From an uncultured Spirochaetales bacterium (GTDB taxonomy: Bacteria; Spirochaetota; Spirochaetia; Sphaerochaetales; Sphaerochaetaceae), in the NCBI GenBank assembly GCA_949288415.1, contig CASEKE010000010.1, positions 1,979 through 65,978 on the forward strand: a stretch of DNA of 64,000 nucleotides, written 5' to 3'. Shown one piece after another: positions 1 to 64,000 of this stretch (its first letter is position 1; every line of letters starts with the position of its first letter). The position numbers were made by a program, and so were the translations under genes. Under the pieces are notes generated by a model that did not search any database, had not been told where the DNA came from, and saw nothing but the letters and a program-made list of their open reading frames with translations.

Positions 1-310
1 ATATGATACGTACATGGAGATCGCTGTAGCACATTCCGATGATTATTTCGCGCCGCTCTGTCTCATGAATGCCGCAGCTTCTGCGGAGAACATGGGAAAC
101 CAGGACGAGGCTCTCGATCTCTACACCCAGGTGTGGGACGTCTACGGAAAGGATGCTCCCGAAGCACCAAAGGCTCTGTTTTCCCAGGCTAGGATCATCG
201 AGGCCCAGGGCGATGTCGAGCTTGCTTCGTCGATCTACAACCAGCTTGCAGACGAGTTCCCGTCATCGTATTACTCTGCGCTGGCACAGGCAAAGCTTCT
301 GACAATCTGA
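1..310 (+). CDS. TPR-like repeat protein, C-terminal fragment (5' end outside window)
   Basis: Frame is open from the window edge through the listed Met at 14 to TGA 308-310. Ala/Leu/Tyr-rich helical repeats (ALDLYTQVW, SIYNQLADEFPSSYYSALA) resemble TPR/YbgF-type proteins. Confidence 0.55.
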   Translation, partial: YDTYMEIAVAHSDDYFAPLCLMNAAASAENMGNQDEALDLYTQVWDVYGKDAPEAPKALFSQARIIEAQGDVELASSIYNQLADEFPSSYYSALAQAKLLTI

Positions 311-355
311 TCGGAAGATAAAAACAAAGTATTATCCGTTTTCAGGAGGGATGGA

Positions 356-1156
356 ATGAAAAGAGACAGTAAAATGTTGATTCTCATTTCTTCCCTTGTT
401 TTTTTTGCTGTCTCCTGCGGAATTCCCAATTACTTCGGAGAAGTCAGCAAATATGTGTCATTCAGCAGCGATATGCTTGAAATCGAGGATAAATCGTACT
501 CCGACGGTTTTAATTCTTCAGATATATATCCTAAGTTGATGTTTCTTTATACGGTCTATGACGATACAATATTCTATGACGATATTTCGCCATCGACAAT
601 AACAAAAGATCTTAAAGCTACATTCGAGTCTGCAAGTTTACTTAATCAAGATAACTTCAAACGGTGGCCTTCCACAACAACAAGCCTATGCTCATCCAGC
701 ATAAAGGGAACTAAAAAGTCTCATGATTTCAGTCTTTACCAGTTTGCTGTAATTGATGGGAATTCACTTATTTCATCGACTCTACCGGTAGACGGAGGAG
801 ATGATTATTTGTTCTCTCCGAAGAACGTCAACTTTGAACTTAATCATAAATATAGATTCGATTATTCTGTTGAGATTGACGAAGAAGATGGATCTCAATG
901 TATCGTTATTTCCGTTATTGATACGACGACTTATCCTGAGAAAATGATGGCCAGCTATAAACTTGGATACTTTGGAAAGAATGGCTCTATAAATAGTTTT
1001 CCTTTGTCCTATAACTCTGATATGGAGGCTCCTTTCGACAAGGTTTCATCCAATCCCGAAGTGTCGATCTTAGCTGTCCTATATCTTCAAAGCGAGATAT
1101 ATAATAATACTATTATGAAGGTCGACTGGATAAAAAAACCTTTGAAATTGTATTAG
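356..1156 (+). CDS. Putative lipoprotein, uncharacterised family (paralog A)
   Basis: AGGAGG about 7 nt upstream of ATG 356. Signal peptide ends in lipobox AVS-C. Shares CGIPNYFG, PKLM.LYT.YD, FSLYQFA and VLYL.S..YNN blocks with the next ORF. Confidence 0.8.
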   Translation: MKRDSKMLILISSLVFFAVSCGIPNYFGEVSKYVSFSSDMLEIEDKSYSDGFNSSDIYPKLMFLYTVYDDTIFYDDISPSTITKDLKATFESASLLNQDNFKRWPSTTTSLCSSSIKGTKKSHDFSLYQFAVIDGNSLISSTLPVDGGDDYLFSPKNVNFELNHKYRFDYSVEIDEEDGSQCIVISVIDTTTYPEKMMASYKLGYFGKNGSINSFPLSYNSDMEAPFDKVSSNPEVSILAVLYLQSEIYNNTIMKVDWIKKPLKLY

Positions 1157-1430
1157 ATAGATAATCTGTTTTTTCATCATTGACTATGTTTCTTTTTCCA
1201 CGTTCAGTATTTCATTTCTGTTCTGCACTTTTGAAAAAACATACATCTGTTCTCTATCATGTGGACAATATTATTCTCTGTCTTTCATGAATAATAACTA
1301 TTGCAATAACAAACAGGTCGTTTTCGGCTCATGGCAGGAATTATCGCTGAAAATCTCAGCAGATTGAATATCACATAACTACCAGAAAAGTCACGTACAT
1401 TTTTCAAATCCATGACGGACAATTTTGCCC

Positions 1431-2222
1431 ATGAATAGAAAACTGTTCGTCGTATTGGCTTTTTTTCTGCCATCAGTTCTATTTCCATCTTGCGGTATAC
1501 CGAACTATTTCGGCAATGAAAATGATTATGTCACTTTTACCGGTACTCGTCTCGAGATCGACGATACGTCGAACTATGAGGATGGCTTCGACTCATCGAA
1601 AATCGAACCGAAACTGATGCTGCTCTATACAATTTACGACAGCACGGACATCTATGGCGGCATTTTTCTTTCTACAATTGAAGACAGACTTGAGCGAGAG
1701 TTCCTAAACGAATATAGGCTCTCCGAATACGATTATAGAGGTTGTTCCGACGTCTCGGATGCAGTCGTCTCAGTCACGATATCTGATGACGATTCTGTAA
1801 GTCATGTATTTTCGCTTTACCAGTTCGCACCGCTGGAAAATCTTCTGAACAATGATACAGATCCAAATGAGACCAATGCATCTCCGGATTATCTTTTCAA
1901 CGATTCAAATACGGGCTTCAAGGTTGCAAGGCAATACAATATCAGCTACACGAAGGATGAAATTTCAGAGTCTGACGACGATTATGTAAGAGTAATAGCC
2001 TCAGTTGAATCCGACGGGAAAATTCTATCTTCGTTCGCATTGGGCTATAAAAGAAAAATGGAATACTTTCCATCGAATTTTACCGATGTCGCCAAGGAAT
2101 ATGAATTCATTCATGCATCCATTTCGCCTGTGATAGCTATACTGCCAGTTCTATATCTGGAAAGCGACGAGTACAACAACAAGCAGATTATGATCGGTTC
2201 ATGGCAGGAAATCAAACTGTAA
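1431..2222 (+). CDS. Putative lipoprotein, uncharacterised family (paralog B)
   Basis: ATG at 1431 (the track start 1425 is a TTG two codons upstream). Signal peptide with lipobox FPS-C followed by the same CGIPNYFG motif. Tandem paralog of 356-1156. Confidence 0.8.
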   Translation: MNRKLFVVLAFFLPSVLFPSCGIPNYFGNENDYVTFTGTRLEIDDTSNYEDGFDSSKIEPKLMLLYTIYDSTDIYGGIFLSTIEDRLEREFLNEYRLSEYDYRGCSDVSDAVVSVTISDDDSVSHVFSLYQFAPLENLLNNDTDPNETNASPDYLFNDSNTGFKVARQYNISYTKDEISESDDDYVRVIASVESDGKILSSFALGYKRKMEYFPSNFTDVAKEYEFIHASISPVIAILPVLYLESDEYNNKQIMIGSWQEIKL

Positions 2223-2329
2223 TCGATTGCACAAACAAAAATCATCGATAGGGCGAGTATTATTCTTCGCACGAAAGCTTAGATAACACAATTTCATATC
2301 CAATAATCCAGCCAGAAAAAGTCTTAAAA

Positions 2330-2640
2330 CTTCGTTAATATTCTATCAGATACTTGACAGGAATAATGTATGGTCTGATTTGTTTTTCTCATAAATTTTG
2401 ATACTTTTTTGATGAATTTTATTTCAAAAAAACTTAATGTATATTTCAAAATATATAATAATAAAATGTTAATATAAAACTAGTCATTATTTTATATGAT
2501 TAAAATAAACTACATAAATTTTATAGTGATTAAATTAAATTTAACATTAATTCTTAGTATTTTTGAAATTCTAACGATGCTGAAATTCCATGTATATAAT
2601 ATATATTCTGTCAACTAGAATTGATTTTTCCCAAAAAGCA
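2330..2640. other. Extremely AT-rich non-coding tract
   Basis: Hand count gives 25 G+C in 180 nt (2401-2580, about 14%), versus 47-57% on sample lines of core genes. No ORF of 60 aa or more in any frame between 2223 and 2844. Confidence 0.9.
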
Positions 2641-2648
2641 GTGAATAC

Positions 2649-2792
2649 TTATAGGCAATATTTCACTGTAGAGCAATGAGTTCCGTACATTGTGTATGAG
2701 TGGACGATAGAAAGAACACAGAAAAGCATCGATGCGGAGAAAGCAGTGGCAGCACTGTGTAAAAATTCTATTGAACAATGCTTATGTATCAT
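2649..2792 (-). CDS. Candidate small ORF (47 aa, one hydrophobic segment, 4 Cys)
   Basis: Own translation: AGGAGG (2799-2804 on minus) lies 6 nt before ATG at 2792. Product is MIHKHCSIEFLHSAATAFSASMLFCVLSIVHSYTMYGTHCSTVKYCL, stop TAA 2649-2651. Below the 60-aa track cutoff, and no homology evidence. Confidence 0.3.
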   Translation of the reverse strand: MIHKHCSIEFLHSAATAFSASMLFCVLSIVHSYTMYGTHCSTVKYCL

Positions 2793-2844
2793 TACGATCC
2801 TCCTAGTGCTCGACATGATTCTGTTCCTTTGAAAAGAAACGACA

Positions 2845-3288
2845 TCAATATCCCAGATCTTTCATCAATCTTTCTATGCCGTTAGCTAAATCATTATATG
2901 TCGCCAGAAAGTCACCGGTATACCAAGGATCGGCTACATCCCTGTCAGGAAGCATCGGCCTCAGTTTCGATAGATTCCCGGGAAACATTCTGCCAAGGTT
3001 AAAAAGATTGTTCCTATCCATATAGATTATGTGGTCGAAATAGTCCATGTCAAGACTTGTAATCTGTCGTGCTTTATGAGGAATGACAAGAATGTGCTTG
3101 TTCAGAAGCATTCTCTTGGCCGGCGGATAGATAGGGTTTCCGATTTCTTCCCTGCTTGTCGCAGCGCTGTCGATCTCAAACTGCGATTCAAGTCCCCTAC
3201 TCCGGACAAGATCCGTCAGCATGCACTCTGCCATCGCAGAGCGGCAGATATTGCCGTGGCAAACGAACAAGATTCTATTTCTGGCCAT
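2845..3288 (-). CDS. Low-molecular-weight protein-tyrosine phosphatase
   Basis: P-loop VCHGNICRS (C-X5-R-S) at the N-terminus and a DP acid loop (DVADPWY). 147 aa. No extra Cys pair of ArsC-type reductases. Confidence 0.85.
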   Translation of the reverse strand: MARNRILFVCHGNICRSAMAECMLTDLVRSRGLESQFEIDSAATSREEIGNPIYPPAKRMLLNKHILVIPHKARQITSLDMDYFDHIIYMDRNNLFNLGRMFPGNLSKLRPMLPDRDVADPWYTGDFLATYNDLANGIERLMKDLGY

Positions 3289-3383
3289 TATATTTCTCCA
3301 AATTATTTGTCATTATATAGAAAGAGATATTTATATGGAAGATGAACGATCGCGGTATGGTCTGTCGCAGAATATATGCTTTG

Positions 3384-3412
3384 AAAAAAAATCCCCAAGA
3401 ACGGCTTGGGGA
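3384..3412 (-). terminator. Rho-independent terminator after the ABC operon
   Basis: On minus: stem TCCCCAAG, loop CCGTT, stem CTTGGGGA, then T8. Lies 19 nt downstream of the permease stop at 3431. Confidence 0.8.
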
Positions 3413-3430
3413 TATATATGAAAGAATTTT

Positions 3431-4273
3431 TTATCCTTTGATTCCACCTTCCAAAAGTCCTCCTAGGATATTCTTCTGGAAAACCAAAACCAGGATGAAC
3501 AAGGGAAGAATGGTAATTATGGACGCTGCCGATACGACCTCGAAAGGTATGCTGATTTCAAGTTGGTATAAAGTCAATCCGACTACGACAGTTCTTGCTT
3601 TTTCGAACGGATTAAGAACCTGAGAAAGCAGATATTTGTTCCAAGCACTTATGAAATCGAGTATTCCGATAGAGAATAGGCTTCCACGAAGAAGTGGTAC
3701 GTATATTTTTGTCATTATCTGAGAAAGACTCGCACCTTCGATTTCAGCGCTTTCCTCGAACGATTGCGGTATAGTCTTGAATGCGGCCGTCAGAAACCAT
3801 ATAGTCATCGGAAGATCCATTACGGAACTTATAACGGCAAGACCTACAAGGCTGTTCAGCAAATGAAGAGAGCTGTACATCTTATATATAGGATTGATGA
3901 TCGTGATTGTCGGAAGCAACGAAATTGCCAGGACGAAAAGAAGGAAAAGCCTTTTTCCTCTGATCTGTGTTCTGACAAGCGCATAACTTGCCAGACATCC
4001 AACGACCAGACAAAGCAATACAGCAAGAATCGACTGGCAGAATGAGTTCAAAACATAATGGACCAAAGGCTGACGAGTGAAAGCAGTCACATAGTTATCA
4101 AACTTCGGAGAGCTTGGAAGAAAACGAGCTGGAATCTGGGACAGATCCTGTTCACTCATGAAGGATGCACTGACAAGATAGAGCATCGGAAAAACCATGA
4201 TCAACAGATACAGTATCAGTAGAATCATCAATACCGTCTTCGATACAGTAATTTTTTTGTTCGTCACCATCAT
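3431..4273 (-). CDS. Carbohydrate-type ABC transporter permease (MalG/UgpE-like)
   Basis: 280 aa with about 6 hydrophobic helices and a binding-protein-dependent transport signature (EESAEIEGASLSQIMTKIYVPL). Abuts the upstream permease gene. Confidence 0.9.
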   Translation of the reverse strand: MMVTNKKITVSKTVLMILLILYLLIMVFPMLYLVSASFMSEQDLSQIPARFLPSSPKFDNYVTAFTRQPLVHYVLNSFCQSILAVLLCLVVGCLASYALVRTQIRGKRLFLLFVLAISLLPTITIINPIYKMYSSLHLLNSLVGLAVISSVMDLPMTIWFLTAAFKTIPQSFEESAEIEGASLSQIMTKIYVPLLRGSLFSIGILDFISAWNKYLLSQVLNPFEKARTVVVGLTLYQLEISIPFEVVSAASIITILPLFILVLVFQKNILGGLLEGGIKG

Positions 4274-4274
4274 T

Positions 4275-5150
4275 TCAATTCAACCTCGACTGAAGACTGT
4301 CCACGAAGAACAAACTTATCAGGACCGATGCCAGCAGGAGTACAACAGACATTGCTGAACCATATCCGATATTTCCATAAGTAAAGAAAGTATTGACTGC
4401 ATACATGGAAACAGTCGTGGTGCTTCCTCCCGGCCCTCCGTTTGTCATTGCGACGATCAGGTCATAGACCCTCATTGCGCCGATAATTCGGAAAAGTATA
4501 GTGACCATCATCGTCGGTTTGATGAGAGGAACGGTAATGGACCAGAACTGTCGAAATTTACCTGCACCGTCGATTGTAGCAACTTCATAATACTCCTTGT
4601 CGATAGTCAATAGACCGGACAGAAGCAGTAGAGACATATATGGGGTGTTCTTCCAAATATCCGCAAATACCACGGCAAACTTTGCAGTAAGTTCCTGTCC
4701 GAGCCAAGGAAAAGATTCCTGGAGAAAACCCATGGTCTTCAAAACATTGTTTATAAGACCATTGTAGGCAAATATCTGGGACCAGACTATTCCTGCGACA
4801 ATTGCCGGCATAGCCCATGGAATCAGAATTACAGCTCTGATGATACCTTGTCCGGGGATCTTCTTGCTCATCAGTAATGCTAAAGCCATTCCGATGACAA
4901 GCTGAAGAACAACAGTAAAGACTGTAAAAATCATCGTCCAGGAAAATGTATCCCAGAAGAAAGTATCCTTGAATACTTTGATATAATTCTTAAGTCCGGT
5001 AAACTTGATGCCCAATGCAGCTGTCTGAGTCCTGTATTCAAAAAAACTGTAGAAAATCGTCTGGACTGTCGGAATGGCAATCAGAAAAAATATCAGGATG
5101 GCTGCAGGAGCAAGCATCATATATCCCTGCATTGTTCTTCTTTTATTCAT
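4275..5150 (-). CDS. Carbohydrate-type ABC transporter permease (MalF/UgpA-like)
   Basis: 291 aa polytopic membrane protein with an EAA-like loop (YEVATIDGAGKFRQFWSITVPL). One-nt gap to the next permease. Confidence 0.9.
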   Translation of the reverse strand: MNKRRTMQGYMMLAPAAILIFFLIAIPTVQTIFYSFFEYRTQTAALGIKFTGLKNYIKVFKDTFFWDTFSWTMIFTVFTVVLQLVIGMALALLMSKKIPGQGIIRAVILIPWAMPAIVAGIVWSQIFAYNGLINNVLKTMGFLQESFPWLGQELTAKFAVVFADIWKNTPYMSLLLLSGLLTIDKEYYEVATIDGAGKFRQFWSITVPLIKPTMMVTILFRIIGAMRVYDLIVAMTNGGPGGSTTTVSMYAVNTFFTYGNIGYGSAMSVVLLLASVLISLFFVDSLQSRLN

Positions 5151-5215
5151 TTCTCATCTCCATGTCGATTCAACGGAGATGCCATTATCATCAATGGCAT
5201 CTCCTTGAAATCAGA

Positions 5216-6466
5216 TCAGTACATTATCGCGTTAAGCGAGTTCATGAGACTTTCAACTGCTTCTTCCGGTGTTTTCATTCCTGTAACAACCGCACTGGCC
5301 TCGACTTGTATTTTGGAAGAAATCTCCGCGTAGAAAGGCGTCAGTCCTCTCGGTCTGGCCGTGCTGAGCGGTTCCAGGAACTCGGGTATGTATTCGAATC
5401 CTTCCAGCGTCGATGACGGATCGTAGAACTCCTTGAGCGTCGGTACCTGCTGTACCATCTGCATGGCTGTCTTCTGTCCCTCATAGGACGCACGGTATTC
5501 CGCAAACTTCGCCGCTTCTGCAGGATGCTCCGAGAATTTCGAAACCATCAGTCCCCAACCGCCGAGGGCGCCGTTTCCCGGTACGGAAGCTATCTTCATC
5601 TTTCCGTTTACAGCAGAACCCTCGGAATTGTATTTTGCATATCCGCTAAGCCAGTCCGAAGTGAAAATCAGATCTCCAGCCACGACGGTATTTCTCATTG
5701 TATTCGTGTCGAATGATCCCATTCCTTCCGGGGAAATCTTTTCTGTATAGATGAACGACCTCATAAGCTCAAGTGCCTGCTTTGCAATATCAGCATCGAA
5801 CTGGAACTCTCCATTCTCGTCGACCATATCCGGTCCGCCCAGAGCCCAATAGAAGCTCAGGAAACAGCAAGTGAGCGATTCGTTCTGCACCCAGATAGAT
5901 CCCCATCCGTAAAGATCCGGATCGTTTTCTCCCTCCATGATTATCTTGCTGTCAGCTATTATTTCCTCGTATGTCGTAGGAACTGGAAGATTGTACTTTT
6001 CCAGAAGATCGGATCTGTAGTACATTGCGACAACATCTGCCATATAAGGCAGTCCGTATGTCTTTCCGTTGAAAGTATAGGCTGAAAGCATTGTATCGAT
6101 ATATCCATCGAAAACTTCTTTGTCTATATACTCGTCGAGAGGAATAATCCAGTCCGCAGAAATGAATATTGCCGGCCAGCAAGCATCTCCCGCAAAGACA
6201 TCCATTTCAGTTCCGCCGGATTGCAGAACCGTCTGGATTGTCTTGAGTCGATCGTTTGAAGAAGATGGAAGCTCGACATAATTGACTTTTATGTTAGGAT
6301 TCTCTGCTTCGAAATCTGCAATGATCTTTTTCTCCATTTCTACATCCGGTCTTCCGTAGTAAGTGATTGTCACCGGTCCGTTCGAAACATTCGACTCCTG
6401 AGAGCCCATGGCAAAAACGCTGAGTGCGATGCAAAGCATCGACATGACTGCCATCAATTTTTTCAT
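5216..6466 (-). CDS. Extracellular solute-binding protein (family 1, sugar or glycerophosphodiester type)
   Basis: 416 aa with an N-terminal signal peptide. Typical SBP_bac_1 layout. 4-nt overlap with the upstream GDPD gene. Confidence 0.85.
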   Translation of the reverse strand: MKKLMAVMSMLCIALSVFAMGSQESNVSNGPVTITYYGRPDVEMEKKIIADFEAENPNIKVNYVELPSSSNDRLKTIQTVLQSGGTEMDVFAGDACWPAIFISADWIIPLDEYIDKEVFDGYIDTMLSAYTFNGKTYGLPYMADVVAMYYRSDLLEKYNLPVPTTYEEIIADSKIIMEGENDPDLYGWGSIWVQNESLTCCFLSFYWALGGPDMVDENGEFQFDADIAKQALELMRSFIYTEKISPEGMGSFDTNTMRNTVVAGDLIFTSDWLSGYAKYNSEGSAVNGKMKIASVPGNGALGGWGLMVSKFSEHPAEAAKFAEYRASYEGQKTAMQMVQQVPTLKEFYDPSSTLEGFEYIPEFLEPLSTARPRGLTPFYAEISSKIQVEASAVVTGMKTPEEAVESLMNSLNAIMY

Positions 6467-7296
6467 TTTATTTCTCCTTTTATTGTTTCAATGTATTTTT
6501 TCAACAGCGAAGGCCAATCGGTCTGTATGATGTCATACCCTTTTTCGATCAGTTTTCCCCAACCGTATCCAGGGCCTTTTTTAATCGATGTGTTGTCGTC
6601 GCAACCTGCTGCAAGGGGGTGGCAATCGTTCAACGTCAAGGCATTTGTCCATGCAAGAAGACCTTTATCATGAAGGTTTTCGACAAACGAGGCCGATGCT
6701 ACCGGCTCATCCTCTGATGCATAGTTGATCTCCATTGCAACGGTATTTATTCCGGAGTATTCCATGATCATTTCAAAATCATCGATCGTTCGGATGATTC
6801 CCATATACTGCAGATCCGGAGCAACGGCGGAAAGCGTATCCAACAGATCCTTTTGAGGTGGACATTTCAAAATGATCTGATCGTCCATGTTCTTCGACTT
6901 CAGGTATCTGAGAACATTCTCCCAACCGCACTTCCAGCCTCTGTCGACGTTGATGAAACATCTCCCCTTCAGATAATTCAATACGTCATCCATATAATTG
7001 ACTTTCTCAGATACCGTCTCGAACATGCTGTTTCGAAATACGAGATGTCTGATTTCATCCGAAGTCAGATTCATCAATTTCTCATCTATACCGAAGCTCC
7101 CCTTCTCTTCTCCGGTATGGTATGCAAAGAAAACACCATCCTTCGACATGAGTATGTCCGACTCTACGATATCCGCTCCAAGTTGAAGCGCTGCTTCATA
7201 AGCCCCTATCGTATTCGGAAGGATGCTTCCACCCCAGTTTCCTCTATGTCCTGCGATAAGGACAGGCTTGGATTTCCTTGCTTCAAATAAATCCAT
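6463..7296 (-). CDS. Glycerophosphodiester phosphodiesterase family protein
   Basis: GDPD motifs HRG (AGHRGNWGG) and E.D (IVESDILMSKDG). 277 aa. First gene of the GDPD-SBP-permease-permease operon. Confidence 0.8.
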   Translation of the reverse strand: MDLFEARKSKPVLIAGHRGNWGGSILPNTIGAYEAALQLGADIVESDILMSKDGVFFAYHTGEEKGSFGIDEKLMNLTSDEIRHLVFRNSMFETVSEKVNYMDDVLNYLKGRCFINVDRGWKCGWENVLRYLKSKNMDDQIILKCPPQKDLLDTLSAVAPDLQYMGIIRTIDDFEMIMEYSGINTVAMEINYASEDEPVASASFVENLHDKGLLAWTNALTLNDCHPLAAGCDDNTSIKKGPGYGWGKLIEKGYDIIQTDWPSLLKKYIETIKGEIK

Positions 7297-7322
7297 TAAA
7301 TGGCCTCCTCTTCTTGGAATTA

Positions 7323-7351
7323 ATTCTGCATCTAAAATTGGTACGTGTCAA
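7323..7351 (-). promoter_or_regulatory. Candidate sigma-70 promoter for the GDPD/ABC operon
   Basis: On minus: TTGACA, 17 nt, CAGAAT. AGGAGG RBS follows before ATG 7296. Confidence 0.45.
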
Positions 7352-7436
7352 TATTTTTTTTATTTGTGATGAGCTAACTAAAATATTTCCTTATGATAAT
7401 TGATATTAATTTTTTTGAACGTTCCATATTTTTTAT

Positions 7437-7465
7437 TTGCCTTCTAAAAAAAATTATTTTATCAT
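7437..7465 (+). promoter_or_regulatory. Candidate sigma-70 promoter for the LacI-SBP regulator
   Basis: TTGCCT, 17 nt, TATCAT. GGAGGG RBS lies before ATG 7492. AT-rich context makes chance matches easy. Confidence 0.35.
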
Positions 7466-7491
7466 AACTGTTGTGGAGGGATTGATGGCCT

Positions 7492-9648
7492 ATGGTCACA
7501 ATGAAAGACATTGCTAAAGAAGCAGGAGTATCCCATGGAACTGTTTCAAACGTACTAAACAAGACAGGTAAGGTCAGTTCTGACAAAATCAGGCGTGTCG
7601 AAGAAGCTGCAAAACGTCTTGGATACAAAGCAAATGTCCAGGCACAGATGCTGAAACTCGGAGGGGCACGAAATGTCGCACTTGTTCTTCCATCGATAAC
7701 CATCAAACACTTCTTCACTATCTACGAAACGCTGAGGAACGAGCTTGATAGATCGGAAATAGATCTTCAGCTCTATACTACGGAAGATATTCCAGCAATC
7801 GAACAGAAAATTCTCGACCGAATCTACGAAACACGTCCAGGGTTGATAATCAGCTGTTCTTCGATGAAACAGACTTCATCTTATCTCAACGACATTCCTG
7901 TAATTTTTATCGATCGTTTTCTCCCCAAGAATGGGAAAAACTTTTTTCATGCCGGATTTTCCTACTATGAAGCAGGAAAGGATATAGGAAAATATCTTCT
8001 GTCGAACAAAAAAAAGGAAATTGCCATTTTCGCATCATCATCGTCCTCGTTCGACTATACGCAATTCCAGCTTGGATTGTCGGAAGTTTTAGGATCTTCC
8101 TTTCCAATGGACTTTTATCTTTCCGATATAAAATTCATGATGGGCAAAGCTATGCAGCTTGCTTCGGAAGCCAGTCGTTACGACGCCATAATCGCCATGG
8201 ACTACAACAGAGCTCAAGCTCTAAGAATGGCAAACAACTACACGAAAACTATGGATTTTCCTGAGATTCTATGTATTGCGGACAACGACATGTTCGAGGA
8301 TTCATCATGCACCCTGTATCACCTCGATTACGGAAAGCTCGGAAGAAATATTGCAGGCATTGCCTCGTCATTCATCAAGGGAGGCGTTCCCCTGCATGAT
8401 CTTTTGATGAGGAATACCGGATTTCGCGGTAGGCCCTGTTTCCAGAGAAGAGACGGAGAAACCCTGTCGATATTGACTCTCGAGTCCCCGGCATCGGAAG
8501 CCCTGTCAAGACTTCTTCCCAAGTTCCAGGAAAAAACAGGCATAAAGGTCTGTCTTTCCTGTCTTCCATATGACGAACTTTACAGGACCATAAAAGAAGA
8601 TGGAAATGCCTCGTCCCGATACGATCTTATCCGTCTTGACATGGCATGGCTCCCTGAAATCGCAGAGTCAAAACTTCTTCCGTTATCAGATGCAAAAAGC
8701 GATTTGCAGGATATCTCCAGTTCTTTCATTCCTGAACTCAGCGACGAGTACAGCAAGGTAGATGGGACGATATACGCCCTTCCGTTCGATCCTTCTGTAC
8801 AAATTCTCTTTTATAACAGCGAAGCCTTTGAAAACAGTAGAATACAGCGTCTTTTCTATGAAACATGCAAAGAGAAGCTGGATGTGCCTTCGACCTTTGG
8901 AAAACACGATAAAGTTGCAGAGTTTTTTACAAGAAGTATCAATCCGGATTCTCCTGTCTCTTATGGAACAACGGTGACATGCGGGACAAGCGGTGTTGCA
9001 GCATGTGATTTCTTGCCTCGTCTGACAGAGGACAAATCCCATCTGGAAATAGCACAAATCTTTCTATCGACAAGTACCATGCAAGCTCTTGATGCCTACA
9101 AAGCCTCGTTTGAATATACAAGAAAAAATATCAATACCTGGTGGAAAAGCGCCATAGAAGATTTCAGCAACGGGGATATAGCCATGCTTACGGTATTCAT
9201 GAACCATGCATCCAAGATCACCAACAGCAAACATTCGAAGATCATTGGCAAGGTAGGATTTTCAAAGGTTCCTGGAGGTCATCCCCTTCTCGGAGGTGGA
9301 AGCATCGGCATAGGAAAGCATTCAAGGAAAATCGATCCGGCCATTCAGTTCCTCAAATGGGTATACAGTGACGAAATAGCGAGATTATACACATTTTTCG
9401 GCGGAATTTCTCCAAACGGAATTGTCTATGAAGATCCGGAGATACTTGGAATCTATCCATGGCTTTCCATAGCGAGGGACAGCTTCAGGGAAGGACGCAG
9501 GAGATTTGCAGATCCACTGGAAGCCAAGAATCAGAAAGCGCTCGAAGACGTTCTCGGAATTGCTGTAAGAAATGTCGTGCTTTCTTCGGAGACTGCAGAA
9601 TCGGCAATTGGCAAGGCAAAGAAAAAAATTTCCGAGATTCTCGGGTAA
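7492..9648 (+). CDS. LacI-family transcriptional regulator fused to a C-terminal solute-binding-protein-like domain
   Basis: N-terminal HTH (MKDIAKEAGVSHGTVSNVLNK) and a LacI-type sugar-binding core occupy about aa 1-330. About aa 340-718 resemble family-1 extracellular SBPs (KVCLSCLPYDELYRTI, DLIRLDMAWLPE). No signal peptide or TM segment. Confidence 0.8.
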   Translation: MVTMKDIAKEAGVSHGTVSNVLNKTGKVSSDKIRRVEEAAKRLGYKANVQAQMLKLGGARNVALVLPSITIKHFFTIYETLRNELDRSEIDLQLYTTEDIPAIEQKILDRIYETRPGLIISCSSMKQTSSYLNDIPVIFIDRFLPKNGKNFFHAGFSYYEAGKDIGKYLLSNKKKEIAIFASSSSSFDYTQFQLGLSEVLGSSFPMDFYLSDIKFMMGKAMQLASEASRYDAIIAMDYNRAQALRMANNYTKTMDFPEILCIADNDMFEDSSCTLYHLDYGKLGRNIAGIASSFIKGGVPLHDLLMRNTGFRGRPCFQRRDGETLSILTLESPASEALSRLLPKFQEKTGIKVCLSCLPYDELYRTIKEDGNASSRYDLIRLDMAWLPEIAESKLLPLSDAKSDLQDISSSFIPELSDEYSKVDGTIYALPFDPSVQILFYNSEAFENSRIQRLFYETCKEKLDVPSTFGKHDKVAEFFTRSINPDSPVSYGTTVTCGTSGVAACDFLPRLTEDKSHLEIAQIFLSTSTMQALDAYKASFEYTRKNINTWWKSAIEDFSNGDIAMLTVFMNHASKITNSKHSKIIGKVGFSKVPGGHPLLGGGSIGIGKHSRKIDPAIQFLKWVYSDEIARLYTFFGGISPNGIVYEDPEILGIYPWLSIARDSFREGRRRFADPLEAKNQKALEDVLGIAVRNVVLSSETAESAIGKAKKKISEILG

Positions 9649-9800
9649 AACACCTGTGTCTGGGAAGAAAATTGCTATCCTTTTTTGAACTGCTGGATCG
9701 TGGCTATGCCTCAAATTTGTTCCAAGTGATGTGACGACCTTTCCCGGCAAAGCGACTTTATTGTATGGTCTAACAACGGTACTTGGAATATAATGCAGAC

Positions 9801-10619
9801 ATGATCAAATATGAATTCAAAAAAGCCGACAATCTATGCGAAGGCGTAGAGAATCTTTACGAGATAGTCACTCTTCTCAGAAGTCCCGAAGGGTGCCCTT
9901 GGGACAGGAAACAGACGAACAAGTCGATTGCCGAAGACCTGATCGACGAGGCATATGAATATCAGGACGGAGTCCTGAGGCATTCCGTCGAATCGCAGCG
10001 CGAGGAGATTGGCGATGTGATGATAAACGTTTTCATGACGATGCTGATTCACAGCGAAAAAAACGAGTTCACTCCCGTCGATGCGCTCAATGAAGTATGC
10101 GAGAAGCTTGTCAGACGACATCCTCATGTCTTTTCATCAATCGAAGCTGCAAATGCCGAGGAGGCTCTTGGAGTCTGGAACAGCGTCAAGGAGAAAATTG
10201 AAGGGAGAAAGGAGAAGAAACACGATTTCTTCGAGCATATCCCGTCGAGTCTTCCGCCGCTGGAGGAAGCCTACGAGATACAGAAGAAGCTCAGGAAGGT
10301 CGGTTTCGACTGGACTGAAGTCCAGCCGGTCATAGAAAAGGTTCAGGAGGAGCTTGAAGAGCTTCTCAGGGCGATAGACAACGAGGACCAGGACAACATA
10401 GAGGAAGAAGTGGGAGACCTTCTATTTTCCGTCGTGAACCTCTCCCGTTTCCTCAAGGTACGTCCATCTACTGCAATGAGAAGATGCAACATCAAGGTTC
10501 GAAGCCGTTTCCAGAAACTATTCGATCTGGCTGAAGAAAGAGGAATTCCTCTGGACAAGGAACACTTTGCGCAGATGGACGCCCTGTGGGACGAAATCAA
10601 GGCTGCAGAGAGGTACTGA
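9801..10619 (+). CDS. mazG: Nucleoside triphosphate pyrophosphohydrolase MazG
   Basis: Two tandem MazG repeats (CPWDRKQT, EE.GDV/EEVGDLLF motifs). The track start 9783 is TTG, and the first ATG is at 9801. Confidence 0.88.
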   Translation: MIKYEFKKADNLCEGVENLYEIVTLLRSPEGCPWDRKQTNKSIAEDLIDEAYEYQDGVLRHSVESQREEIGDVMINVFMTMLIHSEKNEFTPVDALNEVCEKLVRRHPHVFSSIEAANAEEALGVWNSVKEKIEGRKEKKHDFFEHIPSSLPPLEEAYEIQKKLRKVGFDWTEVQPVIEKVQEELEELLRAIDNEDQDNIEEEVGDLLFSVVNLSRFLKVRPSTAMRRCNIKVRSRFQKLFDLAEERGIPLDKEHFAQMDALWDEIKAAERY

Positions 10620-11418
10620 TGGCCCGCTCTCCGAGTTCAACAAGGCGAAGATTGGCTTGGATCGGAAAATCCTGCATGCACTGCGACCAGTAGAACTTTG
10701 CCATGAGCCTGTTGTTCATGCTGTACATGAGATCACCGATCAGAAGCATGTAGGATGTATCTCCCAGATTTCCTTTCTCGACGAGAGGAAGGAGGAGCGA
10801 GGATTCGCCCCGATTTATGAAAAGCGGGATAGCCAGCTTCATTGCCCTGACGAAATCGCCTGATAGTCCTGATACGGAATACAGCGATTCGAGAGAATAC
10901 AGAATCCTGGTGCTGTCCGTCTCTGCGATTATATCCATGATGGCTTCCTCGAACGGATTGAGGAGGTTCTTAAGCTCGGCATAGAGTTCGTCCGCCTCTT
11001 CCGTCGCTCCGGATCTGGAAAGACGCTGGAACATCATTATCTTGTCCTGCTTGCTCAGCTGGGATTCTTCGGAAAGGTATCTTCCGGATTCTATGGCAAC
11101 GTCGTCGTCGCTCCGATCGGCGGTATGAAGGATTATCCTATGGCTCTGTGCCGCATAATCGCTGTCGTCGTAGACAAGGCTGAACAGTCTTGCGGCTGCG
11201 TATGATTCATCCATATCGCCTTCGACATAATATGCCAGGGCACGATAATAGAGCGCATCCTCGTCAAGTCCCTCAGAGAGGACCGTTTCCGCATTTGCAA
11301 GAATATCGTCGAATCTTCCTTCCTCGTATGCGCTTCTGTAGTCGAATGAACTTTTCGAGCATGCAGAGACAAAAAAACACAGGAGGAAGATGGCAGCAAG
11401 CATTTTCTTTCCGTTCAT
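10597..11418 (-). CDS. Putative lipoprotein, helical-repeat, unknown function
   Basis: Signal peptide with lipobox VSA-C. 273 aa. Its 3' end overlaps the mazG 3' end by 23 nt (convergent). Confidence 0.7.
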   Translation of the reverse strand: MNGKKMLAAIFLLCFFVSACSKSSFDYRSAYEEGRFDDILANAETVLSEGLDEDALYYRALAYYVEGDMDESYAAARLFSLVYDDSDYAAQSHRIILHTADRSDDDVAIESGRYLSEESQLSKQDKIMMFQRLSRSGATEEADELYAELKNLLNPFEEAIMDIIAETDSTRILYSLESLYSVSGLSGDFVRAMKLAIPLFINRGESSLLLPLVEKGNLGDTSYMLLIGDLMYSMNNRLMAKFYWSQCMQDFPIQANLRLVELGERAISTSLQP

Positions 11419-11441
11419 CCATTTCCTCCTGCTTGGAAAAA

Positions 11442-11795
11442 AGATCAGGTCCCCGATAAGCCGAGTTCTGTTTATGTAATCATCTATCTCGGATAGCGGT
11501 TACCCGCTACCTCTAGCAGCCTACCCGTAACTATAGGCGGACAACCCAGTTACTGCTTGGCCTTGCACCTGACGAGGTTTACCATGCCATCCCTGTCACC
11601 AGGAATGCGGTGGGCTCTTGCCCCACCCTTTCACCCTTACCTTTCGGCGGTCTGCTTTCTGTTGCACTTTCTGTAGCATTGCTGCTCCTGGCCGTTAGCC
11701 AGCGTCATGTCCTGCGGTGCCCGGACTTTCCTCTAACCTGTAGCGATTACTTCGGAGGCCTGAAATTGCATAGTTCGATGAAGGCCGGAGATCAG
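11442..11795 (-). ncRNA. rnpB: RNase P RNA, bacterial type A
   Basis: The reverse complement carries GAGGAAAGTCCGGGC (P4), GGTAAGGGTGAAAGGGTG, GTGCAAGGCCAA, GGGTAGGCTGCT and ACAGAACTCGGCTTATCG. These are colinear with E. coli M1 RNA. Ends are approximate. Confidence 0.95.
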
Positions 11796-12667
11796 AAATC
11801 CTCGAAGCCTTCTCCCATGCCCATGGATTCGTCGTAGCTGTCCTCGCTTCCGGAGCTCTGTGCTTCTTCGGCAGATGCAACCTTGCCGTCGCTCTTCGTG
11901 GGCTCGAGCTGTTCGAAGATATAGGATCTCTCCTGTTCCTCGTCAAGCTCCTGCTTGTAGATTATCCTCGAACAGTACGGGCAGTATTCGATCTCGCCGT
12001 TCATGTTCTTGAGCTCGAGATCGATGACGAACTGCATTGGAAGAATGAGATTGCATCCCGTGCAGACCTGTCCGTATACTGGCACTATGCCGTACCCGTG
12101 CTTCTTGCGGACGATGTTCGAGAACTTTTCGTATAGATCGTCGGAGATGACACCTTCCCTGATGTCGTTGCATTCGGCCTCGAGAGTCGTGATGCGATTG
12201 CGGATCTCAATGATCTGGTCATCTACCTTGTCCTTCTCCTCGTTGACGACAGCCTGTGTCTGGTTTACGACTTCTTCCTGCGCCTCAAGCTCCGCCTTGA
12301 TCTTTTCAAGCTCTACGTTCTTGCTGTTGCGCTGCTTGAGGAGCGTCTGCTCACTGATCTTCGCATCGTCGAGCTGCTTCGTAAGAGCCTCGTATTCCCT
12401 CTGGGTCGTTATGAACTCCATCTGCTTTTCGAACTCGATCCGCTGGTTGAATGCGTCGTCGTATCTGATCGCCAGAGACTTCTGCTCGTTTGTAAGATTG
12501 TCGAATTTCTCCTTGAGCTCCTGATATTTGTCGGTAGCCTCCTTGAGGTTGGCTTCCTTTGCGCGGAGGTCGGCAGGAATGGATTCGATCTGATCCTCGT
12601 AGACGAACTTCTTCTGAAGAACTTCCTGCAACCTGCTGAGACACTCAAGTTTCTTGTTCTGTGACAT
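11792..12667 (-). CDS. Coiled-coil zinc-ribbon protein (COG1579/DUF164-like)
   Basis: Long heptad-rich N-terminal region followed by C4 ribbon CTGC...CPYC. Acidic C-terminal tail. Confidence 0.8.
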   Translation of the reverse strand: MSQNKKLECLSRLQEVLQKKFVYEDQIESIPADLRAKEANLKEATDKYQELKEKFDNLTNEQKSLAIRYDDAFNQRIEFEKQMEFITTQREYEALTKQLDDAKISEQTLLKQRNSKNVELEKIKAELEAQEEVVNQTQAVVNEEKDKVDDQIIEIRNRITTLEAECNDIREGVISDDLYEKFSNIVRKKHGYGIVPVYGQVCTGCNLILPMQFVIDLELKNMNGEIEYCPYCSRIIYKQELDEEQERSYIFEQLEPTKSDGKVASAEEAQSSGSEDSYDESMGMGEGFEDF

Positions 12668-12725
12668 ATGCTGACATCTCTCCTAATCTAAACTAGTGTA
12701 TGATAACGTTTTTTTACCTTTTAAT

Positions 12726-15167
12726 CTACTCGTTCCAGTCCTTGAGTTTCTTGCTGCGGGTCGGGAATCTGAGCCGTCTGAGGGCCTTCGCCTCGATCTG
12801 CCTGATACGCTCCCTCGTCACGTCGAAATAGAGTCCGACCTCCTCGAGCGTGAGGGCATAGCCGTCATCGAGGCCGAACCTCATCCTGAGTACTTCCTGC
12901 TCTCTTTCAGGCAGTTCGGACAGAAGCTCCTTGATTTTGTCCTGAAGCATGACGAACGCAGTCTGGTTGGCAGGATTCTCCGCATCCTTGTCCTCGATGA
13001 AGTCGGAAAGTACGCTGTCCTCCTCCTCTCCGACAGGAGTTTCGAGGCTGATCGGCTCCCTTGCGACGCTCTTGACGTTCTTGACCTTGCTTTCGGGCCA
13101 GTTAAGATGGTCCGCAATCTCCTTGTCTGTCGGTTCACGTCCTAGCGACTGCATCAGGACCCTGCTCTCCCTGACGACCTTGTTGATCTGCTCGATCATG
13201 TGGACAGGTACCCTGATTGTCCTTGCCTGGTCGGATATGCTCCTCGTGATGGCCTGCCTTATCCACCAAGTGGCATAAGTGGAGAACTTGAAGCCCTTCA
13301 TGTACTCGAACTTCTCTACTGCCTTGATGAGGCCTATATTGCCTTCCTGGACAAGATCGAAGAACTGGAGACCCCTGTTCGTGTACTTCTTTGCGATCGA
13401 TACGACGAGGCGCAGATTGGCCTTTATAAGCCTGTCCTTCGCATTCTTGAGAATTCTCTGGCCGTATTCTATGTTCTTCACGCAATCGAGAATCTGATCG
13501 ATCGAGCATTCGAAATCGTATTCTATGCTTCTCAGCTCCTTTTCCGTAAGCTGGAGCTCCTTGATCTCGTCCTTGATCTGGTCGCTGGTCATCTCGAGAG
13601 AATCCTCTATGGCCTGGGCCTTCGACCTTGTCGCAAGATCTCGGCCGAGCTGTCTGAGCTCCTTCATGCTGTTGATCTTCAGCTTGCGGATGCTGGCGGC
13701 CTTCTTCACGGTGCAGCGGTTGATCTTCTCCTTCGCATCGAGGAACAGGGCCGTAAGGTCGTCGATCTCCTCCTTCTGGAACTCTATCGGCGAATACCAG
13801 TCGGCAATCGGGATGTACTGTCCGCTCTTGAGAGTATCAAGATCCTTTGTAAGGTCGTGGAACTTCTTGGCAAGAGCCTGCTCGTTGACGCTGTTGTCCT
13901 CCTTGACCTTCCGGTGGATCTTTGCCATCTCCTTGTCGAGATCGGACTTCTTCATGTCCGGATGCTCTGCACGGAAAGTTTCGTCGAGCTTCTCCACGTC
14001 CTTCTGGATTTTCTGATTGAGCTCGTCCTCTTCCTTCTTGAGTTTCCTGAGCTGCGATTCTATATCGGCCCTGAGTGCTGTTCTTGTCTTGTCGCGGCAG
14101 TAGTCGAGCCATGCCTCTCTGCTCGGGAAATCGGTTCTCTTCTTGCCCTTGAATGTCTTGCTGTCCTCCAGAGGATATCCGCCAAGACGCCCGAGGAGCT
14201 CCTCTCTAAGCCTGAGAAGCTCCTCATGCTGCTCCACATCCTCGCCTGAAAGCGCAAGTTTGCTCTTCAGCTCGTTGTAGTCCTTAAGAAGTCTTCCCGT
14301 TTCCTTGCCGAGCGCTTCCTTGTAGTGGGAATTGTAGCGCTTCTGCACGGAAAGGAACTCCTTGAGATCTTCGGTTGAAAGCGGATCCTCACCGTCTTCC
14401 TCGATCTTGGTCTGCATGTGCTTTATGACCTTCGTGAAGAAATTTATGAGAATACCGTTCTCTCGGATGACGGAGTTGACGATCGCCGCACCGCGTTCCA
14501 TTTGCATGGCCAGTTCGACTTCCTGATCGCCGGTAAGAAGGCTTTCGTTACCGATTTCCTTCAGATATAGCCTTATCGGATCATCGACACTCGTTTCTAT
14601 CTTGTTGGAACTATGGCTCTTGTGCTCGACGCCGTGCTCGGAGAAATTGGAAATGTCGATGAAGCGTTCACCGGAGGCATCTCCTTCGTCGTCGGTACCT
14701 TTCCACTCGTTTATTCCAGGCTCTTCGCCTTCGTCGTCGGAAAGATCATCCTCTTCATCCTCGTCTTCGTCCTTGTCCTCGTCGCTTTTCTCCTCATCCT
14801 CTTCGTCCTGGTCGAGAATGGTCGAAGAGTCGTCGTCTTCGTCTATGTCGTTTCTGGAAAGGAAGTCATCCTCTTCCTCCTCGTCTTCCAGCTCCTCGTC
14901 CTCATCCTCTTCCTCCGCAAGTTCGTCATCGGTGAAATCGGACTCGAGATCTTCAGGGGATGGAACGTCGAACGAATCGTCGCTGTCCTCGCTGTAGTTG
15001 ATTCCGTCCTCGCCGAGCTGGGTGATGATGGCATCGAGATCCCCCACCTGTGCCTTGTTGTTTTTGATAGCGGCAATGATGTCTTCGAATGTGACTACTC
15101 CGGATTCCTTTGCAATCTGGACAAGATCCTGATAAAAAGGTTGATTCTTGAAATCTTCCTGTGCCAT
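12726..15167 (-). CDS. rpoD: RNA polymerase primary sigma factor RpoD, with expanded acidic region
   Basis: C-terminal regions 1.2-4.2 are canonical ([30 protein letters not shown]...[17 protein letters not shown]). 813 aa. Directly follows dnaG (TAG then ATG). Confidence 0.97.
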
Positions 15168-16988
15168 CTACACTCCCTCTCCGTTATACAGCTTGTTTTT
15201 CAAAGCTGATATCTCCTTGTCAAGTTCCTTTTTGCTTTCCAGAAGTTCCACGAGCTTCTCCTCGTCGGAGCCGGAAAGCGCAATCTGCGAATTGAGGCGC
15301 GCGCGCGTCTCTTCAAGCGAATGCAGCGATATTCCATCAATTATTTCATCCAGTACCGTGACCGAGGCGTTCCTGTACTCGTCGAGTGCGAACGAGGTCG
15401 ATACATAGTTCCTTACTCTATCATCGCCGATCTTCGCCAGAAAAAGTTCATCGCTTGAAACCTCATCCCTGAGAGAATTCTCCAAAGCGGAATAAAGAAT
15501 CTGGGCGTTCCTATCCTTGAGATCCCCGAAGCCGATCCTTCTTCTGTAGATCTTGAAAAGATCTCGCCTTGAGGCGAGAAGAAGCATCGCGTGGAACTCC
15601 GGACTGATTGCCGCCTGATTCAATTCCGGAATCTCTTCCTCCTCCTTTCCACTGACATCGTTTCTCCGATCCCCTTGCTCGTCTTGCACGCCATAGGAAA
15701 GATCCTTTCTGATGACTTCCTCTGAAGTATCGAGCCGGAATGCGAGATCCTTTATATAGGCATCCCTTTCAAGCTCCGTTGGAGTTGCAAGCAGAAATGG
15801 AGAAATCTCCCTCAAAAGGGCAGACTTTTCCCGAGGCATTTCAATATTATAGCGCTTCAGTAGCTTTTGAACAAGATACTGATATGCGTCAGAATAGCTT
15901 TCGAAATCTTTTTTCAATCCGAGAGAACCCATTTTTTCGAGCGTTTCGGAGGCATCCTTGCATTGTGTGAGGCGATGGACCTGTATGTCGAACCCCATCC
16001 TCTGCATTATGTCTATTACCCTGTCTGTACTCTTCTGTCCAGCTTCGTCACTGTCGAAGAGAAGCGACACCTTGTTCGTATAGCGCGAAATCAGTCTCGC
16101 CTGCTCCTGTGTGAACGACGTGCCGAGCGATGCCACCGCCGTTGTCAGACCAGCCTGATGCATCGCGATCACATCGAAATTACCCTCGCACAATATCGCG
16201 CGGGAATCCTTCTTCTTCAGCTCCGGAACCGATTCGTAAAGGCCGAACAGGTTCATCTTCTTGCTGAAGATCAATGTGTCCGGACTGTTGATGTACTTAG
16301 GTGCGTTCTCCCTTCCTGAAAGATCCCTTCCAGAAAAGGCTATCACCTGTCCCCTGACGTTCCGTACCGGAAACATCAGCCTGTCCGAGAACAGAGGCCA
16401 TCTTGGGTTGTTGCGCGAGAATAGTCCGCTCTGGGCGAGAATCTCGTCGCTGTAGCCCTTCCTGTGAAGAAAGCCGTACAGGAAATCTGGATCGGCAGGG
16501 GCATAGCCGAGCAGGAACTTCTCCGACCATGGTCCGGTAACATGCCTTTTTTCCAGATATTCGCGTGCCTTCGCCCCGTCATTGTGGCTGTTCAGCATGA
16601 AAGCGAAAGTCTTGGAAAGTCTTTCGTAGAGATCAGTAAGAATTTCTTTGTCGTTCTTCTGTTTCCGGTCATAGTCGCCGGAAGAGCTCTCGAGGACCAC
16701 GCCCGTCTTGTCGGCAAGGTATTCCACAGCCTCAGGAAAGCTCATATGCTCCATGTTCATCAGAAAAGAGAACATGTTCCCCGATGCATGGCAGCCGAAG
16801 CAATAGTAGGTACCTTTGTCGATGTCGATCTTGAACGATGGCGTCTTTTCGTTTCCGCCTCCATGGAAAGGACATTTCGCCCAGTAAGTCGACCCTTTCT
16901 GAATCAGACGGAGATACGGAGATACGACGTCCTTTATGGTGATACGGCTACGTATTTCCTCTATTGTCTTCTCTTTGAATCTAGGCAA
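15168..16988 (-). CDS. dnaG: DNA primase
   Basis: Zinc finger CPFH...CFGC, a TOPRIM region (ILCEGNFDVIAMHQAG) and the classic dnaG-rpoD pairing. Confidence 0.95.
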   Translation of the reverse strand: MPRFKEKTIEEIRSRITIKDVVSPYLRLIQKGSTYWAKCPFHGGGNEKTPSFKIDIDKGTYYCFGCHASGNMFSFLMNMEHMSFPEAVEYLADKTGVVLESSSGDYDRKQKNDKEILTDLYERLSKTFAFMLNSHNDGAKAREYLEKRHVTGPWSEKFLLGYAPADPDFLYGFLHRKGYSDEILAQSGLFSRNNPRWPLFSDRLMFPVRNVRGQVIAFSGRDLSGRENAPKYINSPDTLIFSKKMNLFGLYESVPELKKKDSRAILCEGNFDVIAMHQAGLTTAVASLGTSFTQEQARLISRYTNKVSLLFDSDEAGQKSTDRVIDIMQRMGFDIQVHRLTQCKDASETLEKMGSLGLKKDFESYSDAYQYLVQKLLKRYNIEMPREKSALLREISPFLLATPTELERDAYIKDLAFRLDTSEEVIRKDLSYGVQDEQGDRRNDVSGKEEEEIPELNQAAISPEFHAMLLLASRRDLFKIYRRRIGFGDLKDRNAQILYSALENSLRDEVSSDELFLAKIGDDRVRNYVSTSFALDEYRNASVTVLDEIIDGISLHSLEETRARLNSQIALSGSDEEKLVELLESKKELDKEISALKNKLYNGEGV

Positions 16989-17040
16989 AAGTTTTTCCCC
17001 TATGTGGATGAATATAACACGAGAAACGAAAAAAGAAAAA

Positions 17041-17481
17041 TCAGTTCTTCAAAATAATGTAGGCAGGTTCGATCTGATTGCTCTCGATGAGCTTTTCGAC
17101 CTCCTCTGCGGAATATCTGCGCCCCTTTCCGATGCCCGGACAGTTGCTCATCTCCTTCTTCCATGCCGACGGATCGTCGGCAAGCCCCTTCCAGAACGGG
17201 TATGTCGAACATTGATGCGGACGCACGTCGTAGATCGAGCAGCCGTAAGACCGAAGGAAGATGCAGTCGTAGTTGTCCCTCTCTTTGAGGGAGAACATGT
17301 AGCATGTGCCGTAATCGATCCTGCGGCAATAGATGGCCAGGAATTCCTCTTCCGTGACCCCGAGGTACGAAGCGGCCTTCTCTATGTCGGTCCTGGTCAG
17401 GAAAACATATCCCGGCTCGCCCGAGCAGCAATGCAGACATCGCTGGCAGGAAAATTGCAATTCTCTATCGCTTTTCTTCAT
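17041..17481 (-). CDS. YkgJ-family cysteine-cluster (Zn/Fe-binding) protein
   Basis: CxxCxxCC motif (SCQRCLHCCSG) plus GCSIYDVRPHQCSTYPFW. 146 aa. Confidence 0.8.
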   Translation of the reverse strand: MKKSDRELQFSCQRCLHCCSGEPGYVFLTRTDIEKAASYLGVTEEEFLAIYCRRIDYGTCYMFSLKERDNYDCIFLRSYGCSIYDVRPHQCSTYPFWKGLADDPSAWKKEMSNCPGIGKGRRYSAEEVEKLIESNQIEPAYIILKN

Positions 17482-17489
17482 CGTCAGAT

Positions 17490-17514
17490 AAAAAAAGCCT
17501 TCCTTCCGGAAGGC
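17490..17514 (-). terminator. Rho-independent terminator after tRNA-Tyr
   Basis: On minus: GCCTTCC, loop GGAA, GGAAGGC, then T7. Lies 8 nt downstream of the tRNA 3' end. Confidence 0.8.
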
Positions 17515-17521
17515 CTTGGTC

Positions 17522-17603
17522 TGGAGAGAGAAGGATTCGAACCTTCGAAGGCATAGCCGTCAGATTTACAGTCTGATCCCTTTGGCCGCTCGGGAACCTC
17601 TCC
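17522..17603 (-). tRNA. tRNA-Tyr (anticodon GTA)
   Basis: The reverse complement GGAGAGGTTCCCGAGCGGCCAAAGGGATCAGACTGTAAATCTGACGG...GGTTCGAATCCTTCTCTCTCCA is nearly colinear with E. coli tRNA-Tyr, including the long variable arm. CCA is not encoded. Confidence 0.93.
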
Positions 17604-17619
17604 GTCGTTAACCTTGATA

Positions 17620-17648
17620 TTTATACAAGTATTACGGACTTTGGTCAA
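17620..17648 (-). promoter_or_regulatory. Sigma-70 promoter for tRNA-Tyr
   Basis: On minus: TTGACC, 17 nt, TATAAA. The -10 element ends 16 nt before the mature tRNA 5' end. Confidence 0.6.
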
Positions 17649-17783
17649 CTAGTCGAAAGAAAAAAATTTTGTATTGGAAAACAAGTGGAAAAAATTATTA
17701 TCACGCATCAAAAAATGCGGATTTCCCATCGCCGAAGAAAAAGACTGATCCTGACTTTTCCACCCGCTTCGGCCGAAATGAGC

Positions 17784-17809
17784 AAAAAAATCCTGCCGCG
17801 AGGCAGGAT
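17784..17809 (-). terminator. Rho-independent terminator after coaD
   Basis: On minus: ATCCTGCC, loop TCGC, GGCAGGAT, then T-run. About 27 nt downstream of the coaD stop. Confidence 0.8.
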
Positions 17810-17836
17810 ATGAATCCGAGCAAGGACAAAAGTTTC

Positions 17837-18325
17837 TCAAACCTTGCGCTCGACCTTCCTTTCGAGCATCCTTGCTACGTGCGGTTCGACCATCCCGGAT
17901 ATGTCTGCACCGAAAGCGGCCATCTCCTTTATCTGGCTGCTGCGTATGAGGAAATACTTCGGATCGGTGGGAATGAACAGGACCTCGACCTCTGGTCTCA
18001 TCATCTTGTTGGTCATGGCAAGTTCGAATTCGTATGAGAAGTCGGCAAGAGCCCTTACCCCACGGACCATCACGCTTACTCCGTTTTCCTTCGCGAAATC
18101 GACCATAAGCCCCGGATAGGATACGACCTCGATGTTCTCGAAGTCTTTCAGCGAGGTTCTTAGCATCTCCATTCTTTCCTCGGTGGAAAAGAGGTAGTGC
18201 TTCGCGATGTTCGCGGCGACGACGACAAAGAGCTTGTCGAACTGCTGTGCAGTCCTGCGTATGATATCCATGTGCCCGACCGTAGGCGGATCGAACGAAC
18301 CTGGAAGCATCGCTATTCTCTTCAT
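17837..18325 (-). CDS. coaD: Phosphopantetheine adenylyltransferase
   Basis: N-terminal GSFDPPTVGHMDII nucleotidyltransferase motif. 162 aa. Confidence 0.93.
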   Translation of the reverse strand: MKRIAMLPGSFDPPTVGHMDIIRRTAQQFDKLFVVVAANIAKHYLFSTEERMEMLRTSLKDFENIEVVSYPGLMVDFAKENGVSVMVRGVRALADFSYEFELAMTNKMMRPEVEVLFIPTDPKYFLIRSSQIKEMAAFGADISGMVEPHVARMLERKVERKV

Positions 18326-18326
18326 A

Positions 18327-18842
18327 CTACTCCTTCTCTCCGCCCGTCTTTAGGCTGTCGACATAGTCCTTTAGATGCTGGTTGTTCTTCTGGTCCTCGA
18401 CGGCGATTGTCTTGACTATTCTGTATTTTCCGTTCTCGTCCTTCTCCACGACCGCGAAATTTCCGCGTCCAACATAGCTTATGCTCTGGTTCTCGCCGAG
18501 AATCTCGGAATTCCTGACCTGCTCCAGCACGCAATCGAAGTGTACGCTCTCGCCGTTCGCATTGAAGAAACTCAACGCGATGTTCTCGATCTCCTTGCCG
18601 CAGATCGGACAGACGGGTCTTGGCTCGGCGACGGTGCGGACAGGCGCGACCGGAATCTGGGAATGGAAGCTGCGGCTCTTAGGAATGCCGGCAACCTGCG
18701 TCAGGGTAGAGAATCCCTCGAGTCCGCCTTTGTCCTTCTTCTTCTTTCTGGAACGGCCGTCCCCCTGGCTGCGGGGTTTGGCATTGCGCTTTGCAGACTG
18801 CTGCGTCTGGCCGTTCTCCTTGTGGTTCTTCTTCATATGCAT
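18327..18842 (-). CDS. Hypothetical protein with basic N-terminus and CPIC...FDC motif
   Basis: 171 aa (or 169 from the ATG at 18836). Lys/Arg-rich first 45 residues. Its stop is 1 nt from the coaD start, so it is probably co-transcribed. Confidence 0.65.
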   Translation of the reverse strand: MHMKKNHKENGQTQQSAKRNAKPRSQGDGRSRKKKKDKGGLEGFSTLTQVAGIPKSRSFHSQIPVAPVRTVAEPRPVCPICGKEIENIALSFFNANGESVHFDCVLEQVRNSEILGENQSISYVGRGNFAVVEKDENGKYRIVKTIAVEDQKNNQHLKDYVDSLKTGGEKE

Positions 18843-18887
18843 CAGGATAATTCAATTGGACCATGGTTGCAAGACACGTCGAGACAC

Positions 18888-18915
18888 AAAAAAGGAGCCT
18901 GACGATGCAGGCTCC
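18888..18915 (-). terminator. Rho-independent terminator after rplS
   Basis: On minus: GGAGCCTG, loop CATCGT, CAGGCTCC, then T6. 13 nt downstream of the rplS stop. Confidence 0.8.
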
Positions 18916-18928
18916 GTCTTCGATACGC

Positions 18929-19285
18929 TCAGGCGTTCTTCTTCTCGATGAGTTCCTTGACCTTTGCAGCCTTTCCGACTCTGTCTCTGAGGTAGTAGAG
19001 CTTTGCTCTTCTGACCTTTCCTCTTCTGACAACCTCGATCTTCTCGATTCTCGGGCTGTGAAGCGGGAAAATCCTCTCTACGCCGACACCATAGCTGATC
19101 TTCCTGACAACGAAGGTCCTTCTCACGCCGCCGTTGTTCTTGGCGATGACGATGCCCTCGAAAACCTGGATTCTTTCAGTCGTGCCTTCGACGATCTTGA
19201 AATAAACCTTGATTGTATCTCCAACGCAGAAGTTCTCTGCATTCTCCTTGATCTGCTTTGCTTCAATTGCCTTGATAATGTCCAT
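18929..19285 (-). CDS. rplS: 50S ribosomal protein L19
   Basis: 118 aa. Conserved GDTIKV...FEG.VIA..N.G..RTF.VRK..YGVGVER.FP.HSP block. Confidence 0.97.
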
Positions 19286-20024
19286 CTTTCAAGTCCTTTT
19301 CTTTTTTTTCGTCTATGATCTTTATCAATTTTTTTCGCATCCTGGTGCTGAGAGAGGCACCAGTCAGCAGGTCTGGCCGGACGAGCATCGTTTTTTCCAG
19401 CCGGCGGTCATCGCGCCACTCGGAAATATGGCTGTGATGACCCGATAATAATACATCAGGAACGCAAGAAGAGCAATACCTTGCGGGCCTAGTGTACTGC
19501 GGATATTCGAGCAATGAAGAGGAAAAGCTTTCATCTTCAAGACTCTCGGAAGCGATGACTCCGTCTACAAGACGGAATACCGCATCTATTATGACCTGGC
19601 TCGAGGTCTCGCCGCTCGTAAGAACGTAGTCCCCGATGCTGATCTCATCATCGACGTAAAGGTCGATCACCCTCTGGTCGAGCCCCTCGTAATGACCGCA
19701 GATGAAAACGAGATCACTCTCCTTCGAAAGCTCCTCCGCCTTCCTCTGTGTGAAAAGCTCACCCGAGGGAGTAGCGAAGACGACCCTTTTGGACGCGGCT
19801 CCGACGCTTTCGAGCGCTCGGGCTAGAGGACCGGGCTGGATAACCATCCCGGCACCTCCGCCGTAAGGTATGTCGTCAACTCTGTTGTAGTTTCCCTCCG
19901 AGAAAACCCGGAAGTCGACGATCTCATAGCTGATGATTCCTTTCTCGACAGCCCTCTTCATTATGGAGGACTCGAAAAAAGGTCTCACCATCTCAGGAAA
20001 GAGTGTGAGAACGGTAATGTTCAT
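19263..20024 (-). CDS. trmD: tRNA (guanine37-N1)-methyltransferase
   Basis: [12 protein letters not shown] start, [11 protein letters not shown] and CGHYEG.DQRV motifs. Sits in the rimM-trmD-rplS order. Confidence 0.96.
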
Positions 20025-20539
20025 GCCTCGGCAAGTTCCTTCATCATGAGAATCATCGTGTTTGCAGCAAAATCTATGTCCCCGACGAACGGCTTCATGT
20101 ACGGCACGAGAAATATGCGCCCATTGCCGTCATCAACCTGAAGAAGCAGGCTCTGCGCACCCTCGCTGACCGAGACGATCTTGCCGACGCTTGTACCGTC
20201 CTCAAGGATCATATCGAGACCGAAAAGGTCCGCCACATAGAATTCGCCCTCTTCCAGGGCAGGGGCCCTGTCCCGCGTGACATACATCACGCCGCCGGAG
20301 AGAAACTTTGCCTTCTCCGGACTTTCATAGCCCTTGAATCGCATCATGAAGCTTCCGGCACGTTCGGCGACGTCTTCTATCTCGACATCCAGATGCCGGC
20401 CGTCCTTTGTCCGGATCTTCGCCTTGTCCAGGTCTGCAAGATGATCGTACTCGCCCGAAAGCGATTCGACTCTCACAAACCCGTCCAAGCCATGTGTCCG
20501 GCCGATCCGCGCTGTTGCAAGAAGCGACCTTGAAGCCAT
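20021..20539 (-). CDS. rimM: 16S rRNA processing protein RimM
   Basis: 172 aa with RimM N-terminal (GRTHGLDGFVRV) and PRC-barrel regions. Conserved synteny. Confidence 0.9.
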   Translation of the reverse strand: MASRSLLATARIGRTHGLDGFVRVESLSGEYDHLADLDKAKIRTKDGRHLDVEIEDVAERAGSFMMRFKGYESPEKAKFLSGGVMYVTRDRAPALEEGEFYVADLFGLDMILEDGTSVGKIVSVSEGAQSLLLQVDDGNGRIFLVPYMKPFVGDIDFAANTMILMMKELAEA

Positions 20540-20790
20540 CAGTCCAGAATCTCCAGGCTGGCACGCCTGCCGTCCTTGGTCGCGCTGGCGGACAGGATAG
20601 TCCTGATTGCCTTCGCGATGCGGCCCTGCTTGCCTATGACCTTGCCGATGTCATCCTTGGAGACATGGAGCTCGAGTACCACGGACTTCTCGCCCTCGAC
20701 CACGTTCACCATGACCTCGTCCGGCTCGTCGACAAGACTCTTCACCATGAATTCTACAAGTTCCTTCTCCATAAAGCCTCCCTCGGACAT
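20539..20790 (-). CDS. KH-domain RNA-binding protein (YlqC-like)
   Basis: 83 aa with a [18 protein letters not shown] motif. Lies between rpsP and rimM, as in many bacteria. Confidence 0.9.
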
Positions 20791-21050
20791 TAGTCCTGGG
20801 TACGACTTAGAGAGATTCCCTGAGAATTAAGAATATCTTTGACAGACGGGGATACGACAACTCCCTTCTTGATCCATTCCTTACACTTCTCGACATCGAG
20901 CTTGATCTGGTTCTCAGCCTCGATCGGGGCATAGGTACCGACTTCGTCGATTGTCTTGCCGGATGTCGCAGTGCGGCTGTCCTGGACAACCACCCTGTAG
21001 TAAGGTCTCTTCTTGGTGCCGAAGCGCTTGAGTCTCATTGTTGTGCTCAC
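20790..21050 (-). CDS. rpsP: 30S ribosomal protein S16
   Basis: 86 aa. [18 protein letters not shown] signature near the N-terminus. Confidence 0.96.
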
Positions 21051-21081
21051 TTTGGTATTCTCCTTATACTACATGAAGTCC

Positions 21082-22416
21082 TTACATGCCCATCATCTTG
21101 AGCATCTGGGACTGGTATTTCTTGTTTGTCGCAAGCTTCTTCATCATCAGCTTGCTCTTCTCGAACTGCTTGAGAAGGCGGTTGACCTCAGCCACGCTTG
21201 TGCCGCTGCCTTTCGCTATCCTCTTCCTTCTCGAAGGACCGACGATTCTGTAGTTCTGTCTTTCGAAGCGCGTCATGCTTCGTATGATCGCCTTCTGTAC
21301 CTCGAGGGCATGCATGTCTATGTCGTCCTCGCTGACGTTTCCCTTGGCGCCAGGAATCATCTCTATCAGCTTGTCGACGGAACCCATCTTGTTCATCTTC
21401 TCGAGCTGGTCGAGATAGTCGTCGAGGTCGAAGGTGTTCTTCTCGATCTTGCGCTGTAGCTTCTCCGCCTCATCCTTGTCGTACTGCTCCTGCGCCTTCT
21501 CGACTAGGGATACGACATCGCCCATGCCGAGGATCCTGCTGGCGATACGGTCCGGATGGAATACCTCGAGGTCCTCCATCTTCTCGCCGGTTCCTATGAA
21601 TTTTATCGGTTTTCCGACGACGCTCCTGAGGGAAAGTGCCGCACCGCCTCTCGTATCGGAATCGAACTTCGTCAGTATGACGCCGGAGATTCCTACCTTC
21701 TCCTCGAACTCCTTTGCGATCTCGACCGCCTGCTGTCCTGTCATGGCGTCGGCGACAAAAAGCGTCTCGTCCGGATCGACCGCTTTCGCGATAGCCTGGA
21801 TCTCCTTCATCAACGTCTCGTCGAGATGCATGCGCCCGGAAGTATCTATGATGACTGTATCGACAAGATCGTGTCTGGCTCTGGAAACGGCCTGAGTCGC
21901 GACCTTTACGGGATCCTTCTCGCCGGGAACAGTGAAAACAGGAACGCCGACCTTTTCGCCAAGCACCTGAAGCTGGTTTATTGCCGCAGGACGGACAAGG
22001 TCAGCCGCTACAAGCATCACGTTCCTGCCTTCCTTCTTGAGACGATAGGCAAGCTTGTGTGCTGCGGTGGTCTTTCCAGATCCCTGAAGGCCCATCATCA
22101 GGATTACGCTGGTGGTGTCCTTGCCCTTGAGATTCAGGCTGTTTCCCCTCTCGTCGCCGAGAAGAGCGACCATCTTGTCGTATACGATCTTCGTGAACTG
22201 TTGTCCGGGATCGACGGCCTTGAGAACCTTCTCGCCCAGCGCCTCCTCCATGGTGGAGTTGATGAAACGGCGGACTACTCGCAGGTTGACATCGGCGTCA
22301 AGCAACGCAGTCTTGATCTCCTCGACTGCGTCCTGTATGTTTTTCTCACTTATCTTGCCCTTCCCGGAAAGCGTGCGCATCACCGAGGAGAACCTGCTGC
22401 TTATGCTATCGAACAT
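21082..22416 (-). CDS. ffh: Signal recognition particle protein Ffh
   Basis: NG domain motifs (GLQGSGKTTT, DTSGR, TKFD) and a Met-rich M domain. 444 aa. Confidence 0.97.
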   Translation of the reverse strand: MFDSISSRFSSVMRTLSGKGKISEKNIQDAVEEIKTALLDADVNLRVVRRFINSTMEEALGEKVLKAVDPGQQFTKIVYDKMVALLGDERGNSLNLKGKDTTSVILMMGLQGSGKTTAAHKLAYRLKKEGRNVMLVAADLVRPAAINQLQVLGEKVGVPVFTVPGEKDPVKVATQAVSRARHDLVDTVIIDTSGRMHLDETLMKEIQAIAKAVDPDETLFVADAMTGQQAVEIAKEFEEKVGISGVILTKFDSDTRGGAALSLRSVVGKPIKFIGTGEKMEDLEVFHPDRIASRILGMGDVVSLVEKAQEQYDKDEAEKLQRKIEKNTFDLDDYLDQLEKMNKMGSVDKLIEMIPGAKGNVSEDDIDMHALEVQKAIIRSMTRFERQNYRIVGPSRRKRIAKGSGTSVAEVNRLLKQFEKSKLMMKKLATNKKYQSQMLKMMGM

Positions 22417-22489
22417 CTTCTGCTACCTGTATCGTAATGACAACATTCTTACAATACGGGAAAAGGCAATGTTAGTCAATGTACTTACC

Positions 22490-25294
22490 CTATTCAATCT
22501 CGACAAGTTTCTCGTTTTCATCGAGTATAACAGGCTCGCCCTTGACGCTCCTGATCTTGTAGCTGACGGTTGTCGAAACTCCCGCTTCCATCTGCGTCAC
22601 ACCGAGCAGACTCTCCGATGCGGTCACGGTATGCTTGTTGTGCGTGATGATGATGAACTGGCTTGTCTTCGAGAAATCCTCGAGGACAGAGAGAAAGTAG
22701 CCGATGTTCCTGTCGTCCAGCGCCGCATCGATCTCGTCCAGTATGCAGAACGGGGACGGCTTCACCATGTATGTCGCAAAAAGCAGTGCTACCGCAGTCA
22801 TGCTTCTCTCTCCGCCTGAAAGGAGATTCAGGCTCGATGGCTTCTTTCCTGGCGGCTGGGCTGTTATCTCGATGCCGGAAGTCAGTATCTCGTCCTCGTT
22901 CTCGAGCGAGATATGCGCGTTTCCACCGCCGAAAAGGCGCTTGAACATATCCTGGAAGTTCGCACTGATCTGCTTGTATGTGTCCAGAAAGAGCTTCTCG
23001 CTCTGGCTCTGGATTTCTGCAAGGACCTTCTCGAGATCGTTTTTCGCCTTGTAGAGGTCGTTCAGTTGCTTGTCGTAGAACTGGTAGTTCTTCTCCGCCT
23101 CGGAGAACTCCTCCTCGGCCATGTAGTTTATGTTGCCGAACGATGCCTTCTTCTTCTGTATGTCTCGCAGCTCGTTCTCTATGAGCATCTGCTCCTGCTC
23201 CTCGTCGAACCGTTCCTTGAACTCGTTCAGCGGCCGTGAATACGTCTGGAAAAAGGTCTCGTATATCTGCTGCACGGAATCGTCCGTGTTGCTTATCCAA
23301 AGCTTCTCGCTCTCGATGTCCCTGTCGGCATTCAGGATGTCCATCTGGAGCTTCTCCTTTTCGTTGCGCTTTCTGGAAAGCTCCCTCTGGAGATCGGACA
23401 GGCTCCTGTCCATCTCGTCCGCCTCATCCTGGGTGTTCTTCAGTTCTATCTGGAAACTGCGGATCTCGTTGTCCTTGTCTGCAATGTCCTTGTTTGCGGA
23501 ATTGAGTTGGTTGCGATATGCCTCGGCTATGACGATGCTGTCCTCATACTCGTAGCTGCGCTCCTCTATGTTTTTCTGCAGGGAGGCGATCATTATCCGT
23601 CTGTTGGCGACGTCGCTTGCGATCTTTGCCTCCTCGACCTGGATTGCGGAAACGGTCTCCTTGAGCGCGAGGATGTCGGAATTGAGACCTTCGTTGGCCG
23701 CTCTCGTCCTTACGATGAAGTCCTTGGCAGCCTCGAGTTCGACCCTTGCCGCCTTCTCACGCTGCTCGATGCTTCTCTTGCGGCTCATTACTCCTTCGGG
23801 AGAAAGAAGAAGGTCGACGACGGGAGGGATGCTGTCCCTATACTCCGCAAAAAGCTTAGATATCTCCTCGATGAGGGAGAGCATGGAGGAAAAATCCTCC
23901 TTGGCGATGCTTTTGGCGATCGTATCCCCGCTGAGGCTGTCGATGTATGCGAGACGTTCGGAGAGTTTGTCCCGTCCTGAAGAAAGCTTTCTGAGGACCA
24001 TCGTCTCTGCCTTGCTCTTGCGCTCGACCGAGTATTCTCCGCTGGTGTTCTCGTCGACTTCGCTTATGAGAAGATCTATGACTTTCTTGAGTTCCTCGGA
24101 AAGCTCGACAAGCTCGGTATCCAGTTCCTCGCTGCGTTTCTCCTTCTCCTTTATCTCCTCTTCGTTGCGCTTTATTATCCCACTCGTCTGGTCCTGCATC
24201 TTCAAAGCAACGGCAATCTGGTTCTTCTTCTCGGCAAGGAGCTCCTCGTCCCTGTCGTTCTGGTCCTTCTGCTCCTCCAGCTGGGCCTTGTCGCGGTCTA
24301 TGCTGCTTTTTATCTGCGCTCCGCGAGCCCTTTCCTTGGACTCTTGCTCGCTGAGTTCCCTGAACCTGTTCTCGAGATATCCGATCGTCTGTCGGAGAGC
24401 GGATATCTTCTCGTTGATACTGTTCGCCTTTATCCTGAGGCGGGAGACCTCCTCTGTGCGACCCTGGATCGATTCGACTTCGTTGTCGATGTCAGACGAG
24501 AAGCTCTCCAGACGACAGGAAAGCTCGGTCTTCTTCTCGCCGAGGGCGACGATCCTCTGCTCGCGCATGCTCTTTGTCGCAAGCAGGGTCTTTATCTTTG
24601 CGATGTTGAGATCCACCTCCAGCTCGAAGGTTCTCTTCTCGAGTTCCCTGAACGCCCTTGCCTTCTCGGCCTGGCTTCTGGTGCGGTCGTAGGTCCTCTT
24701 GGCTTCCCGCATGTAGTTCTCGCTTATGACAATGTTCTCGTTCGTCCGCTCGATCTTGTTCTGGGCCTCGTTGCATTCGACCTTGAAACGGCTGATTCCG
24801 GCCGCTTCCTCGAAGATCGATCTTCTGTCCTCGGGCTTCATCGAAATGATCTGGTCGATCTTACCCTGCTCGAGGATGCTGTAGGCGCTCTTTCCTACGC
24901 CGGTGTCCAGAAAAAGATCCTTGATGTCGCGCAGTCGGCACTTTTCGCGGTTGATGAAGTACTCGTTTCCGCCTGCTCTGTATATCCTTCTCTTGACCTC
25001 TATCTCCGCGGCCGGATGCCTGAGGAATCCGTTCTCGTTGTCTATGACGAGAGTGACTTCGCAGAACGGCATGGGTTTTCTCTTGTCGTTGCCGTTGAAG
25101 ATGACATCCTCCATCCTGCTTGCGCGTAGAGTCTTGGTCCCCTGTTCGCCGAGAACCCATTTGATTGAATCTACTATGTTGCTCTTGCCGCATCCGTTCG
25201 GCCCGAGAAGGGTCGTGATTCCCGCGGCGAAATCTATGTGCGTCCTGTCGGCGAAGGATTTGAAGCCGTACAGGTCCAAGGTCTTAAGAAACAA
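22490..25294 (-). CDS. smc: SMC-family chromosome segregation ATPase (short form)
   Basis: N-terminal Walker A GPNGCGKSN, long coiled coils, C-terminal signature LSGGERS and Walker B ILDEIDAALD. 934 aa. Confidence 0.88.
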   Translation of the reverse strand: MFLKTLDLYGFKSFADRTHIDFAAGITTLLGPNGCGKSNIVDSIKWVLGEQGTKTLRASRMEDVIFNGNDKRKPMPFCEVTLVIDNENGFLRHPAAEIEVKRRIYRAGGNEYFINREKCRLRDIKDLFLDTGVGKSAYSILEQGKIDQIISMKPEDRRSIFEEAAGISRFKVECNEAQNKIERTNENIVISENYMREAKRTYDRTRSQAEKARAFRELEKRTFELEVDLNIAKIKTLLATKSMREQRIVALGEKKTELSCRLESFSSDIDNEVESIQGRTEEVSRLRIKANSINEKISALRQTIGYLENRFRELSEQESKERARGAQIKSSIDRDKAQLEEQKDQNDRDEELLAEKKNQIAVALKMQDQTSGIIKRNEEEIKEKEKRSEELDTELVELSEELKKVIDLLISEVDENTSGEYSVERKSKAETMVLRKLSSGRDKLSERLAYIDSLSGDTIAKSIAKEDFSSMLSLIEEISKLFAEYRDSIPPVVDLLLSPEGVMSRKRSIEQREKAARVELEAAKDFIVRTRAANEGLNSDILALKETVSAIQVEEAKIASDVANRRIMIASLQKNIEERSYEYEDSIVIAEAYRNQLNSANKDIADKDNEIRSFQIELKNTQDEADEMDRSLSDLQRELSRKRNEKEKLQMDILNADRDIESEKLWISNTDDSVQQIYETFFQTYSRPLNEFKERFDEEQEQMLIENELRDIQKKKASFGNINYMAEEEFSEAEKNYQFYDKQLNDLYKAKNDLEKVLAEIQSQSEKLFLDTYKQISANFQDMFKRLFGGGNAHISLENEDEILTSGIEITAQPPGKKPSSLNLLSGGERSMTAVALLFATYMVKPSPFCILDEIDAALDDRNIGYFLSVLEDFSKTSQFIIITHNKHTVTASESLLGVTQMEAGVSTTVSYKIRSVKGEPVILDENEKLVEIE

Positions 25295-25347
25295 AAGGTA
25301 CTCCTTGAAAAAAACTGTGTTTGATTATAGCATTTTCTCGGTAGAAT

Positions 25348-25971
25348 ATGGAAGAAGAGCTTTTTCCGATTTCGGAGCAGGAATTTGAAGTGTGCATAGC
25401 AGGCTGCGACGAGGCAGGAAGAGGACCGCTGGCCGGCCCAGTGGTCGCCGCATGTGTGGTGCTTCCCCGCGATTTTCCTTTCGAGATACTGGACGATTCG
25501 AAAAAGCTCACGGAAAAGGAACGGCTCAGCGCCGAGGCCACGATAAGAAGGCTTGCCACAGCATATGCCATATCCTCAGTCAGCCACAAGACAATAGACG
25601 AGACCGACATCCTACGCTCTTCCCTTCTGGCTATGGCCAGAAGCCTCGAGAAGGTCAGACGTACGGTGAAGGTCGACCTGGTTCTTGTCGACGGGAACAG
25701 GACGTTCGATTCGGATATCCCTGTAAAGGCCATAGTCAAGGGAGATTCGAAGATTCCCGAGATAATGGCCGCAAGCATACTTGCAAAGACCGAGAGGGAC
25801 AGGCTGATGAGGCTGGCGGATAGGAAGTGGCCACAGTACGGCTATGCCGAGCACAAGGGCTACCCGACGAGGAAGCACATAGCTGCTCTGGAGGCATACG
25901 GTCCAAGCCCCATCGAAAGAAAGACTTTCCACCTGAAAAAGAAAGAAGAGGATGCTACTCCTCTTCTCTGA
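25348..25971 (+). CDS. rnhB: Ribonuclease HII
   Basis: GCDEAGRGPLAGPVVAA and DDSKKL catalytic motifs. 207 aa. Confidence 0.95.
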   Translation: MEEELFPISEQEFEVCIAGCDEAGRGPLAGPVVAACVVLPRDFPFEILDDSKKLTEKERLSAEATIRRLATAYAISSVSHKTIDETDILRSSLLAMARSLEKVRRTVKVDLVLVDGNRTFDSDIPVKAIVKGDSKIPEIMAASILAKTERDRLMRLADRKWPQYGYAEHKGYPTRKHIAALEAYGPSPIERKTFHLKKKEEDATPLL

Positions 25972-26224
25972 TTCTCCTTGCCGGAGCCTTCCTTGCATTC
26001 ACCTTGATGTAGTCCAGGGACTTCTGCAGTTCCTGTATGAACGCTCCGAGATCCTCCTGATAGACGATCACGGACTGTCTGATGTATCTTCCTTCCGTGT
26101 CCGTCGGCCTTGATTCGACGATATTGAGATAAAGATCTCCATGATAGTTTTTCTTCACATTGAAGAAATACGTTCTGTCATCCTTGACTACCTTGGATGA
26201 AAAAACTTCTCCGCGCTCTCCCAT
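25955..26224 (-). CDS. Bacterial PUR-alpha-like nucleic-acid-binding protein (DUF3276)
   Basis: The start is taken at MGERGE (26224). The pattern FSSKVVKDDRTYFFNVKKNYHGDLYLNIVES...IVYQEDL matches the PUR repeat seen in the Borrelia Pur-alpha homolog. Confidence 0.75.
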   Translation of the reverse strand: MGERGEVFSSKVVKDDRTYFFNVKKNYHGDLYLNIVESRPTDTEGRYIRQSVIVYQEDLGAFIQELQKSLDYIKVNARKAPARRIREEE

Positions 26225-26278
26225 GATAGGGCCCTCCGTTGATTGATCTATAAAGGAAAGATAGCACAAAGCGCCGAT

Positions 26279-27817
26279 TTATAAAAGCCGGAGAAGCCCC
26301 GATGTAAGCCGTCCCGCAGCCTTCAGAAGGATCGATGCCACAGCCTCCGGATCCGGATTGTCAAGATCGATGGTGACATACGGCGAATCGGACACCGATA
26401 TGGTGATCGTCCTGTCCCTGACCTGAAAGTCGAAAGGGATCCCGCTTTCTCCTGGAATCAAGGAAAGAAGGCCGTCACGGCACTTCAGCGTTCCGTCCTC
26501 GAAAGAGGCGCTGAACGCAAGTCCCAGCCCATCCATGACAGGCGACGAGGAGACGAGAGAGGCCTCGACGGACAATCCCGCATTTCCGTCATTCAAGAAT
26601 GGGAGGCCGAGCTCAATATCCGCCAGATTGATAGCCTGGAAAAACGAGCCGGAAATCGCATCGGAAATATCCGCCCGTCCGCCATTCGAAGAAAGGACGA
26701 TGACCCCTTCGCGTCCAACGCCGTGGATTTCGTCCAGCTCGAGGCTGTAGAACCTGTCCTCGAATCTCAGAGCGGGAACGTAAATGAGGCTCTCCCCGTT
26801 AACGACGGTTCCGTCTGGAACATGCACTTCCATGCCCTCCCCTTCGATCATGATCTCTTCGAGAGAGACGACCCCATTCTCGATCATCCCGCGGATGGGA
26901 CCGGATTTGAAATACCGCCCCGACTTGCCGAGCTCGATCCCGTCGTCGGCCGAAAAACCTATGTCCGAGGTTGTGCCGAAGAACCCCAGCTCGTCGAGGT
27001 TCGCCTCTAGACCTTCCGATGGACAGCTCACCGATATCCATCCGGTTTTTCCTTCGATTTCGTCCCCGCGCAAAGCGATGTCAATGCCGGATGCCTCCAG
27101 ACATATGTCGTCGCCCCTTCCGTCGAAGTTGGAAATGGAGAGGCCAGAGCAATCGCGACCTCCCCTGAGATCGATCGATCCGACGGAAATGACATCCATC
27201 GGAACAGAAACACCGAACATGGGCGATATCGCCCTTGGGTCGGCCGTCATTCCGTCGATGTACATCACTATCGCGTCCCCGCCCACGCTCCCTTCAATCG
27301 AAGGGATTTCAAGTATCGTAGACGATCCCGAAGAGGCAGAAGAGGCCTCTACGGAGAAGAACATCTCTTCGTCGGTAATAATGGCATCTATTCCCCACAG
27401 CTCGAGGGATATGCCCTGTCCCTTGAAGAAGGAAAGAGGGACTCCCCGTTCGACGAGCAGATCGAGAATCGGATCGGTGAGATCGACCTGGAGCCGACCG
27501 GCCGATACGGCAATGTCGCTTCCTCCGGAGAGCAGCGACGAATAGTCCACCTTTACGTTCGACAGCCGGACCTCGTTGCTTTCCAGCGAATAGACGATGC
27601 TCCTTGCGAGTGCGCTTCTCAGTCCGATTCTCTCTATGTCGAAGCTGACTACGCCCCCGATACCGCTGCTCTCCAGTACCGACGAAATCTTGTCCCCGAC
27701 GATCCGTGGAGCGAGATTTATCGCAGCTACATAGGTTCCTATGACAATCAGAAGCAGCGCCGCAAACACTGCAAGAACTACCTTGTGGAATTTCCTCATG
27801 GTTAGAATATAACACAT
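26279..27817 (-). CDS. Hypothetical membrane-anchored protein
   Basis: One N-terminal TM helix (VVLAVFAALLLIVIGTYVAAI), then about 470 aa rich in Gly, Ser, Asp and Ile and probably beta-rich. No family recognised. The alternative start is ATG 27799. Confidence 0.7.
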   Translation of the reverse strand: MCYILTMRKFHKVVLAVFAALLLIVIGTYVAAINLAPRIVGDKISSVLESSGIGGVVSFDIERIGLRSALARSIVYSLESNEVRLSNVKVDYSSLLSGGSDIAVSAGRLQVDLTDPILDLLVERGVPLSFFKGQGISLELWGIDAIITDEEMFFSVEASSASSGSSTILEIPSIEGSVGGDAIVMYIDGMTADPRAISPMFGVSVPMDVISVGSIDLRGGRDCSGLSISNFDGRGDDICLEASGIDIALRGDEIEGKTGWISVSCPSEGLEANLDELGFFGTTSDIGFSADDGIELGKSGRYFKSGPIRGMIENGVVSLEEIMIEGEGMEVHVPDGTVVNGESLIYVPALRFEDRFYSLELDEIHGVGREGVIVLSSNGGRADISDAISGSFFQAINLADIELGLPFLNDGNAGLSVEASLVSSSPVMDGLGLAFSASFEDGTLKCRDGLLSLIPGESGIPFDFQVRDRTITISVSDSPYVTIDLDNPDPEAVASILLKAAGRLTSGLLRLL

Positions 27818-27896
27818 GTGGAAGCAAAAATGGCCCGGTATACTCCGTTCCGCCGGACATCTGTGATGAAAAAAACAATTTTTTTATCCAAACCTA

Positions 27897-27925
27897 TTGA
27901 CCGTTCCAATTCAAATTCGTAATAT
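27897..27925 (+). promoter_or_regulatory. Sigma-70 promoter for tRNA-Gly
   Basis: TTGACC, 17 nt, TATAAT-like TAATAT. The -10 element ends 16 nt before the tRNA 5' end. Confidence 0.6.
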
Positions 27926-27941
27926 ATCGAACGTTGAGCAT

Positions 27942-28013
<72 letters not shown>

Positions 28014-28019
28014 CTAGGT

Positions 28020-28049
28020 GACCTGAAGAGATTCAGGTCCCTTTTTTTT
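28020..28049 (+). terminator. Rho-independent terminator after tRNA-Gly
   Basis: GACCTGAA, loop GAGA, TTCAGGTC, then CC and T8. Confidence 0.85.
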
Positions 28050-28091
28050 CGTTTATTGCACTCGGATGCTCTTTCATGGATAATCATTGGC

Positions 28092-29261
28092 ATGGACAGA
28101 GCATTCTACTATACCTATGCGGCACACATAATCGACAACGCCCTATGCCTCGGCAAGGACGACGTGCTTGCGATAAACACCGAAGAGGAGAACATCGAGT
28201 TCGCGAGGATCCTCGCCGAGATCGCAAAGGAGAAGACTGACAGCGGAACGTATCTGATGCTTCTCGAAAACGGGAAGAAGGGGGACGTGACCGAGCTTTT
28301 CTCCGATTACGTCATGCAGAAAAGCCCCACTGCGTTCATCTACCTGCAGAGCTACAGAGGATATGACGACATCGAGGCGATGAAGGAGCTCGATCCGCCG
28401 GCGCTCCAGCGCTTCAGGCTTCTTTCCTCCCCTATGATCCTCGAGAAACCGAACATAATATTCGCTACCGTCCCCTGCCCGAGCGACGAATGGGGACGCC
28501 TGATCGACGAGGACGGAGACATACGGACCGCAATGGCGATGATATCGGACCTGCTCGGACTCGGGGACGAGGACAGCAGGACCATGCATCGCGAAATCCG
28601 CGAGATGACGCGCTACGACAACAGAAACCTCAACAGGGAAATACTGCATCACTGCCACATTGAGACGTTCGACGGGATGACGGATCTCGATTTCAACTTC
28701 CTTCCCCGAAGCTCGTTCAGGAGCTTCGAGGCCGAAAGTGTCGGAGGCAGACTGTTCATTCCTGCACTGATGGCGACATGCCATGCACGCCCGGTGGCCA
28801 AGGACAGTGCCAACGGCCATGTGTCGACGACGCGCCCATTCATGCTCTTCGGAAGGACGATAAGGCACCTGACACTTTCTTTCGAAGGCGGACGGGTCAC
28901 GGACTTCGAGACGGACGAGGCAAGCAGACCCCTGCTCGATCGATTCTTCGCCTTGGACGAGGACAATGCAAGACTGGCCGAGCTCATCGTTTCCGACGAG
29001 AACGGCAGGGCCTCCGGAGTGGACTACTGTGCCTATCCCGAATGGGACAGGATGCGTACCACCCACATAACGCTCGGTCAGGCCCACAGCGAAAGCATAG
29101 AATACGACAAAGAGGACGATGCCCTCAGGGAAGGAGCCGCATCGTCGCTTTCTTTCCTCACCATTCCCGTCGGAAGCGACGAGATGACGATCACCCTCTC
29201 GGACGGGGATGGAAACGAATGCATCATTCTCGAGGACGGGATGATAAAGGAGGATTACTGA
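28092..29261 (+). CDS. Aminopeptidase, M29 (AmpS/PepS)-like, divergent copy
   Basis: The start is moved to ATG 28092 because the track ORF begins inside tRNA-Gly and its terminator. Colinear with the next gene and with the M29 layout (THITLGQAH near the C-terminus). Confidence 0.7.
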   Translation: MDRAFYYTYAAHIIDNALCLGKDDVLAINTEEENIEFARILAEIAKEKTDSGTYLMLLENGKKGDVTELFSDYVMQKSPTAFIYLQSYRGYDDIEAMKELDPPALQRFRLLSSPMILEKPNIIFATVPCPSDEWGRLIDEDGDIRTAMAMISDLLGLGDEDSRTMHREIREMTRYDNRNLNREILHHCHIETFDGMTDLDFNFLPRSSFRSFEAESVGGRLFIPALMATCHARPVAKDSANGHVSTTRPFMLFGRTIRHLTLSFEGGRVTDFETDEASRPLLDRFFALDEDNARLAELIVSDENGRASGVDYCAYPEWDRMRTTHITLGQAHSESIEYDKEDDALREGAASSLSFLTIPVGSDEMTITLSDGDGNECIILEDGMIKEDY

Positions 29262-29262
29262 A

Positions 29263-30489
29263 ATGGACATGGGCTTCGCAATCGAACTTTCCCGTCTCGT
29301 TCTCGGGCGGGGCATCGCACTCAAGCGCGGGCAGTGCATCAATATAGTCTCGTCTCCCAAAGGTTGCCAGTACGCCTCCGTCATGGCACGCGAGGCTTAT
29401 CGCATGGGTGCGAAGTACGTCGGGATCGTCATACAGGATCCGAACGTCAACGCAGTAAGAGTGGACTGCCAGAAAAACGACGACATAACGTTCATTCCAC
29501 ACTATCTCAGGAGCTTGGAACTCGAGTCGCTGGCGGAAGGCTGGGCCCGGATCAGGATCGACTGTCCGGACGAGACTCTTGCCCAGCTTCCGTTCGAGGA
29601 CAAGGAGAATGCGATGCGCTTCACCAGGGCCATGAGGGAGAACGGCCGTCTGCTGTCCTCCGCATATTCGAAGAACCGCCTACCATGGTGCGTATGCTGC
29701 ATCCCGGGACCGCTCATGGCAAAAGCCGTACTTGGAAAGGATGCCTGCGAGTCGGATCTGGTCGATGTGCTATCGAAAATATACCGGTTCGGCGGCGATG
29801 ATGCGCTTGAAGCCTGGGACGAATTCGACAGGACGATCGAAAGCAGAATCTCGAAGCTCGATTCGATGCACGTGAAGACGCTCCATTTCGTCAGTGCCTC
29901 GACGAACCTGAGAATCGGCTTATCCGAAAAGGCACACTTTGCAGGAGGCTCGAGCCGTCTTCCTGATGGGAGAAAGTTCTTCCCGAATCTCCCTACGGAG
30001 GAGATGTTCACTACGCCCGACATGTACAAGGTGGACGGACACGTCAAGACGACGCGCCCCGTGAGTGTGCTCAACGAAATCACGGAGAACGTGACGTTTT
30101 TCTTCAAGGACGGGCTGATCGTCGATGCGAAGGCGGAAAAAGGACAGAAGGCGATCGATGCGCTTCTGGATACCGACAAGGGCACGCGGCGGATCGGAGA
30201 GATAGCTCTTGTCGACGAGAACGGTCCGATCGCGAAGACCGGTCTGGTATTCGGATCCTCCCTGATAGACGAGAACGCATCATGCCACATGGCAATCGGT
30301 TCCGGGTACGAGGAGTGCATCGAAGGCGGGCTCGAGGCCTCGGGCGACGAGGAACTCGAAAAACTGGGGATAAATACATCCAGCATGCACGTGGACTTCA
30401 TGATAGGTTCCCCAGACATGGACATCGATGCAGAGACGTACGACGGCAGATCTGTTCCTGTAATGAGGAAAGGTTCTTTTGCAATATGA
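29263..30489 (+). CDS. Aminopeptidase, M29 (AmpS/PepS) family
   Basis: 408 aa. N-terminal LVLGRGIALKRGQCINI...EAYRMGAKYV and C-terminal CHMAIGSGY and MHVDFMIG blocks are typical of thermophilic-metalloprotease M29. Confidence 0.85.
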   Translation: MDMGFAIELSRLVLGRGIALKRGQCINIVSSPKGCQYASVMAREAYRMGAKYVGIVIQDPNVNAVRVDCQKNDDITFIPHYLRSLELESLAEGWARIRIDCPDETLAQLPFEDKENAMRFTRAMRENGRLLSSAYSKNRLPWCVCCIPGPLMAKAVLGKDACESDLVDVLSKIYRFGGDDALEAWDEFDRTIESRISKLDSMHVKTLHFVSASTNLRIGLSEKAHFAGGSSRLPDGRKFFPNLPTEEMFTTPDMYKVDGHVKTTRPVSVLNEITENVTFFFKDGLIVDAKAEKGQKAIDALLDTDKGTRRIGEIALVDENGPIAKTGLVFGSSLIDENASCHMAIGSGYEECIEGGLEASGDEELEKLGINTSSMHVDFMIGSPDMDIDAETYDGRSVPVMRKGSFAI

Positions 30490-30491
30490 AA

Positions 30492-30514
30492 AAAGGTCCT
30501 CGGAGGGGACCTTT
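30492..30514. terminator. Bidirectional terminator hairpin between convergent genes
   Basis: AAAGGTCC, 7-nt loop, GGACCTTT. Flanked by A-run and T-run. Lies between the pepS stop (30489) and the coaX stop (30521). Confidence 0.7.
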
Positions 30515-30520
30515 CGAATG

Positions 30521-31288
30521 CTATCTTGAGTTCAGTTCCGATATAAGGACCAGACCTCTGAGCGTATGGAACCCATCCACTCTGTCTATCCTTTCTATAA
30601 GCGGGCTTATCGTCTTCGAGAGCCCGCCTGTGGCTATTACCTTGACACACCGGCCTACTTCGTCCTCGATGCGACGGATCATGCTCTCGACGAGACCGGC
30701 ATAGCCAAGCATTATTCCGCTCCTGATCGATTCCTCGCTGTTACGGCCGAGCGCCCTGTCCGGGATCTTCAGCTCCACCTGCGGAAGCTGGGCCGTCGAG
30801 CCGAAGAGGGAATTTACCGCGGTGATAAGTCCTGGAGAGATCGAGACGCCAAGAACATTGCCTCCTTCATCGACTGTACTAAGCGTCAGAGCGGTACCGA
30901 AATCGACGACTGTGACCACGTCATCAGGGAATTCGTGATGGGCATATGCAAGATTACACAGAAGGTCGCTTCCGAGCTCCGACGGGATGCTTTCTCTCTC
31001 GAGGCCCGATTCGACATCGTGGTCCACGATGAGCGGTTCCACAGGGAAAAGCCTCCTCAGAACCTTCTGTATGCTCCTGGAAAGGTTCGGGACTACGGAG
31101 GATACGACCACACCGTCGACAAGGGAAGGATCCATGCCGACGCTCTCCATGAGAGTACGAAAGATGACTAGATACTCGTCCCCAGTCTTCCTCTGGTCGG
31201 TGTATACCCTGAACGAATCGATGAAATCTCTTCCGTCGTGGAGGGCGATCACGATGTTCGTATTACCGATATCGACGGCTACAAGCAT
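30521..31288 (-). CDS. coaX: Type III pantothenate kinase
   Basis: MLVAVDIGNTN start and ASKHA-fold motifs. 255 aa. Confidence 0.92.
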   Translation of the reverse strand: MLVAVDIGNTNIVIALHDGRDFIDSFRVYTDQRKTGDEYLVIFRTLMESVGMDPSLVDGVVVSSVVPNLSRSIQKVLRRLFPVEPLIVDHDVESGLERESIPSELGSDLLCNLAYAHHEFPDDVVTVVDFGTALTLSTVDEGGNVLGVSISPGLITAVNSLFGSTAQLPQVELKIPDRALGRNSEESIRSGIMLGYAGLVESMIRRIEDEVGRCVKVIATGGLSKTISPLIERIDRVDGFHTLRGLVLISELNSR

Positions 31289-32925
31289 CAGAGCAGTACC
31301 ACCTTCTTAACGTCCTTGTAGGCCTTCTCCCTGAGTGCCTTCACGCCCTCGTCATCGAGATAGGAATCGAAGTTGGTCATTCTGTCGATAAGTCCCGAAG
31401 GCGTGAACTCTATGATTCTGTTCGCGACGGAATCGACGAACTGATGGTCGTGGGAATTGAAGAGGATCACCCCCTTGAACTCTATCAGACCATTGTTCAG
31501 AGCCTGTATAGCCTCGAGATCAAGATGGCTAGTAGGCTCGTCGAATATGAGGCAGTTCGCCCCCTCGAGCATCATTTTCGCAAGAACGACGCGCACCCTT
31601 TCCCCTCCGGAGAGGACCTGGCAATTCTTCAATGCCTCGTCTCCGGAAAAAAGCATCCTTCCGAGGAACGATCTCACATACGTGTCATCGTCCTCCTTGC
31701 TGTACTGCTGGAGGTAGTCCGCGATGCTTTCGTCCTCCTTGAACATCTTGCTATTGTCCTTCGGAAAATATGAAAGGCTTGTCGTGACTCCCCACGTATA
31801 GCTTCCCTCGTCAGGCTCCATCTCTCCGGCAAGAATCTGGAACAGGACGGTCTTGGCGTAGTGGTTGGGGCCGACGAACGCGACCTTGTCCGAAGGATTT
31901 ATCGTAAGGGAGAGATTGTCAAGAATCTTCACTCCGTCGATAGTCTTGGACAGATTCTTTATCTCGAGAGCCATCTTGCCGATTTCCCTGTTCGGCTTGA
32001 AAGCGACATAAGGAAATCTTCTGCTCGAGGGCTTGATGTCGTCGATCGTCAGTTTGTCGATGAGCTTCTTGCGGCTTGTCGCCTGCTTGGCCTTCGCTAC
32101 GTTTGAACTGAAGCGTTGTATGAACTCCTTCAGTTCGGCGATCTTCTCGTCCCTTCTCTTCTTCTCGTCCTTCATCTGCTTGAGCGCAAGCTGGCTGGAC
32201 ATGTACCAGAAATCGTAGTTTCCGACGTACAGCTGGATCTTTCCGAAATCGATGTCGCAAATGTGCGTGCACACAGAATTCAGGAAGTGTCTGTCGTGCG
32301 ATACAACTATGACTGTGTTGTTGAAGTTCTCAAGATAGTCCTCGAGCCAATGGATGCTTTCAAGATCGAGGTGGTTTGTAGGCTCGTCCAGGAGCAGGAT
32401 ATCGGGATTTCCGAAGAGAGCCTGGGCAAGAAGGACGCGCACCTTCAGGTTGTCCTCGATCTCTTCCATCCTCTTCTCATGGAGGGACACAGGAATTCCC
32501 AGACCATCGAGCATCTGCGCCGCATTCGCCTCGGCTTCCCAGCCTCCGAGCTCGGCGAATTCGCCTTCCAGCTCGGCAGCTCTGATTCCATCTTCCTCGC
32601 TGAAGTCGGACTTGGCATAGATCTCGTCCCTTTCCTTCATGACGTCGTAAAGCTTCTTGAAACCCATTATAACAGTATCGATCACCCGGTATTCGTTGAA
32701 CGCGAAGTGATCCTGCCTGAGCGTCGTCATTCTCTCGCCGGGAGTAATGATGATCTCGCCCGTGTCAGGCTCGATCTCGCCGGAAAGGATCTTCAGGAAT
32801 GTCGACTTTCCTGCTCCGTTTGCACCGATTATTCCATAGCAGTTCCCGGGAGTGAACTTGATGTTGACTTCCTTGAAGAGTACCTGGGTCCCATATGAGA
32901 GCGATATGTTGCTTGCTGTAATCAT
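31288..32925 (-). CDS. ABC-F family ATPase (YbiT-like)
   Basis: Start at ATG 32925 with an AGGTGG RBS. Two ABC cassettes (GANGAGKST; LSGGE; LLLDEPTNHLD, then a second set) and no TM domain. The N-terminus is colinear with E. coli YbiT. Confidence 0.9.
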   Translation of the reverse strand: MITASNISLSYGTQVLFKEVNIKFTPGNCYGIIGANGAGKSTFLKILSGEIEPDTGEIIITPGERMTTLRQDHFAFNEYRVIDTVIMGFKKLYDVMKERDEIYAKSDFSEEDGIRAAELEGEFAELGGWEAEANAAQMLDGLGIPVSLHEKRMEEIEDNLKVRVLLAQALFGNPDILLLDEPTNHLDLESIHWLEDYLENFNNTVIVVSHDRHFLNSVCTHICDIDFGKIQLYVGNYDFWYMSSQLALKQMKDEKKRRDEKIAELKEFIQRFSSNVAKAKQATSRKKLIDKLTIDDIKPSSRRFPYVAFKPNREIGKMALEIKNLSKTIDGVKILDNLSLTINPSDKVAFVGPNHYAKTVLFQILAGEMEPDEGSYTWGVTTSLSYFPKDNSKMFKEDESIADYLQQYSKEDDDTYVRSFLGRMLFSGDEALKNCQVLSGGERVRVVLAKMMLEGANCLIFDEPTSHLDLEAIQALNNGLIEFKGVILFNSHDHQFVDSVANRIIEFTPSGLIDRMTNFDSYLDDEGVKALREKAYKDVKKVVLL

Positions 32926-33001
32926 TTGCCACCTGCTTGCTTTGTTTTCTTCCGCATGGAAAGGATACCAATTGGACGGTCTTTTGTGAACCATCCGCCA
33001 T

Positions 33002-33029
33002 AAAAAAAGGCTACCCTGCAGATAGCCTT
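33002..33029 (-). terminator. Terminator after the tRNA cluster
   Basis: On minus: AAGGCTA, 9-nt loop, TAGCCTT, then T-run. Immediately 3' of tRNA-Glu copy 1. Confidence 0.6.
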
Positions 33030-33101
33030 TAGTTCCTAGGGGAATCGAACCCCTATTTAGAGACTGAGAATCTCCCGTCCTAACCGTTAGACGAAGGAAC
33101 C
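33030..33101 (-). tRNA. tRNA-Glu (anticodon CTC), copy 1
   Basis: The reverse complement is GGTTCCTTCGTCTAACGGTTAGGACGGGAGATTCTCAGTCTCTAAATAGGGGTTCGATTCCCCTAGGAACTA. It folds as a cloverleaf with a G1-U72 wobble. Confidence 0.9.
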
Positions 33102-33104
33102 GTA

Positions 33105-33175
33105 CTGGGATGGAGGGATTCGAACCCCCAAAGGCAGAACCAGAATCTGCAGTGTTACCATTACACTACATCCCA
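33105..33175 (-). tRNA. tRNA-Gln (anticodon CTG)
   Basis: The reverse complement is TGGGATGTAGTGTAATGGTAACACTGCAGATTCTGGTTCTGC...GGGGGTTCGAATCCCTCCATCCCAG. Similar to E. coli tRNA-Gln. Confidence 0.9.
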
Positions 33176-33253
33176 AAGATACCTCACGTATGGTACGTAT
33201 TTTGCGCCAGTCTGTCAACAGCCGAGACGCTTTTTTTTCCATCCGTCGAGCTA

Positions 33254-33325
33254 TAGTTCCTAGGGGAATCGAACCCCTATTTAGAGACTGAGAATCTCCC
33301 GTCCTAACCGTTAGACGAAGGAACC
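33254..33325 (-). tRNA. tRNA-Glu (anticodon CTC), copy 2
   Basis: 72-nt sequence identical to copy 1 at 33030-33101. Confidence 0.9.
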
Positions 33326-33402
33326 GCGCTAGGACTTTTTACACTATTTTCAATGGTAAAGTCAACATGTTTTTACAAAAAAAATCCAAATGCGCCATCT
33401 CA

Positions 33403-33439
33403 CTGCGGCTTTTGCTCAGTCGGACAAGAAAAGCCGCAG
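33403..33439 (-). terminator. Strong hairpin downstream of tsaD (terminator candidate)
   Basis: 11-bp stem CTGCGGCTTTT/AAAAGCCGCAG with a 15-nt loop. On minus a T8 run follows only about 15 nt later, so it is atypical. Confidence 0.5.
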
Positions 33440-33455
33440 GCAATGCGGCGATCGC

Positions 33456-34469
33456 CTAGAACTTCTTGAACGCGTTCACTCTGGCACTGGCGCTGACAGT
33501 GACGTCGTCCCTGTAACCGTCGCGAAGATAATTGTAGGCAAGTCCTGCGATCATCGCACCGTTGTCGGTGCAAAGCTTAAGCGAAGGGAAAGTCACCTGG
33601 TAACCTTCCTTCTCAAGCTCCTTCAGCTCGCTTCGCAGAAGGGAGTTGGCAGCGACTCCGCCGCCCGCGCTTACTCTCTTCAGTCCGGTATCCTTCAGAG
33701 CGAGTCTTAACCTCTTCATCAAAATTCCGACCGCCTGCCTCTGGAAAGATGCGGCGATGTTTGCCTTGCTGTCCTCTTTCCCCGGTACAAGGAACCTGTC
33801 CTTCTGGTTGATGACAGCTGTCTTGAGTCCGCTGTAGCTCATGTCGTACGGGTGCTCGTTCCTGTCCATGGAAGGTCCTGGGAACATAAAGGCATTGGGA
33901 TCCCCTTCCTTGCTCAGGCGATCTATGACGACTCCTCCAGGATATCCGAGATCGTAGAACTTGGCGACCTTGTCGAAGGCCTCTCCGATGGCATCGTCAA
34001 TCGTCGTACCGAGCACATCGACCTCGTCGTAGGACAGCACTTTGCATATGACAGTATGTCCTCCGGAGACAAGCACACCCAGATAAGGATATTCGAGCGG
34101 GTTCTCTATCTGCGAGGCATAGAGATGTCCGCGTATATGGTCGATGCCGATGAACGGGATGCCCAAGGTCTCGGCGAGGGTCTTCGCGTAGTTGACGCCT
34201 ACAAGAAGACTTCCTAGAAGACCGGGACGGTTGGTGAAAGCTACCGCATCGAGATCCTCCATGCCGATGCCAGCCTTGGTCACGGCGGCGCCTACCACCT
34301 GCTCTATCCATTCGGTGTGAAGACGGCTTGCAAGCTCGGGAACGACGCCCTGATAAGGTTTGTGCAGCTCGATCTGCGTGGCGATGACGTTGCTCATTAT
34401 CTCTCGTCCGTCCCGCACGACTGCGGCGGAGCATTCATCGCAGCTAGTCTCTATTCCAAGAACTATCAT
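33456..34469 (-). CDS. tsaD: tRNA N6-adenosine threonylcarbamoyltransferase TsaD
   Basis: Start at ATG 34469 with an AAGGAGG RBS. Motifs MIVLGIETSCDE, GHIRGH-type His pair and GGVAAN. Confidence 0.95.
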   Translation of the reverse strand: MIVLGIETSCDECSAAVVRDGREIMSNVIATQIELHKPYQGVVPELASRLHTEWIEQVVGAAVTKAGIGMEDLDAVAFTNRPGLLGSLLVGVNYAKTLAETLGIPFIGIDHIRGHLYASQIENPLEYPYLGVLVSGGHTVICKVLSYDEVDVLGTTIDDAIGEAFDKVAKFYDLGYPGGVVIDRLSKEGDPNAFMFPGPSMDRNEHPYDMSYSGLKTAVINQKDRFLVPGKEDSKANIAASFQRQAVGILMKRLRLALKDTGLKRVSAGGGVAANSLLRSELKELEKEGYQVTFPSLKLCTDNGAMIAGLAYNYLRDGYRDDVTVSASARVNAFKKF

Positions 34470-34695
34470 CCTGGTCCTCCTTGTTTTTGTATCTTTCCTC
34501 GAGGCTCGCACGGATCATATCCGAGAAGAACTGTCTTCTCATTGCCTCCGTCATCCTCGCGTCGGAGATGTACTCGTATATCTCCGGGGCCCAGAACTCG
34601 CCTACCATCACCGGATCGTCCTTGCCAAGCATGCTTCCCTTGACGAAGGACGGAACGGGATAGAAGTCGCCGTTCAGGTTTATGATCTTAGCCAT
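34444..34695 (-). CDS. Small hypothetical protein (83 aa)
   Basis: GGGAGG RBS 6 nt before ATG 34695. Balanced amino-acid composition. Its 3' end overlaps the tsaD RBS and start by 26 nt. No family recognised. Confidence 0.5.
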   Translation of the reverse strand: MAKIINLNGDFYPVPSFVKGSMLGKDDPVMVGEFWAPEIYEYISDARMTEAMRRQFFSDMIRASLEERYKNKEDQDDSSWNRD

Positions 34696-34736
34696 TTCTT
34701 CCTCCCTGCCGAAATCGATTCCGACCGAAGAATATC

Positions 34737-34762
34737 AAAAAAAGGCAACCTTTTCAGGTTGC
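34737..34762 (-). terminator. Rho-independent terminator after tRNA-Thr
   Basis: On minus: GGCAACCT, loop GAAA, AGGTTGCC, then T6. Starts 3 nt after the tRNA 3' end. Confidence 0.8.
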
Positions 34763-34764
34763 CA

Positions 34765-34836
34765 AAGCCAAAGATGGGAGTCGAACCCGCGACCTGCTCA
34801 TTACGAGTGAGCTGCTCTACCACTGAGCTACTTTGG
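34765..34836 (-). tRNA. tRNA-Thr (anticodon CGT)
   Basis: The reverse complement is GCCAAAGTAGCTCAGTGGTAGAGCAGCTCACTCGTAATGAGCAGGTCGCGGGTTCGACTCCCATCTTTGGCT. Resembles E. coli thrW, with one C-A mismatch in the T stem. Confidence 0.85.
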
Positions 34837-34895
34837 CATATTCCTTTCGGACACGGGTAAAATACCACAAAAATGAAATCCTTGCAACAGGTTTG

Positions 34896-35699
34896 TCAAT
34901 TTTCAAGAAGAGAAAGCTTGTAGACTATCATGAAGCCAAGAACGAGAAGGACGATGGAAAGAGGGATACCCCACCCCGAAGGCAGCCCCGGATATATTTC
35001 CCTGAGCGAAGCGAGAAGAAATCCGAGTATCGTCATGAAGGTCGGTTTAGGATAGCGCTTCATCGCGACCTCGAGACCTTTCGTCAATGCTAGTATGCCC
35101 GCTACTCCTCCGATTGCAAGGGGTGCCAGAGAGAGGAAGCGGTTGTTGCTGATAGCGGCTATGACAGGCTCGTATAGTCCAAGCACGAGAAGTAGATAGC
35201 TGGTCGATATGCCGGGAAGTACCAGTCCCACGGAAACAAGAATTCCTCCGAGAATCTGCAGCAAAATGGATGACAATCCCTTGCCGATGTCCGGAGAGAA
35301 GATTCCTTCCGGAAGGAGATCGATGGAGAGGACCAACGCCACTCCAACGAGGATGTAGATTATCGACGGGATGTCGAACCCCTCGCTTCTTGCCTTCTTG
35401 AACATCATAGGGACGGTGCCGATCACCGCGCCGAGGAAGAAATACATCAGCGTGACCGAATACCTGTCGATCAGCATCTCGAGAGGTCTTGCCACAATGA
35501 CGATACCAGCCAGGGCGGCAATGAGAAATACCAGAAGAAACTTCAGACTTTCCTTGAATGTACGCCTGCCGAAAAGAGCCGGAACGCTTTCTATGAGCTT
35601 GTCGTATATGCCCAATATCATCGCCATCGATCCGCCGGAGACTCCCGGGATCATCATGCTCGATCCTACGACGAAGGCCTTGACTGCATTTTTGAACAT
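34896..35699 (-). CDS. DUF368-family membrane protein
   Basis: The start is set at ATG 35699 because the ppdK terminator hairpin occupies 35718-35744. Motif IPGVSGGSMAMILGIY and a second GISTSYLLLVLG repeat. About 8 TM helices. Confidence 0.8.
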   Translation of the reverse strand: MFKNAVKAFVVGSSMMIPGVSGGSMAMILGIYDKLIESVPALFGRRTFKESLKFLLVFLIAALAGIVIVARPLEMLIDRYSVTLMYFFLGAVIGTVPMMFKKARSEGFDIPSIIYILVGVALVLSIDLLPEGIFSPDIGKGLSSILLQILGGILVSVGLVLPGISTSYLLLVLGLYEPVIAAISNNRFLSLAPLAIGGVAGILALTKGLEVAMKRYPKPTFMTILGFLLASLREIYPGLPSGWGIPLSIVLLVLGFMIVYKLSLLEN

Positions 35700-35717
35700 G
35701 ATTCGGATGATATCACG

Positions 35718-35744
35718 AAAAAGGCCGCATGAAAACATGCGGCC
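35718..35744 (-). terminator. Rho-independent terminator after ppdK
   Basis: On minus: perfect 9-bp stem GGCCGCATG, loop TTTT, CATGCGGCC, then T5. 19 nt after the ppdK stop. Confidence 0.85.
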
Positions 35745-35763
35745 CTGCATTGCTATACGGCTA

Positions 35764-38466
35764 TCATTTCTTCTGCATGATTGCAGCCTGTGCCGCCGCA
35801 AGTCTTGCGATAGGAACCCTGAACGGGGAACAGGATACGTAGTTCAATCCTACTTCCTGGCAGAATGCGATAGTCTTCGGATCTCCGCCGTGCTCTCCGC
35901 ATATTCCAAGCTTGATGTCGGGCCTGACGGACCGTCCAAGTTTTGTGGCCATCCTGACGAGCTTGCCCACGCCGTCGACATCGATCGTTGCGAAAGGATC
36001 GTAGTCGTAGAATGCCTTGTCGGGATCGTTGACATAATGTCCGAGGAACGACGCAGCATCGTCTCTTGAGAAGCCGCAGGTCATCTGCGTGAGGTCGTTG
36101 GTGCCGAAGCTGAAGAACTCGGCCTCCTTCGCGATCTCGTCTGCTGTGATGGCTGCACGAGGAACCTCGATCATGGTCCCGATCTTGTAGTCGACTCTGA
36201 GGCTCTGTTCGTCGAACACCTTCTGGATGACCGCTTCCGCTCTCTTCTTGCAGAAATCGAATTCCTTCCAGATTCCTACCAGAGGAATCATGATCTCGGG
36301 ATGCACATCGATGCCTTCCCTCTTCACGAAAATCGCAGCCTCGATGATCGCCCTAACCTGCATCTCGAGAATCTCCGGATATATGATGGCGAGACGGCAG
36401 CCACGGAAGCCGAGCATCGGATTGAACTCATGCAGACTGTTGCACTTCTGTGCGATCTCCTCGGCACTGACACCGAGGGTGAGAGCCATCTCGTGACGTG
36501 TAGTACTGTCGTTCGGGAGGAACTCGTGGAGAGGCGGATCGAGCAGACGTACCGTAACAGGCAGGCCGTTGAGAACCCTGAAGATGTCCATGAAGTCCCC
36601 TCTTTGTATCGGGAGAAGCTCCGCAAGGGCGACCTCGCGTTCGCGGGTGTTGTTCGCAAGGATCATCTTTCTCATGGCGATTATCCTGTTGCCGCCGAAG
36701 AACATGTGCTCCGTCCTGCAGAGTCCTATGCCTTCCGCACCGAGCTGGACTGCATGCTTTGCATCCTTCGGAGTATCGGCATTTGTGCGTACGCCCATGG
36801 TCTTGATCTCGTTGACGTAGGTCATGAACTTCTTGTAGTTCTGGAAAAGATTGCTCTCGCTTTCCCTCATCGTACCTTCGAGGACCTGCATGATTTCGCT
36901 GGGCTTGACAGGAATCTTCTGTGCGTACACGGCACCGGTGAAGCCATCGATGGCCATGTAGTCTCCCTCGTTAAGTCTGACACCGCCGACCTCGAGGTAC
37001 TTCTTGGGCTCGTTGACCTGGATCTCGCCGCAGCCAGAGACGCATGGGCACCCCATACCTCTTGCGACGACAGCAGCGTGGCTGGTCATTCCGCCGCGGC
37101 ATGTCACGATTCCTCTGGACACGGCCATTCCTCCGATGTCCTCGGGACTTGTCTCTACCCTGACGAGGAGGACATCCTTTCCTTCCGCCGCGGCCGCCTC
37201 GGCATCTTTTGCCGTGAAGTAGATCTGTCCACAGGCTCCTCCAGGAGAGGCGTTCAGGCCATGCGTGGCCTCCTTGCAGCCGAGATCCCTTATGATCTTG
37301 TTGTCGAGAATCGGGGCGAAGAGCTTGCTGAATTCGCTTGCCGGAACTCTGCTGACAGCCGTCTGCTTATCGATCAGGCCCTCCTCGACCATCTCTACCT
37401 GGCTTCTGAGCCAGCTGAAGATCGTCCTCTTTCCGTTCCTGGTCTGGAGCATGTAGAGCTTGCCTTCCTGTATCGTGAACTCGAGGTCCTGCATGTCGTG
37501 GTAATGGCTCTCGAGAATCTCGCGGATCTTGCAGAGCTGCGTATAGACTTCAGGGTTGACTCTCTGGAGAGTGTCGATAGTCTGCGGCGTCCTGATTCCG
37601 GCCACGACGTCCTCGCCCTGGGCATTCATGAGATACTCGCCATAGAACTTGTTCTCTCCCGTGGACGGGTCGCGGGTGAACGCGACACCGGTTCCGGACG
37701 TGTCGCCCATGTTTCCGAACACCATGCACTGGACGTTGACTGCAGTTCCGAGGAGACCACGGATGTCGTTCATCATCCTGTACTTGATCGCTCTGTCGTT
37801 GTTCCAGCTTCTGAAGACCGCGTCTATCGTCCTGAAGAGCTGGTACTCGGGATCGGTCGGGAAATCCTCTCCCGTGGCTTTCTTGTATATGATCTTGTAT
37901 CTCTTTATGACTTCCTTGAGATTCTCGACGTCGAGCTCTGTATCGAAGTGCTTTCCGTTCTCGTCCTTGACGCTCTGCAGAGCATACTCGAACTTCGCAT
38001 GCGGCACACCCATGACGACGTCGCCGAACATCTGGATGAATCTTCTGTAGCTGTCCCAGGCAAAGCGCTCGTTGCCGGTCTTCTTGATGAGAGCCTCGAG
38101 GGAATCGGGGTTGAGTCCGAGGTTGAGGACCGTGTCCATCATGCCGGGCATCGACTGGGCTGCACCGCTTCTGACGGAAACAAGCAGAGGATTCTCCTTG
38201 TCACCGAGCTTTGCACCCTGCAGCTTCTCGAGCTTCTTGAGATTCTCGAGGACCTCCTCTCTCATCCCTTCAGGATATGCACCTTTGTTCTGGTCGAAGA
38301 AGGCGCAGGCCTCCGTCGTGATCGTGAATCCGGGAGGAACAGGAAGGCCTATGCTTGTCATGTCTGCAAGATTGGCACCCTTTCCGCCGAGAAGATTCTT
38401 CATGTCAGCACTGCCTTCGGCACTGCCACCTCCGAAAAAATACACATACTTCTTTTTTTCCATCAT
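35764..38466 (-). CDS. ppdK: Pyruvate, phosphate dikinase
   Basis: 900 aa. N-terminal ATP-grasp (GGKGANLADM), phosphohistidine loop (TCRGGMTSHAAVVARG) and a C-terminal PEP-utilising TIM barrel (FFSFGTNDLTQ). Confidence 0.97.
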   Translation of the reverse strand: MMEKKKYVYFFGGGSAEGSADMKNLLGGKGANLADMTSIGLPVPPGFTITTEACAFFDQNKGAYPEGMREEVLENLKKLEKLQGAKLGDKENPLLVSVRSGAAQSMPGMMDTVLNLGLNPDSLEALIKKTGNERFAWDSYRRFIQMFGDVVMGVPHAKFEYALQSVKDENGKHFDTELDVENLKEVIKRYKIIYKKATGEDFPTDPEYQLFRTIDAVFRSWNNDRAIKYRMMNDIRGLLGTAVNVQCMVFGNMGDTSGTGVAFTRDPSTGENKFYGEYLMNAQGEDVVAGIRTPQTIDTLQRVNPEVYTQLCKIREILESHYHDMQDLEFTIQEGKLYMLQTRNGKRTIFSWLRSQVEMVEEGLIDKQTAVSRVPASEFSKLFAPILDNKIIRDLGCKEATHGLNASPGGACGQIYFTAKDAEAAAAEGKDVLLVRVETSPEDIGGMAVSRGIVTCRGGMTSHAAVVARGMGCPCVSGCGEIQVNEPKKYLEVGGVRLNEGDYMAIDGFTGAVYAQKIPVKPSEIMQVLEGTMRESESNLFQNYKKFMTYVNEIKTMGVRTNADTPKDAKHAVQLGAEGIGLCRTEHMFFGGNRIIAMRKMILANNTREREVALAELLPIQRGDFMDIFRVLNGLPVTVRLLDPPLHEFLPNDSTTRHEMALTLGVSAEEIAQKCNSLHEFNPMLGFRGCRLAIIYPEILEMQVRAIIEAAIFVKREGIDVHPEIMIPLVGIWKEFDFCKKRAEAVIQKVFDEQSLRVDYKIGTMIEVPRAAITADEIAKEAEFFSFGTNDLTQMTCGFSRDDAASFLGHYVNDPDKAFYDYDPFATIDVDGVGKLVRMATKLGRSVRPDIKLGICGEHGGDPKTIAFCQEVGLNYVSCSPFRVPIARLAAAQAAIMQKK

Positions 38467-38496
38467 GTGACCTCAAATTATGATTTTCCAACACGA

Positions 38497-38525
38497 ATAT
38501 TACCATGTATGAAGGCTGTAAGCAA
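38497..38525 (-). promoter_or_regulatory. Candidate sigma-70 promoter for ppdK
   Basis: On minus: TTGCTT, 17 nt, TAATAT. About 30 nt upstream of the ATG, with a GAGGT RBS. Confidence 0.5.
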
Positions 38526-38554
38526 TAAAGGCACGGGGCTAACTGATTACATTG

Positions 38555-38603
38555 AAAAAAAATAGCGGAGCAAAAATGAAACCATGTTCCATTTTGCCCC
38601 GCT
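38555..38603 (-). terminator. Terminator after the RpoS-like sigma factor gene
   Basis: On minus: AGCGGGGCAAAATG, 12-nt loop, CATTTTTGCTCCGCT (imperfect), then A and T8. Confidence 0.6.
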
Positions 38604-38648
38604 TTATTTCGGTTCCAATCAGAATCCGGAGATGCCGACCCGATATGT

Positions 38649-39521
38649 CTAGCCGGCCATCGTATAGCATCCTAGCTCACGTTCGTCCGCACTCTCTCTG
38701 AGCTTTTCCAATGCTCTCTTCTCTATCTGGCGGATTCTCTCCTTGGTAAGATTGAATCTGACGCCGATCTCCTTGAGACTCATCGGCTTCTCGCCGGTAA
38801 GGCCGTATCTGAGCTCGATGATCTCCTTCTCCTTGTCCGTCAGAGTTCCGAGAAGCTCGCCTACCTCGTGCTCGAGGCTCTCTCCGATGACCTCGTCCTC
38901 CGGAGTGGCGTTCGGATCCGTAAGGAATTCGGTCAGCGTCGATTCGCTGTCGTCCTTGCCGCTGATCGTGGCATCCAGATTCACCATATCCTGGCTTATC
39001 CGGAGCAGATCCTTGACAAGCGCCTCGTCAAGACCGGTCTCGTCCGCTATGTCCGCCACCTCGGGAACATCAGTCTGCTTCTTGTGCATCAGATCCCTCT
39101 GCGCCTTCAGTATCTGTACCAGCTCGTTGCTTCTGTTGAGCGGAAGCCTCACCGGGCGAGCCTTTTCGCTTATGGCCTTCATTATGGACTGTCTGATCCA
39201 CCATACAGCGTAGGATATGAAATGGTATCCCTTCTCCGGCTCGAATTTCTCCAGAGCGGTTATAAGACCTATGTTACCTTCGTTGATCAGGTCGGAAAGA
39301 GGGAGCCCCTGTCCCTGGTATTTCTTTGCAACCGTGACTACGAAACGAAGATTTGCGTTGATGATTCTATCGAACGCCTTTCTGTCTCCATTTTTGGCCT
39401 TGAGAGCAAGCTCATACTCCTCGTCGTAGCTGAGCATCGGAATCTTGTTGATCTCGGAAAAATAGATACCGAGAAGTTCGTCATCCGAATCCATGAAAGT
39501 TGCAATATTTTCTTTTGACAT
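38649..39521 (-). CDS. Group-2 sigma-70 family sigma factor (RpoS-like)
   Basis: 290 aa with regions 1.2, 2, 3 and 4 (NLRFVVTVAKKY, ISYAVWWIRQSIMKAI, SLKEIG...TKERIRQIEKRALEKLR) and no region 1.1 or NCR. The layout resembles spirochaetal RpoS. Confidence 0.85.
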   Translation of the reverse strand: MSKENIATFMDSDDELLGIYFSEINKIPMLSYDEEYELALKAKNGDRKAFDRIINANLRFVVTVAKKYQGQGLPLSDLINEGNIGLITALEKFEPEKGYHFISYAVWWIRQSIMKAISEKARPVRLPLNRSNELVQILKAQRDLMHKKQTDVPEVADIADETGLDEALVKDLLRISQDMVNLDATISGKDDSESTLTEFLTDPNATPEDEVIGESLEHEVGELLGTLTDKEKEIIELRYGLTGEKPMSLKEIGVRFNLTKERIRQIEKRALEKLRESADERELGCYTMAG

Positions 39522-39549
39522 CTTCGTGTCTCCTTGTACTTAAGGAAAA

Positions 39550-39564
39550 GCAAGGAGCGTGCCA
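39550..39564 (-). promoter_or_regulatory. Sigma-54 (RpoN) -24/-12 promoter
   Basis: On minus, TTGGCACGCTCCTTGCTT fits TGGCACG-N4-TTGCW with GG-N10-GC spacing. Intergenic. The -12 element lies about 29 nt upstream of ATG 39521, with an AAGGAG RBS between. Confidence 0.75.
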
Positions 39565-39686
39565 ACTTGGATAAAAAAATTATAATTCTTTATAATATAA
39601 GTAATTATTTGATACAATACAAATGTGGAGGAAGTTTGTAAAAGTGTCAAAAGGACACATTTTCTTTTTTCATCCCCTGTTGCGGG

Positions 39687-40082
39687 TCATTTTGATACTT
39701 TTCTTGGTTCCTCGATTTCTTCCGTGTCATTTTGAACCGGAAACACTATTTTCACGTTCTCCAGCAATCTCTTCCTTCCCGAGGAGGTGACGTTGAATGG
39801 TGAAGATTCCATGTCGGATACGAACTCGTCGTAACTTTCCTTGATCAGATCCGATACCATGTCTCCCTCTGGGAGAGAGAGGAAACACTTCTTCTTATTG
39901 GAAAAGTATCTCGACAGCTGGAGCTTGTAGAAGAGGATGAACTCGATGGAACAGGCAAGGTCATCGATCCTGTCGAGGAAGGCGCAGCAGTAGTCGTCCA
40001 CCGCCTCCTCGAGTCGTCCCTCTCTGCTCATCCTGTTTGCTCTGTCGTAAAAGAAAATGGATCGTTTCAGGTTCATATGCAT
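39687..40082 (-). CDS. Hypothetical protein (131 aa)
   Basis: ORF with protein-like composition, same strand and upstream of the RpoS-like gene. No recognisable domain. Confidence 0.5.
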   Translation of the reverse strand: MHMNLKRSIFFYDRANRMSREGRLEEAVDDYCCAFLDRIDDLACSIEFILFYKLQLSRYFSNKKKCFLSLPEGDMVSDLIKESYDEFVSDMESSPFNVTSSGRKRLLENVKIVFPVQNDTEEIEEPRKVSK

Positions 40083-40226
40083 CTTCTCTTATCAAGAAAA
40101 TAATAAATGATAGGAAAAAGAAAAGAGGGAAGATGGAATTTTTTTCACAAGTGAGAAGTTTTTTCACTCCCTTTCATGCGTCTTTGCGGTCAAATTGACA
40201 CTATTGACGAAAAACACATATCGTCC

Positions 40227-40255
40227 TTGCCAGTTTTCGATTCCTTTAATATATT
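40227..40255 (+). promoter_or_regulatory. Candidate sigma-70 promoter for groES
   Basis: TTGCCA, 17 nt, TATATT. About 40 nt upstream of ATG 40297. Confidence 0.45.
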
Positions 40256-40296
40256 GTGTAATGTACGCAAGTACTAATATCAGTAGAGGTGACAAG

Positions 40297-40560
40297 ATGA
40301 AAATCATTCCACTTAACGACAGAGTGCTCCTCAAGAGCGCAAAGATGGAGGAAAGGACCGCAAGCGGCATCTACATCCCCCAGGCATCACAGGAAAAGAC
40401 ACAGATTGCAGAGGTCATTGCAATCGGTACCGATTCGGCCATCAACGTGAAGGTCGGCCAGAAGGTGCTTCATGAGAAGTACGTCGGAACCGAGGTCAAG
40501 GACGGAGGAGACGATTACCTTCTCGTCAAGGCCGAGCAGATTCTCGCAGTGATCGAATAA
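40297..40560 (+). CDS. groES: Co-chaperonin GroES
   Basis: Start at ATG 40297 (AGAGGTGA RBS). MKIIPLNDRVLLK...ASGIYIP...G...V.VGQKVL...Y.G.EV is canonical GroES. 87 aa. Confidence 0.95.
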   Translation: MKIIPLNDRVLLKSAKMEERTASGIYIPQASQEKTQIAEVIAIGTDSAINVKVGQKVLHEKYVGTEVKDGGDDYLLVKAEQILAVIE

Positions 40561-40574
40561 GCCGTACGACGGAC

Positions 40575-40614
40575 AAAAAAAAGAAGCGGAAGCCATCAGG
40601 TTTCCGCTTTTTTT
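40575..40614. terminator. Bidirectional terminator between groES and dinG
   Basis: A8, stem AGCGGAA, 10-nt loop, TTCCGCT, T7. Lies between convergent stops at 40560 and 40617. Confidence 0.75.
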
Positions 40615-40616
40615 CA

Positions 40617-42686
40617 TCAGTAAAGGAAGTGTTCTATCTTGCTTCCGAGGTTGTCGATTGCAGCATCCTCCGGGCAGTAGCATTCCGGCAGAGAGGACAG
40701 AAGAAGCCGTCCGTAGCTCTTCTGCAGTATCCTCGAGTCAAGGATGATCACGATGCCCTTGTCGTTCTCGCTCCTTATCAGACGGCCAAGTCCCTGCTTC
40801 AGCCTTATGGCGGCTTCGGGAACGGTGAGCTCCAGGAACGGGAATTTCCCCTCCTTCTCGATGTGCGTACACCTCGCCTGGTATATCGGTGTCGTAGGAA
40901 CCTGGAACGGAAGCTTGACGATGATGACTAGCCGGAGCGTATTGCCCGGAGCATCTATTCCTTCCCAGAACGAGGATGTGGCAAAAAGCGATGAGTCCTC
41001 CTCTTTCTTGAACCTGCCCAGAAGCGCGTTCCTCGACATTCCGCCGCCTTGACGGTAAAGGACGAAATCCGGCAGCATCTCGCTGACGCGCGCGTGGACT
41101 TCCTCCAGCATCTTGCGCGAAGTGAAGAGCACGAGCGCACCGCCTCCGCTGTACAGTATGGCCTCCTTGATCGCGGATGCTGTGTACTCCACATATTCCT
41201 CGCTCATGTCGTTGCGGTATGCAATCCCGTCCCTTGGAAGCAGGAGCATGAGGTTCTCCTTGTATCTGAACGGAGATTCGAAGACTCCCTCGAGCGTATC
41301 TTTGTCAAGGCCCAGCTTGCCTTTGAAGAATTCGAAGCTCCGGTCCAGAGACAGCGTGGCGGAACAGAAAATCGCGCTCGAGATGTTGTCGAGGACGACG
41401 GTGCGGAGTATCGGACCGACCTCCATGGGAGAAAGAGTCAGCTCGTAGTCAGCATTTCTTACGCCTTGCGCGTGTGCGATGCGGCGATCGAAGTCGCCGA
41501 ATCGTATGAAGGAACGAAGTGTATCGGAAAGATAGGAAAGACTCTCCGCTGCGCGGGCGATGTTCTGGGCATGTAGCTGGTCCTCATCCGGGATGTTCTC
41601 GGCAACATGCAGACCGGCAAGCCTGGTCGAGAGTTCAGCCAGCTCTGCGGCGACCGCTTCCCCCTCGGAAAGGGCGCTTCGGTAGCGGGAAAACGAGTTC
41701 TCGTCAAAGAGTATGTCGTCCTGCCCCGTCGCTCCGAGTAGGATGGTGAGCCGTTCGTCGAACTGCTTCGCATCGCCGAGCGTCCTGCGTATCTCGTCCA
41801 TGGCGATCCGCGTTGTCCCTTTGATTCTCTCGTAGACGCTCATGTGCTCGAGTATCGAGCAGGAGAGCTTTGAATCCTTTGCAAGGAGAAAATCCAGGGC
41901 TCTCTCTACTCCGGCAAGGCTGTACGAATCGGAAAGAACGTCGGTGGCCTCGCTCTCGAGATGATGAGCCTCGTCGAGTATGACAGCGTCGTAAGACGGT
42001 AGGATCGCATCCTCGTCGAACGGTATGGAACACTCGGCCCTATGCTTGCCATCGATGAGGAACAGATGGTGGTTGGTCACAAGAAGCCGGGCCTTCATGG
42101 CATTCCGTCTCGCCTTGAAGTAGAAGCATTCCAGATAGTACGGACACTTGGGACCTCTGCAGGTCTTCTCGTCGCTCGCGACAAGTACGAAGTTCCTCAT
42201 TGCACCGGCATCGGCAATGTCGCCTTTTTCCCCCGTCACAGTTTTCCGGATCCATGCTCCAAGCGCCGCCAAGCCTCCGCTTCCTTCTTCCCCGAGAAGA
42301 GGATTTTGCTCCTCGAGCTCCCTGTATCTGGCTATGCAGGCATAGTTGCTCCTGCCGAAGAGGACAGCGACCTCCTCGTCGAAGCCTAGAGCGTCGGAAA
42401 GGAACGGAATGTCCTTCTCGTAGAGCTGCTTCTCGAGCGTTATCGTGCTAGTGGCGACGACGATTTTCCTTCTGGGATCGTCCAGGATCCTGAGCATGGC
42501 CGGAGCCAGATATGCGAAAGATTTGCCGGTCCCGGTCCCTGCCTCGATTATCGCATTTTGTCTCTGGTCGAACGCAGTCTCGACGAGTTCGGCCATCTCG
42601 AGCTGCGACGATCTGAAGCAATAGGAATCAAGCCGGTCGTCGAGTATGCCTCCGGGGGAGAATATGTTCTCCAAGACCTCACTCAT
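40617..42686 (-). CDS. dinG: ATP-dependent DNA helicase, DinG/Rad3 (XPD-like) family
   Basis: Start at ATG 42686, an 8-nt overlap with the upstream stop. Walker A GTGTGKS, DEAH box ILDEAHHLE, an Fe-S-type Cys cluster (CRGPKCPYYLEC) and a C-terminal helicase domain. Confidence 0.85.
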   Translation of the reverse strand: MSEVLENIFSPGGILDDRLDSYCFRSSQLEMAELVETAFDQRQNAIIEAGTGTGKSFAYLAPAMLRILDDPRRKIVVATSTITLEKQLYEKDIPFLSDALGFDEEVAVLFGRSNYACIARYRELEEQNPLLGEEGSGGLAALGAWIRKTVTGEKGDIADAGAMRNFVLVASDEKTCRGPKCPYYLECFYFKARRNAMKARLLVTNHHLFLIDGKHRAECSIPFDEDAILPSYDAVILDEAHHLESEATDVLSDSYSLAGVERALDFLLAKDSKLSCSILEHMSVYERIKGTTRIAMDEIRRTLGDAKQFDERLTILLGATGQDDILFDENSFSRYRSALSEGEAVAAELAELSTRLAGLHVAENIPDEDQLHAQNIARAAESLSYLSDTLRSFIRFGDFDRRIAHAQGVRNADYELTLSPMEVGPILRTVVLDNISSAIFCSATLSLDRSFEFFKGKLGLDKDTLEGVFESPFRYKENLMLLLPRDGIAYRNDMSEEYVEYTASAIKEAILYSGGGALVLFTSRKMLEEVHARVSEMLPDFVLYRQGGGMSRNALLGRFKKEEDSSLFATSSFWEGIDAPGNTLRLVIIVKLPFQVPTTPIYQARCTHIEKEGKFPFLELTVPEAAIRLKQGLGRLIRSENDKGIVIILDSRILQKSYGRLLLSSLPECYCPEDAAIDNLGSKIEHFLY

Positions 42687-44043
42687 TCTCTTCCTCTCCG
42701 AAGTACTCCTTGAGTTTCCTGTGAAGCGTCTTGCGACCGATGTCGAGCATGTCCGCGGCCTTTGTCTTGTTGCCACCGCAGAAGGCTATCGAGGCCAGGA
42801 TGATCTTCTTCTCGGCGTCCTGCATCGTCGTCGGGAAGTCGATGCTTATCGAGCTGTCCTTCTCTCCCTTCGAAATCTGCGGAGGAAGGTCCTCGAGTTG
42901 AATTATGTTGCCTTTGGCAAGGACGACGGAGCTCTCGATCGTGTTCTTCAGTTCCCTTATGTTGCCCGGCCACGAATAAGCCATCAGAGCCTTACGCGCC
43001 GCAGGACTTATCCCCTGGATTGTCCTTCCGTCCTCCTTGTTGAACTCCTTAAGGAAATCGATGGTAAGAAGCTCGATGTCTTCCTTTCTCTCTCTGAGAG
43101 GCGGAACCTCGATATGGACGACGTTGAGACGGTAGTACAGATCCTCCCTGAATCGACCGTTTCTGACCTCATCCTGAAGATTCCTGTTCGTCGCCGCAAT
43201 GACGCGCACGTCCACACTGACCGTCTTCTCTCCGCCGACACGCTCGAACTCCCTCTCCTGGAGCACGCGGAGTATCTTGACCTGCGTAGTAAGGTCTATC
43301 TCCCCTATCTCGTCCAGGAATATCGTTCCGCCGTCCGCAAGTTCGAACCGTCCCTTCTTCTGTGAGACAGCACCGGTGAATGCCCCTTTCTCGTGCCCGA
43401 ATAACTCGCTCTCCAGAAGCGTCGGTGAAAGGGACGCACAATGTACCTTCACGAAGGGTTTGTCCTTGCGATTCGATAGATTTACGACAGCGTTGGCGAC
43501 AAGTTCCTTGCCGGTTCCGCTCTCTCCCGTTATGAGAACGCTTGCCCTGGACTGGGCGACCTGCTCTATCGTCTGCATCATCTGGGCGACCTTACCGCTT
43601 TTTCCGATGATGCGCGAATACTCCTGTTGCTTCTTGAGCTTGTCTATCTCCTCCGAAAGCTTTCTGTTCTGCTCCTGAAGCATGCTTGCGGAGATGGACT
43701 TCTTGACGACGAGGAGAAGTTTGTCGAGATCGACCGGCTTGGTGAAGAAATCGACTGCTCCGTCCCTCATTGTCTCTACCGCGGTCTCGATGGTCCCATG
43801 GCCTGTGAGCACGATGACTGGAAGCGTCGGATATGCGGCACTTATCTTCTTCAGAAGCTCGTAGCCATCCATTCCCGGCATCCTGAGGTCGGTTATCACC
43901 AGATCGATGCTGTTCTTGTTTATCGCATTCCAGGCATCCAGTCCGTTCTCGGCGGTCATTACATCATAGCCTTCGTCTTCGAAGGCGAGCTTTAGTCCCT
44001 TGAGGATGTTTATCTCGTCGTCGGCAATGAGCAGAGTGGCCAA
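42679..44043 (-). CDS. Sigma-54-dependent response regulator (NtrC family enhancer-binding protein)
   Basis: The likely start is TTG 44043 (GGGAGGA RBS, 1 nt after the kinase stop). REC domain (LLIADDE...ITDLRMPGMDG), AAA+ with GAFTGA, and a C-terminal Fis-type HTH. Confidence 0.9.
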   Translation of the reverse strand: MATLLIADDEINILKGLKLAFEDEGYDVMTAENGLDAWNAINKNSIDLVITDLRMPGMDGYELLKKISAAYPTLPVIVLTGHGTIETAVETMRDGAVDFFTKPVDLDKLLLVVKKSISASMLQEQNRKLSEEIDKLKKQQEYSRIIGKSGKVAQMMQTIEQVAQSRASVLITGESGTGKELVANAVVNLSNRKDKPFVKVHCASLSPTLLESELFGHEKGAFTGAVSQKKGRFELADGGTIFLDEIGEIDLTTQVKILRVLQEREFERVGGEKTVSVDVRVIAATNRNLQDEVRNGRFREDLYYRLNVVHIEVPPLRERKEDIELLTIDFLKEFNKEDGRTIQGISPAARKALMAYSWPGNIRELKNTIESSVVLAKGNIIQLEDLPPQISKGEKDSSISIDFPTTMQDAEKKIILASIAFCGGNKTKAADMLDIGRKTLHRKLKEYFGEEENE

Positions 44044-44044
44044 T

Positions 44045-45220
44045 TCAATCCTCCCTTCCGGTCCCAGCAAGGACCTTTCTTTCGCTTGTAGGAATCGGCA
44101 GCTTGATCGTGAACTTGGTTCCGACCCCTTCCTTGCTGTCGAGAGAAATCTCTCCGGAATGGGCATTTACTATCTTCAGAACCGCCGTGAGGCCGAGTCC
44201 GGTTCCCTTCTCGTTCTTCGTCGTGTAGTACGGTTCGAACACGCGCTTCTGCAGCTCTTCCGACATTCCGACCCCGTTGTCCTCGACAGTGAGCTTCACG
44301 TAGTTGCCATCGCATGCAGTAGCAAGCATCAGCACTCCTCCGTCCTTCATCGCATAGAAGCTGTTGTTGACGAGGTTGAGCAGTGCGCGTCGCATAAGCT
44401 TCCGGTCGATCATGAGATTCGGGAGAAACTTCTCCAGATGCAGATCGATCCTTATGTTCTTGCTGGCTGCCTCGACGGCCACGAAGTCGCTGAGCTCGAG
44501 CACAGTATCGTTCAGACTATCCATCTTGAGCCTGACATCCATCGGCTTGACTGCAAACAGGAAGTCGACCGCGATGTCGTTAAGCCTCTCGGTCTCCTGC
44601 TCGATTATGTCGATGAACTCTTCGGCCTTGTCCAGATTCTTTCCGCTCTTGATGGCCTTTCGGAGAAGGGATGTGTATATCTTCATGGCTGCAAGAGGGT
44701 TCTTTATCTCATGCGCGACTCCGGCCGCCATTGTCGTCATCGAAGCAAGCGTTTCCGTACTTCTGAGCTTCATCTCCTTCTTGAGTTCCGCGCTGATGTC
44801 CCTGAGCCGGATGTCCATGTATTCCCTGTCCGAGAGCATGAAAGGGAAGAAGGAGAACCTGATCGTCTTTATCTCCCCTTCGCCGAAAGAGAAATCCCTG
44901 TCGCTGAGGCTCTCCTCGCCACTTATCACCTTCGAGAACCAGTTGCGTATGTCGCTGTCCTTTATGCCGTCCAGGACGTTCCTTCCCTGGGAGCAAAAAA
45001 GACTCTGCCTCGGAAGCAGCTTGGCTATGGTCCGGTTCGCAAGGACGATGGTCCCTGTTCCTTTCTCTATTATTATGTGCCCGTCCTCGACCCTGTCGAA
45101 GGCCTCGAGAAGAAGATCGTAATCATCCAAAGCTCCGGAGACTATCTCCTGGAACTGGTTGTACTCTATGACCTTGCCGTCCTGCATTATCTTCTTCAAT
45201 AGCTTCATGGACATATTCAT
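44045..45220 (-). CDS. Cytoplasmic PAS-domain sensor histidine kinase
   Basis: No TM segments. PAS-like N-terminal half, H-box AAGVAHEIKNPL, and HATPase N and G boxes (NLVNNSFYAM, DNGVGM, GTGLGL). Confidence 0.9.
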   Translation of the reverse strand: MNMSMKLLKKIMQDGKVIEYNQFQEIVSGALDDYDLLLEAFDRVEDGHIIIEKGTGTIVLANRTIAKLLPRQSLFCSQGRNVLDGIKDSDIRNWFSKVISGEESLSDRDFSFGEGEIKTIRFSFFPFMLSDREYMDIRLRDISAELKKEMKLRSTETLASMTTMAAGVAHEIKNPLAAMKIYTSLLRKAIKSGKNLDKAEEFIDIIEQETERLNDIAVDFLFAVKPMDVRLKMDSLNDTVLELSDFVAVEAASKNIRIDLHLEKFLPNLMIDRKLMRRALLNLVNNSFYAMKDGGVLMLATACDGNYVKLTVEDNGVGMSEELQKRVFEPYYTTKNEKGTGLGLTAVLKIVNAHSGEISLDSKEGVGTKFTIKLPIPTSERKVLAGTGRED

Positions 45221-46344
45221 GCCTCCCTGAGGGCAAGGTCCAGCCCTACCCTCGCATTCTGGTTGTAGACCTCGAAGGCGATCGTCATCCGTGAAAGAAG
45301 CTTCATGCGCCTCTGCGTCTCGTACGCGCTCAGACGTCCGCTTTCGTATGCTTTCTCAAGTCCTTTCGAAACAAGGGAAAGAAAATAATCGAGTCCTCTG
45401 GTCCTGTCCAGCGGCAAGAGGATCGCATTCAACTTTCCCGCATCAGCACCGGCTCCGGAAATCATCAGCTCCAGATACTCCTCCGCAGACTTCGCGAGCG
45501 TCTGCCGATCCTCCGGGCTGAACATCTTCTCGTAGAAGAACTCGTCCATCCCGTCGTAATCCTTTTCCGTAAGGAATCTTTCCTTCAGGCAGGAATTCAG
45601 GTGTTCCTTCGTCGGAGCCGGGAATGAGAACTTTCTCACTCGGGAGAGTATCGTCGGGATGATCCGCTGTGGATTCTCGCTCAGCAGGATGAAGTACGCA
45701 CCTTTCGGAGGTTCCTCGAGAACCTTCAGCAACGCGTTTCGCCCGGCATCCGTACTCTGCTCGACATTCTCGAGAATTATGAACTTGAGCTTCTCTCCTA
45801 CGGCGACGTAGCTCTGCACGAAGCGTATGTCGTCCACGCTTATGCCGCCTTTCTTCCTTCCTTTGTATAAGAATTCATCCTTTGAGACTATGTCCATCAT
45901 CTTCTCCGCCAGAGGAAGGAAATGCCTGTCCTCGACGGATAGCGCCGCGAAATCCATCAGCATCGCATCCAGATCGCCGGCTCTCTCGAATATCCTGTCC
46001 TTCTGGTCCCGTCCCTGGCTCTGGAGCGCAGGATGGTACTGCATCATCACGATGCGGACGTTCTCGATGAAGAAATAACGATATCGGTCGCATGGATGCT
46101 CGCTGAGCATGCGATAGGACGCCCTTAGAGGAGGTTCCAGATTCCTCTCGGGAAGGAATACGACATTGTCCGCGCTCAACGTCCTGCGGTTATCCGCGTC
46201 TCCGGACATGGCGAAGGCCAGATCGAGCGCCGTCGTCAGCCTGCCCGAGTACCTCGGACCGGCAAATAGAAGTGCCTGCGGAAGCTTGCCGGCATTCATC
46301 GCCGCCGTTATCTCCTCAACCGTCCTTGCAGAGGCAAGATGCAC
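45217..46344 (-). CDS. holB: DNA polymerase III delta-prime-like clamp-loader subunit
   Basis: LPQALLFAGPRYSGR (degenerate P-loop), sensor region NALLKVLEEPP and SRV motif. GTG start overlaps the cvpA stop. 375 aa. Confidence 0.65.
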   Translation of the reverse strand: MHLASARTVEEITAAMNAGKLPQALLFAGPRYSGRLTTALDLAFAMSGDADNRRTLSADNVVFLPERNLEPPLRASYRMLSEHPCDRYRYFFIENVRIVMMQYHPALQSQGRDQKDRIFERAGDLDAMLMDFAALSVEDRHFLPLAEKMMDIVSKDEFLYKGRKKGGISVDDIRFVQSYVAVGEKLKFIILENVEQSTDAGRNALLKVLEEPPKGAYFILLSENPQRIIPTILSRVRKFSFPAPTKEHLNSCLKERFLTEKDYDGMDEFFYEKMFSPEDRQTLAKSAEEYLELMISGAGADAGKLNAILLPLDRTRGLDYFLSLVSKGLEKAYESGRLSAYETQRRMKLLSRMTIAFEVYNQNARVGLDLALREA

Positions 46345-46856
46345 TAGAACGCCTCCTTGACCATCGAGAGAGTACCGGCGTAGAACGGCCGTATGACATG
46401 CACGACCAGCCAGGAAGCGTCGAGATGGCGCTGAAGGCCTTCGAAGAACGAGAAATTATCTATCACGGCGCAGATGAGTCCGATCACGATCAGCACGAGA
46501 CAAAGTGAAAAGAGCCCTCCAAGCGTACGGTCGAGCGCATTGAGTCCCACCTCCTCGAGGAAGGAAGCGAATATGGATGCAAGCAGCCGTACGACGAGGT
46601 ATGTTCCCCCCATCAGTATTATCACCGAAACCACCGATGACCACAACGGCGGCAATATGCTGTTCTCGATGAACAGCGAAGCAAGAGGTTTGTTGAAGAA
46701 ATACACCGCAAAATATCCGAGAATGAGCCCCGGAAGCCATGCGATACTCTTTATTATTCCTTTCATTATCCCTGCGAAAAGCGATGCAAGGATCACAACT
46801 GCCAATATTATATCGAGCACTGATATGCCCAGGTTTTCAAACAAGAATGCAGGCAT
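46344..46856 (-). CDS. cvpA: CvpA-family membrane protein
   Basis: 170 aa with 4 TM helices. N-terminal VLDIILAVVILASLFAGIMKG is typical of CvpA. Confidence 0.8.
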   Translation of the reverse strand: MPAFLFENLGISVLDIILAVVILASLFAGIMKGIIKSIAWLPGLILGYFAVYFFNKPLASLFIENSILPPLWSSVVSVIILMGGTYLVVRLLASIFASFLEEVGLNALDRTLGGLFSLCLVLIVIGLICAVIDNFSFFEGLQRHLDASWLVVHVIRPFYAGTLSMVKEAF

Positions 46857-46992
46857 CTGTCCTTCCTAACGTAGGCCACAAGGCCTTTCAAGATATCTAT
46901 GAATATAGCATAAATCGCGGGAATTGAAACATCTTAAATCCAATTGGACCTTCCTTATATTCATTTTGGCGATATTTTATTATCATCATTGT

Positions 46993-49707
46993 ATGGGAAA
47001 TTTTCTTAGCGCCCTCTTCGGAGGGACAAAGCATGACAAGGACATGAGGCATCTCGAGCCGATCATTCGGGCCATTAACGCCGAGGAGGATTGGGCAAAG
47101 AGCCTGTCGAAAGAGGAATTCCAGGCCACGACCGGGATGTGGAAAAAGGAAGTCGGTGAGGGAAAGAGCCTCGATGCTCTTCTGCCCAAGGCGTTTGCGC
47201 TTGCCCGCGAGGCGGCATGGCGATGTCTCGGAGAAAGGCACTACGACGTGCAGCTGATGGGTGCCGTGACGCTCCATGAAGGAAAGATCATGGAACTCAA
47301 GACCGGCGAAGGAAAGACCCTTGCCTGCGTTCCGGCAGCCTACCTCAACGCACTGGAAGGAAAGGGCGTCCACATAGTCACCGTAAACGACTATCTTGCA
47401 AAGCGCGACGCGGAATGGATGCGTCCCGTATATGAATACCTCGGGCTCACAGTCGGCGTGATAACATCCGACCTCGACGGGGCAAGGAAGCGCGACGCAT
47501 ATTCGAAGGACGTCACATACGGAACGAACAACGAATTCGGCTTCGACTATCTTAGGGACAACATGAAGATGAGCTTCGCCGAGAAGATACAGCCGAAGCA
47601 TCATTACTGTATAATCGACGAAATCGACAGCATCCTCATCGACGAGGCGAGGACGCCACTCATCATCTCCGGACAGGGCGAGGACGATACGCCCCGCGTA
47701 CGGGCAGCCGAATCCATCGTCCCGCTTCTCAAGGAATGCGAGAAGAATCCGGAAACCGGCGAATACTACGAGATGACCGAGATGCAGAAGCTGGACAGGG
47801 AATTCGCACTTTCATTCGACGAGAAAGGTGACTACAAGCTCGACGAGAAGAGCAAGCGCGTCACATTCACAAAACAGGGCATGACCCACATGGAGGAGCT
47901 TCTCAGGAAGACCGGCGCCCTCGTTTCTTCCGTCGACGACGAAGGCAATACCGTATACTCGCTCTACGACGGCGAGAACTTCGAGCTCGTGCACTATGTC
48001 ACGCAGGCCGTAAGGGCGCACAGACTGTTCGAGAAGGACGTCGACTACCTTGTGAAGGATGGTGAAGTCCAGATCGTCGACGAATTCACAGGGCGTGTAC
48101 TGCCTGGAAGAAGGTACTCCGACGGATTGCATCAGGCCATCGAGGCCAAGGAAAACGTCAAGGTGCTCGGCCAGAGCAAGACGTTTGCGACCATCACATT
48201 CCAGAATTTCTTCAGGATGTACGACAAGCTTTCAGGAATGACAGGAACCGCCGACACCGAGGCTGCGGAATTCAACGAGATATACAATCTCGATGTCGTG
48301 GTCATCCCGACCAACCGTCCGGTCATCCGAAAGGATCTCAAGGATCTCGTGTACTACGACGAGAAGGCAAAGTTCCATGCAATAGCCGAGGATGTAAAGA
48401 GAATACATGCCACAGGCCAGCCGATACTGATCGGAACGGTATCCATCGAGAAATCCGAAGCGCTGTCCGCACTGCTGAGAAGGGAGGGCATAAAGCACGA
48501 GGTCCTCAATGCGAAGAACCATGCCCGTGAGGCCTTCATCATCGGAGAGGCGGGAATGAAGGGCGCAGTGACGATCGCTACAAACATGGCCGGACGAGGA
48601 ACGGACATAAAGCTCGGAGGAAGCCCCGAGCATCTTGCGTGGAAGAAATGCGGAACGAATGCTACTCCGGAAGAGTTCAGGAAGGCTCTCGAGGAGATAA
48701 TGCCCGAGTTCAAAAAGGCGCAGGAGGAGGTCAAGGCGCTCGGAGGACTCTATATCATCGGCTCCGAAAGGCACGAGTCTAGGAGAATCGACAACCAGCT
48801 CAGAGGAAGATCAGGTCGGCAAGGCGATCCCGGTACCAGCCGATTCTACGTATCCCTCACCGACCCTCTCATGCGTCTTTTCGCAAAGGAAGGCCTTAGG
48901 GAGATGATCGGCAGACTTGGTCTCAACGACGGATCCGCCATCGAGCACAAGATGCTCGATAATGCTATAGAGAAGGCCCAGGAAAGAGTCGAGATGAGGA
49001 ACTTCGAGATCAGAAAGCACCTGTTGGATTACGACAACGTGCTCAACGACCAGAGGAACTACATCTATGCCGAACGTGACAAGATTCTCCTCGACGAGGA
49101 TCTCAGCACAAGGGTTCTCGGAAACATTCGCGACCTGCTCGACTACTTCAAGCAGGAGAGCAATGGAGACTCGGATGCTTACGTGAAGGCTATCAACGAC
49201 TTTTTCAACCTTCGCGACGGCGAGGTCACCTCAGAGAATGCCTTCGACAGGATTCGGGACAACATTCTTGCAAAAGAAGCGAAAGTCACGAAGCCGGAGT
49301 TCAACAAATACATACGCTGGGTTTATCTCAGGAACATCGACAAGCGATGGATCGACCATCTCGATGCGCTGGAGGAACTGAAAGACTCGGCAAGCCTGAT
49401 GAGCTATGCGCAGAAGAACCCGCTCATAGAGTACAAGAACACTGCGAGCGATGCGTTCAACGATATGATCGGCGACATCAGCGATGCCGTATGCAAGAAC
49501 ATTGTGATGGTGAGGATCATGACGGAGCGCGAGAGGAAGGAGAGAATCCTCACCGCAAGCCACCGTTCGCCAGCCTCTGCAGTCGCCTCGAGAAACGAAA
49601 GCGAGAACGTCCAGGTGGTCAGAGCCACTCCGAAGGTAGGAAGGAACGATCCCTGCCCATGCGGAAGCGGAAAGAAGTACAAGCACTGCTGCGGGCGAAA
49701 TGCCTGA
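46993..49707 (+). CDS. secA: Preprotein translocase ATPase SecA
   Basis: Start at ATG 46993 ([11 protein letters not shown]). Motifs [10 protein letters not shown], a DEAD-like [20 protein letters not shown] and a C-terminal zinc motif [14 protein letters not shown]. Confidence 0.97.
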
Positions 49708-49724
49708 GCGGTGGAAAGACAGAG

Positions 49725-49755
49725 AAAAAGCACCGATTCCGGTGCTTTTTCTTTT
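49725..49755. terminator. Bidirectional terminator between secA and the LysM/M23 gene
   Basis: A5, stem AGCACCG, loop ATTC, CGGTGCT, then T-rich run. Confidence 0.8.
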
Positions 49756-49764
49756 CCGTGTATC

Positions 49765-50775
49765 CTACAGAAACAGCATAGGGTCGAGCTTCAACGCGCC
49801 CTGCTCGAGCTTGAAGAACAAGCACGGAGAGCCGAAGTACCGGCTGCTGGTGCCGACGGATCCTATGAGTGACCCCTCCTCCACCGTCTGCCCGAGTCTG
49901 ACCAGCACAGTCTCCAGACAGTAGTAATAGCTCTTGTAGCCGTTGTCGTGCATCACAGTCACAAACCGGCCGAGCTCGGAGTCGTTTCCTACATCGGTGA
50001 CGAAGCCCTTCGAGACCGACTTCACGGCCTCGCCCGGAGCCATCTCGATCGCGACACCGTCGAGTTTCCTGTCGTTGTACAGCTCGCCGAACGAATACTT
50101 GACGGCACCCTCGCAAGGGCGAAGGAAAATCTTGTCGTCAGTCTCGCTCTCGGGAACATCGGGGGACGGAACAAAGATCTTCATTCCAGCCTTGATCGTC
50201 TCGCTCTCGAGACCGTTCACCGCCATGAGCTCCTTGTAGTTCAAAGAGGGGTTGTACTTTCTTATTATCTGGGAAAGCATATCCCCTTCCTTCACTTCGT
50301 ACAGCTGTCCGTCCACAGGCGGAATCTGGAGGATCGAACCTGCGGCAAGCGAGGTCTGGTCCGTTATGGAATTGACGCTCGCTATCGTCTCCGGCTCAAG
50401 GGAGAAGCTTCTTGCTATGCTGCTGAGCGTATCGCCCCGCTGAACGGTATATTTTCTGAACGCGTGGAAGAGAACGCCATCGCCGGAGGAGTTATCTGCA
50501 GTCTCGCTCTCTGCCACCTCTGCATCTGGTTCCGTCTTCTCGACAGGAGCGACGACGACTTCCTCTACGGCAGGGACGACGACGCCTATCGATGTATCAG
50601 TACGGACAACCCTCTCCTCCTGCAAAGGGATCTCCTCTGCGGGCTTGAAGGCGATGTATATGATAAAACAGATGACAACAACAAGGACGACACAAAGGGC
50701 CACAAGAATGTTTTTTCTTTTGCTGTTACTGCCCTTGAAAGTCGACGGCATGTCATCGTAGCTATTGCGGCCCAT
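49765..50775 (-). CDS. LysM-domain protein with degenerate M23 (LytM) domain
   Basis: N-terminal TM anchor and two LysM repeats (YTVQRGDTLSSIA, YEVKEGDMLSQII). The C-terminal M23 fold is present, but the HxxxD and HxH positions read LDGVA, YYCL and PCLFF. Confidence 0.8.
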   Translation of the reverse strand: MGRNSYDDMPSTFKGSNSKRKNILVALCVVLVVVICFIIYIAFKPAEEIPLQEERVVRTDTSIGVVVPAVEEVVVAPVEKTEPDAEVAESETADNSSGDGVLFHAFRKYTVQRGDTLSSIARSFSLEPETIASVNSITDQTSLAAGSILQIPPVDGQLYEVKEGDMLSQIIRKYNPSLNYKELMAVNGLESETIKAGMKIFVPSPDVPESETDDKIFLRPCEGAVKYSFGELYNDRKLDGVAIEMAPGEAVKSVSKGFVTDVGNDSELGRFVTVMHDNGYKSYYYCLETVLVRLGQTVEEGSLIGSVGTSSRYFGSPCLFFKLEQGALKLDPMLFL

Positions 50776-50816
50776 ATCCTTGATAATCCTTTAGTCAGAT
50801 TATATTATAAAGGCAT

Positions 50817-51827
50817 ATGAAAAGGAAGAGGAAACCTAAAGATCAGCGCACAACTGTGATACTGATTCTTCTAGTTCTTGCGGCCATTCTGGTCCGTCTT
50901 CTGATTATATATGTATCGGAGGGAATACTATACAGCAAGTACAATGATCCTGCGATCGAAGGGGAATACTATAGAGGAACGATCTACGACTCCAAGGGGA
51001 ACCTGCTTGCGCTCGACGTTCCGCGCTACAACCTCGTCCTGGATGCCGGAAGTATCACTAATCCGGCACGTCTCAGCTCGCTCATAGCCGACTACACGAC
51101 ATTGTCGGCAATACAGATAGAGGATATGCTGATGAAATCCGATGGCGTTCTGGTCCTGGAGAGCACACTAGGAAACGACGGGCTTGAGGAATTCAGGTCG
51201 CTGCTGAAAAAGAACGACGTATCCGATCTCGTGCAAATCGAAAAGTCCTTGGAAAGGGTCTATCCGACCGGAGAGCACGGGGCGCTGCTCATAGGAAGAC
51301 TGAAGGACACTGTAGGAGCATATGGAGCAGAGAAAATCTTCGAGGAACGGCTCGAGTACCCGCTTGTCTTCACGGGCGGTATAATAAAGGGAGAAGACGT
51401 CACGCTGGCCTTCGAGCTGGAGATGCAGTATGCAATTGACACTGTCATACAGACCAGGATGCGAAACAATCCCGGAAGCCTTCTTATGATGGCAGTCGTG
51501 GAGGAGGACACCGGATGCATCCTTGCCCTCGGACTCAACCCACGTTCGACAGATTTCGACTACTTTGCGATCATAGACGAGGCGCTGGGCTTTCCGTCGA
51601 CGCTCGAAGAGAGAAGCGAGACCTTCGCGGCAGAGGGAAAAAGCATTTTCCCATACAAAGGAGGAACCGTCGTCGCTGACAGGACAGACGGCCTGCTGCT
51701 GCTTGCGCTGTCCCAGAACGAGGAAAGCTCCAGGAGCTGCATATCGCTTCTCCGGAGCCTTCTGTCCTCAAGGGGCTACATCAAACCTGGGAACCAGAAC
51801 GTCCCATATCAAGACCAAGCGATCTGA
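50817..51827 (+). CDS. Class-B penicillin-binding-protein-like protein, truncated (dimerisation domain only)
   Basis: TM anchor and PBP-dimer motifs RGTIYDSKGNLLA, RVYPTGEHGALLIG, GAYGAEKIFEERL and EDTGCILAL. The expected SxxK reads STLE, and the ORF ends about 75 aa later without SxN or KTG. Confidence 0.7.
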   Translation: MKRKRKPKDQRTTVILILLVLAAILVRLLIIYVSEGILYSKYNDPAIEGEYYRGTIYDSKGNLLALDVPRYNLVLDAGSITNPARLSSLIADYTTLSAIQIEDMLMKSDGVLVLESTLGNDGLEEFRSLLKKNDVSDLVQIEKSLERVYPTGEHGALLIGRLKDTVGAYGAEKIFEERLEYPLVFTGGIIKGEDVTLAFELEMQYAIDTVIQTRMRNNPGSLLMMAVVEEDTGCILALGLNPRSTDFDYFAIIDEALGFPSTLEERSETFAAEGKSIFPYKGGTVVADRTDGLLLLALSQNEESSRSCISLLRSLLSSRGYIKPGNQNVPYQDQAI

Positions 51828-52878
51828 GATGCATCAGGATTGTGGTCGTGGACGCTTTCTCGATGTCTTCCGGTACTGCCTGTCCCGTAGTCAGAAAAAG
51901 AAGAGGTAGAGCTCGCCTGCAACTGAACGATATGATGTTGCCTACGCTTTCGGTCTCGTCGAGCTTCGTGGCTATCATCACTTCCGGCTTGAACGAGGAA
52001 TACCTGTCTGCTTGCGCTTCCAGATCCTCCTCCTTCGTCGATGCAGAGGCGACATAGGCAAAGATGCTCGAGTAGCGGTCCAGCATTCCGAGCATGCCCT
52101 GCAGCCTGAGATTCAGTTCCTTGTCCCTGGGTGAAAGACCCATCGTATCGATGACGACGAGGTCGTAGTAGAAGAATTTCTCAAGTGCCCTCGAAAGCTC
52201 GTCCTCTGCGGTGATCAGCTCGTAAGGAAGACCAAGCGCATCCGAAAGGCCTGTTATCTGTGCAAATGCTCCTACCCTGTAGCTGTCGAGAGCTATGATC
52301 GCGACTCGCTTGCCTTCCTTCTTGTAGAGGGATGCTATCTTCGCGGCTGTCGTCGTCTTTCCCGAGCCTGTAGCGCCGAGCAGTACCAGCAGGTGCTTGG
52401 GCATGCCGAGGGCGCTATGGGCGATCTCCACTCTCGAGACGATAGCGGACGCTATCTCGTCCCGTACATCCCCTTTCCCGGTGACGGACGAAAGGATGTA
52501 TCCTCTCAGAGGATCTGAAATGCTGTTCTCGTCGAGTATCCTTTCCGCCTCACCGACGATTCCATATCCGTCGAAGGCTCCGCGATACACCTCGGTATCG
52601 AGACGCTCCCTGAGCGTGGTGCTGCTTGGATCCGGCGTCTGGGCCTCCTTCTCGAACTCCCTGATGGAGGCTTCGTCGTTGACCTTTTCCTCGCGAGCAG
52701 GGCCCTCTGCATCGGCGACGTAGAGGGTCAGATCGCACTTCTGCCTCTTTTTGGAGAAAAGTCCTCCGCCGACAGTGTAGTCCCGCCTCGAATGTATCCT
52801 TGCCAGATCCCCGTATTCCTCGCGGGCCTTCTGCACGGCTTCGTCATAACTTCCTGCTGTAATGGTTATGTATTTCAT
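51781..52878 (-). CDS. flhF: FlhF-like SRP-family GTPase
   Basis: N-terminus MKYITITAGSYDEAVQKAREEYG is typical of FlhF. G1 GATGSGKTTT, DSYR, DTMG and TKLDE are present. 365 aa. The 3' end overlaps the convergent PBP-like gene by 47 nt. Confidence 0.75.
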   Translation of the reverse strand: MKYITITAGSYDEAVQKAREEYGDLARIHSRRDYTVGGGLFSKKRQKCDLTLYVADAEGPAREEKVNDEASIREFEKEAQTPDPSSTTLRERLDTEVYRGAFDGYGIVGEAERILDENSISDPLRGYILSSVTGKGDVRDEIASAIVSRVEIAHSALGMPKHLLVLLGATGSGKTTTAAKIASLYKKEGKRVAIIALDSYRVGAFAQITGLSDALGLPYELITAEDELSRALEKFFYYDLVVIDTMGLSPRDKELNLRLQGMLGMLDRYSSIFAYVASASTKEEDLEAQADRYSSFKPEVMIATKLDETESVGNIISFSCRRALPLLFLTTGQAVPEDIEKASTTTILMHLRSLGLDMGRSGSQV

Positions 52879-52896
52879 TAGTTCGCTCTGAAGACC

Positions 52897-52917
52897 GGGG
52901 AGGGGTCGACCCTCCCC
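52897..52917. other. GC-rich hairpin between hslU and the flhF-like gene
   Basis: GGGGAGGG, loop GTCGA, CCCTCCCC. No adjoining U-tract on either strand. Confidence 0.6.
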
Positions 52918-52923
52918 TCATGA

Positions 52924-54261
52924 TCAAAGGATGTATCTTGTCAGATCCTGGTCGACTATGATCGATCCAAGCATCTTCTCCACATACGCATCGTCGACGA
53001 CGACGGTCTGACCCTTCATCTGGTCCGCGTTGAAGGAAAGATCCTCCAAGAGCTTCTCCATGACCGTATGAAGACGGCGTGCACCGATGTTGTCGGCGCT
53101 CAGATTCGCCTTTTCAGCTATGGCGCTTATCTTCCTTATCGCACTGTCGGCAAACTCGAGCGTCACGCCTTCGGTCGCAAGCAGCGCCTTGTATTGCTTG
53201 ACGATGGCATTGCTAGGTTCCGTGAGGATGCGGTAGAAATCGTCCGCAGTAAGATCCTTGAGCTCGACGCGGAGAGGGAACCTTCCCTGGAGCTCGGGGA
53301 TAAGGTCGCTAGGTTTGCTGATGCTGAAGGCGCCTGCTGCGATGAAAAGGATGTTGGTCGTATCGACCACGCCCCATTTCGTGGAAACCTTCGTTCCCTC
53401 TACGATCGGCAGGATGTCCCTCTGTACGCCTTCCCGCGACACGTCCGCAGTGTTCGTCGACCCTCTCGAACAGATCTTGTCGATTTCGTCGATGAATATT
53501 ATTCCCATCTCCTGGCATCTGGAGCGCGCTTCCTCGACGACCTTGTCGTCATCCACGATGCGATCGAGCTCCTCCTCGCGGAGAATCTCCCTTGCATGCT
53601 TTATCGTGACTTTTCTCACCTTGTGCTTCGGCGCACCTGTGAAAAGGTTGTTGATCTCTCCGAGCATGTTCGAGAAATCCTCACCGCCAGATCCGTCGCC
53701 TCCGGGGAAGACTCCGAATCCTGTAAGCTTGAGCCCCTGCGGTCTCACAGCCATCTCGACTTCTCTGTCGTCGAAAAGGCCTTTTTTGAGCATATCCCTG
53801 AACTTGTTCCGAGTATCTGCAAGTTGGACGTCGTTCTCCTTCTTCTCGCTGTCAATGGCAGGAAGAAGCAGGTCGAGAAGTCTCTCATCGACCTTCTCCT
53901 CGACCTCGGCCGCCCTGGAAGAATACATTTCTTCCTTGACCAAGGTGAACGAGGCCGCCATGAGGTCCTTTACCATGGACTCCACGTCGCGTCCGACGTA
54001 GCCTACCTCGGTGAACTTTGTCGCCTCAACCTTTATGAACGGAGCATTCGCAAGCTTTGCTATCCTGCGTGCGATTTCGGTCTTTCCGACTCCGGTAGGA
54101 CCGATCATTATGATGTTCTTCGGAGTAATCTCGTCCCTGAGCTCCTCCGGAAGCTGCTTTCGTCTCACTCTGTTGCGCAGTGCGACCGCGATGAGTCTCT
54201 TCGCGTCGTCCTGTCCGATTATGTACTGATCGAGCGATGCCACTATCTCGCGCGGCATCAT
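52924..54261 (-). CDS. hslU: ATP-dependent protease ATPase subunit HslU
   Basis: Start at ATG 54261. MMPREIVASLDQYIIGQDDAKR is colinear with the E. coli HslU N-terminus. Walker A GPTGVGKTE. 445 aa. Confidence 0.96.
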   Translation of the reverse strand: MMPREIVASLDQYIIGQDDAKRLIAVALRNRVRRKQLPEELRDEITPKNIIMIGPTGVGKTEIARRIAKLANAPFIKVEATKFTEVGYVGRDVESMVKDLMAASFTLVKEEMYSSRAAEVEEKVDERLLDLLLPAIDSEKKENDVQLADTRNKFRDMLKKGLFDDREVEMAVRPQGLKLTGFGVFPGGDGSGGEDFSNMLGEINNLFTGAPKHKVRKVTIKHAREILREEELDRIVDDDKVVEEARSRCQEMGIIFIDEIDKICSRGSTNTADVSREGVQRDILPIVEGTKVSTKWGVVDTTNILFIAAGAFSISKPSDLIPELQGRFPLRVELKDLTADDFYRILTEPSNAIVKQYKALLATEGVTLEFADSAIRKISAIAEKANLSADNIGARRLHTVMEKLLEDLSFNADQMKGQTVVVDDAYVEKMLGSIIVDQDLTRYIL

Positions 54262-54274
54262 TTCATCAAGACCT

Positions 54275-54817
54275 CTACTTTTCATCGAGTACCTCCGTGA
54301 TGATGCTGTGGTTGGTATATATGCAGATGTCAGCCGCAATCGCTATGCTTCTCTTCGCGATCTCGAGAGCGTCGAAATCGACTCCGGAATCGAGATATGC
54401 CCTTGCCGCGGCCTCTGCAAAATTGCCTCCGCTGCCGATTGCAAGAACATCGCCTTCCGGTTCGAGCACGTCTCCGACACCGCTGAGAAGGAACATCTTC
54501 CTACCGTCGCTCGCGAGCATCATAGCCTCGAGATTCCTCAGCTGTTTGTCCATTCTCCACTGCTTGGCAAGCTCGACCGCGGCCCTTGTCAGGTCGCCGT
54601 TGTACTGCCTCAGCTTCTCCTCGAAAAGCTCGAAAAGAGTAAAGGCGTCAGCCGTTCCACCGGCAAAGCCGATTATGACCTTGCCGTCGTAGAGTCTTCT
54701 GACCTTCCTTGCATTTCCCTTTACGACAGTGTTGCCCATCGTAACCTGTCCGTCGCCTGCTATGGCGACTTTTCCGTTCTTTCTTACGGCGACGATCGTC
54801 GTTCCCTGCATCTGCAT
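54275..54817 (-). CDS. hslV: ATP-dependent protease subunit HslV
   Basis: Start at ATG 54817 or 54811 (AAGGA RBS). Catalytic N-terminal [21 protein letters not shown]. Confidence 0.95.
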
Positions 54818-54848
54818 CTGTCCTTCTTCTCCCGGAAAGGCCGGGATA

Positions 54849-55760
54849 TCATCTTTTCTTTCCAGTTCCGCCGGAATGGGGATGAGTCTCCTCGTACACT
54901 TTTCTGAGCTTCGCCTTCGATACATGGGTATATATCTGCGTGGTCGAAATGCTCTCGTGCCCCAGCAACTCCTGGACGAAACGTATGTCTGCTCCATTGT
55001 CCATGAGTTCCGTAGCGAAAGTGTGCCTCAGCACGTGAGGCGTGAAATCGCCGCGGATGCCGAACAAAGCCTTATACTCATCAAAGATAATATGCGAGGT
55101 GCTGAAAGGCAACCTGATTCCGGTTTTTCCGATGAAAAGGGCCCCCGGATCGGTAAATCCCATCCGGGCCAGATATGACCGCCTTTCCTCGACATAATGC
55201 CGCAATGGATCGACAACCTTCAAATTCAGGAACAGGAATCTGGTCTTTCCGCCCTTTCCTACTATCCTTATCCTGCGCCGTGACCACTCGATGTCCTCGA
55301 CGTCTATTCCGAGAGCCTCGGAGATTCTCGCACCTGTCGAATAGAGGAAAACAAAGAGCATATGATCCCTCTCTCCTAGGAATCCGTCCTTACGGATGGT
55401 GAGCATCCTTTTTATCTCATCCTTGGAAAGGATCGACGGAAGCCTCTCCTCGTTGCGCCTGAGGGAAATGTATAGAAACGGATTCTCGAATACCACGCCA
55501 ATCTTCATGAGGTATTCGAAATACGTCCTCATTGTCGTGATCTTTCTCAGCAGGCTCCTCGAAGAAAAACGCTCCTGGAGGAGCCGAACGTACTCCCTCG
55601 CATCGTGGAAATCGAAATCCTCCTCGACAAGACCGCGGCTATCCAGGAAATCCTGGAACTGCTCCAAATCCTTCCCGTAACCCAGCAACGTATTTGCGCT
55701 CAGATCCTTCACTGCCGCCGCGTATTCAAGATAGCCTCTGACTCTTTCGTTTTCCTGCAT
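54849..55760 (-). CDS. xerC: Tyrosine site-specific recombinase, Xer family (hslVU-linked)
   Basis: C-terminal catalytic R..HxxR..Y set ([28 protein letters not shown]). The start is uncertain (55760 or 55778). The XerC versus XerD assignment rests only on hslVU linkage. Confidence 0.8.
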
Positions 55761-55797
55761 GGAAGAAAGATAGCACATCGAGGTGTTTCTTTGAACC

Positions 55798-56442
55798 TCA
55801 AAGTCTGAGAATGGAAAATCTCCTTGCAGATTCCCTCTCCCGGAATTCTCCGTCCTCGGTCTCGAATGCATATGCCGATGGCAGTCCGAGCCAGGATGAA
55901 AAGCCGTCAAGAACTGCCGCGCCTTCGACTGCGAGGCGTCTCAGACATGGCTCGGAAAGCGCCGGACGAAGGATGGCGACGTCCCTTCCGAGATCGAGTG
56001 CACGTTCGAAGATCCTGCAGTTTCTGGCGTTGACCGCAACGACTGCATCGCAAAGCGACAGTGCCAGCTCGCCTGCACGGGCTATGTCCTCTCCCCTAAG
56101 TCTTCCGCGTCCCCTAGAAGAATCGCTTATGTACGCGCCGTCGAGAATGAAGACATCCCTCTTGCGCCCTCGTATCATTGCGTTTCTGACATCCTCATAA
56201 AGGACGGCATACATCCGCCCATCCATCTGGAACGCCGCATCCAGCACGCAGTAGAATGTCTTATACTCACCGTTGACTATGATCGACCAGCCCGACGAGA
56301 ATGCCTCGAGGGCGAAAGAGAAGATGCATGGCAGAATACCGGGATCGACCTCCTTGGCCGTATATAGAAAGACCGTCGGAGAATCTTTCCTGACGTCCGT
56401 CCCAAGATAGTAATAGTCCCCGTTTCCCTTTCTGGCTTCCAT
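55798..56442 (-). CDS. Divergent DprA/Smf-like Rossmann-fold protein
   Basis: Weak by-eye similarity to the DprA core (DIARAGELALSLCDAVVAVNA..., ALDLGRDVAILRP) and smf-xerC-hslVU-type synteny. The start is taken at ATG 56442. Function is uncertain. Confidence 0.45.
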   Translation of the reverse strand: MEARKGNGDYYYLGTDVRKDSPTVFLYTAKEVDPGILPCIFSFALEAFSSGWSIIVNGEYKTFYCVLDAAFQMDGRMYAVLYEDVRNAMIRGRKRDVFILDGAYISDSSRGRGRLRGEDIARAGELALSLCDAVVAVNARNCRIFERALDLGRDVAILRPALSEPCLRRLAVEGAAVLDGFSSWLGLPSAYAFETEDGEFRERESARRFSILRL

Positions 56443-56462
56443 GCAGAAATAGTGGAGAAAGA

Positions 56463-57206
56463 CTAGAAAACGTCCAATATCTCCAGGTAAAGAAGAGCCA
56501 GGACGAGAAGCAGCATCGGACGGATGATCTTTTTTTCCATCTTCAATGCCATCTGCGAACCGACGAGTCCACCGGCTATGCTGCATATGGCGCAGGGAAT
56601 TCCGAGCGCATAGTCAACGCTTCCGTCCATCACGAAGATGGCTAGCGAGACAACGTTGGAGGTGAGGTTGACAACCTTGCAGTTGCCGACGCTGCAGATC
56701 ATCGAGAATCCGGCAAGGGAAAATGCAAGAGTCAGGAACATCCCGGTCCCAGGACCGAAGAAACCGTCGTAGACCCCGATCAGGAACGAAAAGGCTGCGA
56801 TCGCCACATATGTCCCGGTACCGATCGACCTTGTCGTCTCATCCTTTCTGTCCTTGCGGAATATAGTAAAAAGGGTGACGAACGGAATGATGATCATCAT
56901 CGCATAGCGGAAGTAGTAGTCGCTGTAAAGCAAGGCGAGGTTTGCACCGACAGTCGCACCGAACACGGCAAGTGCCGCTCCGACCAGCGCGCTGCGCCAT
57001 GCGATGGCGCCGTTCCTGGCGTAGTTTACGGTCGCAAAGGCAGTCCCGAACGTGGAACTGAACTTGTTGTTGGCAAGAGCATTCACGGGCGGCAGCCCGT
57101 AGGCATAGTATGCCGTGAGGCTGACAAGTCCGCCTCCTCCCGCGATTGAATCTATGAATCCTGCAAGGAAAATCAGGAAATAAAGAAAAAGTGGAAGATC
57201 ATTCAT
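56463..57206 (-). CDS. TauE/SafE (TSUP) family membrane transporter
   Basis: 247 aa with 7-8 TM helices. N-terminal FLAGFIDSIAGGGGLV motif. Confidence 0.85.
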   Translation of the reverse strand: MNDLPLFLYFLIFLAGFIDSIAGGGGLVSLTAYYAYGLPPVNALANNKFSSTFGTAFATVNYARNGAIAWRSALVGAALAVFGATVGANLALLYSDYYFRYAMMIIIPFVTLFTIFRKDRKDETTRSIGTGTYVAIAAFSFLIGVYDGFFGPGTGMFLTLAFSLAGFSMICSVGNCKVVNLTSNVVSLAIFVMDGSVDYALGIPCAICSIAGGLVGSQMALKMEKKIIRPMLLLVLALLYLEILDVF

Positions 57207-58143
57207 CGTCTTTCTCTCCGTCTTCGATTTCGATATCGAAGGACGGACTGAATCTGTCGAATTCGCTCAAAAGCCCCGCGGTATCAAGATGAGTATATAT
57301 CTGTGTCGTCTTGATGTCACTATGCCCGAGCATCTCTTGCACGCTACGTATGTCCGCTCCGTTCTCGAGCATATGGGTTGCAAAGCTGTGCCTGAGGGTA
57401 TGCACAGTGGCCTCAAGCCCCACCGACTCGATCCGCTGATGGAAGCGCTTGTGTACGGCCTGCCTCGTAAGCGGTCTTCCGTTGCGTCCGAGAAAGATGA
57501 TGTCGCGGGCGTAGCGTGGATCCTTCACAAGCTGAGGCCTCACGTTCGCAAGGTAGAAATCCAGTGCGTTCGAGGCGACTTTCCCGATGAAGACGATTCT
57601 CTCCTTGTTTCTCTTGCCTATCACCCTGAGACTATGCTCCTCCGGTCTGTAGGCTCCCATGGGAAGACTTATGACCTCGCTTATCCTCATACCGGACGAG
57701 TACACCAGCTCGAAGAGAGTGTAGTCCCTGACCATCAGTATGTTCGAATCGTCACGGAACTCATCGAGGAGAGCATCCACCTCCGCCTTGCTGAGAGTAC
57801 GCGGCAGATATTCCCTCTTCTTGGGCTTTTCGATCAGGAGAACCGGGTTGTCCTCTCTGATCCTCTCTTTTGCCAGGAACATGAAGAAGCTTCTAAGAGC
57901 CGAGAGAAGCTTGGAAACCGATCTCTCGGAAAGGTCGTCCTCCTTCCTCCGGTCAAATATGAAACATTCTATATCCTTGAACGAGACCGTCTCCAGAGCG
58001 AGGGAATTATTTTCCAGGTAGTCCAGAAAAAACAATACCTCCCTTCTGTAGACATCTCTCGTCGAAGTGGAGAGACGTCGCTCAAAAGTGAGGTAGTCAG
58101 AGAATTCCTCCGCAAGCTGGCTGTCGCGGCTACTTGTCATCAT
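57199..58143 (-). CDS. xerD: Tyrosine site-specific recombinase, Xer family
   Basis: N-terminal SAM-like core-binding domain. Catalytic [12 protein letters not shown] and [16 protein letters not shown]. 314 aa. The XerD label is tentative. Confidence 0.8.
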
Positions 58144-59446
58144 CGTGCCTGGAATATCTCAGGACCGCCGGGATGTTGTAGTCGTTACTGTTCGCATTGT
58201 TCTTCTTACCAAGCTGCTGCTGGAGATCCTGCCAGCGATTGACCGTGATTGCGCTGGGATCCGCATTCTGGAGGCTACTCTGCGGCGAACTCTGGTGAAC
58301 GGGAGTCTCGGGTCTTCTTTCCCTCGAATCCCTAGCGTAGTCGCGCATGTACTCGCGGCTATCTCTCTGGGATGCGGCTTCCTTCTGCACATCGTCACGC
58401 TTTTCGGCCTTGGAGAAATCCTTTCTGAATACGTCCGCCTCGCTGTCTCCGGTCGAGACGTCGGACTTCCTCTCGAATCCCGTGGCGACGACCGTAACTC
58501 TGATCCTGTCTCCGAGCGACGGATTGTACGACTGTCCAGCTATGACGAGCACGTCTTCCGCGCAGTTCTGCGTGATGATCTCGACCACATCCTGATACTC
58601 CTGGATCGTAAGGCTGTCGCCTCCTGCGAGGTTTACAAGAACACTCTTCGCTCCGTCGATGGATGCGTTCTCGAGAAGCTGGTTGTTGATAGCGAGCTTC
58701 GCGGCCTCGACGGCGCGGTTGGCGCCTTCCCCGAATCCGAGTCCGATCAATGCATCGCCTTTGCCCTTCATGACCGTCTTTACATCAGCAAAGTCGATGT
58801 TGATCTCGCCAGGCTCTGTGATTAGATCGGATATTCCCTGCACCGACTGCTGCAGTGCGCTGTCGGCGATGATGAACGCCTTCTTGATCGGCGTGTTGTT
58901 GTCCACGATGTTGAGAAGATGCTGGTTCGGGATCAGAATGAGGGTATCGACCTGCTTGCGCAGCTTCTCGATTCCCGCCTTAGCCAGCTGGAGCTTCTTC
59001 TTGCCTTCGAAGGCGAACGGGGTCGTTACTACGGCCACAGTCAGCGCTCCGAGACTCTTTGCGATCTCTGCGACGACCGAGACGGCTCCAGTTCCCGTCC
59101 CGCCGCCCATTCCGGCCGTGATGAAGACCATATCGGCGTTCTCGAGCGCCTGTCGGATCTCCTCCTTGCTTTCCTGTGCAGCCTTCTCGCCTATTTCAGG
59201 CTGTCCTCCGGCTCCCAGACCGCCCGTCAGCTCCTTGCCGATCGGAATCCTTATCTGGGCATTCGACCTCTGGAGCGCCTGCACATCAGTGTTGAGGGCG
59301 ATGAAAGTGACCTTCTTGAGGCCGGCCTCCATCATCCTGTTCACGGCGTTTCCGCCGCCGCCGCCTACGCCGACGACCTTGATGATTGTCGGAGCTGCCT
59401 GTTCCCCGGTTGTTGTATCCTCAATGTCAAAGATGTCGAAATTCAT
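58130..59446 (-). CDS. ftsZ: Cell division GTPase FtsZ
   Basis: Tubulin signature GGGTGTG and [17 protein letters not shown]. 438 aa with a disordered C-terminal linker. Confidence 0.97.
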
Positions 59447-59458
59447 ATCCCTCTCCTA

Positions 59459-60694
59459 CTAAAACAGCTTGCCAAGCAAGCCCTTGAACTTCTTTCCAAA
59501 ACCCGACTTGTCCCCGCGGGTCGTATTGCCGAGTCCGCTGGAGTCCCGGTACTTCTTCGCCTCAAGCTTGATCAGCCCGAGAACCGTCGAATACCTAGGA
59601 TCGATGTACTGCCTGTCCAGTCCGTTGATCGCGATCGGGAAACCGAGCCTAGCCGGAATCCTGAAGATTTCCGCTGCGAGCTCCGTGACGCCAGAAAGCA
59701 ACGCACCACCGCCGACAAGGACTATCCCCGCACCGTACGAACCATTGATGTCGTTCTCCTCCAGCTTGCTCTGAAGCATGCTGAATATCTCCGCCATCCT
59801 TGGCTCTATGACCTTTGCAAGCTCCCTCTTGGGAAGCCTTATCGCCGGCTTTCCGCCGACTGCAGGCGTCTGTATCATCTCGTCCGGAGGGACGCTAGGC
59901 GTATGGCACGAACCGTCGGAAAGCTTGATCGACTCGGCAGCCACCTTCGGGAGCTGGAAGACATAGGCGATGTCGCTCGTCACGTTGTCCCCTCCGAGAC
60001 CGATTCCGCCGACGTAGACAGGACTTCCTGCTGCGTAGCATATCATGTTGGTCGTACCGGCACCGATGTTGATGACGATAGCCCCCATCTCCTTCTCCTC
60101 GCTGGTGAGGACAACCTCGCTGTCGGCAAGACTCTGGAGAACCATTCTCTGCACCTGGATGCCGGCTTTCTGTACGCACTTGCGCTGGTTCTGGCATATC
60201 GACGATGAGCCCGTGACGAGAAGCACCCTGGTATCAAGTCTGTGCCCGAGCATGTCTATGGGATCCTTGATTCCGCTTCTGGAATCGACCTGGAAATCCT
60301 GGACAAGCGTATGAAGTATCTCCTTGTCCTGCGGAAGGTCGTGCGCCCTTGCGATATCTATCGACTTTCTTATGTCGTCGTTCTTTATCTCCTGATCCTT
60401 GCTCGTTATTCCTACCGCACCGTTGCTCGTTATGCCCTGTATGTGGTCTCCGCCTATGCCAAGAATGACGGAACTGACTTCCGTGCCGCTTTGAAGCTCG
60501 GCATCGCTGATGACGGAATTGATAGCCTTGAGCGTCTGCTCTATGTTAACGATACTACCGGACTTGACACCTTCGCTGTTCCTCTCGGCGATTGCCTCGA
60601 TCATCAGTTGTCCGTCCCTTGAGACGGAACCTATCACCGCCCTGATCGATGAAGTACCTATGTCCAGTCCCAACAATGTCTTATCAGTCGCCAT
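59459..60694 (-). CDS. ftsA: Cell division protein FtsA
   Basis: Actin-fold motifs (LDIGTSSIRAV, INIGAGTTN, LVGGGA). 411 aa. Immediately upstream of ftsZ. Confidence 0.95.
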   Translation of the reverse strand: MATDKTLLGLDIGTSSIRAVIGSVSRDGQLMIEAIAERNSEGVKSGSIVNIEQTLKAINSVISDAELQSGTEVSSVILGIGGDHIQGITSNGAVGITSKDQEIKNDDIRKSIDIARAHDLPQDKEILHTLVQDFQVDSRSGIKDPIDMLGHRLDTRVLLVTGSSSICQNQRKCVQKAGIQVQRMVLQSLADSEVVLTSEEKEMGAIVINIGAGTTNMICYAAGSPVYVGGIGLGGDNVTSDIAYVFQLPKVAAESIKLSDGSCHTPSVPPDEMIQTPAVGGKPAIRLPKRELAKVIEPRMAEIFSMLQSKLEENDINGSYGAGIVLVGGGALLSGVTELAAEIFRIPARLGFPIAINGLDRQYIDPRYSTVLGLIKLEAKKYRDSSGLGNTTRGDKSGFGKKFKGLLGKLF

Positions 60695-61442
60695 CTACGA
60701 TCCTCTTCCGCTCAACAAGGACATTGCCCTTGAGCTCATACTCTCTTTCTTTTCCTGCAGGAAGAACGACGGAATCATCGGAGATGATCCCGATGCTCCG
60801 GGCAAGATTGACCGCATCGACAGCCTCGCCTACAGTAAGGACTGCATTGGAAGACGGAATGTAAAGCTTCAGTTCTCCGAAGCCGTCACCTGTTCCGCTG
60901 ATGTAGGTCGCATACCCGATCAACCTGCAATTATATCCAATTTGCTCATACAAATCCAATAATAATGCTAACACTTGTCCAAACTGATTTTCAATGCCAA
61001 AACGGGAAATATATCGAAGTTGTTCGCCGCTGACGGCAAGCAGCGGATAGTGCTTGCGAAGAACGCTCATGTCCGCAGGATCGACTTGGTGCGCCTTGCC
61101 GTCGTCGACCAGGAGAAACGACGTGCCGTCTCCCAGCAGAAGACAGTCCTTCTTCATCGTCAGATCGACAAAAAGATCATGCGAGGAATAGGTATAGCCG
61201 ACGCTTTCCAGATACGGGGTGTCGGCGATGCTTCCCTTGAGAGAAGAGACTATGGAAGATGCCGCTCCCTTTCCCACGAAGCGGCCGATCTGACGCTCCA
61301 GCGAGAAAGGGACCTCGATCGAAATGTCGACGTTTCTTATCTCGACGAATGGAAAGGCAAATGCGATTCCGGCCAGAAAAATGAGGAACATGACGGATAT
61401 CGATATTGCAGCAAGCATCTTTCTAGCCACGTCTTCGTTCAT
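60684..61442 (-). CDS. ftsQ: FtsQ-like cell division protein
   Basis: Start at ATG 61442. Single TM (AAISISVMFLIFLAGIAFAF) followed by a POTRA-like start (VEIRNVDI). Its position between ftsW and ftsA supports the call. Confidence 0.65.
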   Translation of the reverse strand: MNEDVARKMLAAISISVMFLIFLAGIAFAFPFVEIRNVDISIEVPFSLERQIGRFVGKGAASSIVSSLKGSIADTPYLESVGYTYSSHDLFVDLTMKKDCLLLGDGTSFLLVDDGKAHQVDPADMSVLRKHYPLLAVSGEQLRYISRFGIENQFGQVLALLLDLYEQIGYNCRLIGYATYISGTGDGFGELKLYIPSSNAVLTVGEAVDAVNLARSIGIISDDSVVLPAGKEREYELKGNVLVERKRIVDGD

Positions 61443-62592
61443 AGCCCCTTCCCGTGATATGGATGAATCGATATAGAAGCGAACATTCGAGTATGGTGAG
61501 GAAATACTCCGGTCCGTTCGCACTGAAAAATGGAAAGCATATTCCGCTAGATGGAAAGATTCCAATCGTGACAAGTATGCTCAGAAGAGCCTTTAGGATT
61601 ATCAGATAGGTATAGCCGAGCGCGGCGATCCTGATGAAGTCCAGTCCCTGCCTGCACGCCCTCGCCGCCGCACGTAGGCCAAGGAACATGAAGAGCGAGA
61701 AAACGCAGAAAATCAGCATGATTCCTACGAAGCCCACCTCCTCGGCAAAAGAAGCGAATACATAGTCAAGATGGATGTCGGGAATGATCCCGAGCTTGTA
61801 GAGCCCACGTCCGATTCCCTTGCCGAATATTCCTCCTTCGGCGATTGCGGAAATGCAGTCGAACACTATCCTGGACTCCGGGCCCATGTCGCTGGACGGC
61901 ATCAGGCGCGAAAAGATCATCAGCGTCTGGTCCTTGCTGGAAAGCACGACCAGGATCACAAACGTAAGGAGGAAGAGAGCGAAAGTGAACGTATACTTCC
62001 TCTCGATTCCTCCCGCATTGAAAAGGATCAGAAGAATCAGGAAATAAAGTATCGCATAGGTGTACTGTCCGAGGATTGCCATCGAGACGATTATAAGCAC
62101 GGCGGATGAGGCCACGAAAAGATATATCCAGCCGCGCCTCTCCCTCTTTCTTATGCGGGGAAACGCCGAAGCGATGAAAAGAACCGTCGAGAAAATGACG
62201 AAATCCGATACGCGGAAAAAGGGAAAGGGCACAAAAGCGGAGGCATCGTAGCCTACGATTTTCAGTATCGCCGCCAAAACGAGGAAAACTACGGAAAGAG
62301 GGAACACGCCCAGCGATATCTTTTCCAGCTTCTCCAGCGGCGTGAAATATAGGACGATACCAGAGACCAGCGCAAGCATGCCGTACAGTACCATCTCGAG
62401 AAGAAAGTAATAATGGGCCTGCCCCATCCTGATCGCATAGTCGTAGCTCGCACTGTACGCAAAGAGGAGTCCCATCATCGAGAGGATCAGCGTGATGCAT
62501 AGGAAAGTGAAGGGAGACAAGGAACCGCTCTGCTCGTCCAGATTGACATCCCTGAGGGTGAAATCGTCGTAATTTGTCTCGTACCTTTCCAT
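61423..62592 (-). CDS. ftsW: SEDS-family protein FtsW/RodA
   Basis: About 10 TM helices. Typical SEDS motifs near the C-terminus (AEEVGFVG, PSSGICFPFFS). The first ATG is 62592, and the track start 62613 is TTG. Confidence 0.88.
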   Translation of the reverse strand: MERYETNYDDFTLRDVNLDEQSGSLSPFTFLCITLILSMMGLLFAYSASYDYAIRMGQAHYYFLLEMVLYGMLALVSGIVLYFTPLEKLEKISLGVFPLSVVFLVLAAILKIVGYDASAFVPFPFFRVSDFVIFSTVLFIASAFPRIRKRERRGWIYLFVASSAVLIIVSMAILGQYTYAILYFLILLILFNAGGIERKYTFTFALFLLTFVILVVLSSKDQTLMIFSRLMPSSDMGPESRIVFDCISAIAEGGIFGKGIGRGLYKLGIIPDIHLDYVFASFAEEVGFVGIMLIFCVFSLFMFLGLRAAARACRQGLDFIRIAALGYTYLIILKALLSILVTIGIFPSSGICFPFFSANGPEYFLTILECSLLYRFIHITGRGYERRRG

Positions 62593-62613
62593 AATAGTTG
62601 AATATTGCCACAA

Positions 62614-62633
62614 ATGCCCAATTTCTTGGGCAT
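62614..62633. other. Perfect hairpin in the ftsL-ftsW spacer
   Basis: ATGCCCAA, loop TTTC, TTGGGCAT. Followed by ATTTTTCT on plus and TTTGTGG on minus. Confidence 0.6.
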
Positions 62634-62678
62634 ATTTTTCTCGAATCGGAACCAGGATGTCAATCCGGGTTTTCTCAA

Positions 62679-62975
62679 TCAGACGTTCTTGTTCGCAATC
62701 ATTGCCAGCTCTTCGGACATGGAAGCAAGAATCACGTCGGAAGCGGCGCTGTTCCTGATGGATGCAATGGATGTCTTGATCATCCTCTCGTCCTCGGACA
62801 GCTCCATCATTCTTATCTTCTCATCCATTATCCTCATCTCGAGGCTATGGTTGACGCCTACCTGCCACAGAGGAAGGAATACAAGGGCGAAAACCACGAA
62901 GAAAACGGACATGATAAGAACCTTGTGATGTATCTTGAACCGTAAAACCCTGTCGTCGTTGAAAAAAGTCTTCAT
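62679..62975 (-). CDS. ftsL: FtsL-like small bitopic division protein
   Basis: 98 aa, one TM (VLIMSVFFVVFALVFLPLW), then a short coiled coil. 4-nt overlap with rsmH, in the position of ftsL. Confidence 0.7.
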   Translation of the reverse strand: MKTFFNDDRVLRFKIHHKVLIMSVFFVVFALVFLPLWQVGVNHSLEMRIMDEKIRMMELSEDERMIKTSIASIRNSAASDVILASMSEELAMIANKNV

Positions 62976-63865
62976 ATCTTCTCCACTATTCTCAGTTTTG
63001 CACTTCTGCTGGGCGAGTTTTCCTTCTCCTCAGCCTCCGTAGGAACGATCGGCTTTTTGGTGATTATCCGTATGTCGGAATTCTCTTTGGCCGCTCTCTC
63101 CTTGAAGAACCACTTGACGATCCTGTCCTCTAGGGAATGGAACGTTATCACACCTATTCTCCCGCCCGGTCTCAAGACCCGCACCGCATTCTCGAGCGCA
63201 GGAGAAATCCTGTCCAACTCATGATTCACCTCGATCCTCAGAGCCTGGAATGTCCTTGTCGAGGGACTGATCCTGCCATATCTGTATTCCTTCGGAACGG
63301 ATCGGCTTATGATGTTTGCAAGCTCGCTTGCAGTCTCTATCGCCTTTTCCTTCCTCGCTTCGCAGATTGCGCGCGCAATCCTTCGGGAATAGCGCTCCTC
63401 GCCGTATCGATATATGACGTCGGCAAGTTCCTCCTCGCCATATTCGTTGACTATCGTCCTGGCGCTGTTTTTCTGGTTCGAATCGAGTCTCATATCAAGA
63501 ACCTCGTCGGCCCTGAAGGAAAAACCGCGCCGGCTTTCCTCGTAATGGAAAATCGATATTCCAAGATCGAACAATATCAGATCCGCCGATTCGCTCTCTC
63601 GAAGAGCCAGGTAGTCGTCGAACCATGTATTGACCGGCTGGAACCGATCCTTGTAATCCTTGAACCTCTCGATCGCCTTCTTCTGGATTTCGCTGTCGCG
63701 ATCCAGTCCGATGACATTGAGATTTCTGTATTTCGAAAGGAAGAGCGCTGAATGGCCACCCTCCCCTGTCGTGCAGTCTATGAGCACGCGGCCTTCCTCG
63801 TCGGGAACGACAAGATTGTCCAGCACTTCCTGATGCATGACCGGGTAATGCAATATCTCCATCAT
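62972..63865 (-). CDS. rsmH: 16S rRNA (cytosine1402-N4)-methyltransferase RsmH (MraW)
   Basis: Start at ATG 63865 or 63862 (MMEILHYPVMHQEVL). SAM motif DCTTGEGGHS and FHSLEDR. ATGA overlap with the mraZ stop. Confidence 0.95.
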   Translation of the reverse strand: MMEILHYPVMHQEVLDNLVVPDEEGRVLIDCTTGEGGHSALFLSKYRNLNVIGLDRDSEIQKKAIERFKDYKDRFQPVNTWFDDYLALRESESADLILFDLGISIFHYEESRRGFSFRADEVLDMRLDSNQKNSARTIVNEYGEEELADVIYRYGEERYSRRIARAICEARKEKAIETASELANIISRSVPKEYRYGRISPSTRTFQALRIEVNHELDRISPALENAVRVLRPGGRIGVITFHSLEDRIVKWFFKERAAKENSDIRIITKKPIVPTEAEEKENSPSRSAKLRIVEKI

Positions 63866-64000
63866 TCCTCCGAGACAAGCGATTCGGCAAGATCGGATAT
63901 GCTGGTCGTATCTTCGTCCATATACCTGTCGTAGACCTCCGCATTCCATATCTCGATCGTGTAACCCGTGCCGACAAGCGTCACGTTGTTCTTTCCGGAC
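63862..64000 (-). CDS. mraZ: Transcriptional regulator MraZ, C-terminal fragment (5' end outside window)
   Basis: Own translation of the minus strand gives ...SGKNNVTLVGTGYTIEIWNAEVYDRYMDEDTTSISDLAESLVSEE, stop TGA 63862-63864. The V.GTG..IEIW motif and the position upstream of rsmH fit MraZ. Confidence 0.85.
   Translation of the reverse strand, partial: SGKNNVTLVGTGYTIEIWNAEVYDRYMDEDTTSISDLAESLVSEE

Follow-up and report, generated by a model that had tools for sequence, protein, structure and literature searches.

A predicted enhancer-dependent sigma-54 promoter upstream of a group-2-like sigma factor gene, conserved in several spirochaete families

A close match to the sigma-54 (RpoN) consensus directly in front of a gene for a second sigma factor raises the question of whether the two constitute a regulatory cascade, and of what would activate it. 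Such an arrangement occurs in a 64-kb stretch of DNA from an uncultured Spirochaetales bacterium of the Sphaerochaetaceae (the window, by which we mean the whole stretch of 64,000 nucleotides that was analysed), for which a sequence-only reading had proposed a sigma-54-driven sigma factor gene of the Borrelia burgdorferi type. We propose, with a probability of roughly 0.85, that an enhancer-dependent sigma-54 promoter, whose control region is complete in positions 39548-39738, transcribes the gene of a group-2-like alternative sigma factor as a single-gene unit, i.e. that the locus is an enhancer-dependent version of the Borrelia Rrp2-RpoN-RpoS cascade. The gene, its predicted promoter, and its immediate neighbours are:

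38555-38603, minus strand: intrinsic terminator after the sigma gene, a long GC-rich hairpin followed by U8
38649-39521, minus strand: 290-aa sigma-70-family sigma factor, group-2-like (Pfam regions 1.2, 2, 3, and 4; no region 1.1)
39530-39535, minus strand: ribosome-binding site AAGGAG, 8 nt before the ATG, between promoter and gene
39536-39539, minus strand: predicted transcription start, 11-14 nt 3' of the GC doublet, placed by the spacing rule
39548-39565, minus strand: predicted sigma-54 -24/-12 promoter TTGGCACGCTCCTTGCTT (18-mer), with GG at 39563-39562 and GC at 39551-39550
39687-40082, minus strand: conserved 131-aa ORF directly upstream of the sigma gene, its 3' end carrying two of the sites described below (UAS2 and UAS3)
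40297-40560, opposite strand to the sigma gene: groES

The 16-nt core of the promoter, TGGCACGCTCCTTGCT (39549-39564, minus strand), fits TGGCACG-N4-TTGCW at every position, and its GG and GC doublets are 10 nt apart, as in YTGGCACG-N4-TTGCW; the surrounding minus strand reads ...ccaagTTGGCACGCTCCTTGCTTttccttaagtacAAGGAGacacgaagATG. The flanks of the element also agree with the extended Barrios consensus, mrNrYTGGCACG-N4-TTGCWNNw. The core is intergenic and points at the sigma gene, with a gap of 27 nt to the ATG (39521-39519). The sequence-only reading had named the same 18-mer, displaced by one base (39549-39566), and had seen an AAGGAG ribosome-binding site between it and the ATG at 39521, which we also find (39535-39530). 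It had further described the element as the only full consensus match in the 64 kb that is intergenic and correctly oriented; an exact scan agrees, TGGCACG-N4-TTGCW occurring a single time on both strands of the window and in 0 of 100 dinucleotide-preserving shuffles of it. When one mismatch was allowed, the sole extra match in the window was at 17444-17459 on the plus strand, by a tRNA gene (chance expectation 0.36). Rfam and tRNA scans gave nothing relevant near the promoter locus of the sigma gene, and the leader predicted from the start site, of ~15-18 nt, is unstructured.

The downstream gene had been described as encoding a 290-aa group-2, RpoS-like sigma factor. The sigma-70 regions 1.2-4 and the group-2-like character stand, but the protein does not reach the RpoS equivalog cut-offs of NCBIfam, scoring 260.6 bits against a cut-off of 378.7 for TIGR02394 and 251.2 against 394 for NF004207. 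Since the RpoD and SigA models score like those of RpoS, all below their equivalog cut-offs, we call the protein group-2-like rather than RpoS; the SigA and RpoS chains in the PDB also score about equally with it. The hairpin after the gene has a minimum free energy of -35.3 kcal/mol (101-nt stretch) and a z-score of -4.4, and its presence implies that the sigma gene is transcribed on its own. Further genes on this strand, upstream of it, are, in order, a 235-aa ORF, cvpA, holB, a histidine kinase, a response regulator, a DinG/YoaA helicase, and the 131-aa ORF. The latter has no Pfam or NCBIfam match and is found at the same position, at 36-55% identity (tblastn), in 12 Sphaerochaetaceae loci.

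Comparison with related loci provides strong evidence for function. A single scan of species-representative genomes yielded a comparison set consisting of the best 80 loci, of which 55 are spirochaete-type (to which the window was added) and 25 are from Bacteroidota, Ignavibacteria, and related groups; none is from Borrelia, and T. denticola is not among them. The 300 nt before each sigma ORF were searched with a strict promoter pattern, TGGCAY-N5-TTGCW. Among the 55 spirochaete-type loci and the window, a -24/-12 element was found in 52, and the strict motif occupies the orthologous site in 46 of the 52; elsewhere in the same loci it has 2 matches in 893 kb, both strands considered. None of the 52 loci departs from the GG, the GC, or the C and A of TGGCA, and T precedes TGG in 48 of them. 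The GC doublet is close to the ATG, at a distance that differs little among loci (median 32 nt), and relatives have GGAG-type ribosome-binding sites at the same place; Brachyspira and Brevinematales have the element 50-70 nt ahead of the ORF start. Carriers of the promoter are labelled Sphaerochaeta, Pleomorphochaeta, Treponema, Breznakiella, Brachyspira, and Brevinematales. The proteins and loci most similar to those of the window are from uncultured gut Spirochaetales and Candidatus Ornithospirochaeta (Sphaerochaetaceae; best 72% identity in the genome scan). The exceptions are as follows: the closest NCBI relative (L001) has TTTC instead of TTGC at -12, L016 has a CGGTAT variant, L043 and L046 have no -24/-12 element, and L048 has no upstream sequence to examine. 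Upstream of the 25 homologues from Bacteroidota, Ignavibacteria, and related groups, which are presumably short primary sigma factors, no -24/-12 motif was found. We regard the conservation among spirochaetes as strong phylogenetic footprinting evidence for function. It strongly favours the earlier proposal that a sigma-54 promoter drives the group-2-like sigma gene, and the identification of the -24/-12 element as the functional sigma-54 promoter of this gene is, at the level of sequence, supported.

Anchoring the upstream regions of all loci on TGGCA revealed a recurrent 15-bp palindrome (consensus GTGTCAnnnTGACAC; tGTGTCAwwwTGACAC from the anchored upstream regions). In the window it is present three times, and a second motif separates it from the promoter:

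39583-39607, no strand: motif B, TAATTACTTATATTATAAAGAATTA, a 25-bp AT-rich dyad between enhancer and promoter (consensus TAATTCCTTATAnTATAAGGAATTA)
39644-39658, no strand: UAS1, GTGTCCTTTTGACAC, 1 mismatch to the palindrome consensus
39684-39698, no strand: UAS2, GTATCAAAATGACCC, at position -134 from TGGCA, overlapping the stop codon of the 131-aa ORF
39724-39738, no strand: UAS3, GGTTCAAAATGACAC (minus-strand reading), 2 mismatches to GTGTCAnnnTGACAC, in the 3' end of the 131-aa ORF

UAS1 is the inverted repeat GTGTC-N5-GACAC that the sequence-only reading had placed, correctly, at 39644-39658 and had considered a possible activator site, a suggestion that gains from its being one of three conserved palindromes phased at 40 bp. 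The three sites start at 39644, 39684, and 39724, i.e. in steps of exactly 40 bp, which would place them on roughly one helix face, and they are centred ~113, 153, and 193 nt ahead of the predicted start. In the clade of the window the sites are fixed at -94, -134, and -174 from TGGCA; the UAS1 position of -94 is shared with 6 loci (-93 to -95 with 10), and the UAS3 position of -174 is also filled in L002, L004, L006, and L007. Across loci, 40 of the 48 pairs of adjacent palindromes have a spacing of exactly 40 bp, and at least one palindrome with three or fewer mismatches is present in 49 of the 52 loci. With two or fewer mismatches, palindromes number 4.4 per kb in the upstream 270 nt versus 0.034 per kb elsewhere, an enrichment of ~130-fold. 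In an alignment of 12 sequences, UAS2 has a mean majority fraction of 0.83 versus 0.46-0.48 in the flanking spacers and UAS1 a column conservation of 0.83; overall, the five motifs of the control region reach 0.76-0.83 versus 0.59 down to 0.46 for the spacers. The 3' end of the conserved 131-aa ORF, in which UAS2 and UAS3 are situated, is therefore doubly constrained.

NtrC binds TGCACC-N5-GGTGCA, and a 6-3-6 dyad with an A/T centre, in this copy number, helical phasing, and distance, is what is expected of an NtrC-family enhancer. The sites described here are dyad-symmetric, occur ~80-200 bp upstream of the -24/-12 element, and are present in several helically phased copies. The prediction that they form the enhancer of an NtrC-family activator, conserved upstream of orthologous promoters, is therefore supported by sequence comparison. 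In its layout the region resembles enterobacterial glnAp2/NtrC, where several dyad sites for a dimer with a Fis-type HTH are likewise located 100-200 bp upstream on one helical face; activation through DNA looping is proposed here as well, and a possible weak sigma-70 promoter overlaps the enhancer (cf. glnAp1). It differs from glnAp2/NtrC in its half-site (GTGTCA rather than TGCACC), in its spacing (40 bp rather than ~32 bp), and in its target, which is a sigma factor gene and not a metabolic gene. We also asked whether the palindromes terminate transcription of the upstream ORF, and reject this reading: their stems are only 5-6 bp long, the three copies have a fixed 40-bp phase, one is inside coding sequence, and the same sites are present in Treponema loci without such an ORF. 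One further sequence that resembles the palindrome, at 40187-40201, coincides in part with the -35 box of the groES promoter, and a relation to the enhancer is improbable.

Motif B occurs once in the window, against a chance expectation of 0. Overall it was detected in 18-24 of the 52 loci; at four or fewer mismatches, it is present upstream of the promoter in 18 loci, versus 4 matches elsewhere in the loci. Its position is fixed at -42/-43 in the Sphaerochaetaceae and ranges from -41 to -73 in Treponema. Bending sites of the IHF type classically lie between enhancer and promoter, as motif B does, and we consider it a candidate site, on sequence grounds, for a bending protein or a second regulator. 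The more specific possibility that it is the operator of a second sequence-specific regulator, required or repressing and BosR-like in function, instead of a passive bend or an IHF/HU-type site, is one that we entertain but do not favour. Pointing towards an operator are the perfect or near-perfect 25-bp dyad in several loci (all 12 arm positions being paired in L034 and in L051), its retention in two orders, always between the enhancer and -24, and the precedent of BosR, which binds immediately beside the -24/-12 element of Borrelia rpoS (PMC3037356). However, motif B matches neither the Fur box, nor the Per box, nor the BosR direct repeat TAAATTAAAT, it was found in only part of the loci (the 18-24 noted above), and its location is a classical one for IHF-type bending sites, which lie between enhancer and promoter (PMC3037356). 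Nor was a Fur-family gene identified nearby; a search beside the Treponema sigma genes for a regulator gene as candidate binder of motif B returned only TPR proteins, groES, and small ORFs of unknown function.

Two genes located 3 kb upstream of the sigma gene encode the most likely activator and its presumed partner:

42679-44043, minus strand: NtrC/AtoC-type response regulator, likely TTG start at 44043 (the ORF extends to 44166)
44045-45220, minus strand: histidine kinase, presumed partner of the regulator, with HisKA and HATPase_c domains and a 150-aa uncharacterised N-terminal sensor region

The regulator has the Pfam domains REC, Sigma54_activat, AAA_lid, and HTH_8, with GAFTGA at 43386 and with Walker A, Walker B, and the Fis-type HTH intact, and it is the only GAFTGA protein in the 64-kb window. 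The TTG at 44043, which follows a GGGAGG ribosome-binding site, is the most likely translation start, in preference to the ATG at 44166; the stop codon of the kinase is 1 nt before this TTG. The best NCBIfam match of the regulator is AtoC, under the equivalog cut-off of that model, AtoC being the class of enhancer-binding proteins in which Francke et al. place Rrp2 (PMC3162934). The sequence-only reading had called attention to a PAS kinase and a GAFTGA-containing activator 3 kb away. The activator is confirmed; a PAS domain in the kinase was not detected by Pfam even at E<=1, and the NCBIfam AtoS alignment alone covers the N-terminal part of the protein. A search for the RpoN box (RRT[VI]xKYR) in six frames of the window and of 80 flanks found no rpoN. 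Because enhancer-binding proteins and sigma-54 nearly always co-occur (PMC3162934), we infer the presence of sigma-54 in this genome, and do so from the activator only.

The cluster kinase-regulator-helicase-131-aa ORF-sigma is strictly syntenic in 15 Sphaerochaetaceae loci, in which the regulator is 62-79% identical. From this synteny and from proximity, we think it fairly probable that the neighbouring regulator binds the predicted enhancer palindromes. The assignment draws on proximity in one family, since the Treponema loci have the promoter and the palindromes with the kinase/regulator pair absent within 10 kb. It is conceivable, though unlikely, that the palindromes are an enhancer to which another enhancer-binding protein or transcription factor binds, with the neighbouring pair controlling something else. 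Consistent with another binder, Treponema, Brachyspira, and Brevinematales keep the promoter, and mostly the palindromes, without the pair within 10 kb; the recognition helix of the regulator, IGRKTLHRKL, is invariant among loci and generic for the family; and autoregulation is not suggested, the vicinity of the regulator operon having yielded no second palindrome array. Against it stand the strict synteny of the cluster in the 15 Sphaerochaetaceae loci, the status of the neighbouring regulator as the only GAFTGA protein in 64 kb, and the 6-3-6 geometry with an A/T centre, which is that of an NtrC-family site. In Borrelia, too, the kinase/regulator pair and rpoS are a few genes apart. We therefore retain the neighbouring regulator as the most likely occupant of the enhancer.

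Another possibility is that the housekeeping holoenzyme mainly transcribes the gene, the sigma-54 promoter being a conditional add-on. The sequence-only reading had pointed to a sigma-70-like element, TTGTAT-17-TATAAA. These hexamers can indeed be read in the sequence, but they fall below the threshold of a sigma-70 scan, the -35 hexamer is not conserved, and TATAAA is the right arm of motif B. The only match of the scan on the same strand is a weak TTTACA-17-TATTGT at 39642-39614. Such an AT-rich promoter, or read-through from the 131-aa ORF, after which no terminator was found before the promoter, may also feed the sigma gene, and a conserved CTACATAWW block lies ~17-20 nt past a TTGACA within UAS1. 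In Borrelia there is a second, long rpoS transcript from an upstream promoter (cf. the promoter scheme in PMC1976401). Nevertheless, the sigma-70 matches are 9/12 or worse and neither hexamer pair is conserved as -35/-10, whereas motif B and the -24/-12 element are conserved. A sigma-70-type promoter was accordingly rejected as the main explanation, and we judge predominant transcription by the housekeeping holoenzyme improbable; a contribution of this kind is compatible with control by the sigma-54 promoter and does not exclude it. That the -24/-12 match arose by chance and has no function, a view open to anyone considering one short motif in one window in which no rpoN is seen, is effectively refuted by the comparative data, given a motif in the same place in 46 of 52 loci of several spirochaete families versus 2 matches in 1.8 Mb of control sequence, no match among the 100 shuffles, and a phased enhancer accompanying the element.

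Our preferred reading, of an enhancer-dependent sigma-54 promoter, suggests the following course of activation. Sigma-54 holoenzyme would wait in a closed complex on TTGGCACG-N4-TTGCT. The adjacent kinase would phosphorylate the NtrC/AtoC-type regulator encoded 3 kb upstream, dimers of which would bind the three 15-bp palindromes on roughly one helix face and there form an active AAA+ ring. Motif B, centred near -57, may bend the DNA, or bind a bending or co-regulatory protein, such that the ring reaches the promoter and contacts the sigma-54 holoenzyme at -24/-12, where ATP hydrolysis would lead to the open complex. Transcription is predicted to begin near 39537, with a very short unstructured leader, and to stop at the hairpin at 38603-38555. 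The new sigma factor would then redirect core RNA polymerase, presumably to a regulon of its own, so that sigma-54 and the second sigma factor would act one after the other in a two-step cascade.

The closest known system is Borrelia Hk2/Rrp2-RpoN-RpoS, from the same phylum. The -24/-12 promoter of B. burgdorferi rpoS needs RpoN and Rrp2 (PMC1976401, PMC3037356); it is 62 bp from the ATG, and its start is 14 nt after the GC doublet (PMC1976401). Similarly, in the window a predicted sigma-54 promoter lies directly before a short group-2-like sigma gene, an NtrC/AtoC-class regulator with an adjacent kinase is a few genes off, and an extra cis element is present beside -24/-12 (motif B here, BosR sites in Borrelia). 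BosR binds TAAATTAAAT repeats around the Borrelia rpoS promoter (PMC3037356); no such repeat is present in 39540-39740. Borrelia Rrp2 does not bind to the 238 bp upstream of rpoS and activates in an enhancer-independent manner (PMC1976401). In contrast to Borrelia, which has no detectable Rrp2 site, the three phased palindromes here predict a classical enhancer; the promoter is 27 nt from the ATG instead of 62 bp, and the sigma gene follows the 131-aa ORF and a divergent groES, whereas Borrelia rpoS follows flgJ. The Borrelia-type design put forward by the sequence-only reading thus holds for the promoter, the sigma gene, and the nearby regulator and kinase, and does not extend to enhancer-free activation, given the phased palindromes. 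As an analogy of function and design only, the likeness to Borrelia is supported.

Other systems share parts of this design. T. denticola Hpk2-Rrp2 (TDE1970/TDE1969) likewise comprises a spirochaetal kinase and a predicted sigma-54 enhancer-binding response regulator, and in the Treponema loci examined the orthologous sigma gene is preceded by the promoter and palindromes described here. Activation of a second sigma factor by sigma-54 and an enhancer-binding protein is also a feature of the flagellar hierarchies of Vibrio and Pseudomonas, where fliA is a sigma-54-dependent sigma gene. The same holds for rpoH in enterobacteria (PMC3162934). The sigma factors encoded by fliA and rpoH belong to group 3 and have known regulons; the one described here differs in being group-2-like. 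T. denticola Rrp2 "remains unstudied" according to a 2025 paper (PMC12070737).

The Lyme-disease spirochaete uses the RpoN-RpoS cascade as its central virulence switch, and passages of the Borrelia literature call this cascade "novel" or "distinctive" (PMC2940757, PMC4683003). A literature search, which covered a searchable collection of papers, found no report of sigma-54 leading to a further sigma factor in such a cascade in Sphaerochaeta or in spirochaetes other than Borrelia, although older in silico notes in subscription journals are possible. Two useful results of the analysis, at the level of sequence, are the definition of an enhancer motif and evidence for a wide occurrence of the cascade within the phylum. 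Near-identical wiring before a homologous sigma gene in gut, rumen, and termite spirochaetes, in Brachyspira, and in Brevinematales suggests that the cascade is ancient within the phylum and did not originate in Borrelia. A more far-reaching proposal, which we put forward tentatively and consider less likely than the foregoing, is that the locus represents an ancestral enhancer-dependent cascade (retained in Sphaerochaetaceae, Treponema, and Breznakiella, and at least as regards the promoter in Brachyspira and Brevinematales), from which Borrelia is derived by loss of the enhancer, with motif B as the docking site of an obligatory co-regulator that is the counterpart of BosR. If so, GTGTCAnnnTGACAC would be the DNA site that has long been sought for Rrp2-type regulators, among them those of T. 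denticola and T. pallidum, which have yet to be studied. For the window, the analysis provides a functional annotation of a 190-bp control region. For the family and the phylum, it provides two concrete cis elements, a 40-bp-phased palindromic enhancer and a 25-bp AT-rich dyad, which make approachable the questions of what Rrp2-type regulators bind, why Borrelia Rrp2 needs no enhancer, and what the treponemal Rrp2 proteins control.

The closest NCBI relative among the best 80 sigma-gene loci (L001) encodes a sigma factor with 72% identity, and its promoter (~9960–9976) reads TGGCACGTTTTTTTCA, with TC replacing the otherwise invariant GC at −12. The enhancer sites at this locus are perfect despite the altered −12 element, and the sequence change could mean that the promoter is weakened or that the assembly is wrong at this point. 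Outside promoter regions there are four hits in all resembling motif B (the AT-rich palindrome between enhancer and promoter), among them AATTTCTTATTGTATATAGAATT, with three mismatches, which lies in L001 at ~10975, ~100 nt past the sigma stop codon.

The nearest non-spirochaete relatives recovered by the pattern-based scan (within L050–L080 of the best 80 loci) are ~290-aa sigma factors from Ignavibacteria and Bacteroidota (43–48% identity), which are presumably primary sigma factors; a sigma-54 promoter is absent from these Ignavibacteria and Bacteroidota loci. A sigma gene of the spirochaete type (55% identity), preceded by the sigma-54 promoter and one enhancer site, also occurs on a contig labelled “uncultured Collinsella sp.” (L015, CAVEBK010000024.1), which has probably been mis-binned.

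The window contains one other sigma-54-like site, together with several RNA genes or calls:

17444–17459, plus strand: sigma-54-like site TGGCAGGAAAATTGCA, one mismatch, adjoining tRNA-Tyr
17522–17603, minus strand: tRNA-Tyr
11441–11763, minus strand: RNase P RNA (281 bits)
33030–33325, minus strand: tRNA cluster Glu-Gln-Glu
32422–32513, minus strand: odd tRNA with a two-base anticodon, called by ARAGORN inside a 568-aa ORF

No enhancer palindromes were found near the 17444–17459 site, which is probably a chance match; the two-base-anticodon tRNA is probably a false positive. The longest ORF of the NtrC/AtoC-type response regulator overlaps the adjacent kinase gene by ~120 nt (44041–44166, minus strand); translation probably begins at TTG 44043 instead, for a predicted protein of 454 aa.

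Three features lie upstream of the sigma gene:

40297–40560, plus strand: groES (Cpn10), solitary gene
39687–40082, minus strand: 131-aa ORF, directly upstream of the sigma gene
39622–39630, minus strand: conserved CTACATAWW block (columns ~152–160 of A1, the alignment of upstream regions)

The groES gene, which has no adjoining groEL, is divergent from the unit formed by the 131-aa ORF and the sigma gene; in a Treponema locus (L026), too, the sigma gene has groES as its divergent neighbour (9237–9641, minus strand). The 131-aa ORF matches no family in Pfam or NCBIfam, yet Sphaerochaetaceae loci retain it (36–55% identity) immediately 5′ of the sigma gene. Two enhancer sites are encoded within its final 20 codons, and it is conceivable that the ORF takes part in control of the sigma factor. 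The CTACATAWW block, positioned ~17–20 nt downstream of the enhancer palindrome UAS1, is conserved only among the Sphaerochaetaceae loci. UAS1 itself contains TTGACA, which together with CTACATAWW could, speculatively, constitute a weak sigma-70 (or autoregulatory) promoter. Such a promoter might be occluded by activator binding, as glnAp1 is.
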